Below, piece by piece: positions 1 through 64,000 of a stretch of DNA of 64,000 bases. Numbering within the stretch: position 1 is the stretch's first letter; each line of letters begins with the position of its first letter. A program made the translations under genes and the position numbers. A model generated the notes under the pieces. The model had not been told where the DNA came from, searched no databases, and saw only the letters and a program-made list of their open reading frames with translations. The DNA is from Mobula hypostoma (Eukaryota), in the NCBI RefSeq assembly GCF_963921235.1, contig NC_086097.1, positions 64,668,001 through 64,732,000 on the forward strand, written 5' to 3'.

Positions 1-854
1 AGAATATTCCAAGCATTTTGAAAAATAGAGCCATTAGCCATCTTCTGCTCAGGCTCCATCCTGGAGCAGATTATGAATAAGCTGGCACCTGAACTACCCT
101 CCCCGGCTGCAGACCCACTTATACCAAGTGACACACCTCAGATGCATCAAGCTCAAGATGCATTGGCTGTGACAATGAGCCATTGGATGTGACTTGTCAG
201 GTTAATTGAAGTTATAAATTAATAATTCCTGGTTATTAATTCCTGGTGCTGAGCAGGCAGAGCTGGGATGGTTAAGGGATAGAAGAAAACTGAAGGGAGA
301 AGGAGGGAGGGGATAGAAGAGGTCCATGTTTTACTCCTGATGTAAATTGGAAGAGACTCTATATAAAGAAAAAATGAAATGGGGTGTGAGAGAGAGAGAG
401 TGCATCAGTGGTTGTTACTGCCAGGGTATATTTTTAAACTCTGGTCTACGGAATCTGTAGATTCTTCTTGTGACTTCATGAAGTTCACTTTAGCCCCAGT
501 TCTCTCCCGTTCCAAAAGATAGACTGCTTGGTAGATTACGCAGCTCCTTTAACGTTCTCCCAATATAGGTGGGTGGCAGAAAACTCTGGGGAAGTAAGTG
601 GCGAAATGGCACCAATGAGTTTGTTCTGAAAGCTGGTGTAAACGTATTAGTCTCAATGGCCCCCTTCTGTGTTGTGAGAAAACGTAAGACTTCAGACATG
701 AGCATAGGATTACCTCTAATTAACTCTCTCAAGCCATTGGCAATGATGTGAGATCTACTTCATTACCAGGCAGCGCTCTCTCTCTTTGTGGCTACTGAAT
801 TGTTGCACACGGAGCATCAAGCTGCTGAAGGGACTCTTTGAGCTGAGCGGCATC

Positions 855-1024
855 TGTGGGAGAAAAGTCACTGCCGACATTTCAGGCTGAAACCTGAATC
901 GGGTCCCAAAAGCTGCAGGATTTTAACCCAAACTGTTGACAATTCCTTTCCTGCCATGGATGCTGCTCAACCTCCGGAAGATTGTCTCTCCAGATTGCAG
1001 CATCTGCAGTCGCTTGTGTCTCCT
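855..1024. mobile_element. Old degenerate Penelope-derived short palindromic element (eroded hammerhead-type termini)
   Basis: Contains 'gacatttcaggctgaaacc' followed by 'cccaaactgttgac...atggatgctgct...cagcatctgcagt', resembling the better copies at 34757-35041 and 43439-43817. Confidence 0.5.
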
Positions 1025-3744
1025 AACGTGCATGGAGATTGTCTCATGCCAGCAGAACCTGAACGTACAGATAGAAATACATGTTAGTGTGCTGCAATTT
1101 GCCTGGATGATGTGGCTGCCAGAGTTGAACAGCTGGGTGTGTATTTCAGCTGTGTGTCTTGAATAGCGGTTTGTGTATGAGGCATCTAAGCAATAGGTAG
1201 AAGGCATAATTGATGCAATTGTTCTTTAGATAGTATTTGGGGTGTATACTTGAAATTAATGTTTCTATTTAGATGTAGGTAGCTGGGAATTGTGAATGTC
1301 TTCAGTAACATTAATCATATGTCTCAAGTAATTAAGCTTTTCTATATACTGGATCCATGTCTTTTAACCAGCTGATCAGGCCTATTACTCAGGGTGACAG
1401 AAGGAAAGAGATCATGTGAACATGGTAGGGGCTGAAATTGAGAGGAAAGGTGGAGTCAGGGGAAAATTAAGGGAAGTGGTGTGCATTCATCATCGTCCTC
1501 ATCCTCCCTTTTCCATTTCATCCTCAACATGATGGTTAGTAGCCCTCTCTACTCCTCTCCATTTCTATAGCAACATCAGAAAGTCAGGGAGTCTGCTCTC
1601 AGTACTGCTCAGAGAGCTTCCAAAACCTGTGGATTGACTTTCAACACTATATCCAAACTTTAAAGAGGAGGAATAGCTTCAGTAAGAGGGAGGTAGCTTC
1701 ATCTAGTAGTAGGCACTCACAAATTTCTACCTCATGGATACTCACTAATGGGAAAAACAGCTTGGATGGAAATGGATGCATGCCACAATTGTGGTAATGA
1801 GTGGTAAGGGAAATTTTATGTGTAACCTGCACCAGGTCGATTTGTTTGGGTTAATCACACATTGTAATTTCCGAACAATGCACTAGCCACTTCCAGCACT
1901 TTTCAGCTCGAGCCAGTTTCTCCCCACTGAATGTTTTGTACCTCCTGCCCTCAATATAGAATTCTTAATCTGCACTCCAAATTCAAAAAACAATTATTTT
2001 GAACAATAATTTACAGCTGGTTAATTTTGCAACAACCTCTATATGGCAATAATATCTAGATGTGTGTGATAGGTTGCAACAAAATAATATACCTATAGCT
2101 TCAGCTGCCAATGTTAGAAATGCCAGTACCAATACAAACCCCATTCTATTAATAAACTTACATCGTATATTAACAATTGATGTGTTTGCAGTATTTTTAT
2201 ATTCAAGGAATATATTTGTAAATGATGATTAGTTGTAACCTTTGGAATGTTTAATGGAAGATTTGTAGACTACCTCCATGGAACAAGGCTGCAGACGTTT
2301 ATGTAATCCGAGTAGAGAGCAAATCAGAGAGCTTTTAATTAACAATAATTCTATTAAATGAATGATCAATTGATCATTCTGATGTATTTACTTGTGAGAA
2401 GGTAAATACAGATTGTAGCCACTAATGGAATGGTGGTCTCGACGTCGGATTCTTCTGCATTACTCTTGGATTCTCTCTTCATTTATACATAGAGTAAATG
2501 AATCAACGACAGGAAACAAAACATTCTTGGTCTTCTGGAAATTCAGGCATGAGTTTTGAAAAAACTTTAAATATTATATTTTAATTTAGCTACTTAATTT
2601 GATGATATAGTTTTCTTGCCTTTTTCCTCATCTAGGATCCTCCACTTTACCTGTTGGTTCACACTATGCACTCTATCCTCCTGCGTGTTTCTCAATGACT
2701 GCAATATTTTTCAGGGCCTGTTGCAGTGAAACATCCCCACAGCTGTTCATGACAGGAACATTTATACTTTGACCTCCTTATGCATAGGTACACTTGTGAC
2801 CATTTAGTGGTGGTTTACCATGTCTCTTGTATATAAACTCTGATCTTGTTGACAGTGGAGAAGCTTATTTCACACCAGGCAAATTGTCTAAGAGGACAAA
2901 ATGAATAAGATACTACCTGGATACAGGTTTAGGCAATTTGGATGGCTCTACATTAGGTGGGTTTACAATTTTTTTTACACAACAGACTGCATACAAATTA
3001 CATCACCAATATTTGTGATAATTTGTCCAACTTGGATATTAGATGTATCTTTTACATAAGCCTCACAATGTAGGAGTGTACTGTTCAGAAATCTGTCTTT
3101 ATAAAGAGGAAAGTGCTTATTGATTACAAGTAAGATGCAAGCAGAAATTTACGGGACATTTTGTCATAATGGGCAAAGACTTGCTCTACTCAAACATGAT
3201 AGCCTTTGACCTCATTTTGTGACTCATGACGAAGGTGATCAAATCAGATACAATCTTTGTTTAAGAGACATTTAGACTGGCACTTAAATAGCCAAGGCAG
3301 AAAAGGATACTGTCCTAGTCAAGTCTAATAGAATTAATATAGATGGGCCAATAGCTGGCATGGATGTGATGGGCCGAAGGGCATATTTTTGTACTGTATT
3401 ACTTCCATTTCAAGTTGTGAGTCATGCTTGGGTACTTAGCTTGAAATTAGTTTCGCTGGGACCACAAGCAGCTGTACTGAACCTACTTAGAATTTAAAAG
3501 GAATTGCAATCTAACAGCCAGAGATCTCTGTGCTGGGAGCTTAGATTGCTTTTACACTACTTGGTACACAGAGAGCTGCCAGAAAACTTAATCAGAAACA
3601 CTGCCTTTGTGTTTAGGGGCCAGAGTGTTGTTCTGGAAAATTTCATTGCACTTTAACCCTTGTAGAAAAAGGAAGCCTTATTTGAATTTCAGGATTGCTT
3701 ATTATCAAGGTTTTTATCTGGTTCTGTCAAACAGTCTGATATTC

Positions 3745-4031
3745 AGTACTGTGGCTACTTGACAGCCAGTGTGGTTCAGTAATAACATTTCCTCCTCAAT
3801 GACAATCAAAACAGGTGCACCTCAAGGATGCATAGTTAGCCCACCATTCTACTCCCTCTACACTCATGACTTTGTGTCTAAACACAGTTCAATCGCTGAT
3901 GTCACCACTGTTGTTGGTAGTCTCAGATGTTGACACTATGTGGTGACACTTGTGGACTACTCCCAGCACATCCTTGGGTTGTGTTGTTTGTAAATGCAGA
4001 TGATGCATTTCATTGTATGTTTTCATTTACA
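3745..4031 (+). mobile_element. Rex1/Babar-type LINE fragment (RT remnant and 3' region)
   Basis: 'acaggtgcacctcaaggatg...ttagccc...ctactccctctacactcatgac' encodes TGAPQG..LSP..YSLYTHD, the same motif as at about 51800. Confidence 0.7.
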
Positions 4032-5745
4032 CATAGAATATAGAACAGGAATAGGTCCTTTGTCCCATAATATTGTGCTGAACCAGTAAAAAGTAAATCA
4101 AATAAACCCCAAAATTTAATCCCACCTACCTACACAATGTCCATATCCCTCTATCTCCCTCATATTTATGTACCTATCTAAACATCTTTTAAAGGCCTCC
4201 AATGACCACCATACCAGTCAGTATATTCGAGGCATCCACGAATCTGAGTAAAAATTCTTGCCCCTCACATCAGCTTAAATCTACCCCCTCTCCCCTTCAA
4301 TGCATGCCCTCTGTATTAGACATTTCTACACTGGGAAAAAGATCCTCTTTGTCCATTCTGTCTATGCCTCTCATGATCTTATAAACCTCTATCAGATCTC
4401 CTTCAGCCTTTGCCGCTCCAAAGATAACAACCAAAGGTTGTCCTGATAGCACATGCCTTGTAAACCAGGAAGCATCCTGGTAAACCTCTTCTGCACCCTC
4501 TCCAAAGCCTCAACAACTTCCTATAGTAGGGTGACCAGAATTGTATGCAATACTCCAGATGTGGCCTAACCAGCGTTCTAAAGTTGCAACATAACCTCTT
4601 GATTTTTGAACTCAATATCTTGACTCATAAAAGCAAGCATTCCTTAAGCCTTCTTAATCACCCTATCAGCCTATAGGACCTATGAACTTGGACCCCATGA
4701 CCTCTCTGCTCAGCAATACTGTTAAATATCTTACTCTTAACAGTGTACTGCCTCCTTGCATTTAACCCACCAATGTGCAACATCTCATTTATCTAGGTTA
4801 AACTCCATCTGCCATTTCTCTGCCCGTATCTGCAACTGGTCTATATCATGCTGTATTCTTTACCATCTATACCATCCATAACTCCATCAATTTTGGTATT
4901 CTCTGCAAACTTACTAACCCACCCATCTACATTTTCATCCAGGTCATTTACATATGTCACAAACAGCAGAGATCCCAGCACAGGTTCCTGCAAAACACCA
5001 CTAATAACAGACCTCCAGCTCAATTGTCCCTTTGACCACCACCCTCTGTCTTCCATACACACGCAACCCTGAATCCAAATACCCAATTCGCATCAAACCC
5101 CATACATTCTAATTTTTTGAATTAGTGTCTCATGATGGACATGGTCAAATACCTTACTAAAGTCCATGAAGGGAACATTCACTGCCCTACCTTCATCAAT
5201 CTCTCTTGTCATCTTGTCAGAAAAATCCATCAAGTCGGTAAGAAACTGCACAAAGCCATCCTGGCTCTCCCTAATTAGGCCAAAGGTTTCCAAATCCTCA
5301 TATATCTTATCGTTAAGAATTTTTTCCAGCAATTTCTCTACAACTGACCTGAAACACACCAGTCTATAGTTTCCAGGGTTTCCCTTATTTCCTTCTTGTA
5401 TAGGGGTACAACATTAGTCACTCACCTGTCCTCTGGGACCTCGCTTTTGCCTAAGAAGGACGCAAAGATACTGGTCAAGGCCCCAGAAATCTCGTCTCTT
5501 GCCCTCCTCAACAACCGGGGTAAATCCCATTAGACCCTGGGGACTTATCCACCATCATACATTGCCTCCTCTTTGACCTCTAAACCCGCAAGGACCATAT
5601 CTATCCTTATCTATAGCTATCCTGAAAGTTGAGGAGTTGTGATCACTGTCCCTAACTGCTCACCTACTGAAAGGTCAGTCACCTGACCAGGCTCATTACC
5701 CAACACCAGATACAGCACAGCCCCTCCTCTCATTGGACCATCTAC
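4032..5745 (-). mobile_element. CR1-clade LINE, decayed and 5'-truncated
   Basis: Minus-strand ORF pieces LVRPHLEYCIQFWSP, VISGVLQEPVLG..YVNDLDE..VSKFAENTK and FMDFSKVFDHV; ctat-type repeat tail near 4032. Confidence 0.9.
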
Positions 5746-5779
5746 TTAAAATGATAATAAATAAAGAAATCTGAATCGA

Positions 5780-6165
5780 TCACAAAGAAGGCACACCAGC
5801 AGCTCTGCTTCATTAGGAGTTTCAGGAGGTTTGGTATGTCATTGAGACTCAGATTTAGATTGATGTATGGTGGAAGGCAATCTGCCCGGTTGCTTCACTG
5901 CCTGATTTGGAGCTCCAATGCACAGGATCACAGGAAGCTGCATTGAGATATAGACTCAGCCAGTTCCATCACGGGCACAACCCTCCCCACCATCAAGCAC
6001 TTCTTTCAATGGTGGAGTCTCAGGAAGCAAGCATTCATCATTAAGGATGGTCCATGAACACTGTCTCAACATTCCTTTCCTTTGCACAATTTATCTATTT
6101 TTCTAATTTATAGATCTTTATGTCTTTGCACTGAATTGTTGCCAATCTGACTCTGATTCTGATTT
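5780..6165 (+). mobile_element. Rex1/Babar-type LINE 3' fragment
   Basis: 'ccatcacgggcacaaccctccccaccatc...catcattaagga' matches the ORF end of this family; tail 'tctgactctgattctga'. Confidence 0.7.
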
Positions 6166-6459
6166 ATGGATGGTCTTGGCCCTTGTTTCTCCCATATGCC
6201 AAAGATGTATGGGCTAGGCTTACAGTTATTAATTGTTATTTGACTGGATGCACGGTGACACTTGCAGTCTGCCACCCATACATCCTTAGACTGTGTTGGT
6301 TGTTGATGCAAATAATCCATTTCAGTATATGTGTGACAAATAAAGCTAATCCTAATCTTTAACTTTAATTACTGTCCTCTCTGCTACCAATTTTCATTGC
6401 TGGTTGATCCATCTCAGAACAAGAACTTCCATCCATCCTAACCAGTTCTGCTCAGAAAT

Positions 6460-6717
6460 AGCGGAAGGCAGCTTCAAGCATGGACTCTTCTATGTAGCCA
6501 GTGAAGAGGCAGGCATAGCTGGGGCCCAAGTGGGTGCCCATGACTACCTCTGGAGTTTGGAAAAAGTGGGTAGGGGGAGCCGAAGGAAAAACTGTTCAGG
6601 GTGAGGATCGGTTTCTCCAGACAGAGGAGAGTGGTGGTGGAGGAGAATTAGTTGGTTCTTTTGTCAAGAAAGAAACAGAGAGCTTTGAGGCCTTCTTGAT
6701 GGAGGGATGGAGGTATA
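6460..6717 (-). pseudogene. Penelope-like element reverse transcriptase fragment
   Basis: With frameshifts, the minus strand reads YTSIP-HQEGLKALCFFLDKR...LTLNSFSFG..HFFQ..VVMGTHLGPSYACLFTGYIEESML, a PLE RT signature region. Confidence 0.85.
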
Positions 6718-6914
6718 CTGAAACTGCACAGAAATGGTTGGCTGTTAACATTCCTCGATGTGCTGTTGAGATAATTGGCTAATTCATCAGTCCATTACAA
6801 CTCAAATATACAGTAGGAACAGGCAGGATAATCACATATCTTGTGCCAAAAGGATTTCTTAATTCATTTTCCCAAGTTCAGTCATTATGGACATTATAGT
6901 TTCTCTCCCTTTTT

Positions 6915-7495
6915 GCCGAGCACCTACACTCAGTCAGCCAGAAAAAGCAGCACCTCACAGTGGCCACCCATTTTAATTCTACTTCCCACGCCCATTGTAC
7001 CATGTCAGTCCATGGTCACCTCTATTGCTGCAATGAGGCCACACTCAGGTTGGAGGAACAACACCTTGTGTTCTGTCTGTGTAACCTCTAACCTGATGAT
7101 ATGAACATCAACTTCTCAAACTTCAGCTAATGCCCCCCCTTCACCATTCCCCATTTCCATTTAACCTTCTCACCTTATCTCCTTCCCTGCCCATCACTTC
7201 TCCCTGGTGCTCATTCCCCTTCTCTTTCTTCAATGGTTTCTCACCAGCCCTTTATCTCTTCCACCAATCACCCCTCTTCCTCTCCTGGTTTCACCTATCA
7301 CCTACTATCTTGTATTTCTTCCTCCCCTCCCCTCCCCTCCCCTCCCCCCAAACCTCTCACTCTGACCTCATCTTTTTTTCTCCAGTCCTAATGAAGGGTC
7401 TCGGCCCAGACTGTTTACTCTTTTCCATAGTTGCAGCCGGCCTGCTGAGCTCATCCAGTATTTTGTGTGGACTTCCAACATCTGCAGATTTTCTC
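6915..7495 (+). mobile_element. Penelope-like element 3' end (GIY-YIG C-terminus, pyrimidine-rich UTR, degenerate hammerhead terminus)
   Basis: Encodes VATHFNSTSH..MSVHG..EATLRLEEQHLVF...MNINFSNF*; eroded HHR 'cagtcctaatgaagggtctcggccc' at about 7383-7407; homologous to 45147-45637. Confidence 0.85.
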
Positions 7496-7828
7496 TTTCT
7501 CTTTTACCCACTTTTTTTTAATGAAATTGACGATGGGTCCTGGTATGAAAGATTTCCTGATCAGATTGTCTTTTGAGGATGATGCCAGAACCTGCTGTGA
7601 GTTCGTGATCCTAGTTTGTCTGCTGAACTGTTCTGGCCCCAAATTTGGTCAAAAAACAGAGCAACAAAAATCACTTGCTGATGCATTGGAGTTTTTTTGG
7701 ACAAAATTTCGTAAGGAGCCTCATAGAGGGATATTGAATCAGGTGATAGAAAATAGATTTGGAGCTATGTTTTGAAAGAAAAGGTAGCAAAATTTTAAAG
7801 GAAGATATTATGGTGGAGGAAAGAAAAC

Positions 7829-8440
7829 GTACAAGAACACGAGCAAATCAGAGCAGGAATAGGTCACTGCTCCAGGCCTAGTCCAACATGCGAGTCGACA
7901 CTGCTATTCAGTAGGATCATATCAGACCTACCTCAGGACTCAACTGTGTCAGTTTCAATTCCTTAATCTTTCAAATATTTATGAATCTTGCTTTAAGTAT
8001 ATTTTAATGATCTGGTCAGTACCACCCTTCATATGGAGAAAATTCCAGAAATTAACCACATTCTGAGACAAGAAATTTCTACACAGCTCAGTTTGAAATG
8101 ACTGCTCACTCATGTTGTCACTAAGTCCCTTTGTCCATGAGTCTTCCACTAGTGAGAACATCACATCTCCCCTCTCAAGCTTCCTTGGGATTTTGTATGC
8201 TTGAATAAGGTTACCCATACTTCTGTACTCCACAGAGTAAAGAACAATACTGGTTAGCCTCTCCTGTTAGGACAACTATTTTATCCTAGCCTGGTGAACC
8301 ACCTTTAAAATGCCTCCAATATTACTATGTTCTTTTATTTAGTTTAGAGACCAAAGCAGTGCATAATATTCCAGGTATGGTCTCACCAACACATCCTGAC
8401 AGCTATAACTAAACCTCCCTCTTCTTAAACTCTAACCTTT
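7829..8440 (-). mobile_element. CR1 LINE 3' fragment
   Basis: ORF 7979-8233 reads GNLIQAYKI...FQTELCRNFLSQNVVNFWN, the CR1 ORF2 C-terminus. Confidence 0.8.
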
Positions 8441-8657
8441 TCAAGATTCAAGATTGTTTATTGTCATTTGTCAGTGCACAAGTGTAAAGGAAACAAAATA
8501 ATTTTTACTCCAGATTCAATGAAGTATTTAAAAAAAACAGTAAGCATAAAGAACACAGTAAAAAAACACAATATAGATAATAAGATTAGCCTATTGTGTA
8601 CATAAAGTGACTTTGAATGGAAATGATGATGTAGTGTTGTAGAGGAGTAGTTAAATA

Positions 8658-9252
8658 AGGTCCACAATCCCTTATCCGAAATCCTTGGTTCCATTTCGGA
8701 ACTCAGAATTTTTCGGATTTCAGACCCCCCCACACCCCCCCTCCCCCCGATACCAAAAAATACATATGCTCAAGTCCCTTATTTAACCTGGCTCAGTGCG
8801 GCGGACTTTAGGACCCAGCGGCACACCAAACCTATGCACATCCTCCTGTATACTTTAAATAATCTCTATATTACTTATAATACCTAATACAATGTAAATG
8901 CTATGTAAATAATTGTTACTATTTACGATCAAGCTTCTGCAATAACTCCGTTTTCTGTGTTATTGATAGAGAAGATTCCTTCTCTTTTTCCCATTGTTAC
9001 CCATAGGGGTATCTGCAGCTCTTTTTGACATTTTCACAGTGAAATTAAACACAAAGTCAACAGTGAACACAAAATATCGGTGAACAGCAAATGCACGTGT
9101 AACCAGTACAAGCGCTGAGCCACAACTGACGTCTGGCGGCCTCTGCTAGTGCTGCCACGTCACACCTGAGTGATGTCAGCTGTTGGCGAAAAAAACTTTG
9201 GTTTTCGGAGCTTGTTCAATTTCAGAATTTCGGATAAAGGAATGTGCACCTG
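8658..9252 (-). mobile_element. Tigger/pogo-family non-autonomous DNA transposon (Tigger4/Zombi-like) carrying a MER2-like internal segment
   Basis: TIRs 'aggtccacaatcccttatccgaaat' and 'atttcggataaaggaatgtgcacctg', flanked by TA (8656-8657, 9253-9254). The minus strand from ATG 9031 reads MSKRAADTPMGNNGKKEKESSLSITQKTELLQKLDR, a pogo/Jerky-like N-terminus. Confidence 0.8.
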
Positions 9253-11559
9253 TAGTACTGGTAATAGGGTGACAATAAAGGCCATTAGGCCATTTGTCTT
9301 TTCAACTACTTATTGGACTAGAACACCTCAATCCCTCTGAACTTTATTCATTTGCAGTCTCTCTCTATTTAAACAATAAAACTCCTTTTGATTCCTTTTA
9401 CCAAAATCCATGACATCCCACCTTCCCTACATTAGGCTCCATCTGCCATGATTTTGCTCAGTCATTGCCTATACATATCCTGTAGCAGAACCATAATGTC
9501 CTCATCAGTAATGAAACGGGGACAGTTAGATCAAGGAACAGCTGTTTTCCTTTGGATCTGAATTTCTCTGGCATTGGGAACTGTTCAGCTACTTTCCACT
9601 CGTGTCTAAACCTCACAAGCTCAAGAAGGATGCTTAAGCTCTCCACCCCCAAAGTCCTTGCCAATGCGATGTAACCAGGAAATGCCAAGCTCTGTTTATA
9701 ATCATTGTCTGGCCTTCAGGCCTTTATTTTAAAAAAAAACATTCTTTCTACATTGCCCTATTTTGACTATCCAAATTATGTTCCCTTTTTCACAATATTA
9801 TGGAAGAGATCTCCCGGAGTTCCACCTCCTCTCTTCCTTTGCAAATGATATGTTGGTTTGGAAGTGGTGGTGGGGAGGTTGATCTTTCTGACTGGATCAT
9901 CATTGAGGGTGTTGGTCTCAGTTGTTCTGTTGGGGTAATGTCTCAAGCCCAGACCCTTTAAGAAAGAAGAGATCTGTACTTGGCCCTCAGCATTTGCATG
10001 GGCTGGCAGGGGCAGCTTTCTTGGTTAAAGTTGAATCCCAGGTATTTTTTAAGCATTTGGTGTCTGGCTGTGATTTTGATTGGGCATGATTTAAAGTTGT
10101 TTTCTAGGATCATCTGTTTCCCGTTACAGTGAGCTGACGCAACATCTAAGTGCAAATCCGGTTAGAGTCTGCTTTGAAGTACCCATAGAGATTACGATGA
10201 GACGATCCCAGTGAAGTTTTGCAATGCAATATACCCAGAACGGTTAAGGAAGGATTGAAGCAATTAACTCTTTTAGGAGAGAAGAGGCAGTTCAAGCTTC
10301 TGTTTATCTGTTCCACCTTTAGGCTCTCAACTCACGCCTTCTGTCTCATTTTCTAATTTCTTTAAACAAACCCAGAAATGTTGGAAACATTTCATCTGCC
10401 TGAAACAGTAATCGTATTATTTCTTCCCCACAGTCTTTCAGCATCTGCTGATTTAATTTTGGATTCCCTGTATCTGTAAAATTTCTTTTCTAGTCAAATA
10501 ATTATTAAGGTCCATTTTAAAGAGGGACATACTTTCTTCTTCAGCTGTGAGTTCTCCTATCTCCTAACCTCTCCCTTTGTACTTTTCCTGCTAATCTTCA
10601 ATTGATACTCATTAGTTATTGACTCACTGAACAATGGTAGGAGGTATCCTACTATTCTTCTTGTGTCTCATTATTCTGAATACTCATAGCCTTTTCAGTT
10701 CCAGTGTCAATAGCTCCAATTTCTCCAGTTCCTTCTTACAACTAAAGCTTTTCATTTCTGGTATCATCTTTGTATCCCCTCAGTGGCCTTGACATTCTTC
10801 TGAGTATCCAACTGGTTACTTCAAAAGATTCTATTTAGCATGATTTGCCTTTCACAGATCCATGCTGCTTGCCTTGATTTCTAAATGCCCACCAATTGTA
10901 TCTTGAATTATGGAATTTACGTAAAGTTATGGGAGCCAATTGTAACTGTTCCTTCCAAGGGAGAGCTGCATTGATAAGAAAATCAGGCGAGGTGTATAAT
11001 GTTTCAAGTTGAATACAGATTGAAGCAAAATCAACCTGAAGTGTAAATATAACTGCAGAGGAAAGAGGCAAAGTGTTTATTGATTTTCTACTAAGAATAC
11101 AAGAAAACCGCACTTGTTTGTTTTCCAGGGTTTAGGGAAAAGACCCTACCTTTACAAATCTCTTTTCCCAACACTTTGACAATGCAAATATGCAGATTTA
11201 TTGCTCTGCAACTACTCAGTGCTCTCTCCTCGTACTTGGGCAGCCCCTTGAGGAACACTTGCACCCACTCTAGTTCCATGGGTTCACAGGTGGCTGTTGA
11301 GTCCTCTGGGGAATTTTCAGACTCTGCTGTAGGTGGGGGTAGATGATGTATGATGAGATCTATATTTTGTCAGTGGCCTCTGCATTTTCCTACTGTGGAG
11401 TCTTGAGGATTTTAGTGCCTTCCTACATGATTCTCCTCCACTTTAATTGGACCTGAGACAGTGAGAAGGTAATACTTTTTCAAGGAGACTGTGAAGGTCC
11501 TGAAAGTGTAACATCTGATAGGCTGGGTAAGCTGGTAGTGTTTTTTTTTGAGTGGAGGA

Positions 11560-11960
11560 GACTGAGACAATTAAAATGCATAAAATTATGAAAGGACTAG
11601 ATAGACTAAGCAGGAAAGACCTTTTAAAAGTTGACCCATAACATATATTGAAAGAAGAATTGCCACTTCCTTTCCAGTCCAGTTGATTGGTCTCACCCCA
11701 AAACATTAACTGTTTATTTCCCTCCATGGATTCTGCCTGACCTGCTGATTCCTCCAGCACTTTGTGTGTGTTGCATAGAATCAAACACTTAGCTTTGTTA
11801 ACAGATTACCTACTGAGGGCATAGATATAAAAAGGTGGTAGAAAAGTTAGAGCGGACATGAGGGATTTTTTACTCAATGATTAGGAGCACTTGATATTCA
11901 CTGCTTGAAAGACTGGTGCAGGAAGATCCTTCTTTACATAGGAGCTCCCGGATACGTACT
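11560..11960 (+). mobile_element. Very old CR1 3' fragment interrupted by a short Penelope-derived terminus (about 11668-11775)
   Basis: CR1-like 'taaaattatgaaaggactagatagac' and 'gacatgagggattttttactcaatga'; PLE terminus 'ttccagtcc...ctgcctgacctgctgattcctccagcactttgtgtgtgttgc'. Confidence 0.55.
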
Positions 11961-12039
11961 CGAAGGGCCGTGACATTCACACCATCACATTTACAAATTG
12001 GAACCTGCATCTTTCTCCTCTGCATTTCCTGTCTCGGTG

Positions 12040-15000
12040 GGTGAACCAGCCATTGACTCAGCAGAGTTTACACCCCTAAAAGAAGTCAGCTGAGACGAGG
12101 GCACAAGCAGCAGGAAACTATTGATCATCTGCTCAATGCTCTCAGCCAACAACTCTGCATCTCGTTACAACAACCCCGTGCCAATCAACCTCCTTTGGAA
12201 CCCCAGATTCTGGTGCATGAATGCTTTGAAGTCTCACCAACCTGATGCAGCTCAATTCTCTCAACCAACTTTCCATCTCACTACAGCAACCCTGTGCCAA
12301 TCAACCTCCTTCTTCAGAACCTCAAATTCTGATACCTGAATGCTTCAATGGATCACCAACCTGATGCAGCAGCCATCTTTCTGTCCCAGCGTGTCTTGCA
12401 CTTCCAGCTGACGTTATCTCTGTATTCTACAGACCAAGCCAGGATTGCCCTCATCACCTCTCTCTTGACTGTGCAAGCTCTAACCTGGGCCACTGCTAAC
12501 TGGGAAAATAAAACTATAATCTGAAATAAATATTACGAATTCACCACTGAGATGTGTTCTTCATGGCCTCTCAGAGTGCTTGGAAAAACGAGTTGTCTCC
12601 CCGGGAGATGCCAACCGACCTCAAATACCTCATCAATCTGGCCCTCCATGTTGGCAAGCACCATATGGAGCAACTCTCCAGATCACAAGCCAGTTCTGTT
12701 CCCAGAACCATATACAGCTGCGGAACCCTCATCAGCAAATCCTCCAGAACCCGCGCAGCTACGGAGAGCTCCCTTTGCACCCCACCCCCATGAGCATCAG
12801 TGAAGAAATAACTTCTGTGTCTATTGCAGAGCAGCCAACCACCCACTCATCAAATGCCCACTAAATCTGGGAAAACAACCCCACCAGGTAGAAACAAAGA
12901 CTCTTCTATCTAGTGGCCCACCACCTCGTCCCCCCCACTCCGCCTCTTAGTTCAGCACCATAGCCTGACTTACTCTGTCTGTCCTCCTCCACAACCTGAC
13001 AGCTCTACACACACAGGAGGTTCTGGTGGATTTTGGCGCACCTGACAACTTTCTGGACCGGACTCTGTGGGTGCAACTTGGACTCCCTACCAAGCCTATC
13101 CCTCCCCCTTCTGAACCTGTGCCATTGATGGGTGTCCCTTGCTGTCTGGGATGGTCAAAGTGTGCACACAGCCTGTGCACATGAGCATCAGAGAGCACCA
13201 CAAGCCCATCCAATTTCTCCTTATTGACTGACCCATGACTCCCCTCATCCTGAGTTACCCCTGGTTCTCCACCCATGATCCTCATTTCATCTGGTCATCT
13301 GGTCATCTGACCCGCCTAAAGGACCACCTGCCTGTAACCTCAGCTGACTTCACCCTGTAAGTCATGGAAACAGGGGAAACCCTTGATCTCACCCAACCCC
13401 CACAGCAATATCACGACTTAGTGAAAGGGAAGCCAGCACCCGGCCATCTCAGGCCATACAGCTGTGTGATTGACCTCCTCCAGACGTAGTCTGTTCTCCC
13501 TCCCTTGCTGAGAATGACTACATCACCAAAATGCTACACCATAACCATACCAGTCCTCAGCTGCTGCAGAGTTTTTCTTGCTCGAAAAGAAAGATGGGGG
13601 TCTTCATCCTTGCATTGACTACTGTGGACTCAACAAAATCACCATTAAGAATTGTTCCCCTCTCCCCTTGATGGATAGTGCATTCAAAACACCATGCGAG
13701 GCCCAGATCTTCACCAAATTGGATCTACGAAGTTTGTACAACCTAATCGACATCCTTCAGTGGGATAAGTGAAAGACAGCATTCATTACATCCTGCGAAT
13801 ACTTGGTAATGTCTTTTGGACCTTCCAATAGTCCAGCCACTTTCCAGGTCTTTTATTCACAAGATCCTCCAAGACATGTATGTGCTCAATGACAAATTCA
13901 CCTTCTCCAAGGGCCACATCTGTCACATCTGTTCAGTTCTTCAGCTTCTCCTCAAAAACTAGCCATACTACAAGTTAGGGAAATGCCAATTCCACACCCA
14001 AGTCATTTATTTCCTAGGTTATGCCCTTTCACCCCAAGGCATAACCATGGATTGAAAGAAAGTGTGTGCCATTGTTAAATTGCCTGGACCACACTCCCTC
14101 ATACAGCTACAAACTTTTTCAGCTTCTCCAACCTCCCTCACAGATAACCTGGTCTGGACCGCCCTTTTGAGGCGCTCAAGAGATGCTTTACCACCACTTC
14201 CATTCTCTGCCATCCGAATCCCTCTGGACCTTCTCTGGAAGAGGTGAACACATCTGGCATGGGCACTGGGACCACCCTCTCCCAGTGAGGATTGAATGGG
14301 AAGACAAGTTCAACTTGCACAGTGCCATTATGGAACAGAAGACAGGGAGCTGCTTACCATTAAATGGGTCGTAGAGGAATGGAGAATTGGTTGATAGAAA
14401 CACTGGACACATCCTGATCTAGGCTAACCACCAGAGCCTCATATCCATTCATCATCATTATAGGCATCTGTTAGTCTCATGAGACCATGGATTTGCGCCT
14501 TGGAAGGTTTCCAGGGTGCAGGCCTGGGCAAGGTTGTATGGAAAACCGGCAGTTGCCCATGCTGCAAGTCTCCCCTCTCCACGACACCAATGTTGTCCAA
14601 GGGAAGGGCACTAGGGCCGATACAGCTTGGCACCAGTGACATTGCAGAGCAATGTGTGGTTAAGTGCCTTGCTCAAAGACACAACACGCTGCCTTGGCCA
14701 AGGCTTGAACTAACGACCTTCAGATCACTAGACAAATGCCTTAACCACCTGGCCACGCACCAACACGTATCAATCAATTCAACCCATGCCAGGCTCACTG
14801 GGCCTTCTTCCTCGAGCAATTCAGCTTCACCATCTCCTACCGACACGGCGCCAAGAACACTAAGGTGGACACCCTGTCATGTCAGTTCAACCCAGCTGAA
14901 TCGGAGATCGTCACTCATTCCATGATTCCATCCTCACAGATCCTTGGCCCGATTGTCCAGGATCTTGAGAACCAAACCCACCAGGCCCTACAGTATGAGC

Positions 15001-16665
15001 CTGCTCCAGCTTACGCACCTAACAACCACATGTACGTGCCGGGTGCCACATGCTCTGAGGCACCTCAGTGGGCCCCCACTCCTCATCCCTCCCTACCCGT
15101 AGATCCACAACATACCTTGGATTTTCTGCGATGCCAGTTTTGGTGACCCACTATGCTCACAGATACACGTCAGTTCATCGTTGTTTGCCCTCAAAGTGCC
15201 TAGTCTAATTCCTCCAAGCAGCTGCTCTCTGGGTTCCTGCGGTCCTTACCTGCCCCTCGATGCCGGTGGCCCCACATCACCATGGATTTCATCATGGGAT
15301 TGCCACCTTCCAATGGGACCATGGAGATCATGATAGTGGGGGGGATTGGTTCTCCAAGGTGACCCACTTCATTGCCCTCCCCAAACTTCTGTCACCTGCT
15401 GAGACAGGGACCTGGATCTCCATTGTGTTGGACAGGGGCGCACAATTCACCTCCCACTTCAGGCAAACCTTCTGCTCCCTCCTCCATACCTCAGTGAGTT
15501 TGTCCTCTGGTTATCATCTGCAGACCAATGGCCAGTCAGAAAGAGCCAATCAATAAGTGGAGAGGTTTCAGTGATGCTTTGCCGCCTTTAACCCTTCCAC
15601 ATGGATGCAGCATCTACTCTGGGCTGAACTGTCCCACGATCTACACACCTCCTCTGTCACAGGTCGGTCACCCTTTTTGAAGTGTTTCGTAGCTACCAGC
15701 CCCGACTGTTCCCCATGGAGAAGCCAATAGTGGAAGTCCTGTCCATCAGTGCCCTGGTTTTCCGTTTCCGGAAGGTGTGGAAAAGGGCATGGAAGGTTGT
15801 CCTAGCTGCCTACCACCTTGCTGCCGCCTGGCCAATTTCCAATGGCACCTAGCTAGATTACTCCAGCCTGGGGACCGTGTCTGGTAGTCCACCTGTGATC
15901 TGCCCCTGGGCTCAGACTCGTGCAAGCTCTCAGCCTCTTCATCGGTCCCTTCAAGATCACCCATCGCATCAATCCAATCACTTATCATCTTCAGGTGCCA
16001 CTGTCCCTTGGCATCATACCTACCTTCCACCTGTCCTGTCACAAGCCCATTGTCCAGGGACCACTCAATGTACCTGAGCCTGCATCTCTGGAGCCCAGAA
16101 TATTGGAAGATGATCCAGTGTAAATGGTTTGCCACTTGATACATTCATGTCATCATGGATGAGGTATGCAGTACCTAGTCAACTGAGAAGAGTATGGCCC
16201 GGAGGAGAGATCTTGGATGCCAGCTAGTTTTATCTTGGATCCATCACTCATCAAGGAGTTCCACCAGACCCAGCCTGATTGTCCTGGACCACCACATGCT
16301 AGCAATAAGAGGCATTGTCTGATGGGGGGGTGGGGAAGGTAGTCAGGCCTGCACAGGCAGGTGCCTCCCAGTCTCCACCCAGCCAACCGGAGTTATCTGC
16401 CACTCATTTCCAACTTATCACCTGCAGCCTATTTAAACCCAGCTCTCATCCATAGTCCTTGTTCATCCATCAAACCAGCCAACCTCAATCAGTTGTTCCC
16501 AGCCTTCAGTTACCTTTTTGGCTTGTTGTGTTTTTATCTGTTCTCTCTTGTTTCATGGCCCCTCATGGCTTGTTATTTTGTAGTTTATTATTAGAGTGGT
16601 TGCTCACCGCTAAATCATTTCCACTGTTCTGTATCTGGGTCAAGCCTCCTCTACATTTCCTGACA
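12040..16665 (+). mobile_element. Gypsy LTR retrotransposon, chromovirus (Sushi-like), decayed
   Basis: gag (IALITSLLT.QALTWATA), protease LVDFGA (about 13023), [21 protein letters not shown] (13578-13772), integrase [30 protein letters not shown], chromodomain [26 protein letters not shown] (about 16165-16275), G-rich PPT at about 16324, LTR ending 'tgaca' at 16665. No 5' LTR seen. Confidence 0.9.
14448..14766 (-). mobile_element. tRNA-derived SINE with a CORE-like domain, inserted in the Gypsy element
   Basis: Minus strand shows A box tggccaggtgg, B box gttcaagcc, then 'gtgtctttgagcaaggcacttaacc', and a (gat)n tail. Confidence 0.8.
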
Positions 16666-19171
16666 GAATGACCAGATACATGATCTGGTTATGTCTTTTT
16701 ATTGATTAACCTTCTTGGCAGACTGATTAGATATGGACAATTTAAACCTTGTGTCACCCAATCATTATTTTTCATTATTATGTAGGTAGTTCTAATTGTT
16801 TCTACAATGCCTGTGGCTTATGGTGATCTAATTTTGGTGGTATTCCAATTCTGCATTAGAATATTTTCTTGTGCTGTTGACTTTATAAGGTAGATCATAC
16901 AAAAAAAATAACCTGGCACTGGCCTATTCATTGTTCTTGCCATCACATTAAATTAGGGCTAAGCAATGTTTACTGGATAAATAAATAATTGAAAATTATG
17001 TAATAAAAAAATTAATGAATTACATTGCAGAATATAAGTATTTTTTAAAACAATTTCAATGCCTATTTCCACAATTAATAGATATATATTAGTGGTCTTC
17101 ATTATATTAAAAAGAAAGGATTAATTTCCTAATTATATCCACTTACTGTACGTCTGCTCCAACCAAGGTCTAATCATTATGGTTGCCATGGAAGATGCTG
17201 CATGTAATTGTTCAGGAGTATTCATTAACTTGATATGAAATGTATGACAATAAGAATCCTAGCCACTGAGGAATATTTGGTAACAGTAATCATTCACAAG
17301 AGGTAATGAGTTTGTCTTCTAGTCTGAATTTTCCATTGTGAATATCGTAGAACTCTGCATTTTTGATTTGATGGGACTAAATTAGAAAGTTCTGTAAAAT
17401 GTGGACCAGATTGTGATGCACAATTAATCCATGCCCATTTGACCTGATCTGAGACATGGACATAATTCATCTTCTTACCACACTACCATAATCTCAGCAT
17501 TCTTTTATTATTAATTCTTATCACAGACAACTGTACAAGCAATGCCTAAAGAAAAGTTGGTGGATAGAAAACCAAGAAGTGTGCAAGTTTTTCTGTCATA
17601 GCCACACATGGCCCAGGATCTAGCAGCTTACTTTGCAGAAGTGCAAGAATTGAGGTGTTTTTTTTTCTCTAAATTTCAGGACAATCACGGAGCTGTAGAC
17701 TAAGGAACCAAAAGATTTATCCGAGTATGTTTATGCTGGCCGTCAAGTATACATAGTGGTAGAGCAGATAGCTGTGCAGCTGACTTCCAGCCCAATCCAG
17801 GCTTCCTATTGTAGTGTATCTTTGCAAAAGACCGACACACTGAGTCAGGCGCTCTGCAATAGCAAATGGTTCTCGATGGACCTGCTGCTTAGACATGAGT
17901 GTGATACTGAATATTAGTTTCACTGAAAATATCTTACTATATCTTATTTACTCTTGGACTGTGACAAATTAGATTGTGTTGTATAAACTTTGTCTGACAT
18001 CAATAATTCTGTTCAGGTGCTCCGAATGCTACAACCTACCTTATTTCAGAACTTTGCATCTCGGTTGTCTGAGATAAAGTTACTAGGGTGTTTCGACCTC
18101 TTACAGCTTTCACAGTCACTGTTCTGAATTTGTAATGTAAATCTCTTGGGTTGCAAGAAGCACTATGAATGAACGAAATGTCACATGAAACTCAGTCATA
18201 TACAGCACATAATTATAAGTTGCACAGACATTCTAATTAGTCTTTATGAGCTGGCTAGTCCTTTAAAGTGAGAAAAGGATTACTATTACAATGACAGATG
18301 AAACTCCTGAAGACAAAATCAGAAGTACAAATTCCTAATCAAATACTCCAATCAAGAAAAGAAAGCTATGGAGGTTATTAAATGTATCTTAATCCACTGA
18401 TGAATTTAATAAAGAAGTAATCAAAGATCATTTGAAGACTTTTGTGCCTGGATTTAGGGATGACAAGTCTACATAAAAGGTGACTTTCTAAGGTCTCTGC
18501 ATCAGATTATTATGTGACATATTCAGATTCATTTTCAACAAGGAATGCAAATTAGAGAAAAATGATCCATCGAAAATAATAATTTGCCTCCTTTGTACTT
18601 ATTCATAAATAAAATCACCCCAACAATAGTTTCTTTTTAGAAGACTTTTAATTCCTGTAGAAGGTATATCATTACTGTTACAAAGTTCTGGGGAGCTCGT
18701 TCATATTTCCAAGCTCTCTAGAACAATTGCTGGAGTCCCCAGCAGCCTTTGATTATTAATGTGTATTTCTATTATTTTATGGTGATAATAGGATTTGATC
18801 CATTGCTCAACGTTTCTCCCTATACACATTTTAGTATGAAGTTTGCTGATTTTTGAGATTAGAAAGAGTGAAAGGTGTTCCTTGCTCATTTGACTTGCAC
18901 TTGGCCCCAAGCATCCCATTTGACCTAGTGATTAGGAATGCAAAGCAGCAAAGTGCTTGCTGCCGGGGATCTGAGATTGTACCAAGCAGCTACGGGTCCC
19001 CTTTTCCAATCAGACTGAAGCATTCTTGCTGAGTCACATAGGCACCATTACCAGTGGGAGGAAATTGAAGGCTCTTGCGCATGTTAAAGTCATTAATAAG
19101 ATCATAAATAGCTGAGGAAGGGCACTCAAGCTTGTAACAAGATACCTGAAAATGCCTGCTTACTCCCATTG

Positions 19172-19448
19172 GTTTATTTATTTGTTTGTTATACAGTGCA
19201 GAATAGTCCCTTCCAGCCCTTTGAGCCACGCCGCCCAGCAACCCTTGACTTAACCCTAGCTTTATTGCAGAACAATTTACGATGACTAATTAACCTACTG
19301 ACCAGTGCATCTTTGAACTGTGGGAGGAAACTGGAGCACCCTGAGGAAACCCATGCAGTCACGGAGAGAATGTGCAAGCTTCTTCCAGTCTTACAGAATT
19401 GAACCCAGGTTCCCGATACTGTAAATTGTTGTGCTAACCACTACGCTA
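19172..19448 (-). mobile_element. V-SINE (HE1/HER-like)
   Basis: Minus-strand head tagcgtagtggttagc...gggttcaattc; V-domain 'gcatgggtttcctcagggtgctccagtttcctcccaca'; aaat-type tail. Confidence 0.85.
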
Positions 19449-19575
19449 GGTTATCTGTCCTTTAACCAGTCTTCTAAATATGCTAGTCCCACACCCCGTG
19501 AGTCTATAATTTATGAAATTTTTGTCGAGGGCCTCTGGCATGTAACCCAATCAGCGTAATTATTTAAAGTATTGC

Positions 19576-19722
19576 ACACATAACACTGGAGAAACTCAGC
19601 AGGTCAGGCAACATCAGTGGTGGGAAATGCAAAATCCAAGCCTCTTCATCAGGACCTGCTGAGTTCCTCTAACATTTTATACATGTTTCTCCAGATCTCC
19701 AGCATTTGCAGTTTGTCTTCTG
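19576..19722. mobile_element. Collapsed old Penelope-derived palindromic element
   Basis: 'ctggagaaactcagcaggtc...cttcatcaggacctgctgagttcctc..cattt' has inverted arms of the PLE terminus. Confidence 0.6.
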
Positions 19723-20055
19723 TCAGCATATTTGTTACCTTCTCCCTCAGGTACATAAGGAAATCAACCTTTCTATTTCCCTTTCTTGCACCTTGTCGAA
19801 GCAAGTCACATTCTCAGGTCACTTTGAACAATGAAACTTCTCTTAATGTCCCTGTTAGTGATTATTTTACATTTATAGCTCTTAGTTATTGACTCTCCCA
19901 CATGGAGATATATTTTCCAAGTGTCACCCAAGGAAGCTCTTTTATAATGTTAGGAACACTGTTAGGCACCCAAGGATTTCTCTAGAAAAGAGGGATCTTT
20001 AAAAGGTGTAGCCTCTTAATTCTGGTTTTATATAGTTTCTATTTCTGTTTTCTTC

Positions 20056-20284
20056 AGAATCAGGTTTCTTATCGCTGTCTCGTATGCCATGAAATTTATT
20101 GCTTTGTGGCAGCAGTATAGTAGAAAGACTTAAGATTATTATATATTGCAAAATACATAGTGCAAAGGAAAAGAATAATGAGGTCCTGTTCATGGATCAG
20201 AAATCTGTTAACAGAGGGGAAGAAGCTGTTCCTAAATCATTGAGGGTGGGTATTCTGGATCCTGTACCACCTCCCTGATGGGAG
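20056..20284 (-). mobile_element. Rex1/Babar-type LINE 3' tail, host of the Gypsy element; continues at 24061-24120
   Basis: Tail 'cagaatcagg'; 'cctccctgatg|gtagtaatgagagcagggcatg' rejoins across the LTR element. Confidence 0.75.
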
Positions 20285-20481
20285 TATAGGTTTTCGCAAA
20301 TAAGACGGCAGAGGCTTTTTAAGTTTAAGGGAAATTCTTTATTGTCAACCAAACACAGAACATAAAGCACAGTAAAAAAACTGCATGTTGTCATGTCTGA
20401 CCGGCCCCTTAAAGTGAACCCCAACTCAATGTCAGTGGTTGTGAAATATGCATACGTTTCCACCCATTACGTTACTCTACG
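20285..20481 (-). repeat. 3' LTR
   Basis: Direct repeat of 23846-24060, e.g. shared 'aaagtgaaccccaactcaatgtcagtgg' and 'atgcatacgtttccacccattac'. Confidence 0.92.
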
Positions 20482-23400
20482 CAGTTCCCCCCACCCCAGA
20501 ATTCACCAATCCGGCATTGTGAACCTGTCTGGAGCTCAGACACTCATAATGGCTGCCCGTACACCAGCTGAGCCGGAGACGACTGCAGGTCCTCTTTTGG
20601 AACCACCCCGAGTCCCAGCAGGACCCACGGAAGATGATCATGTCAGCACATCCATCAGGGGGGCCCTCAAAGCAGCCTTTAAGGAGCGGTGAAACCGCTC
20701 GCGTAGGCCATTGGATTGTGGGTCATACACCGTGGTGTGATGCAGCCTAACGCCAAGGTTCTGGGCCTTTGCAGCCCAGAGGTCTGATATGAATTGGGGA
20801 CCGCAGTCAGAGGAAATATGAGATGGGGTGTCAAACCCAGGTGCTGATGAATCCCCAAGCCACATCTGTGGCCACCGTTGATGCTAGAGGGTCGACCTCT
20901 GGCCACCTAGTGGCGCAGTGCACCATGAAACCACATGAGGTGAGGAAGAAGACTAATCAATTCCACATTGACGTGGTCAAACCGTCACTCAGGAATTGCA
21001 AAAGGTCCCAATGGCACCTGAAAACACTGGCTAATTTTCACCCACTGGCACTCAATGCAGGCTGCAATTCAATCAAGGAAATACTTTCTAAGGCCGTGCT
21101 ACTCAAACTTTCATGAAACCAGTTTCGGTGAGGCCTTCCAGCCTGAATGTGAGAGGCTGTGAATGGAGTTTATATCCAGTTTGCGGGCACGATGGTGTGA
21201 GCGTGACCGGTTGAGACATTGCACAGGAGAGATACCCCAGCTTCTCAGAACTTAATGCCAGCCAACCGCGAAGATGTGACTGCTGTTCCGTAGGTCTGGA
21301 CCTCTGGGACAATAGCTTGCTCGGTTTCCATGGCAACATAGTCAACACCAATGTGTATGACCATGATGGCAGCCTGTGACAGGCAATCAGCCATGGTATC
21401 ATCTTTCCCCTTGATGTGTTGTATGCCACTCCTGGACACAGATATGTAGGCCTGGTGCTGTTGCTGCCGTGCAGATCAAAGCTCTGATATTTTGGCCATC
21501 ACATGTATGAGGGGTTTGAGATCTACGAATGCTGTAAAATGGTGATCCTCTAGTAGAAAACAAAAAAGGCAGACAGCCAGATAGAGACTGAAAAACTCGT
21601 GGTCAAACGTGCTGTACTTCCTTTTGGGGATGGAGCTGCCGGCAGAAGAAAGCAACCGACTGCCACACACTTCTGACCAACTGTGCACAGTACACACAAC
21701 ATCATCTGAAGCGTCAGTAGTAATGGCTATGGGTGCATTGGGGAGCAGACGCGTCGGTAGAGTTATGTTGGAATGAGCTCATTTGGTGTCATCAAATGCC
21801 CTGGTCATGTCCCCTGACTAGTTAAGCACATGATTAGGGAGATTGCCTTTAAGGGCACTATGAGTTCAGCCGCTCATGAAATGAAGTAGCGATAGAAATT
21901 CATCGTACCTAAACACTCTTGTAGTTTTTTAGTAGTGTGGTGTGGTGGGAAATCCATAATAGCAGGGACTTTTGATTGGAGGGTTTTCGCACTTTCTGCG
22001 AAGAGGCGATGGCCAAGAAAGTCAATGATTGGGAACTCAAAATGGCACAGCGGTATTAATACTCAAACCATGTTGGCTTAAGTGCTCAAAAAGTGTGCAG
22101 AGATGTGATGCATGTTCAGATTTGGATGCACTGGTGACAAGTATGTCATCCAGGAAACCAAAAGAAAATCTAAGTCATTTCATACAGAGTCCATCAGCCA
22201 TTGGAAAGTCTGTGCTGCATTTTTCAGTCACAGAAAAATGCACAGAATCTCAAAGACGCCAAATGGGGTTATCACAGCCATTTTGGGAATATCCTCTTAG
22301 CACACAGACACCTAATGGTAACTCCTAACTAAGTCAACTTTAGAAAAATTAGCTTTCCAGCTAAACATGCTGAGAAGTCTTGCATGTGTGGGACTGGGTA
22401 ATGTATGGGTGAGGTGACCCCATTAAGGCGACAGTAACTGCCACATGGGTGGCAACCACCATCGGATGTGGGGACCATGTGGGGGGGGCAAAGCCCAGGG
22501 AGTATTCGACCTGTATACAATACCAAGCCTTTTCATGTTGGCAAATTCAGCCTTTTCAGTTGCCAGCTTTTCTGTGTCCAGTGTGCGCATGTGGGCACGG
22601 ACTGACGAGTCAGTTGCGGGAATGTGGTGCTCGACCCCATGTTTTGTGACTGTAGTGAAGAAGGTGAGCTTGGTGAGATTTGGGAATTTGCCCAGCAGTC
22701 AAGTGAACTCACATGCAGTGGCTCATGCGCTTGACAGAGTCACTGTGGGGAACTTACTGGGGGAGCAGGGTAATGACCCAAAGTCCTTGTCGTCTACAAG
22801 CCGGCAGTTCTTAAGATCAACCAGCAGTCCTTGGGGCCATAGGAAATCTGCGTCAAGCTGAAGTCTAGTCACTTGAGCAAGGACGAAGTCCCATGTGTAA
22901 TGTCACCCACTGAAGTGGCACATCACCGGTTGTGTCCCATAAGCCTGGATCCTGTTGCCGCTGGCAACCTCCAGCTTGCTTTTGTTGCTCTTTGCCTTCT
23001 GATCAATTGGTGATGCTGGCAGCACACTCACTTAAACACCTGTGTCACACATGAGGCATTGCCCTGAAAGGGTGTCCATAATGAACAGTAGATGACCCTG
23101 GCAGGTGGAACCCACCGTGTTCACAGATCTCTGATGTCTTAATGGCGTGAGACTGCCGAAGCTGCAAGGCGGTCAGCACTTCCTGACATTTGTACCAAAG
23201 TGACCGTGGTAAAAGCACAGACTGCTGTTGTCTGTTTCGGAGCCTTGGGCATGTGTGTCTGTTGGAGACCCCGCTGATGGGCTTATTGAGGTAGGGAAAG
23301 GAATAGGAATTATGCACCTCTCCTGACTGAGTGTAGACTATCAGCCATTTCAGCAGGCTCCCTATAGGTAATTCACGGGCATGTTAACAAGGGCTATACA

Positions 23401-23845
23401 AACTTGCTCAGGTATTTGCTGAAAAAAAGAGATCTTTTAAAACTATAATAACAATGGTGATTTCCCAGGGGAGACAGCATATGGTCCATTCGCTCTGAAG
23501 GGCTAGCATCCCCTCACACTGGGCATGGAGAACAACTGCTTGGTGCATCCAGGCTTCGATAGTCCAGAAGTCTCTAACAGCTGAGTTTTCAGTGTGCCAT
23601 ATTTATGACATTCCAGTCGGTGTTCAAACAGACTTGTCACTCTCGCTGCCACTACTGAGCAACGCTACTATGTAGTAATATCTGGTGTCACCCGCGGAGA
23701 TTTCTCGCAGTGCAAATTGAGCCTCGGCTTGTACAAAACAAACATCGGCGTTTTGCTCCCAAAACTCCGGCTGTTCCAAAGTGACTGCTTTGGCTGACAC
23801 GTTGAATAACTCTGGAATCATCCTAGAGCATGGGGGGGTCAGCAA

Positions 23846-24060
23846 CGTAGGTTTTTGTAAAAGGACGGCAGCGGCATTTTAATTTCAAGGGAAACCGTAA
23901 CAGCTCCTTTATCGGCAACCAAACACAGAACATAAAGCGCGGTAAAAAAAACTTCACGTCATTATGTCATCACATCAGACCAGCCTCCTAAAGTGAACCC
24001 CAACTCAATGTCAGTGGCTGTGAATTATGCATACGTTTCCACCCATTACATTACCCTACA
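23846..24060 (-). repeat. 5' LTR
   Basis: Direct repeat of 20285-20481; ends 'ctaca', which is TG on the minus strand. Confidence 0.92.
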
Positions 24061-25286
24061 GTAGTAATGAGAGCAGGGCATGTCCTAGAATGAGATCCTT
24101 TAATGGAGTGTGCTGCCTTCTAGAAAATGGACTATATCACAATATTTCATCATATGAAGCAGCAAATTCTGTGCATGGATCAAGGCGTGTGTTTGTGAGT
24201 TGAAAAATAATTACTTTTGTGTTTATTTGTTTAAGTTTTTCACACAAATTTTGTAACTGCAAATGTATATTCTATATCCCAGTTTTTTTGGTAGTGATAT
24301 GGGAATGATGTCGGGGATTGGCTGCATCCTTTCTTTATGACACAAGGTAAACGTATATAAGATTTATAAATGTGCTCGCAAATGTGTGAGGAGTTAATGC
24401 AACTGTAATGGCTATGATTCCGTTTGCAAAACTGTGTACATTTCATCTTAAAGACGATAGCATTAATTACCTATCTTTGGACTGAGTATTAACACTGAAA
24501 ATGAGATCTCTTTAAAAGAGCATAGTTGCTTAAAAAGCAAGAAGCTGTAATGGCTCATAACCATGCATAAATACCATCCAGAGCAGAGCTAATAGAAGAT
24601 GAAAACAGGCAGCCTGCGCAGTTATTGTGAGATGCACATTTTGGAGTTCTGTCATTTACATTCTGCAACCTTCCCGTCTCTTACAGTTATAAATTGCATG
24701 ATAACAGCTCAAAGCATGGAATATGAGATAATAGCTCTATAGAAGCTAGGTCCTGAAAATAGATCTACCACGTGTCTAGCTTTTATTCAACAGCATTTTG
24801 TTGTATCAGTGCAGATTTCATATTAGAAAGATTTTCTGGCAAACTAACTTAATTTTGGATTTTTTCCTTCATTGTAAATCATTGCCTTGAATGAACTGTG
24901 GATAGTTGAATATACAATTTTTTTGGGACAGTTGTGTTCACATCTCAGGGCTACATTTCAATTAAATATATTCCCCACAGGACCAGGCTCAAATGAATGT
25001 GGGTTTTGGCAATTTGCTGTCGATCATTCTGAGAAGAGGGAGAGGGCAGTCAGGACTTAAAAGTAAAATCTCTAAGGTAGCCCACAGCATAGCATGGTTG
25101 CACAATGAAAACACGGGATGCAAGGGAATAGAGTGAGATCCTGTGTGTACAAGGGCCAGTGAGACCAATTAAGGCTCCTGGCAGGAACTGGTCCCTACAG
25201 ACACCACCTGGAGCAAGAATCCCCAATCATTCACCAATTTGGAACCTCAAAGAGTTTCCAGTGATCAGACTCAAGAACACATTAAC

Positions 25287-25500
25287 TGGTGTAGCAGTTA
25301 GTGCTGTTGCCACACAGATCCAGTGATGCCAGTTTGGACCTGACCCCAAAATGTTGTCTTGCATGGAGCTTTCACATTCTCCCATCGTGACCATGTGAAT
25401 TTCATTTGGATGCTGCGGTTTCCTTCCTTATCCTAGAGTTGTGCTGGTAGCTTAATTGGCTGCTGTAACTTGTACCGAGTGTGGTTCAGTAGCAGAACTT
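25287..25500 (+). mobile_element. Old V-SINE
   Basis: 'tggtgtagcagttagtgctgttgccacacag...catggagctttcacattctccc..gtgaccatgtg..tttc..ggatgctgcggtttcct'. Confidence 0.7.
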
Positions 25501-25688
25501 GGCGGGGTGGGGGGCAGACAGGGGGCAGATAATGTTCAGAAAAATATGGGGGATGAAAAGGAGCGTGTGCTCTGAAAACTGCCAGAATAAGAAATATGAG
25601 ATTTAACTTTTAAATATCAGTAAAGAGCCATGTACCTTGTGACAGTCAGTTGCCAATCAATAGATTTATATACATATACATACACACA

Positions 25689-27070
25689 CAGTGGCATGCA
25701 AAAGTTTGGGCACCCTGGTCAAAATTTCTGTTACTGTGAATAGTTAAGTGAGATAGAAGATGAACTGATCTCCAAAAGTCATAAAGTTAAAGATCAAACA
25801 TTTTAAGCAAGATTAGTGTATTATTTTTGTTTTGTACAATTTTAGAGTGAAAAAAAGGAAAGGAGCATCATGCAAAAGTTTGGGCACCCCAAGAGATTTG
25901 AGCTCTCAGATAACTTTTACCAAGGTCTCAGACCTCAATTAGCTTGTTAGGGCAATGGCTTGTTCACAGTCATCATTAGGAAAGGCCAGGTGATGCAAAT
26001 TTCAAAGCTTTATAAATACCCTGACAACTCAAACTTTGTCCCAACAATCAGCAGCCATGGGCTCCTCTAAGCAGCTGCCTAGTACTCTGAAAATTAAAAT
26101 AAATAATGCCCACAAAGATTTAGCAGACTCTGGAGTGGTGGTGCACTGTTCTACTGTGCAGCGACACCTGCACAAATATGACCTTCATGGAAAAGCCATC
26201 AGAAGAAAACTTTTCCTGCGTCCTCACCATAAAATTCAGCATCAGAAGTTTGCAAAGGAACATCTAAACAAGGCTGATGCATTTTGGAAACAAGTCCTGT
26301 GGACTGATGAAGTTAAAATAGAACTTTTTGGCCGCAGTGAGCAAAGGTATGTTTGGAGAAAAAAGGGTGCAGAATTTCATGAAAAGAACGCCTCTCCAAC
26401 TGTTCAGCACAGGGGTGGATCGATCATGCTTTGGGCTTGTGTTGCAGCTAGTGGCACGGGGAATGTTTCACTGGTAGAGGGAAGAATGAATTCAGTTAAA
26501 TACCAGCAAATTCTGAAAGCAAACATCACACCGTCTGTAAAAAAGCTGAAGATGAAAAGAGGATGGCTTCTACAACAGGATAATGAACCTAAACACACCT
26601 CAAAATCCACAATGGACTACCTCAAGAGGTACAAGCTGAAGGTTTTGTCATGGCCCTCACAGTCCCCCGACCTAAACATCATCGAACATCTGTGGATAGA
26701 CCTCAAAAGAGCAGTGCATGCAAGACGGCCCAAGAATCTCACAGAACGGGAATGGGCGAAAATCCCCCAATCAAGAACTGAGAAACTCTTAGCTGGCTAC
26801 AGAAAGCGTTTACAAGCTGTGATACTTGCCAAAGGGGGTGTTTCTAAGTACTGGCCATGCAGGGTGCCCAAACTTTTGCTTCGGGCCCTTTTTATTTTTT
26901 GTTATTTTGAAACTGTAAGAGATGGAAATAAAAAAGTAATCTTGCTTAAAATATTAAAGAAATGTGTCATCTTTAAACTTATGCCTTTTGCAAATCAGGT
27001 CATCTTTTACTCAGCTATTCACAGTAACAGAAATTTTGACCAGGGGTGCCCAAACTTTTGCATGCCACTG
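25689..27070 (+). mobile_element. Tc1-family DNA transposon with IR/DR ends, internally deleted
   Basis: Near-perfect terminal inverted repeats of about 60 bp starting cagtggcatgcaaaagtttgggcaccc; inner copies of the binding motif at about 25869-25890 and 26861-26879; TA on the right flank, CA on the left within a (TA/CA)n tract. Confidence 0.97.
25993..26018 (+). promoter_or_regulatory. Putative transposase promoter (octamer ATGCAAAT and TATA box TATAAATA)
   Basis: ATGCAAAT at 25993-26000 and TATAAATA at 26011-26018, about 40 nt upstream of the Kozak-context ATG (gcagccATGG) at 26057. Confidence 0.45.
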
Positions 27071-27085
27071 TACAAACATAAGTGA
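26057..27085 (+). pseudogene. Tc1 DD34E transposase with in-frame N-terminal deletion and stop read-through
   Basis: WTDE ... QQDNEPKH ... SPDLNIIE, with 34 residues between D and E. The N-terminus MGSSKQLP..AHK jumps directly to DLADSG. The expected end GGVSKY is followed by TGG (26852-26854) instead of a stop. Confidence 0.9.
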
Positions 27086-28540
27086 AGAACACATTTGATA
27101 CTTCCTACTTTACAATCCATTAAGTAGCTGCAGAGATTTCAAAAATCCCTGAAGTATGAATAATCCAAAGCTTTATTTTCAAAGCTTATCTGTAGGGGCT
27201 GAAGGCAGGCAGAGATAACTCATGAGGTGGGAGTATGATTGGTAGTAAAAATGACAATTGGCGGTAGGACAGGTGGCATGAGGAAAAAAGTATCCAAGTA
27301 ATGAGAATGGTAGATCATGCAGATGTGTAGACTACCTGCTTTAGCTCCTGATCTGTCCTCACTATTGGCAATTTCACACTGAAAATATTTGGTAGCCAGA
27401 TTCAAACAATGAGAAACCAACCCAAAAATTGTGTATGTTTTCCCTTTGTAAGCATTCTGTTAGGTACAACTGACCACGCTGTGCAGAATAGAAATTGGAG
27501 ATTTTCACTACAAATTAGGTGTAAAGATTTCATTGTGAATATTTATTCATTTCAGATCTACAGAGAGGCAAACACGTGCACATATTTTGTTGGTTGTCAA
27601 CTAGCTTTTCAAACTGAATTGAAGTAGCGTTTGAGGAAACAATTAAAAAGTTATTCTCATGGTTTGGCAGCACACACTCTCACCTGCAGCATTTTCAAAC
27701 AGGAAGGTAATCATGTCTTCATATTCCACATTTTGTCAAAATAGATACTGCAAAGGAAGAAATTAAACTAATTTTGCATGTGTCCTTGAAAAGTAAAATT
27801 GGTTTCATTTCCAGCCTATCCATAATTTCGAGTACAACATATGAATGATCATGTTGCTAAGAAATAATCAATTCTATTGATGAAATGTTTATTCCTCTCC
27901 ATAGATGCTGCCTGACCCACTGAGTTGCTCCAGCATTTTGTGCGTGTTACTATCAATTCTCTTGTTCAATATTTCAAAAGTTATCTCTCTGCAACTTTAG
28001 AGCAACTGCCAGTGAGACATTAAGAGTTGCCCTTACCAATAACAGACTATTCTTTGAAAGCTCCTCATTGTGGTCTTCATTTCTATCGTTCATCAGCTCC
28101 CTGTCTTCCAGAGAACAAGGGCTGAATTATTGCTCTTACTGGCTTAGTTGTACATCACTCCCATTTTCAGAGATGGTTTTGGTTGCTGGTAACTCAGATA
28201 TAAATGTTTCTCCGTGTCCCTTAGTGACTTTATCTTTGCCCATATCTCTAACTCCCTCCACCCATCAATGACCCTCTCCAAAGCCTTTGGTCTAGTTCCT
28301 TTTTTTCACTGTCCTGTTGACCAATGTATCACCAATTGCCAGAACTCACTCTCCAGAACTCCAAACCAGTATAGACCATCGCCTCAACATTTCATTCCCA
28401 TTCTTCATAAAGCGCAGTCATGGCCGTCATCCTTTGCTGAATCAGGAAGTGGCATGAATCCAATTGGCCGAATGGCTCTGAATGTGTGTAATATGTAAAC
28501 CAGATAAGACACCATAGGCTAGAAGTTCTATTTAACGTAG

Positions 28541-28839
28541 TTATTTATTTTAGCAATTACAGTGTAGAGTAGGCCCTTCTGGCCCTTCAAGCCAAGTTGC
28601 CCCAACAATCCCTGACAAACCCAACTAACCCTATCCTAATCACGGGACAACATACAATGACCAATTGTAAATTGATCTTTGGACTCAGGGAGGAAACTGG
28701 AGCACCTGTGGAAAATTCACACACTCCACAGGGAGAACATACTGAGGCTCCTTACAGAACAGCACCGGAATTGAACTCTGCACTCCGGAACGCTTCAAGC
28801 TGTAATAGCATCATGCTAGCCGCTACGCTACCATGCCGC
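28541..28839 (-). mobile_element. V-SINE (HE1/HER-like)
   Basis: Minus-strand head 'gcggcatggtagcgtagcggctagc...gagttcaattcc'; V-domain 'ggtgctccagtttcctcc'. Confidence 0.85.
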
Positions 28840-29053
28840 ACTGGAAACGCCACGCTGTAGAGTTATCACACAGATCATGGATCAACTGCTGCAAACGTGA
28901 TTCTTGCCCAAGTGCTCGGACATCGTAGATCGACGGTTTCAATCTCCAATCTCGTGCACCAAGTGCTCAAGGGAAAATGTGGCAACTGGGAGTGAGCCTG
29001 GCTCAAGAGGCAATTTGGCCCATCAACTCTACACCAACACTTAGAGCACTCCC

Positions 29054-29390
29054 AGAATCAGAATCAGAGTTAATATCACTGGAATATGTTGTGAAATACG
29101 TTGTTTTGCAGTAGCAGTACATTACGATGCATAATAACAGAAACTATATGTTACAATAAGGATAATATACATAAATTAAATCAGTAGTGCAAAATGAAAG
29201 CAAAAAGAAAGTTAGGTAGTGTTCATGGGTTCATTGTCCACTCAGAAATCTGATGGGAGAGGGGAAGAAGCTGTTCCTAAAATGTTGTGTGTCTTCAGGC
29301 TCCTGCACCACCTCCTTGATGGTAGCAATGGGAAGAGAGCATAACCTGGGTGATGGGGTCCTCCATGATGGATGTTTCCTTTTTGAGGCA
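29054..29390 (-). mobile_element. Rex1/Babar-type LINE 3' end
   Basis: (cagaat)n tail; 'ggggaagaagctgttcct...tcaggctcctg..ccacctcc..gatggtagcaatg' is the antisense of the ORF end. Confidence 0.8.
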
Positions 29391-29500
29391 CCTGCTAATC
29401 ATATTTCCCCATTGCAGTCACTGTAACCAAGTCTCCTCCATATTCTGATTCTTCCTGTGGACCAGCAGACCATTAAACTGTCAACACCTTTGCGATGTTG

Positions 29501-29976
29501 GAGGATTCCTGGGATGGCAAGACTTTCATATGATGAAAGACTGGATCGACTAGGCTTATACTTGTTGGAATTTAGAAGATTGAGGGGGGATCTTATTGAA
29601 ACGTATAAAATCCTAAAGGGATTGGACAGGCTAAATGCAGGAAGATTGTTCCCAATGTTGGGGAAGTCCAGAACGAGGGGTCACAGTTTGGGGATAAAGG
29701 GGAAGCCTTTTAGGACCGAGATTAGGAAAAACTTCTTCACACAGAGACTGGTGAATCTGTGGAATTCTCTGCCACAGGAAACAGTTGAGGCCAGTTCATT
29801 GGCTATATTTAAGAGGGAGTTAGATATGGCCTTTGTGGCTAAGGGGATCAGGGGGTATGGAGGGAAGGCTGGTACAGGGTTCTGAGTTGGATGATCAGCC
29901 ATGATCATACTGAATGGCGGTGCAGGCTCGAAGGGCCGAATGGCCTACTCCTGCACCTATTTTCTATGTTTCTATG
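29501..29976 (+). mobile_element. Young 5'-truncated CR1 LINE, inserted in an old V-SINE (about 29460-30070)
   Basis: Uninterrupted IPGMARLSYDERLDRLGLYLLEFRRLRGDLIETYKI...NLWNSLP; tail tttctatgtttctatg. Confidence 0.92.
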
Positions 29977-30179
29977 AAACTGACGTGTTGTCAGACAAAG
30001 CCCATGTGGTCACAAGGAGAACATGTAAACTTCACACAGACTGTACTTGACCTCAGGGGTTGGTGCCAACGTCACTGCTGACCCTAGCAACAGCTCATTG
30101 AAAACGATGGAAACTTCAAATATTCTCACTTAGCCTGCTACAGCTGAGAATCATGACTGCATCTATGATGTGCACAGTC

Positions 30180-32975
30180 AGTGGTGAAGTTCTACTGTGA
30201 CTGAATGATCTACCGCGGCTGGAAGCAGACTGGACTGTGGCCGGCACACTGCCCCTTTAAGAAGCCGCTGGTGAAAGAAGGGTCGATGTTCTGGTCTGAT
30301 GGTATGTTTAAAAAAACGAGGTTTTCGACTCCCAATACCAATTATCTTGCTGACAAACATGCAGTCCCTGGTAAATACAATCAAAAATCTCAGAGCTAGG
30401 GCTCTGTACCAGAGGGTCGTTGGGAACGTATGCGTCCTTTGTTTTACAGAAACTTGGTTAACCCCTTCTGTGCTGGATGCAGCAATTCAAACAGATGCAT
30501 TCACAATACATTGTCAAGATAGGTCGGTTGAGTCTCTCAAAGGCAGAGGTGGAGGTGTATGCTTCAAGATCAACTCCTTGTGATGTACTAATGCATCAGT
30601 GACATCCCAATATTGCTCACCAGACCTGGAATACTTCACAATTAAGTGCCATCCATTTTACCTGCCGTGAGTTTTCTGCGATCTTTTTTTGGTAGCAGTG
30701 TGCACGTCACCTCAGGCTAATGTCAAACAGGCTCTAGACAAACAGAGCAATGTAATCAACAGGTATGAAGGAGCACATCTGAAGCATTCCCCAGGCCAGT
30801 CACTAAATAAATATTATCAACAGTCACCTGTAGTACCAGAGGAAATAACACACTGGACCACAGTTACACTAAGCTCAAGAATGCCTACCGTGCTATTGCA
30901 TGCCCACAGTTTGGTAAGTCTGATCACCTGGCTGTAGAGAGAGACAGTAGTGAGGACCAAGAAGGTATGAACCAGGGAGGCACAGGAGAGCTTACAGGAC
31001 TGCTATGCATCAGTGGACTGGACTGTGTTCAGGGAGTCATCTATGAGCCTGGATGAGTATGTCACGGCTATCACCAACTTCATTAAAACCTGTGTGGATG
31101 ACTGTGTGTTTATGAAAACTTCCCGTACATTCCCAGATCAAAAGTCATGGATGAACCAGGAGGTTTATAGTCTGCTGAGGGTTAGATCTACGGCATTTAA
31201 ATCCGGCGATCCAGGTCTGTATAAGAAAACTAGGTATGACTTGCGGAGGGCCATTTCAAGAGCCAAGAAACAACTCCAGGAGAGGTTGGAGGCGACATTG
31301 GATGTATGACAACTCTGGCAGGGTTTGCAGGACATTACTTCCTACAAAGCGAAATCCAATAGCATGAATGGCAGCGATGCTTCACTACCAGTCGAGCTCA
31401 ATGCCTTTCATGCTCGCTTTGAAAGGGAGAATAAAACCACAGCAATGAGGATCCCTGCAGCATCTTGTGACCCTGTGATCTCTGTCTTGGAGGCTGATAT
31501 CAGGCTGTCCTTCAAGAGGGTGAACCCTCGCAAGGCAGCAGGAACTGATGGAGTACCTGGTAAGGCTCTGAAAACCTGTGCCAACCAACTGGCGGGAGTA
31601 TTGAAAGACATTTTCAATCTCTCACCTTCCCCCAAAAGGGCAACAATTATACCAGTGCCCAAGAAGAATATCGTCCATAAGTGCTCACATCTACGGTGAT
31701 GAAATGTTTAGAGAGATTGGTTATGGCTAGAATCAACACCTGTCTCAGGAAGGTCCTGGACCAACTGCAATTTTCCTGTTGCCACAATAGGTCTACAGCA
31801 GATGTGATCTTAGTGGCTCCTCATGTAGTCTTGGTTCACCTGGACCCACGTCAGGATGCTGCTTATTGACTACACCATTTAACACTATCATTCTAACAGT
31901 GCTGATTGAAAAGCTACAGAACCAAGGCCTCTGCACCTCCCTTTGCAACTGGATCCTTAGCTTACTAATCGGAAGACCACAGTCTGTGCGGATTGGAAAT
32001 AACATCTCCAACTTGCTGACAGTGAACACTGAAAGGGATATGTGCCTAGCCCACTGGTCCACTCTCTCTACACGACTGTATGGCTAGGCAGAGCTTAAAT
32101 GCCATCTATACGTTTCCTGATGATAATACCATTGTTGGCAGAATTTCAGACAGCGATGAAAGGGAGTATAGAAGCAAGATAAACCGGTGAGTGGAGAGGC
32201 GTCGCTGCAGCAACCTTGCACTCGATGTCAGCTAGACCAAAGAGCTGATTGTGGACTTCAGGAAGGGTAAGATGAGGGACCAAAATCCTATCCTCACAGA
32301 GGGATCGGAAGTGGAGAGAGTGAGCAATTTCAAGTTCCTGGGTGTCAATATCTCTGAGGATCTAACCTGGTCCCAACATATTGATGCAGCTATAAAGAAG
32401 GCAAGACAGCAGCTATATTTCATTAGGAGATTTGGTTTGCCAACTAAAACACTCAAACTTCTACAAATGTACTGTGGAGAGCATTCTGACTGGCTGCATC
32501 ACCGTCTGGAATGCGGGTGGGGGCTACTGCACAAGATCGAAATAAGTTGCAGAAACTTGTAAAGTTGTTCAGCTCCATCATGGGTACTAGCCTCCATAGT
32601 ATCCAAGACAGCTTCAAGGAGCGGTGCCTTAGGAAGGTGCCATCCATCATTAAGGATCCCACCACCCAGGACATGCCAGGAAGGAGGTACAGAAGCCTGA
32701 AAGCACATACGCAGTGATTCAGTAACAGCTTCTTCTCCTCTGCCATCCGATATCTAAATGGGTATTGAACCCATGAACACTACCTCAATACTTCTTTATT
32801 TCTGTTATTTTGCAATACTTATTTTAACTTAACTATTTTATATATATATTTAATGCAACTCAGTTTTTTCCTCTCTCTTTTTAAATCATGTACTTCATTG
32901 TATTGCTGACATAAAGTTAACAGATTTCACGACATATGCTGGTAGTACTAAATCTGATTCTGATTCTGACTTCTG
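30180..32975 (+). mobile_element. Near full-length Rex1/Babar-type LINE (APE endonuclease and RT), decayed
   Basis: VLCFTETWL and GGGVCF (APE); NPRKAAGTDGVPGKALKTCANQLAGV, MKCLERLV, FPDD.TIVG, VDFRK..FKFLGV; tail tctgattctgattctga. Confidence 0.92.
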
Positions 32976-33367
32976 ACAAGGGACCTGTGCAGCAATGGTA
33001 TCTACTGGCTCAGTGGGGAACTCCTAGCACGGATAATCACAGCAAGTGCTGGACTCCATTCTGGAGATCAAGGAATATGCTTTAATCTAACATTGTGGAG
33101 AACAATTGTACTATTTAGAAAACAAGCAGCAGTTGGCCCATGATGAAATGCCACAGTTTAGGACACATCTGCCATTGTACGCAACTTTGTTAATACCCGA
33201 GTCAAAAATTCATGAACCTTTTACTTTAAGTTGGAAAAAGCATGGGAGCTGGTGATGTCATGCGGGCATTTATTTGAACTTACTGTATTTGGATTATACT
33301 TGTTAGAATCTTTGAAATGAAGAAAGCATTGTAAAAAGCTGCAGAGGGTTGTAGACCCAGCCACCTC

Positions 33368-33833
33368 CATCATAGGCATGAACCTCCCCACCAATGAGGA
33401 CATCATGGGCACGAGCCTCCCCACCAATGAGGACATCACGGGCACGAATCTCCCCACCAACGAGGACATCATGGGCACGAATCTCCCCACCAACGAGGAC
33501 ATCACGGGCACGAATCTCCCCACCAACGAGGACATCATGGGCACGAGCCTCCCCACCAACGAGGACATCATGGGCACGAGCCTCCCCACCAACGAGGACA
33601 TCACGGGCACGAGCCTCCCCACCAATGAGGACATCACGGGCACGAATCTCCCCACCAACGAGGACATCATGGGCACGAGCCTCCCCACCAACGAGGACAT
33701 CATGGGCACGAGCCTCCCCACCAACGAGGACATCACGGGCACGAGCCTCCCCACCAACGAGGACATCACGGGCACGAGCCTCCCCACCAACGAGGACATC
33801 ACGGGCACGAGCCTCCCCACCAACGAGGACATC
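33368..33833. repeat. 33-bp minisatellite, 14 copies (unit catca[c/t]gggcacga[g/a][c/t]ctccccaccaa[c/t]gagga)
   Basis: Counted from the sequence and from the (T/M)GT(S/N)LPTNEDI repeat in ORF 33378-33992. Confidence 0.97.
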
Positions 33834-34045
33834 CTCAAAAGGTGGTGCCATCCATCATTAAGGATCCTCCCCATCCATCACCTCTTCTCATTACTACCGT
33901 CAGGGAGGCGGTACAGGGGCCTGAGGACACACACTCAATGCTTTAGGAACAGCTTCTTCCACTCCACCATCAGATTTTTGACAGGTCCGTGAACAAGCAC
34001 TACCTCAGTTTTTTGCTTTTTTTTTGCATTATTTATATTTTTAGA

Positions 34046-34562
34046 TTCTCTGTGGCCACTTTATTAGGTCCACCTGAAACCTGGTTGTTAATGCAAATAC
34101 CTAACTAGCCAATTATGTGGCAGTAATCAATGCATAAAAGCATGCAGACGTGGTCAAGAGGCTCTGTAGACCAAACATCAGAATGGAGAAAAATGTGATC
34201 TAAATTATTTAGATCGTGGTATGATTGTTGGTGCCAGTCAGGGTTGCTTTGAGTATCTCAGAAACTGCTGATCTGGGATTTTCACACACCTTACAGAGAA
34301 TGATACAAAAAGTGGCAGTTTTGTGGGCGAAAACATCTTGTTAATGAGAGAGGTCAGAGGACGATTGCCAGACTGGAGAATGACAGGAAGGCAACAGTAA
34401 CTCAAATAACCGCGCATTACAACTGTGGTGCGCAGAAGAGCATAAATGAACACACATGTCGAACCTTGAAGCAGATGGACTAGAGCAGCAGAAGACCACA
34501 AACCTACACTCAGTGGTTGCTTTATTAGATATGTGAAGTACCTAGTGAGGCGGCCACTGAGT
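34046..34562 (+). mobile_element. Non-autonomous Tc1-like element
   Basis: Termini '..gtggccactttattagg' and 'cctagtgaggcggccactgag'; transposase remnant DRGMIVGA..LSISETADL-GFSHT. Confidence 0.8.
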
Positions 34563-34756
34563 ATGTTGCTTATAGTAACTTATAGTAATGTTTATGCATT
34601 TTACTGTACTGCAGTAAAGCACAAACTTCATTGTATCTGTCAGTGATAATAAACCTGATTCAGATTCTGAAAACATATTTTGAAATTAAATAGTGTACTG
34701 CCAAAAAGCAGCATGAAGTGCTGCACCACTTGGACCCTAACATACAATGGTCTAAT

Positions 34757-35041
34757 TCAAGCAACACACACAAAATGCTGGTGAACGCAGCAGGCCAGAC
34801 AGCATCCATAGGAAGAAGCACAGGCGACGTTTCAGGCCGAGACCCTTTATCTGGACTAACTGAAAGAAGAGATAGTAAGATAATCTCTTACTATCTCTTC
34901 TTTCAGTTAGTCTTGACGAAGAGTCTCGACCCGAAACGTTGACTGTGCTTCTTCCTATGGATGCTGTCTGGCCTGCTGCGTTCCACCAGCATTTTGTGTG
35001 TGTTGCTTGAATTTCCAGCATCTGCAGATTTCCTTGTGTTT
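34757..35041. mobile_element. Penelope-derived palindromic element with two degenerate hammerheads
   Basis: Inverted arms of about 125 bp meet at about 34881-34885; right-hand tail 35014-35041; near-TSD atggtctaat (34747-34756) / atgctctaat (35042-35051). Confidence 0.9.
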
Positions 35042-37134
35042 ATGCTCTAATACAATGCTCCTTGTCCTAGAAATCCCCAATGATGGATGTTCCAGGGACA
35101 ATGTAATCTAATTGTTCCTCCAATGTTATGAAGGCAGTATGGCCCAGGGAATTATGTCTATGGTTGAGCATTTGCTTCAGAATTTGCTTCAGATGTAAGA
35201 GTACGATTCTTACTAGAATTACAGGGTCTGAATTTCCAGGATGAGACCAACCAATCTGGAAAGTGTTGTTATTGCATTCACCCAGGAACTCTTCTGTTAT
35301 GTAGCACTGAAATTAACAACGCTTTGTGATGGAAGTTCCAGGCATAAGTCCTCATTCTTATCAGGAAGTTAAAAACTTAAACCATCTCCATGAAGAGTTG
35401 TTCTATCTCCCTTCCGTTTGACTGAAGTTCCTTCTGTCCTTTGACCTGTCTGTCAATTGAGGTTACAATTCATCAATTAATTACTAAAATATTCTTTTAG
35501 GTATATGTTCTCTTGAATCCAAATTCCTCTCTTTTAGGAGATCACTGCAGTTTAAATAATGAACAAGTATTAATTTTCAATATCCTCATAAACTTTAACC
35601 TGAGAACACTTGTGATTTGAGTGCAAGAATTTCCATAGGTAATGATGCCTTAAGCTAAGTGATCAATTTCACCAGAGGAATTACAGCAGTATCAGCCTGT
35701 GGTTCTGAAATACATGGCTATAATACCAGCACAAGGAATTTTATTTCACAACAGATGAAACTTGGGTTTATAACACAACCTGGGATGCTGAAAGAATGGT
35801 AGAACAATACAACGATAAAAGGAAGCCTATCTCTGAGGCAATCATGGATTACCTTATCTTTGTTTTTGCAAATTCAAACACTGCTTGAGAGCTTCAATAC
35901 TCCATCAAGAGTTTATTTTGTCCCCGCAGCTGCAAACTTATACAATGTAATTGATGTTTGAAAATGGCTGACCTCAGCGTTCTTTTGTCAAAGTTTACAT
36001 CAGTCCATGGTTTAGAGAAACACTACTCAGTAAGTGCTCAGTGTTTGCTTTGTTCAGATTTTCATAGGAAATAGGAGCACTGACCTGTTGAAGCCAGCCT
36101 GAAGCGCAGGCAGATGAGGGTTGGAAATACAAAAACAAAGTGCATTAGTTGATATTTTGCTTTACTGTTTAATGAGAGAGCATTGATTTATTTTTTTGAT
36201 CTTTATATTTCTGTCTTATTTGCTTTCCTGGATCAATATATGCATTGTATAATAGAATCAATTACCTATTATAGAATATATGAACTGATGTAGCAAGGCA
36301 AATTATTCTTTAGCTAAGGTAACTCCAAAAAAACCTCCATTAAACCATTGCCAACTTTTGAAATTACTGGGGGGAAAAAAGGCTGGCAGAAAGGTCTAAG
36401 GTCCTTTCCAACACATGTGGAACAAATTCCGCAACACTATCCAACATCCACAGTCACAAGAATCCATTTTACATTTGAGTTGTGGAGAAAGTATCTAAAG
36501 GATTCTTTAATGCTTCCATCAGTTGTTCAAGGTGCATATTTATGCAGAAATTACCTGCGCTCCCTCCGTGAGACTTTGAACTGCTGCTCTATCAATTGTT
36601 GGCTGAGATTACCAGAGACAGCAGAGTACACAAGGCTGTCTGCTCTGGACTCAGATGTAAAAGAGAGCTGTTTATACTCAGCAACTGATTAGCCAAGTCA
36701 GTCAATATTTGCATGATGAGAAGATAATCAGTTCTTTATGTGAAACTGGTTTTAATTTATCCAGGAAGAAAGTTCCTGGCTTGATAAGTAGTTTTGTCAC
36801 AAAGAGCCAATCTAACAACAGTACGGGGCGGAAATCCCTTTAGGCTGGTTTCAGGCCTGAATTAGACACCTCATTGGGGACAGCAGGGTGGCTCACAGCC
36901 AACAAAAAAATGGAACCACAGACTTCATTATTTGACCAAGCTGTTGGCGCTTGTGGCGGATTGCCCATTTTCAAAAACCAGTGGAGAGGATGAGGAAGCA
37001 ATGGGAGAACGAACCCTGCTTCTCCTGGCTTCACAAGAAGGTTAAAATATGGGCTGCAATTCCAACATTGGCTTCAGTTCCACCATTCGGTTCTGCAAGA
37101 GGCCCCACACAGGGTTTCTGTCTCACCTCCAAAT

Positions 37135-40100
37135 ATTAGGGGCCTAATGCTGCTTGAGGTGACTGTTGGGTCTGTACAGCTACATACCAAATGAAGTGCC
37201 CAAAGTTGCAACCAGGTAGCAGACATCACTGGGATTCCCTTCCTGGGATTGAAAATGGACACAAGGGGTTGGTGGTCTGTCACTAGAGAAAACTTTTGTC
37301 TATAGAGATGGTGGTGGAAATTCTTTACTCCCCATACTAGACGAAGGGCCTCTTGGTTGTTCTGTGTGTGTTTGCGTTTTGTGCTCGTCAGTGATCTTTT
37401 TTCTCGGCGTGTGCATCTGTGTGCGTGCGTCCGTCCACACGTGCGTCCATGCGTGCGTGTGCGATGTTGGCTGGACGAAGTCTTTTTCATGCCTTTTACA
37501 GGGCGCGATGCGAGAGGGAGAGAGAGAGAGAGACAGAGACTGTGTGGCGCACCACTCCTCACTCAGACATTTCGCAGTATTTTTCCCTTTATTTTATGAG
37601 GTCAAGTTGCGATCTCGACACTCAACCCGGCACGGATGGAAAGCGTACTTGGGAGCATCCCCAACTGGATTCGAACCCGGGAACCTCCGTTCCAGAGTCT
37701 GGCGCTGATGTCATTGCGTCACCAGCTGGCCCTCGTCAGTGATCTTGAAGCAAGAGCAATCAGATGTTCAGATCCATCTTTCATAATGTGTGACAAAATG
37801 GCCCCAATGCCATAGGGGACACATCACACGCCAGCCTGATGGGCAGGGATGGGTCATAATGGGTGAGCCATTCATTTGATGTCATTAGTCTCTTTGTTTC
37901 CTTGAATGCTCTTTTACATCTTTCTGACCATTCCCGCTTTGCTTCTGTATGTAATAGTACATTCAACGCATGCAGCACTGTAGCAATGTTTGGGAGGAAC
38001 TGGTGGTAATAGTTTACCAGGCCCAAGTATGACCTGAGTTGTGACACATTTTCTGGAATGGGTGCCTGTGACTTATGTAAGCCATGATTGTCAATGACAC
38101 ATCCACAATATGAGATTTTATTCTTGAAAATCTCACATCTCTCTCTCCCTTTGCCCACAGACCATACTCATTCAGCCCGGTAAGCAGCTTACCAAGATTC
38201 TGGAGGTGCTCTTCATCATTCTTGCCAGTCACGATGATGTCTTCAAGGTAACATTGTGTTCCTGGGATATCTTGGAGCACCTGGTCCATTGTTCTTTGCC
38301 AAATTGCTGGAGCTGATGCCATGGCAAAGATAAGATGATTATACTGGAACAGTCCCTTGTGAGCGTTGATTGTGAAGAACTTCCTGTTTGACTCCTCAAT
38401 TTCCATTTGCAGATTGGCTTGTGACAAGTCAGTCTTTGAAAACCTCTCCCTACCTGTGGAAGACACAAAAATGTCTTCCATTCATAACAGGGGATACTGC
38501 ACATGGGTGATTCTCATTCTGAAGTCCCCACATATGCAAACAGCTCGTCCTCCTGTTTCTTGATCACCAGGACAACGAACATGGCCCAATCACTCCACTC
38601 AATCTTGGAGATAATGCCAGACGCCGCCAAGCTCTGCAGTTCAGCATATACTTTAGGATGTAGTGTAGTATAATGCATTGTACAATCTTTATAAAAACTT
38701 GGTGTTGCTGCTTTGTCCAGTTCAATTCTGGCCTTCGTGCTTTTGAGTTTACTAATGCCCTTCTCAAACAACTTCTCATTAGCATTAAGCAGCTGTGATA
38801 GTCTTTGGTTAGTGCTACTATTTGGGCTGCAGTTGTCTGTTGATGACACATTGAGAGCTATGATTGTGTGCCAGTCTGGTTGGACCATTCATGTCTGAAA
38901 AGTGCTGGCCCTCCACTTTTCAATACATAAAACTCTAACTGCTGATATTGGCCTCCATACATCACATTCACCTTCAGTTTGCCTTTGGGAGACACTTTTT
39001 CACCTATGTAGGTCTTTAGCATCACTGAGGTTTTTTCTAATGGTAGTTTAGTAAACAGTCTGTTGTAGTCAGCCTCTGAAATTATAGCCAAATCTGACAC
39101 TGTACCCTCTCCATTTTCAGTTTTACACCAGACACATCTATTGTGATTCAACTGACTTTGTGACCTGCTTCAGATCAATTATGCAGTTCTAGGCATGACA
39201 GCTCACCTTTGTCAGATTCTGTGTTGTCTGATTCAGTTTCACATTCAGTCACTTCATGCATTTGTTTAGTGTTGGCTTGGAATTTTTCACTCTGTGTGGT
39301 TTTTCCCTCTCTGGTTGTGCTTTTTGTCTGACTTGTACACTCTCTCTGTGACGTTGTCTGTGACACTTTCTGCAAACTCTTTCTTTGACCCATCAGTCAT
39401 TTGCATCATGGGACGATCTGCCACATCGATAAAATTTTTGGCTTTTTGCACCATTCAGGGACATTTTGTGCATTTCACATTCAAAACTCTTTTTCTGTAG
39501 TTCTGTCACACCCTTTGCTGCAGTCTCTAATGATATTGCAATAGTCAATGCCTATTCTAAGGTCAGGTCTCTTTCTGACAGTAGCCTCTTTTGAGTGTTT
39601 TGACTTTGTATGCCACGTTCAAGCCTATCACTTAATGTATAAGAAAGTCTATCTCCATAGTCACAGTTTGGGAAAGTTTGTACAGGTCTGCAGTGTATTC
39701 AGAAATGCTTCCATCCATTTTTTTTTGTAAAATCAAAATCTCTCAACTATTACTAATGGTTTTGGGCTCAATTGATTTTGCAAAATTGCAACAATTTCAT
39801 CGAATGTCTTGCTTGCTGATCTTTCAGAAGTTACTAAGTTACAAAAGAAATTGTATGTTCTAGCACCCATTAAGTTGTGAAATGTGGAGACTTTCTTTAC
39901 CTCATCCACATTGTTAGCCTTACAATACAGTTCAACCCTCTCAATATGGATTTCCCAGTCCTCATTAGCACTATCAAATCTATCAGCTGTCCCAACTAAG
40001 ACCATTTCCACGTTATTTTCACTTTAGCTTTGCTGGTCGTGCATCTCTCACTGTTACTCACGCGCACTTTTCTAGCATCCATGATTACCTACCCCGTCAC

Positions 40101-40386
40101 CATACTGGTTCAGTCTTCCCTCTCCCTGTCTCTCTCCCTTCCTCCGAATTCTGTCATCTGGTACTGTCGGGGCTGCGGTGATACTCTCTGACATTCAAGT
40201 TCGGACTCATCGTCAATTTGTTGTGTCTGTACAACTACTTATCATAAAAATGAAGGCACACACTTGAAATTAACGTCTATAATAACTTTGCAGAGAGCTA
40301 CAAATCAATGCACATGCATAAGTTATCAGACAGTAATTAGTGCTAAGGGGAGTCATTGCACTAAAGGAAAAAGATTCATACATTAC
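37135..40386 (-). mobile_element. Gypsy LTR retrotransposon (Mag-like), 3'-truncated and decayed
   Basis: gag FDSANEDWEIHIERVELYCKAN..LSPKPLVIVERF; RT FSKTDLSQA..KGLFQYNHL.FAMASAPAIWQRTMDQVL..YLEDIIV; RNase H LACDVSP, IALASRSLT, EALRLVWGVK..LVTDHQPL; PBS-like sequence at about 40206-40218; probable 5' LTR at about 40219-40386. Confidence 0.88.
37399..37731 (-). mobile_element. Young tRNA-derived, poly(A)-tailed SINE with 15-bp TSD
   Basis: TSD ctcgtcagtgatctt at 37384-37398 and 37732-37746; minus-strand head ggccagctggtgacgcaatg...ggttcgaatcc (B box); CpG-rich; short A tail. Confidence 0.92.
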
Positions 40387-40967
40387 AGTGACTACCTGAG
40401 ATGCCTTTTATTTTTGTACAAAAACATTGGACCTAAGAGTGATCCTTGCTCTTCATATTTTCACCATTAACGTTGCTACAACAAGGCCAATTTTACCTTC
40501 ATCATTGTCATTTTTTTTCCTTTTCCAGTTTTAAAATAAGTACGCTGTTATGGATTTTAGAAACACGTTAGTAGCAGTCATGTAGATGGTGCTGCCGTCA
40601 CCTATGAGTCAAATATCCTGCTATAGAGAATGGAGCATAATTGGATGATGTAACAACACTAAAGTAGGTGAATGCTCCACTATTGGAACAGCTATCATTT
40701 GGATGAGACATTGCACTGAGACTCTGTCCCAGGTTGTATCTTGTGGAAACATCTCGCAGAAGGTGGGAGAGTTATTGATGGTGTCTAGACAATGATCATG
40801 CCTTCAAAACCGCAACTGGTTAAAAATCACATTACTGTTTGTGGTGTCCTTCTATGCGTAAATTAACTCCCATTTTTCCTACAACATGAACAAAATATAT
40901 TCAACATCTTTGGGATTTTCAGCAGGTTACAGTCATCATGAGAGGTCATTCAGCGTCTAAGCAGTAG

Positions 40968-41092
40968 AGTAAACAGTCGACGTTTCAGGCTGAGACCCTT
41001 CAGTAGTCTTGATGAAGTGTCTTGGCCCAAAACGTTGACTGTTTGCTCATTTCCATAGGTGCTGTCTGGCCTGCTGAGTTCCTCCAGCATTT
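40968..41092. mobile_element. Minimal back-to-back Penelope hammerhead palindrome (degenerate)
   Basis: 'aaacagtcgacgtttcaggctgagacccttca|gtagtct|tgatgaagtgtcttggcccaaaacgttgactgttt'. Confidence 0.8.
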
Positions 41093-41299
41093 AAACAGCT
41101 CTGGTGCTTTCCGCTCTTTTCAGTGGGTTGCAATCAGTGCGGGACAAATGAACAGGAGGAAGGTGCAAATGGGGTGGACATTGTGTGGCCAAGTGGCCAG
41201 GCTTTGGCTCAACAGGCTTAGGTAAGAACAGGTGGGGGTTTGAAGCAGGTTTAATGTCGAGTAATTTTTTTTCTGTAAGTACATAGCTAGTGTGCTGAG

Positions 41300-42210
41300 A
41301 ATGAGTCCGGATTTTGTGGTATGTTTCTTGTGTGAGATGTGGGAACTCTGGGAGAGTTCTAGTCTCCCTGATAACTATATCTGCACGAGGTGCACCAAGC
41401 TGCTACTCCTTAGAGACTCTAGTAAGAAACTGGATCTGCAACTGGATGACCTTTGGTTTATGTGGGAAACTGAGGAAGTGATAGATAGGAGCTACAGGGA
41501 GGTAGTCACCCCTGTTGCAGGAGGCTGGTACCTAGGTGACTACCTGGAGAGGGAAAGGGAACAGGCAGCCAGTGCAGAGTTGCCCTGTGGCTGTTCCCTC
41601 AATAATAAACATGCCGCCTTGGATACTGTTGGGCAGGGACATCCTACCGGGGGAACACCAGGTCTCTCACACCAAGTCTGGCTCTGTGGCTCAGTAGGGA
41701 AGGGGGAAAAGAGGAGTGCAGTAGTGACAGGGGATTCCATAATTAGAGGAACAGAAAACAGATTCAGTGGACGTGAAAGAGATGCCCAGATGGTATGTTG
41801 CCTTTCAGGTGCCAGTGTCAGCAATGTCTCAATCCATAGCATTCTAAAGGGGGAGGGTGAACGGCTGGAAGTCATGGTACGTATTGGTACCAAATGACAT
41901 GGGTAGGAAAGCAAGGAGGTCCTGAAGAGAGAATATAGGGAGTTAGGCAGAAAGTTGAAAAGCAGGACCTCCAGCGTAGAAATTTCTGGATTGCTCTCTG
42001 TGCTGATGAGGGTTAGAACAGGATGATTTGGCAGTTGAATGCACGACTGAGGAATTGGTGCAGGGGGCAGGGTTTCTGATTTCTGGATCACTGGGATCTC
42101 TTCTGGGGAAGGTACGACCTATACGAAAAGGCTGGGTTACTCGAGAACCCCAGAGGAACCAATATTCTTGTGGACAAGTCTGCTAGAGCTGTGGGAGATG
42201 GTTTAAACTA
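41300..42210 (+). pseudogene. CR1 ORF1 (Cys-rich zinc finger, coiled coil, SGNH esterase-like domain)
   Basis: CFLCEMWE...YICTRCTKL..LDLQLDDL and AVVTGDSIIRGT..MVCCLSGA..VMVRIGT; broken by frameshifts. Confidence 0.85.
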
Positions 42211-43537
42211 ATTTGGCAGGGGAATAGAAACCGGAATGAAAAGGCTTAGGATGGGGCAGGCAGTTAGTATACAACTAGATGCAGTGTGTAGTGAAACTGT
42301 GAGGAAAGACAAGCAAATGATAGGGCAAAATTGCTGTCGGTGGGATGAGTTAGTGTAACAGGTGATCAAAATCAAAAAGGGTGATGAGTACAGGACTAAA
42401 GGTGCTAAATTTGAATGAACACCATATATGGAACAAGGTAGATGATCTTGTAGCACAGTAAAAGATTGACAGTTATGATGTGGGCATCTCTGAGTCACGG
42501 ATCATAGTTGGTGGCTTTAACATCCAAGAATACATATTATATCGAAAGAACAGGCAGGTAACAGAGGGAGTGGGGTGGCTCTATAGATTAAAAAAATAAA
42601 TCAAACCCTACAAAAGAGGAGACAGAGGATTGGAAAAAGTCAAGTCTTTGTAGGTTAAGAAACTGCAACGGTAAAAAGACCCTGATGGGAATTATATACA
42701 GGCCTCTGAAGAGTAGCCAGGATATGGGCTACAAGTTACAATGGGAGATAGAAAAGGCACGTCAAAAGGGCAATGTTGCGAACATCATGGGGGATTTCAA
42801 TATGCAGGTAGTTTGAGAAAATCAGGTTGGTGCGAAATCCTGAAGAGAGGGAATTTTTAGAATGCCTATGAGATAACGCTTTAGAGCATCTTGTGGTTAA
42901 GCCCATTGGGGAATGGCAGTTCTGTACTGGGTGTTATGTAATGACAAAGATATGATTAGGGAGCTTAAGGTAAAGGAACCCTTAAAGGTAAGGACATAGA
43001 ATATGGCAAAAATTAGTTGGAAGGTAGAGGATAGGGAAGCTTTTAAGAACCAACTGAAGACAACTTTTAAAAAAGGCCATAAAGAAAGAAAAGATGAACT
43101 ATGAATATAAGCTAGCCATTAATATAAAAGAGCACACAAAAAGTTTTTTTAGATACAGTCTTTATATAAAGAGAGACAGCGATTGGACAGGCTGTTGAAA
43201 AATGCTCGTGGAGTGGTTATAATGGGAGACAAGGAAATGACGGATGAACTTAGTAACTGGGTCGAATCGGGAAAAGATGAACTATGAGGGCAGGCTAGAC
43301 AATAACATAAAGCAGGATGCCAAAAGTTTTTTTTTACATTATATAAAGAGTAAAAGGAAGGAGAAAGTTGATATTGGACCACTGGAAAATGATGCTGGTG
43401 AGGTAGTAATGGAGGACAAAGTAACGGCAGATGAACTTCAAACAACAGGAATTCTGCATATGCTGGAAATTCAAGCAACACACATCAAAGTTGCTGGTGA
43501 ACGCAGCAGGCCAGGCAGCATCTCTAGGAAGAGGTAT

Positions 43538-43573
43538 AGTCGATGTTTCAGGCCGAGACCCTTCGTCAGGACT
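43538..43573 (-). ncRNA. Minimal type I hammerhead ribozyme (core intact, stem III palindrome mutated)
   Basis: Minus strand: agtc CUGACGA agggucucggccu GAAA cauc gacu. Confidence 0.75.
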
Positions 43574-43720
43574 AACTGAAGGAAGAGTTAGTATCTAACT
43601 TCTTCGGTGTAGGCATCACCGGAAGAGGCTTCGCAGTAGTGAATTTTAAAAAGCGCAAACAACAGGAATTCTGCACATGCCTACACCGAAGAAGTTTAGA
43701 TACTAACTCTTCCTTCAGTT

Positions 43721-43756
43721 AGTCCTGACGAAGGGTCTCGGCCTGAAACGTCGACT
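43721..43756 (+). ncRNA. Minimal type I hammerhead ribozyme (intact)
   Basis: agtc-CTGACGA-agggtctcggcct-GAAA-cgtc-gact: stem I agtc/gact, stem II hairpin, palindromic ACGU stem III, GUC cleavage triplet. Confidence 0.88.
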
Positions 43757-44730
43757 GTACCTCTTCCTAGAGATGCTGCCTGGCCTGCTGCGTTCACCAG
43801 CAACTTTGATGTGTGTTGGCAGATGAACTTAATGGGTACTTTGCATCTGTCTTCACTGTGGAAGACACCAGCTGTGTGCCAGAAGTCCGTGAGTGTCAGG
43901 AAGCAGCAGTGAGTGCCGTTGCTATTACAAAGGGAAAAGTGCTAGGCAAACTCAAAGGTCTTAAGGTGGATAAGTCACCTGGACAGATGAACCACATTCC
44001 AGAGTCCTGAAAGATGTTGCAGAAGAGATAACAGATGCATTGGTCATGATCTTTTAAAAATCACTTGATTCTGGCATGGTCCGAGAGGCCTGGAAGATTG
44101 CAGATATCACTTCACTCTTTAAGAAGGGAGGAAGGCAAAAGAGAAGAGATTATAGGCCAGTTAGCCCAACCTCAGAGGTTGGGAAAGTGTTAAAGTCTAT
44201 TATTAAGGATAAGGTTTCAAGGTACTTGGAGATTACCTGGCCCTTAATACCCAGAAGACCAAGGAGATCATTGTGGACTTCAGGCATGCTAGGAGCCACA
44301 CTCACGTCCCTATCTACATCAACGGGGCTGTAGTGGAGCGTGTATCAAACATCAAGTTCCTTGGTGTCCGCATTTCTGAGGATCTCACCTGGCCCCTGAA
44401 CTCCTCCATCCTGATCAAAAAAGCGCAGAGTATCAAGAAAGCTCACCTCTGTCCCAGGATACTGACGGACTTTTATTGCTGTACCATTGAGAGCATACTC
44501 ATCAACTGCATTTCAGTGTGGTATGCCAATTGTCCTATATTGGACTGCAAAGCACTCCAGTGTGTGGTGAAAACTGCCCAGCGGATTATCAGCAACCAAT
44601 TGCCCACCATTGAGAACATCTACCATAAACGCTGACATGAGGAATTCTGCAGATGCTGGAAATTCAATCAACACACATCAAAGCTGCTGGTGAACGCAGC
44701 AGGCCAGGCAGCATCTCTAGGAAGAGGTAC

Positions 44731-44766
44731 AGTCGACGTTTCAGGCCGAGGCCCTTCGTCAGGACT
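44731..44766 (-). ncRNA. Minimal type I hammerhead ribozyme (intact)
   Basis: Minus strand: aguc CUGACGA agggccucggccu GAAA cguc gacu. Confidence 0.88.
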
Positions 44767-45539
44767 AACTGAAGGAAGAGCTAGTAAGAGATTTGAAAGT
44801 GGGAGGGGGAGATCCAAAATGACACGAGAAGACAGGAGGGGGAGGGATGGAGCCAAGAGCTGGACAGGTGATTGGCAAAAAGGATATGAGAGGATCATGG
44901 GACCGGAGGCCTGGGGAGAAGGAAAAGGGGGAGGGGGGGGAAACCCCAGAGGATGGGCAAGGGGTACAGTCAGAGGGACAGAGGGAGAAAATGGAGAGTG
45001 AGAGAAAGAATGTGTGTATATAAATAAATAACGGATGGGGTACGAGGGGGAGGTGGGGCATTAGCGGAAGTTAGAGAAGTCAATGTTCATGCCATCAGGT
45101 TGGAGGCCACCCAGACGGAATATAAGGTGTTGTTCCTCCAACCCAAGCCACACTCAGGTTGGAGGAACAACACCTTATATTCCGTCTGGGTAGCCTCCAA
45201 CCTGCTGTCATGAATGTTAACTTCTCTAACTTCCGCTAATGCCCCACCTCCCCCTTGTACCCCATCCGTTATTTATTTACACACTTCTTTCTCTCACTCT
45301 CCTTTTTCTCCCTCTGTCCCTCTGACTATACCCCTTGCCCATCCTCTGGGGTTTCCCCCCCTCCCCCTTTCTTTCTCCCCAGACCTCCTGTCCCATGATC
45401 CTCTCGTATCCCCTTTTGCCAATCACCTGTCCAGCTCTTGGCTCCATCCCTCCCCCTCCTGTCTTCTCCTATCATTTTGGATCTCCCCCTCCCCCTCCCC
45501 CTCCCACTTTCAAATCTCTTACTCACTCTTCCTTCAGTT

Positions 45540-45575
45540 AGTCCTGACGAAGGGTCTCGGCCCGAAACTTCGACT
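45540..45575 (+). ncRNA. Minimal type I hammerhead ribozyme (core intact, stem III ACGU changed to ACUU)
   Basis: agtc CTGACGA a gggtctcggccc GAAA cttc gact. Confidence 0.75.
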
Positions 45576-47546
45576 GTACCTCTTCCTAGAGATGCTGCCT
45601 GGCCTGCTGCGATCACCAGCAGCTTTGATCTGTGTTGCTACCATAAACGCTGCCTGGGCAGGACAAAAAGCATTATCAGGGATGCATCTCACTGTAACCA
45701 TGGTGGGCATGTTACTCTCCTCCCATCTGGTAGGTGCTACAGGAGCCTCCGCTCCCGCACCAGCAGGCACAGGAAGAGCTTCTTCCCTGAGGCTGTGACC
45801 CTGCTGAACCTCACATCACAGCACTAAGCAGTATTGCACCCATATTGAACTGACTCAGTACTTTTATATTTGTGTACTGTAGCACTTACTTTTTATTTGC
45901 AGTTATTTTGTAAGTAACACTATTCTTTGCATTTCTGGTTGATGCATTTCATTGGCTTTGTATCTGTACTCGGCACAATGACAATAAAGTTAAATCTAAT
46001 CTAATGAGGAAATAAGTCAAAGTCAGCCTGGTTTCTGTAAAGGGAATCTTGCTTGACAAACCTGTTAGAGTTCTTTGAGGAAGTAACAAGCAGGGTGGAC
46101 AAAGGAGAGGCAGTAGATGTCATTTTCTTGGATTTTCAGAAGGCATTTAGTAAGGTGCCACACAGGAAACTGCTTAACAAGATAAAATTTTATGGCTTTA
46201 CAGGAAAGAAACTGGCATGGATAGAAGAGTGGCTGACAGGCAGAAGGCAGCGAGTGGGAATAAAAGGGACCTTTTCTGGTTGGTTGCCAGTACTACTGGT
46301 ATTCCTAAGGGGTCAGTATTGGGATTGATGCTTTTCACATTGTTTGTCAATGATTTAGATAATTGAATTGATGGCTTTGTGGCAACGTTTGTGGATGATA
46401 TGAAGATAGATGGAGGGGTAGGTAATGCTGAGGAAGCAATGCAATTGCAGCAGGACTTAGACAAATTGGAAGAATGGGCAAAAAAAGTGGCAGATGGAAT
46501 AGTGTTGGGAAATATATGATAATGCATTTTGGTGAAAGGAACAATAGTGTGGACTATTATCTAAATGGGGAGAAGGTTCAAACATCAAAGGTGGAGAGGG
46601 ACTTAGGAGTCCTCGTGCAAGACTCCCAGAAGGTTAATTTACAAGTTGAGTCTGTGGTAGAGAAGGCAAATGTAATGTTAGCATTTATTTCAAGGAGAAT
46701 AGAATATAAAGCCAGAGATAATTCTGAGCCTTTATAAGACACTAGTCAGGCCATACTTAGAGTATTGTTAACAGTTTTGGGCCCCATATCCCAGAAAGGA
46801 TGTGTTGTCATTAAAGAGAGTCCAGAGGAGGCTCACAAGAATGATTCCAGGAATGAAGGGGTTAACACATGAGGAGCTTTGGCAGCTTTGGGCCTGTACA
46901 CACTGGAGTTTAGAAAAATGTTATGGGGAGGGGTGTTGGGATCTCATTGAGAGCTGCCAAATGTTGAAAGGACTAGATAGGGTGGATGTAGAGAGGATGT
47001 TTCTATGGTGGGGGTATCCAGAAGTAGAGGGCACAGCCTCAAAATTGAGGGGCAACCTGTTAGAACAGAGGTAAGGAGGAATTAATTTAGCCAGAGAGTA
47101 GTAAATCTGCAGAATGCTCTGCCACAGACTGCGGTGGAGGTCAAGTCCATGTGTATATTTAAGGCGGAAGTTCATCATTTCCTGATTAGGGCATCAAAGG
47201 ATATGGCAAGAAGGCAGGTATATGGGGTTGAGTAGGATCCAGGATCAGCCATGTTGGAATGTCGGAACAGACTTGATGGGCTGAATGGCCTAATTCTGTT
47301 CCCATTTCTTATAGTCTTATTTTGCCTCAGTCTTCACTGTGGAAGACACTAGCATTATGCTGGAAATTCGAGAGTGTCAGGGGGCAGAAGTGAGCACAGT
47401 TGCTATTACTAGTGAGAAGGTGCTTGGGAGCTGGTAAGTCTGAAGGTAGATAAGATACCTGGACCAGATGGACTACAAATCAGGGTTCTGAAGAAGGCAG
47501 CTGAAGAGATTGTGGCAGCATTAGTAATGAACTTTCAAGAATCAAT

Positions 47547-48636
47547 GGTCAGATAAAACCTACCATGCTTGGAGGGAGAAGGGTCTAGTTTCTATTGAAG
47601 ACCTGTACATAGAGGGACGGTTTGCAACATTTAGTCTGCTGAAAAAGAAACTTGAGCTGCTCCATTCACACTTTTTTCATTATTTGCAAATTAGACACTA
47701 CATTCAATTTAAGATTTGTAATTTTGAATTCCTTCCAGGGAAACATATATTTTTTTGATATTTTAAAGAACCCTCCTGACTCCAGGCATCTCGTTTCTAA
47801 GTTTGTACATTTGTTTGATAATTGCACTGTAGCGTCTACTATGAAGATTAGAGACACCTGGAGAGAGGAGTTGGGCATTGAATTATCTGAAGCTGCCTGG
47901 GATAAGTGTTTGTCTATGATACAGGCTTGCTCTGTTAACAGCAGGCACCAACTGATCCACTTTAAAGTCGTCCACCGTCTCTATTACTCTAAACTTAGAT
48001 TGCACAGGATTTACCCTTCTGTCTTGCCAATGTGTGATAGATGCCAAGGGACGGAAGCCATGTTGTCACACACCTTTTGGTTTTGCCTATTACTGACTGG
48101 ATTTTGGTCCAAAATATTCGACTGGTACTCAAAGGCCTAAAAAAGATCCTTCCCCTTGGAAGCTGGTCTTGCTATATTTGGCTGCTCGCAATCTACTATT
48201 TGTTTCCCTGCAGCCATACAACAGTCTCTGATGCTGGGGATGATTATTGCCAAAAGACATACCTTGAGGGAATGGAAATCACCTTCTCCCCCCTTCCTTT
48301 CAGAGATGGATGGCTGATATGACCTCAGTCATACAGATGGAGAAACTTAGGTTCTTTGGAACCAATTCAATTAAAAAATTTTCGGCTATCTAGGATCCAT
48401 TTCTTGCCTACCTGGACAAGACCGGGGGCGGCTGAGCAATTCCCCCCCCCCCAGCTGATTTCTTACAGCCCTCATTTGAGATTTAATGTTTAGTATTTTT
48501 GAGCACTTTGTGCAATAGGCATCCCTCTAATGTTATGTCTTTTTTGTTTATTTCTTTTTTATACATGTCTGAGCTGGTATGTTTTTGTTGATCTCCTTGT
48601 TTTTTTTGAAAATTTTGAAAATAAAGTATTAAAAAA
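47547..48636 (+). mobile_element. 5'-truncated L1-clade LINE with poly(A) tail and 10-bp TSD
   Basis: ORF2 C-terminus IRDTWREELG..RHQLIHFKVVHRLYYSK..CDRC......SHTFWFC (CCHC); AATAAA at 48620-48625 and an A tail; TSD aagaatcaat at 47537-47546 and 48637-48646. Confidence 0.93.
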
Positions 48637-50064
48637 AAGAATCAATTGATTCTGGAATGGTGTCGGAGGAGTGGAAAATTGCCAATACCACTGCACTCTT
48701 TAAAAAGGGAGGGAGGAAGAAGAAAGGAAATTAGCCTGACCAATAGTTGAAAAAATGTTGGAGTCTATTATTAGGGATGAGGTTTCAAGGTACTTGGAGA
48801 TCCATGATAAAAACAGACCAAAGTCAGCATGGTTTTCTCAAGGAGAAATCTTGCCTGAAAAATGAGTTGAAATTCTTTGAAGACAAAGAAGAGTCAATGG
48901 ATGTTGCTTATTTGAATTTTCAGAAGGCCTTTGACAAGGTGCCACACTTGAGGGTGCTTAACAGATAAGAGCCTACGGTATTACAGGAAAGATGCTAGCA
49001 TAGATAGGAAACTGGCCAACTGACAGGGGGCAAAGAGTGGGCATAAAGGGGACCTTTTATTGATTGACTACCAGTGACTAATGGTGTGTCACAGGGGTCT
49101 GTTTGGGACTGCTTCATTTCATGGATAAAGGAATTGAAGGCTTTTTGGTCAAGCTTGCAGATGATATGAAGATAGGTGAAGGGCAGGTAGTGTTGAGGAA
49201 GCGGGATGTCTGTAAAAGGACTTGGACAGATTGGGGGAATAGGCAAAGATATGACTGATGGAATATGGTGTAGGGAAGTTCATGGTCATTCACTTTAGCA
49301 AAAGGAATAAAGTTGTGGACTATTTTCTAAACGGGGAGAAAATTCAAAAATCAGAGATGCAGAGGGACTTAGGACTCCTTGTGCAGGATTCCCTAAAGGT
49401 TAACTTGGGGGTAAGGAAGGCAAATGCAATGTTAGCATTCATTTTGAGAGGAATAGAATACAAAATCAAGGATGTAAGGCTGTGTCTTTATAAGGTATTG
49501 GTGAGACTGCACTTGGAGCATTTTGAGCAGTTTTGGATGCCTTATCTAAGAAAGATGTGCTGGCACTGGAAAGGGTCCAGTGGAAGTTCATGAGAATAAT
49601 CCCAGGAATGAATAGATAACATGTGAGGAGAATTTGATGGCATTTAAAAGAATGAGGGGGCATCTCACTGAAAAATATCAAATATTGAAAGGCCTACATA
49701 GCGTGGATGTGGAGAGGACGTTTTCTATAGAGGAGGAGTATACGATTAGAAGGCACAGTCTCAGAATAGAGGAATATCCATTTAGAACAGAGATGAGGAA
49801 ACATTTATTTAGCCAGAGGCTGGTGAATCTATGGAATTCATTGCCACAGACAGCTGTGCAGGCCAAGTCATTGGGTATATTGCAGGTGAAGGTTGGTAGA
49901 TTCTTGATTAATCAGCGTGTCAAAGGATACGAGGAGAATGCAGGAGAAGGGGGTTGAGATGGGCAATAGACCAGCCATGATGGAATGGCAGAGCAGACTC
50001 GATAGGTCAAATGGCCCAATTGTGCTCCAATGTCTTATAGCCCTATAGAATTGAGTATGGCACT

Positions 50065-50380
50065 ATAAGAACATTTAAAAAGAACTTACTACGTTGGAGC
50101 AGGAAAAGGAGTAGGCCATCTGGCCCATCAAGCCTGCTGCACCATTCAGTAAGATCATGCCTGATGTGCCAGTGAACTCAGCTCCACCTACCTGCCTTTT
50201 CATTATATAACCCTTAATTACAAAAAATCTATCTAACTTTGTCTTAAGTATATTTTACTGAGGTAAAGTCTACTGCTTTCCTGGGCAGAGCATTCTGCAG
50301 ATTCACAACAACCTGAGGAAAACAGTTTCTCCTCATCTATGTCCTAAATCTATTCACCTGGATCTTGAGGCTATGTCTGC
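50065..50380 (-). mobile_element. CR1 3' tail fragment
   Basis: 'ggagtaggccatctggcccatcaagcctgct..ccattca.taagatcatg' is the antisense CR1 3' UTR. Confidence 0.75.
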
Positions 50381-50449
50381 TGTTAATATAATAGTAATAT
50401 AACACCGTGACTATAATACAATAGTACATATGTAGGTACAATTTTGTTT

Positions 50450-52185
50450 GTCTTTGAATCTCTTAGTGCTGTGCTGCCTAGACCAACCCAGTTTTTCTCA
50501 ATAGTTGTGTTCTAAGACTACAGTCCCTATAGTGCCTTCTATGGGTTGCTCCCTCAATGAGACAATATGGTCAAGAGAGGCAGAATAGTGTCTACGAAAT
50601 TGATTTGAGTCAGTGGACTGGACTATATTCAGGGATTCATCTTCAAATCTGAATGAATACACCACAGTTGTCACCAACTCAATCAAGACCTGTGTGGATG
50701 TGTTTGTGAGTTAGAGAACATACCGGAATCTCCTGTGGATGAACTAGGAGATTCATAGTCTGCTTAGGAATAGATCTGTGGCATTCAAGACCGGTCATCC
50801 AGAACAATACTAGAGGTCCAGGTATGTCCTATGGAAGGCAATTTTAAGAGCAACAAAACAATTCTGATTGAAGTTAGGGACAGAAGCGGATGTGTGCCAG
50901 CTTTGACAGGGTTTGCAGGCCATTACCTCCTGCAAGGTGAAACCTAACATCCTGAATGGTAGTGATGTTTCACTCCCAGATTAGCTCAATGCCTTTTATG
51001 CTTACTTTGAAAGGGAGAATAAAACTACACCTGTGCAAATCCCTGCATCATCTGGTGACCCTGCGATCTCTGTCTTGGGAGCTGATGCTAAAACATCTTT
51101 CAAGACACTGAACACTTGCAATGTGTCAGGCCCTGATGGTGTACCTGGTTGGCACTGGAAAACTGTGCCAACCAACTGGTGGGAGTGTTCAAGGACATGT
51201 TCAATCTCTCACTGCTGCAGTTGGAGGTTCCCATCGGCTTCAAAAGGGTGACAATCATATCAGTATCCAAGAAGAGCAGAATGAGCTGCCTCAATGACTA
51301 TAGCACAGTGTGATAAAAATGCTTTGAGAGGTTGATCATGACTAGAGTCAACTCCTGCCTGAGCAAGGACCTGGACCTATTGCAATTTGTTTATCACCAC
51401 AATAGGTCTACAGTGGATGCAATCTCACCGGCTCGCCACTCAGCCTTGAACCACCTAGACAATAGTAATACCTATGTCAGGCTGCCATTTATTGATTACA
51501 GCTCAGTGTTCAACACCATCATACCCTAAGTACAAATCAACAAGCTCCAAAACCTGGGCCTCCGTACCTCCCTCTGCAAATGGATTCTTGTCTTCTTCCT
51601 GCTAGACTATTTAAGGTAACTTTTTAAATTTATTCTTCTTACATCTCTTCTAATACTGTATTGCATATCTGTGAACTTGTAATGCTACTGTGACACTAAT
51701 TTCCTTTGGGATCAATAAATTCTGTCTGTCTGTCTATCTCACAAGGAGACCACAGACAGTGAGGATCAGAAATAACATCTACTCCTCGCTGACAATCAAC
51801 ACTGGCACACCTCAAGGATTTGTGCTTAGCCCTCTGCTCTTCTCTCTCTACACCCATGACTGTGTGACTAGGTTCAGCTCAAACACCATCTATAAATTTG
51901 CAAGCGACACAACTATTGTTGGCAGAATTTCAGGTGGTGACAAGGAGGTGTACAGGAGTGAGATAGATCATCTGGTTGAGTGGGGTCAGAACAACAACCT
52001 TGCACTCAATGTCAGTAAGACCAAGGAATTGGTTGTGGACTTCAGGAAGGGTAAATTGGGTGGGGGTGGTGCTGGAAACACACTATTCCTCATCCAGGGA
52101 TCAGAAGTGGAAAGGGTAAGCAGGTTCAAGTTTCTGTGTGTCAACATCTCAGAAGATCTATCCTGGGCCCAATGTATTGATGCTG
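50450..52185 (+). mobile_element. Rex1/Babar-type LINE fragment, with another LINE tail inserted at about 51600-51738
   Basis: [72 protein letters not shown]. Confidence 0.9.
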
Positions 52186-52673
52186 AAAAACAGACACTGT
52201 TGATTTTACAGGCCTCTAAATACCGTTTTCCATTGAGGTTGATGGACTGTGAAATGTGGTAGGCTGTAAATCTATCTTTGTACAGAGGTTTGTCAATTTC
52301 CCAATCTGGCGTGTTAATTTAAAAATTTATGCTGTTGGAATGCATCCCCCTACCACACACTCCCACCTTATGAAAATTGTTAATACATTTTCATTGAAGC
52401 TGGAAAAGGTTAATGATAAACAGCTCTTAAACAAATGTAGACCAGCAAGATACAGAAGCAGGGAAAGAACAAGCAATGTGATTGGGCAAAACACAGGCAA
52501 ATAGGAATAGCTCGAGGAGGCACCTTGTTTGGCATGAACAAATGGCCCTTTTTGGTGCAGTAAGGGCCAGCTCCAGTGCTGTATAACTCTGCGATTCGGT
52601 GTGACATTGACAGTGAGTTTAATGCTTAAGTTTTAAGAAAACTTTTATGAATGGTTCAAGACAAAGTCTATGG

Positions 52674-52970
52674 AATTGAATTGACTTTATTGCTTACATT
52701 CTTCACATACATGAGGAGTAAAAATCTTTACGTTAAAACTGTCTAAATGTGCAGTATATAGTATTTTGTAATAAATAATATGTACAACAGGACAGTCAAT
52801 ATAGCATAGAAATACAATTGTATCAGCATGAATTAATCAGCCTGATGGCCTGGTGGAAGAAGCTGTCTTTTATGCTGTGGTACTGTTTCCCAGATGGTAG
52901 CAAGTGGAACAGTTTGTAGTTGCGGTGACTTGGGTCCCTAATGATCCTTTGGGCCCTCTTTACACACCTG
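52674..52970 (-). mobile_element. Rex1/Babar-type LINE 3' tail
   Basis: (attga)n tail with 'ctttatt' (AATAAA on the minus strand); 'gatggcctggtggaagaagctg'. Confidence 0.7.
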
Positions 52971-53925
52971 ATTCATGTTTTTACCAAATGTTCAACTGGA
53001 AAAGGGTACTAAAGTGAGGTGATAACTTTGTGGCTCTGAACATGTGGCAAACTGAATTGATCCAGAAGTAATATCTCTGAAAGATCATGAGCAAAGATGG
53101 GAAACTAGTAATAAAGTGGGAGCATGGAGTTACAAATGGATAAATATAATTTAAGTGTGGCAAATAAAATTCCATGTGGAGAATTGTTAGTTAATCAACT
53201 TTGCCTCCAAATAAAACAAACTGGATTATTTTTAACTGCGTGAATTCTGGTGGACCAAAATGACCATCACAATTCCTAATCTCATACCTAAAAATGTCCA
53301 CGTCAGTACATCAAAGAGTTGGTCATATTGTGTAAAATACCATCAAAATAGGTGATAGTATGAAAACATTTACCTAATGGTGGCTAAAAAAAATGAGGAA
53401 AACTGTGAAAACCTTGTTTAGATCCCATGCGGAGTATTATTTTCACTTTTGTCTATTGCTTCTGGGGAAGGACTTATCGTTCTAAATTTTACTTTGAGAG
53501 ATGTCAAGCTGGTACTTTCTACAGTCCTCAAGCGTTCCCTAGCACCAACTGCAGTTACCACCAGCTTTAGTTGCTGGGGTTGGTTGTCAGAATTAGGTCT
53601 GTGACACCAACAGCAGCAATACTATCTTACTAATGAGCAGCCAAGTTTTATTTATAAAACAAAAGGATTGCAAATTACACCGATTGTTAAAAGTATAAAT
53701 ATTATATACAACGTTTTTATCTTTATTATTTTTAAACCCATTGACCTTAAAACTATTTTGATGAAAGTGTCAATCCAGAGAAATAAAAGTAGTTTCACAG
53801 CAACATTGATCAAAGTAACTATACTTATTAAGTATTTTTATTAAGTTCTCAGTTACATCTTATTAACAAAACCCGACCTTTCAGAGATTTTTTTTGTTAC
53901 AAGAATATTTCACAAGAGGTTTAGG

Positions 53926-54192
53926 TATTTATTGAGCCAGGTCCCTTCCCACCCTTTGAGCTGTGCCAATTTAACCCGAGCCTAATTACAGGACAATTTA
54001 CAATGGACAATTATCCTACTAACTGGTACATCTTTGGACTGTGGGAAGAAATTGAAGCACCAGGAGAAAACCAGCACATTCCACAGGGAGGAAATACAGA
54101 CTCTTTAGAGATAATGTTGGAATTGAACTCTGAACTCTAACACCCCGAAGCTGTAATAGCGTCGCTCTAACCGCTATGCTACCGTGGCACCC
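53926..54192 (-). mobile_element. V-SINE (HE1/HER-like)
   Basis: Minus-strand head 'ggtgccacggtagcatagcggttagagcg...gagttcaattcc'; same family as 28541-28839. Confidence 0.85.
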
Positions 54193-54197
54193 AATAT

Positions 54198-54688
54198 ACT
54201 ACCCTGAGATTAATTTTTTGTGGGCATTCACAGTACATACAAAGAAACACAATATAATCAATGGATAACTACTCACAAAGATGGAGGGACAAACAACTAA
54301 TGTGCAGAAAACAATAAATTGTGCAAATACAGAAATAGATAAGTAAATAAATATTGAGAACATCAATTGTAGGGTCCTTGAAAGTGAGTTCATAGGTTGT
54401 GGAAACAGTTCAATGTTGGGGTGAGTGAAGTTATCCCCACTGGCTCAGCAGCCAGATAACTGTAGTAACTGTTCCTGAACCTGCTGATGTGGGACCTAAG
54501 GCTTCCACACCTCCTTGCTGATGGCAGCAATGAGAAGAGAACATGGCCTGGATGTTTGGGGTCCTTGACGATGGACTCAGTTTTCCTGTGACGATGCTCC
54601 TTGTAGATGTACTCAGTGCTGGAGAGGGCTTTACTCACGATGGGCTGGGATGTATCCACTACTTTTTGTAGGCTTTTCTGTTTAAGGG
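54198..54688 (-). mobile_element. Rex1/Babar-type LINE 3' end
   Basis: ORF 54390-54659 reads IVKDPKHPGHVLFSLLPSARRCGSLRSHISRFRNSYY. Confidence 0.82.
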
Positions 54689-55917
54689 CAAGTGGCTCAA
54701 AGAGACTGCAACATCACTCTGAAAGTAACTTTTGTATTTCCATATTTCACTGTACACCCACTTACACTGGAATTTTCTCCAGTTTAATGTTGAACACTCA
54801 TAGTCTCATTATAATTCTTGTGGCAAAGTCAGAGACAAATGCAAAGAGCACACCACAGAATGATGATTTTCAGGGTTAACATGAAGGCCAAACTTTAATG
54901 AGGATCTTATTAAGTAGGGCAGCAAAAATGCCCTTCTCTTCAGATCCTTTCCCCAGTCACTAACCTATCATGTCCCTGTGTACCTACATCTACACTACCC
55001 GTCATCCTTAATTGGCCTTCTACAAAACTAGTCAGAGATAGCAATAAAATGTTCCAGAAATTTGATCACATCCTGTTCCTGGACACGTTTGTCTTCTCGA
55101 TTTTAATCTGTCTTTAAAATGAAGTTTTGTCATCTGTGTACTTGTTGCCTCCTTCCTTGCTGGCCCATTGCACTTTAATCACATCCTTATCTTTGTCCCT
55201 TCAATTTCTGATAACTGAAATCATCAGACCTGGCTGTCAATAGTTACATTGTGGACAAGGGGCACCATCCAGTTAACTTTCTTCACCTTCACAGGCAACA
55301 GTCCACATTCCATGCTATGACAGAAGATTATCAGAATAGTCTGACAATCGGTCTCCTACTCCCTTTGATTGATCTACAGGAGGGATTGGGGCGGTCTCTA
55401 TTTGAACAGCTCCAAGGACCTCACCCTGGTGACATCCCCTTCTGCACTGTTCTTACAATCACAGACCTGACCACTGAAAGTGTCCAGTTCATTTGTGTTC
55501 ACACCCCATTCAGGCTGCCTTCCGGCGCTCTGTGCAATATCTTCTCACTCAGTGTGCCTTGCCATTGAGATCGTGGAACTTGATGTCTCTGTTGTAACTT
55601 GTATCCCTTCCTGTCTATTTTCCAAACATCTTTCTATTCTGTTCTATATAATTGATTATCTAGATCACAGAACCAGCCTTTATTTCAAAGTCCCAATACT
55701 ATTATCCTTTAACACTTTATTCACAGTTTGCTGACATGGTCTACCTGAGTCTTCTGCATTTGAGTTCCCGTTCCTTTCATTATTTAATTTCCTGAAATGA
55801 GATTAGTGGGCTGACTCACATTTCTGCCTCCTCCCTTTGGTTCTCTATGGTCAGCAATGGTGAAGACTCATTTGCATTCTACCAGACACATGCTGGACTT
55901 CAAACATGTTACACATT

Positions 55918-57241
55918 TAGTCATAGTCATACTTTATTGATCCCGGAGGAAATTGGTTTTCGTTACAGTTGCACCATAAATAATAAATAGTAATAGAACC
56001 ATAAATAGTTAAATAGTAATATGTAAATTATGCCAGTAAATTATGAAATAAGTCCAGGACCAGCCTATTGGCTTAAGGTGTCTGACCCTCCAAGGGAGGA
56101 GTTGTAAAGTTTGATGGCCACAGGCAGGAATGACTTCCTATGACGCTCTGTGCTGCATCTTGGTGGAATGAGTCTCTGGCTGAATGTACTCCTGTGCCCA
56201 ACCAGTACATTATGTAGTGGATGGGAGACATTGATCAAGATGGTGTGCAACTTAGACAGCATCCTCTTTTCAGACACCACCGTGAGAGAGTCCAGTTCCA
56301 ACCCCACAACATCACTGGCCTTACGAATGAGTTTGTTGATTCTGTTGGTGTCTGCTACCCTCAGCCTGCTGCCCCAGCACACAACAGTAGGCATGATAGC
56401 ACTGGCCACCACAGACTCGTAGAATATCCTCAGCATCGTCCGGCAGATGTTAAAGGACCTCAATCCCCTCAGGAAATAGAGACGGCTCTGACCCTTCTTG
56501 TAGACAGCCTCAGTGTTCTTTGACCAATCCAGTTTATTGTCAATTCGTATCCCCAGGTATTTGTAATCCTCCACCATGTCCACACTAACCCCCTGGATGG
56601 AAACAGGAGTCACCAGTACCTTAGCTCTCCTCAGGTCTACCACCAGCTCCTTAGTCTTTTTCACATTAAGCTGCAGATAATTCTGCTCACACCATGTGAC
56701 AAAGTTTCCTACCGTAGCCCTGTACTCAGCCTCATCTCCCTTGCTGATGCATCCAACTATGGCAGAGTCATTCAAAAACTTCTGAAGATGACAAGACTCT
56801 GTGCAGTAGTTGAAGTCTGAGGTGTAAATGGTGAAGAGAAAGGGAGACAAAACAGTCCCCTGTGGAGCCCCAGTGCTGCTGATCACTCTGTCGGACACAC
56901 AGTGTTGCAAGCACACGTACTGTGGTCTGCCAGTCAGGTAATCAAGAGTACATGATACCAGGGAAGCATCCACCTGCATCGTTGTCAGCTTCACCCACAG
57001 CAGAGCAGGGCGGATGGTGTTGAACGCACTGGAGAAGTCAAAAAACATGACTCTCACAGTGCTCACTGGCTTGTCCAGGTGGGCATAGACACGGTTCAGC
57101 AGGTAGACAATGGCATCCTTAACTCCTAGTTGGGGCTGGTAGGCGAACTGGGGGGGATCTAAGTGTGGCCTGACCATAGGCCAGGTCAGCTCCAGAACAA
57201 GTCTCTTCAGGGTCTTCATGATGTGGGAGGTCAATGCCACC
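55918..57241 (-). mobile_element. Young 5'-truncated Rex1/Babar-type LINE
   Basis: Uninterrupted 391-codon RT ORF; 3' UTR with AATAAA and a (tatgac)n tail. Confidence 0.95.
56065..57240 (-). pseudogene. Rex1-type reverse transcriptase (partial; catalytic motif altered to FLND)
   Basis: ALTSHIMKTL..QFAYQP..FFDFSSAFNTI..GAPQGTVLSP..QKFLNDSAIVG..YKYLG; lacks the N-terminal half and a true start. Confidence 0.9.
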
Positions 57242-57384
57242 TAGGAGAATTCTAGGAGAAATGAAGGACCTGAATCCTGGCTACTCAGTTGCATTTAATG
57301 AGGCACACACTGTGGCAATGCCTCAATTCTGCAAACCATATAAATATTTTAACTTTACGGAACAGTTTTGTTAGGAAAAGCAAT

Positions 57385-58945
57385 GTTCTCCCCATAACCT
57401 TTCTCGCATTAACTAATCAAGAACCTATCAACATCCGCCTTAAATGCATCCAGTGACCTGCCCTCCACAGCTTCCTGTGGAATGGATTCCACAGATTTAC
57501 CAACCTCTGGCTAAAGAAATTCCTCCTTATCTCTGCTCTAAATGGACATGACTCTATTTTGAGGCTGTGCCCTTTTATCCTAGACTTCCCCCACCACCAC
57601 TTCAAATCTACACTACTTAGGCCTTTCATGGGTTTCAATGAGATTCCCCCCTCATTTTTCCTAAATTCCAGCAAATACAGGCCCAGAGCCTTCAAGTACT
57701 CACATATGATAACACTTTCATTCCTGGAATCATTCTTGCGAACCTCCTCTGATCCCTCTGCATATTCTTTCTTAAATAAAGAGCCAAAAACTGCACACAA
57801 CTACTCCAATACTCCTCATCAGTACCTTATACAGCATTAGCACACATCTTTGCTTTTATATTCTAGTCCTCTTGAAATGAAGGCTAACATTTCATTTGCC
57901 TTCCTCACCACCGATTCAACCTGCAAATTAACCTTTAGGGAATCTTGCATGAGGAGTCGTAAATCCCTTTGCAATTAAGATTTTTTAAATTTTCTCCCTG
58001 ATTATAAAATAGTTGATGCTTTTATTCCTTCTCCCAAAGTGCATGACCATACACTTCCTGACACAGTATTCCATCTGCCACCTCTGCCCATTCTCCTAAT
58101 CTGTCTGTCCTTCTGCAGCCTCTCTGCTTCCTTAAGACTACCTGCCCCTCCACCTAGCTTCATATTGTCCACAAACCTGGCCTCAAAGCCATCAATTCTG
58201 TCATCAATATCATTGGCATACAATGGAAAAGGAGGCGGTCCCAATACAGACCCCTGTGGAACAGCACTAGTCATTGGCAGTTAATCTGAAAAGGATCCCT
58301 TTATTCCCACTCTTTACTTCCTGACAATCAGCCAATGTTCTATCCATGCTAGTATCTTTCCTGTAATACCATGGACTTTTATCTTACTTAGCAGTCTCAT
58401 GAGTGGCACCTTGTCAAGGCCTTTTGAAAAATTCAAGTACACAACATCCAGCAATTCTCCTTTGTCTATTGTGCTTGTTATTTCTTCAAAGAATTCAAAA
58501 AGATTTTTCAGGTAAGATTTTCCCTTAGGGAAACCATATTGACTTTACCCTATTTTGTCATGTGCCTCCATGTATCCTGAAAGCACACTCTCAACAATTG
58601 ACTCCAATATCTTCCCAACCACTGAGATCAGGTAAACTGAGCTATAATTTCCTTTCTTCTGCCTCTGTGAGTGGAGAGTGGAGTGACATTTGCAATTTTA
58701 CAGACTCAGGAATCATTCCAGAATCTAGCAATTCTTAAAAGATCATTAATGCCTCCAAAATTGTTTCAGTTACCATGGGTGGGCGGTATCCATCTGGTCC
58801 AGGTGACTAGTTTTCCTTCAGACCTTTCAGTTTCCCCAGCACCTTCTCCCTAGTAATAGCAACTGCACCCACTTCTTGCCCTGACACTCTTCAACTTCCA
58901 TACTGCTAGTGTCTTCCATAATGAAGACCAATGCAAAATACTTAT
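57385..58945 (-). mobile_element. CR1 LINE fragment
   Basis: SAVPQGSVLGP..YANDIDD..RFVDNMKLGG; FRAEIRRNFFSQRLVNLWN. Confidence 0.88.
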
Positions 58946-59164
58946 TCAGTTTGCCCGCCACTGCCACTGTTCCTCCAGGCTCTGGGTCTTAAACTACCCA
59001 GCTTTGACCTTTCCCTGTTTAACCTTCTCAAATTTATGGAGTATATACCCTGCGAATTCTCCCCTCTTCATAATTAAACCCATGATGTTGCTATGTCTTT
59101 TTTAGATATAAATTTAAATATTTCTGTAGTATTGCCTCTCTTTGGCTTTGATTCTACGATTTTT

Positions 59165-59167
<3 letters not shown>

Positions 59168-59205
<38 letters not shown>

Positions 59206-59216
59206 ACACACACACT
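59168..59216. repeat. (CA)n microsatellite
   Basis: Visible dinucleotide run. Confidence 0.97.
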
Positions 59217-59467
59217 TACAAGCAATGCATTTGCCATTAGTTCAACAAACAGGTATACGTGCACCGTCTGGTGTTTGAATGTTATCTTCCACATTACCCA
59301 AGGCTTCTCAGTAGCCACACTGCACTTACACCGCTGCCCACCGAACGAATATACACACACCCCGCTGGTATCCCGAAATGGTCAGTGACAACCTATCACA
59401 AGTGGCGGCCCTGACTATCCAGTACTGTCTGGTAGCTGGTCCCTTACATAAACACACAAGCACACAC

Positions 59468-59785
59468 AGTCAAGTCAAGTCAAGTCACTTTTTATTGTCA
59501 TTTCGACCATAACTGCTGGTACAGTACACAGTAAAAACGAGACAATGTTTTTCAGGACCATGATGCTACATGAAACGATACAAAAACTACACTGAACTAT
59601 GTAAAACAACACAAAAACTACACTAGACTACAGGCCTACCCAGAATAGCATGAAGTGCACAAAACAGTGCAGGCATTACAATAAATAATAAACAAGACAA
59701 TATGCACAGTAGAGGGCAGTAGGTTGGTGTCAGTCCAGGCTCTGAGTATTGAGGAGTCTGATGGCTTGGGGGAAGAAACTGTTAC
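59468..59785 (-). mobile_element. Rex1/Babar-type LINE 3' tail
   Basis: (agtca)n tail, 'tttattgtcat', 'gatggcttgggggaagaaactgtt'. Confidence 0.75.
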
Positions 59786-60165
59786 AAACTACATGTTCAC
59801 ATCTACCTCACCACCTCACTGCTGTGTTCTTTGTTACTTCATGACCCCATGGTCACTGGCCCAATCAGACCTATGCAAGGGGAGTCACAATTAGAAACAC
59901 TCACCCTCACCTTAGACGGCTGATGTCGCTGGCTATGTAATTGGGATGGGAACACATCCTAGATGAGCCCCCAAATGTGGTGACTGAATTCAAAGCTTCT
60001 GGAGAGACCCTGAAAGTCTTTTTTAAAATTACAACAAACAGATGTTTTTCTGGAGACTCTCTCGGTAGAGTCCCCCAAATTCAAAAGTACATCACATTTT
60101 TATACGCTAACAATCAATAGGTGATTCAATATAGTTCAATAGTTACAATGAAATTGTTTATTTCA

Positions 60166-60590
60166 ATAAGACTATGAGACAAAGAAGCAGAAGTCGGCCA
60201 TTTGGTCCATCGAGTCTGCTCCGCCATTTTATCATGAGCTGATCCATTCTCCCATTTAGTCCCACTCCCCTGTCTTCTCACCATAACCTTTGATGCCCTG
60301 GCTACTCAGATACCTATCAATCTCTTCCTTAAATACACCCAATGACTTGGCCTCCACTGCCGCCCGTGGCAACAAATTCCATAGATTCACCACCTTCTGG
60401 CTAAAAAAATGTCTTCGCATCTCTGTTCTGAATGGGTGCCCTTCAATCCTTAAGTCATGCCCTCTCGTACTAGACTTCCCCTTCATGGGAAACAACTTTG
60501 CCACATCCACTCTGTCCATGCCTTTCAACATTCGCAATGTTTCTATGAGGTCCCCCCTCATTTTTCTAAACTCCAAGGAATACAGTCCAA
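60166..60590 (-). mobile_element. Young 5'-truncated CR1 LINE
   Basis: Uninterrupted GLYSLEFRKMRGDLIET...FFSQKVVNLWNLLP...GYGEK. Confidence 0.92.
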
Positions 60591-62529
60591 TACCTTGGGT
60601 TGACAAGGCTTCCTTTAAATTGTATAGCTACACTTGGAGACACCACTAAATTTTCAAACACCCCTGCTGGGAAAAATAATTGACACAGATATTCTAAACA
60701 CTTTTGTGGAAAGAAATCTCAGACAACCAAAATTAAGGTCTTTAGGGCTGTCTCTGAGTTCAGAAATATCCCAAGAACACCAAAAGAATGATTGATTGCC
60801 TCTACCTGTGACCATATTTGATATGCTAAGTGACAACATCCATCTGGTCTGCCAGCTTGAACTCAGTTACAATGGTGCAAATAACTTTGCACATGTTGCC
60901 TGGTTTGATGTCAGCTAATTACCATAACTCTATTGTCTTAATGTTTGACTGATGCATATGCAAAAATGTGATTCATGGTCACCATTTAACAAACCATATC
61001 TCATAATCTGTGGGCCAGCCTGTGCTTTTAACTTCACTTTACTGCTTGCAATTTACAATAAGAAATGGTTTTCGTTTGAATGAATATCTGCCATAGTTTT
61101 CTAACTAGTTTTGGCCATTCAGCCATAAAATCAAAAGCTTTGTTTCACCTGGAAGTTAATTGAAGTCTCAAACTGTCTCATCCCAATAAAAGAGTCAATT
61201 GAAACTTCCAAGAATTAAATGAACTTATCTTTAATAGTTGATCACTGATCTTAATGAAATATGAATCAGGACAATGGGATAGTACAGCCATCCTTTGTTC
61301 CAGCAAAGGGGCAAAAAACAAGAAATATTTAATCAATCTTGTTGCTTTTGATTGATGATCTGTTCAGGGGGTGTCCTGTTCCTCTTTGAACAGTATAGTA
61401 CAATCTTTTATGTTTTCTGAAACAGGCAGATGAGATCTGCTTAAAAGCATGGATAATCAGATTAAAGAGACAGATAATCAAGGTATTAACTGTACTTGTA
61501 TTCTATTATTGGGTAGATGAATTCTTTCCAGGTGTCCACATTGCAAGACGGTTATTCCGATTCTGTAGCCCAGAAGGTTAAATGAAGAAATTACTTGAAT
61601 AGTCACCCAACCTTTTTAAAAAAATGGAACTGGTTGCGTAAAGATAGCCTGGGAAAATATTCACAATACTATTTGAGCTTACTTTGTTGTCCAGGCTTTG
61701 GGACTAATACTTAATCTTGGAATCCTGATGCAATCTCTTTATCATTGGTTGGTGAGTTCTGTGCACAGCAAAGTCTCCCTGGGACTCATAAATAAATGAA
61801 CAATGAGGTTATCTTATCTAAGAACCTTTTCTTAATGTTGCTCGTAACAATAATTTAGTTCCTTTTTTCTCCTGCTTGTAGACTCCATGCAGTGGATTTA
61901 AAAGAAATGACCTTAAATGCAGCTCTGTTTACACTCTTCCTCCTAAGCAGCTGCAATGAAGAAGGCAAATAGTGGATTAACAGCGGTACCTTTTGTAAGA
62001 CTGACGAGTCTGTAAAATATGCTCAGGGGAGACCAAACAAAGCCTGTAATTAGTGCAGAAATATAGCCTTTTGCCTAATTCATTTTAGTTTAGCGAGCTG
62101 AAGATATTGAAATATCACTCCTTTGATTGAGGGTTTTGCAAATACATTGCAATGGAATTGAGCAGTTGCCAGATACAAATTCACCAAGTAAACAACAGCT
62201 CAGTCAAAAGAAAGGGATGATTTAGGTGGCATTGATTAAACGAAGTAATAGTTTTGCTTTTAAATTATTCTAAATACGAATTAAGTACTTAAAGTATCAA
62301 TCAACTGAATGCAATTATTTAATATGGCATCAGAACAAATCAAGGTCACAATGGAAGCTGTCAGTCATATTTTTCTGAGAAGATTTTATCTACACTAAAC
62401 AATGAATTAGAAGATCATGTTGTTAATGCATTTCTTTGCTGTTTACTTTTAACTTTTCATTTTTATTATCCATTACAATCAGCAGTTGTGAATCTGATAT
62501 TTTCGTACACGTAGGTATGTGACATAAGG

Positions 62530-63065
62530 TTTTCTTGCAGATCTTGCACTACACTTTCTTATTTACATGGATTTAGTATTGTTCAAAATACAGTACTGTG
62601 CTAAAGTTGTAGGCACATGTACTGTAGCAACTTTATGTATTACACTCTACTGCTGCCACGAAAAAAAGACCAATTTCATAACATATGTGAGCAATGATAA
62701 ACCTGATTCTGACATGCGTCTCTATTGTGAACTGAGAGTGGAAAGCGGGGGAGTCATGATTAGGAAAAGGGGAAGTGGGGGGGAATGAGAAGCACCAGAG
62801 AGACATTCTATAATGATCAATAAACCAATTGTTTGGAATCAAATGACCTTGCCTGGTGTCTCAGGGATGGGTATATCTGAACACACACCCCTGCCCCTGC
62901 CACTCTTCTCTGCCATCTCACACCCCTCCTGGGGCTTTCCACCTTCACCATTCCCAACATCCTTTGCTAGTCAGATTTACAAACTTGTTCTTCACTCCAC
63001 ATTGACAAATACAGTACTGTGCAAAAGACTTAGGCCCCCTAGCTATATATATGTGCCTAAGACTT
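62530..63065. mobile_element. LINE 3' tail associated with a composite non-autonomous repeat
   Basis: 'atgataaacctgattctga' tail; 'aaatacagtactgtgc.aaag' occurs at about 62586 and 63007; family unresolved. Confidence 0.45.
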
Positions 63066-63354
63066 TTAAAAATAATGGCACAGGCCAAAAATATCAGAAT
63101 ACTTTCCTGTTAAACAAGTAGACCCTTCAAAGTTAATTAGGATTGGGATAGCAATACATTTTTGTGCTCTTACCAGAGTTGAGTTGTTCCAATGATAACC
63201 TCAGCTGTATCTTTAATTTGACAACAGTTTATAGCTGATGTAATAACAAACATAGTTGAAAAATAAAAGCATGAATGTAATTTTACTTGGGGCATATCTA
63301 GGGCAAGAAAGAATATGAGGTTGGAAAAGGAACTTCTGCGATTAAAAAAAGAGG

Positions 63355-63465
63355 ACCATGCCTAGGCATCATCCCTGATGAAGATGGTGGAGTTTGTCAT
63401 CAAAACATCGGTTATAATTGATACCTGTACCCAGCTGGACGCCTGAGAAGAGTTTATTCGTAACT
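63355..63465 (+). mobile_element. Terminus of a second Penelope-like family with a degenerate hammerhead (63371-63413)
   Basis: cc CTGATGA a gatggtggagtttgtcatc (a)AAA catc gg; stem II gatg/catc. Two G>A changes at probable CpG sites would inactivate GAAA and GUC. Confidence 0.65.
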
Positions 63466-64000
63466 ATTATTCATGTCTATCAGGAAATTCAATTTTTGCA
63501 AATAAGTGAGGAAAACAATATAGCCTATAAAAAAGTAAAAGCCGTCTATTAGGTATGTCATTGGAAAACCATTAACAAATTTATCTTAAGCTACTATACA
63601 TAATATATGGTAACTATATTGACAATAGCTTCTGAATTATAATATTTGAAAAAATATTAATGCTTTCATTAAACCATCTGACAGAGGAAAGATATATGGA
63701 TCTCCCAAAGTCCTTTCATTAACACCACCACTTGTTTCCAGGCTAACACTGCAATGTAGAACCGACAGCACATCATTAGTTAGGATAGTTTACAAATTAA
63801 TTCTTAAAAGGTGATAGTGTGCATGTATGTAATGTATTACTTTCTATCTTTGTACTTTTCTAGGAATGCAGGCTCTTACCACGTAATAGTGCTAACCATC
63901 CAACTGTATGATTTATTTCCATTAGCGTCTTACTAATGGACGATTAATGGACAGCAATGTGCAAAGGTGAACGGTCGCATTAGATTGTTAGTGTATTACA

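Follow-up and report, generated by a model that had tools for sequence, protein, structure and literature searches.

How did a 379-base insert at positions 43439-43817 of the 64,000-nt stretch of Mobula hypostoma DNA analyzed here (referred to as the window) come to carry a 217-nt unit that begins anew after one complete reading and then turns into an inverted copy of itself? A preliminary description of this locus took the arrangement as the footprint of a retrozyme-like tandem or circular RNA derived from a PLE, and as a possible retrozyme family arising from its parent in a cartilaginous fish.

Anatomy of the insert and its target site

The insert is flanked by a TSD of 13 bp, identical in its two plus-strand copies, which map to 43426-43438 on the left, within an older LINE fragment, and to 43818-43830 on the right. 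This 13-mer occurs exactly twice in the window, with a chance expectation of ~2e-5 when 20 nt of slack is allowed at each end. The interrupted LINE, which we take to be CR1-like, reads in frame as GPLENDAGEVVMEDKVTADEL up to 43438 (ending VTADEL), and NGYFASVFT picks up again at 43831. A local duplication is also apparent in the LINE fragment to the left of the insert (43088-43438), with direct repeats 183-187 nt apart and 73-78% identity.

Within the insert, the first bases (43439-43463) reappear at 43656-43680 as a second, partial reading of the same minus-strand tail (25 nt, of which 24/25 are identical) at a spacing of 217 nt, which would be expected by chance at ~8e-9. At a 4-nt microhomology (ATGC; 43677-43680) that mirrors 43613-43616, the sequence then switches into an inverted arm of 141 nt on the plus strand (43677-43817), consisting of 20 nt of leader, a junction and a pLTR without tail. 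This arm is the reverse complement of 43477-43616 bar two substitutions, both transitions, and a 1-nt indel; direct and inverted arms differ at 3/141 positions and are separated by a 60-nt loop. The preliminary description had therefore rendered the layout faithfully, since the 13-bp TSDs, the repeat of ~24 nt found 217 nt further on, and the switch at a shared ATGC into an inverted copy are all borne out. Its statement that the unit had been copied more than once needs qualification: the 25-nt repeat is real, but the 217-nt unit is present only 1.1 times. Tandem Repeats Finder returned seven rows in the window, none of them at the insert, which evidences the lack of a tandem array at this locus. 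Elsewhere in the window, a minisatellite spans 33368-33833 (33-nt unit, 14.1 copies, 95% matches). The GC content of the 217-nt unit is 0.465 (46.5%), and no ATG-initiated ORF of at least 30 aa lies wholly inside the insert, in keeping with the absence of coding capacity asserted beforehand.

The parent family and its other copies in the window

The first 155 nt of the insert (43439-43593, minus strand) make up its direct arm, that is, the pLTR and tail of an endonuclease-bearing PLE, and match the terminus of a 1-kb copy at 44635-45637 with 95% identity across 147 nt. The latter is a 5'-truncated PLE that retains the ORF end, the 3' UTR and the pLTR, arranged as a near-perfect palindrome with a 15-bp TSD and a one-sided tail. 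It is hosted by a retroelement fragment (44240-44634 and 45638-45830) that itself interrupts a LINE, rendering three nested layers as judged by eye. The ORF end of the 1-kb copy encodes a GIY-YIG C-terminus and shares 83% identity over 77 codons with P0002, a protein named from Mobula hypostoma. P0001 and P0002 both match GIY-YIG below the Pfam cut-off (E 4.6e-4 for P0002), and in a set of 85 longer relatives, the RT family PF00078 is present in most and PF01541 in many. An older PLE 3' end at 6900-7497, with ~75 codons of a GIY-YIG C-terminus, a CT-rich UTR and a decayed pLTR, served as protein query. Inspection by eye uncovered a Cys-rich linker in P0001-P0003 and, because this is a feature described for Neptune elements (PMC8557442), this linker suggests a Neptune-type parent.

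Features that define EN+ PLEs are found both in the 1-kb copy, where a pLTR with a minimal hammerhead is joined to the ORF end, and in the insert, which has an inverted 5'-truncated partner, a one-sided tail of 30-40 nt and a TSD. The insert is a non-coding PLE derivative, made from the terminus of a very abundant PLE. A further palindrome, composed of pLTR only and belonging to a related PLE subfamily, lies at 34762-35043 and also bears a one-sided tail. Indeed, the insert, the 1-kb copy and the 34762-35043 copy each form a head-to-head palindrome in which a single arm carries a 35-40-nt tail, and their best terminal direct repeats measure 13, 15 and 8 bp, respectively. The layout of the insert (inverted arms, one-sided tail, TSD) thus recurs in 2/2 other palindromic copies examined in the window. 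A decayed fragment of the hammerhead region was additionally noticed at 40973-41089, with a short inverted piece (40973-41001) just ahead. A comparable layout is on record for a rotifer PLE, whose direct pLTRs are accompanied by an inverted pLTR shorter by 37 bp, a tail of 31 bp and a TSD of 9 bp, and of which an internally deleted derivative exists (PMC3846280).

The probable leader segment and its junction with the pLTR

We compared the region 43390-43710 with Logan contigs from 4 of 24 listed runs, which cover two organisms with two runs each (one guessed to be DNA, the other RNA). Depths summed over contigs do not equate to copy numbers, and run X1 may be the source sample of the window. 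Loose ends of the contigs cluster at 43439 and at 43470-43476, which are the two ends of the PLE tail (43439-43476, minus strand; 37-38 nt), a stretch present only at this end of the insert and missing from the inverted arm. In vitro, such a tail was reported to be the stretch between two internal RT start sites, with both target strands being extended (PMC11167929), and the tail of the insert is likely the first RT start site. Because the same layout occurs in the window copies and in published PLEs, and because contig ends coincide with the tail limits, the inversion in the insert is not special; it is the ordinary layout of a PLE insertion.

The 62-nt segment at 43594-43655 (minus strand) had been described as missing from the 1-kb PLE copy, and BLASTN confirmed its absence there; within the whole window, this search found no match to the segment other than its own 20-nt mirror. 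Across 43599-43653, summed contig depth amounted to 3.9e4-1.0e5 in X1 and 1.0e4-3.5e4 in X4, as compared with 7.99 for a locus-specific contig. In the three runs listing them, the loose ends before 43439 yield a consensus (agreement 0.42-0.44) that ends like the letters preceding the second tail copy. High depth and loose-end consensus together identify the segment as an abundant parent-family sequence directly downstream of the tail, and it is both high copy and downstream of the tail in the contigs of the two organisms. Its position and abundance make it likely that the segment is the 5' leader of the parent or the start of its ORF, and the earlier guess that 43594-43655 represents the parental leader is thereby strengthened. 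When a 48-aa open stretch over the leader was used as a protein query, 26 candidates were obtained, with no match at E up to 10; tblastn of 234 proteins against the insert yielded short, chance-level matches only; and pattern scans for the leader and for the pLTR/hammerhead returned 0 matches in viral, genome and metagenome contigs. No full-length parent PLE was retrieved by the contig scans or the protein search. The contigs of both organisms also revealed a second abundant family, which has only the hammerhead region (~43538-43573) in common with the insert and diverges on both sides of it (loose ends at 43538 and 43573).

The junction between pLTR and leader (43593/43594) is found at the tip of a small hairpin (43586-43600, plus strand; 6-bp stem, 3-nt loop); in the inverted arm, the stem is 4 bp long. 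Depth at 43596 was 187 in X1, 100 in X4, 9.6 in X10 and 0 in X17, the latter two being RNA-guessed runs from which no bearing on expression is taken. X1 peaks at 1.4e7 over the pLTR and at 1.0e5 over the leader; the junction represents 0.2-0.5% of leader depth in X1 (0.3-1.0% in X4) and ~1e-5 of the pLTR peak, and a summed depth of 187 is compatible with one to ~20 loci. A 104-nt X1 contig with a mean depth of 7.99 matches 43623-43710 without difference, crosses the inversion point and the inverted-arm junction unbroken, and allows 0-4 further exact copies, assuming that its last 16 letters follow the window. In organism B (X4), one contig (depth 11.5) has the spelling of the inverted arm, with an extra A behind 43596, and another (depth 7) reaches 43698; these contigs could represent the ortholog of the insert or another copy of the junction. 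Overall, pLTR-leader junctions are scarce, and in the best run their depth is roughly that of a single locus. Other pLTR positions are tied to tail or leader by 10 of the 15 listed joints (of 72), at depths of 4-31, the intervening letters being not known. Close head-to-tail joins thus recur in the PLE family, with breakpoints that differ each time. One such joint connects 43500 to 43597. We do not interpret it as a recurrent break at 43597, as the letters in between are not known and 43597 is just the point at which likeness to the window sets in.

These data bear on whether the structure exists as assembled. Extreme repetitiveness of the family, together with the lack of a listed contig covering the whole stretch, would suit an assembly artefact or a chance stacking of separate insertions. 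Against both stand the perfect 13-bp TSD with resumption of the host frame, the contig that crosses the inversion point without difference (in X1, maybe the source sample) and the three sites at which the arms differ, as expected of separate aged copies, and we consider this explanation highly improbable. Deletion after insertion is likewise rejected, since the junction is present in both arms (barring conversion between them). The proposal of a non-autonomous mini-element formed by joining pLTR to leader can be retained to the extent that the insert derives from a PLE, has no coding capacity and contains a segment found behind the tail in the parent family, but its status as a family finds no such backing, the junction being rare and at roughly single-locus depth.

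Hammerheads, copying mechanism and known systems

A motif scan identified minimal hammerheads in both arms of the insert, a type-I motif at 43538-43573 in the direct arm (minus strand; predicted cut after 43542) and an intact one at 43721-43756 in the inverted arm (plus strand; predicted cut after 43752). The direct-arm motif carries one change in the palindromic helix-III tetranucleotide and one in stem I and, judging by its letters, has lost the palindromic tetranucleotide needed for a dimeric helix III. The insert has one hammerhead per strand, the two motifs lying on opposite strands. What had been called a hammerhead unit therefore does contain the motif in both arms, but in a mutated version in the direct arm, while the intact version lies on the opposite strand. 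Rfam searches of the window at gathering score gave 0 matches; the 11 matches found at E up to 10 were mostly hairpin-driven miRNA models far below gathering scores, included no hammerhead, and were rejected. Either strand of the insert folds into one long hairpin of ~-297 kcal/mol, in which 7/7 core positions are paired at a probability of 1.0. The locus is hence predicted by folding to be inert, with the hammerhead buried in the hairpin and neither cleavage nor circle formation.

Could the 217-nt spacing nonetheless reflect a hammerhead-processed circular RNA of 217 nt, or a tandem retrozyme transcript, that was reverse-transcribed 1.1 times and founded a nascent non-LTR retrozyme family? 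Published criteria for non-LTR retrozymes comprise tandem units, a canonical type-I hammerhead, a unit of 150-450 nt, GC <50%, a TSD >4 bp and a non-coding sequence (PMC7229834), and in size and composition the insert conforms to them (217 nt, GC 0.465, a 13-bp TSD, non-coding), with no ORF on the sense strand. More-than-unit copying of circular PLE RNA has been proposed since 2014 (PMC4209133), non-LTR retrozymes are reported from the one chondrichthyan genome sampled in bioRxiv 10.64898/2026.07.22.740005, and the 217-nt unit folded as a circle (58% paired) is slightly, though not compellingly, better than shuffled sequences (z -1.8; 8/200 shuffles as good). However, the insert contains no tandem array, as it lacks at least two consecutive units each with a complete hammerhead, and offers a single motif per strand. 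This motif is minimal, not a canonical type-I hammerhead with helix III and loop contacts, and minimal motifs are dimer-dependent with low reported activity (PMC4209133), although they are also accepted as retrozyme hammerheads in bioRxiv 10.64898/2026.07.22.740005. A retrozyme monomer needs two same-sense hammerheads according to the latter source; here they would have to lie 217 nt apart in the source sequence, and none of this kind was seen. Furthermore, the one PLE studied in vitro did not require cleavage, and its reads neither started nor ended at the cut site (PMC11167929). The junction, besides being rare, is separated by 51 nt from the cut predicted at 43542 and is therefore not a ligated cleavage site; a circle would thus need a genomic tandem bearing the junction, and none was seen. 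We regard this origin as unlikely, and the same low probability applies to a retrozyme caught at birth, in which both nicked strands would have been primed at two PLE start sites on a 217-nt pLTR-leader RNA, circular or tandem, with one RT going round more than once. Of the preliminary description, we thus do not uphold the retrozyme family, given the lack of a tandem array and single hammerheads on each strand that are both buried in the fold, nor the hammerhead-made circle, given a junction placed 51 nt from the predicted cut and on the apex of a small hairpin.

The explanation that we favor, with about even confidence, is that the insert is a one-off or very low-copy by-product in which RT treated a linear RNA like a circular template. 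The PLE endonuclease would have cut the LINE fragment with a 13-nt stagger, and RT would have started internally, at the tail end of a pLTR-tail-leader RNA, both steps being modeled on PMC11167929. RT would next have copied 155 nt and halted at the upstream pLTR limit, which is also the place of fold-back in another window copy, before snapping back a few bases and hopping by microhomology to the single-stranded leader ~60 nt downstream of the first start. Leader and 25 nt of tail would have been re-copied until a stall, plausibly on the enzyme's own RNA:cDNA hybrid. The cDNA end may then have folded back onto its own strand at the 4-nt microhomology, and extension over 141 nt up to the tail boundary would have produced the usual inverted arm.

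Three clues suggest the RT as the source of this structure. The junction lies 4-6 nt from the position to which the centre of the 34762-35043 copy, that is, its fold-back point, maps; and it occupies a hairpin apex, whereas the parent sequence there has no such hairpin. This hairpin was found post hoc and has a background of 0.6-1.9% for the 6 bp of the direct arm and of 6-20% for the 4 bp of the inverted arm. In addition, the two tail copies of the insert (T and C) depart at the same site from the G present in 3/3 other window copies and, because both deviate at one position, they weakly suggest that a single tail was read twice. Reverse transcription more than once round a 217-nt unit, as first proposed, keeps the apparent double reading of the tail but probably loses its circular or tandem template.

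The main rival to this copying of a linear RNA emerges from the 1-kb copy. Both arms of the latter bear a variant found at 0.4% of family depth in X1, which indicates that the arms of one insertion share a template. The 13 nt of its central loop, however, belong in sense orientation to the tail-less arm, an outcome not given by simple fold-back from a tailed cDNA; either the two target ends were primed independently, or the palindrome later suffered an asymmetric deletion. Under independent priming on RNA, the junction must already have been in the template, which would point to a low-copy deleted master. In that case, the template would be the linear transcript of an older copy, either internally deleted or nested (pLTR-tail-leader plus pLTR-tail), which is SIDE-like, exists in one to few copies and was mobilized in trans, with the usual inverted arm. 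Such a master is a tentative possibility. The junction is found in both arms and so is older than the inversion, the centre of the 1-kb copy hints at separate priming, organism B provides a contig with the extra-A spelling, and pLTRs suffice in cis, an internally deleted derivative with inverted pLTRs and a TSD being known (PMC3846280). Conversely, the inverted-arm junction resides on a contig of locus-specific depth, two separate pLTRs are unlikely both to deviate at the same tail position, and the junction hairpin suggests a join made by RT, though possibly in an earlier generation.

As most likely read, the insert is one more rearranged copy of a hugely amplified PLE, and its value is modest and mechanistic. 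It places a rare junction in both arms, and the genomic count of this junction would tell fold-back from twin priming as the source of the inverted arm; how tandem and inverted PLE structures are made is described as undefined in PMC8557442. Were the junction to recur at independent loci or in tandem, the locus would provide a base-level example of retrozyme- or SIDE-like budding from a PLE. If the insert does record a retrozyme at birth, it would document directly, at the level of single bases, both the copying of small circles by PLE machinery and the origin of retrozymes through fusion of a pLTR with the leader of its parent. A PLE origin of animal retrozymes has already been argued from co-occurrence and pLTR phylogeny (bioRxiv 10.64898/2026.07.22.740005).

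In the literature searched, which was covered in part and exclusive of preprint supplementary tables, no paper on the ray PLE family or on the exact structure was found, and the insert is best placed by comparison with several described systems. With Pen2a_Av and the deleted Pen2 derivative (PMC3846280; PMC8557442) it shares an inverted partner shorter by ~37 nt, a one-sided tail of 30-40 nt, a TSD, an internal deletion and insertion into another retroelement, but its body spans only 62 nt, its upstream direct repeat 25 nt, and its inverted arm bears the deletion junction. PAc, a Poseidon element of the green anole (PMC11167929), uses two RT starts that bracket the tail, matching the two contig-end clusters of the insert, whose parent is probably of the Neptune type, a different clade; a hop back onto the same RNA is not among the PAc products in the accessible text of that paper. 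Like the minimal hammerheads of metazoan PLEs (PMC4209133), those of the insert have a short helix I, a longer helix II, no helix III loop and a palindromic 15.2-16.2 segment; the difference is not one of kind, as only the direct-arm copy is mutated, and the same source explicitly describes such hammerheads in pairs, on opposite strands and separated by 100-700 bp. Animal non-LTR retrozymes (PMC7229834) resemble the insert in unit size, GC below 50%, long TSD, non-coding nature and pLTR relation to PLEs, yet the insert has an inverted architecture, without tandem same-sense hammerheads, a canonical type-I motif or a sign of amplification. Finally, R2 SIDEs (short internally deleted elements; PMC3414825) join the 5' and 3' ends of a ribozyme-bearing retroelement, as the insert would if its 62-nt segment is the leader, and RT is reported to jump templates in vivo; they belong, however, to another retroelement class and propagate as families.
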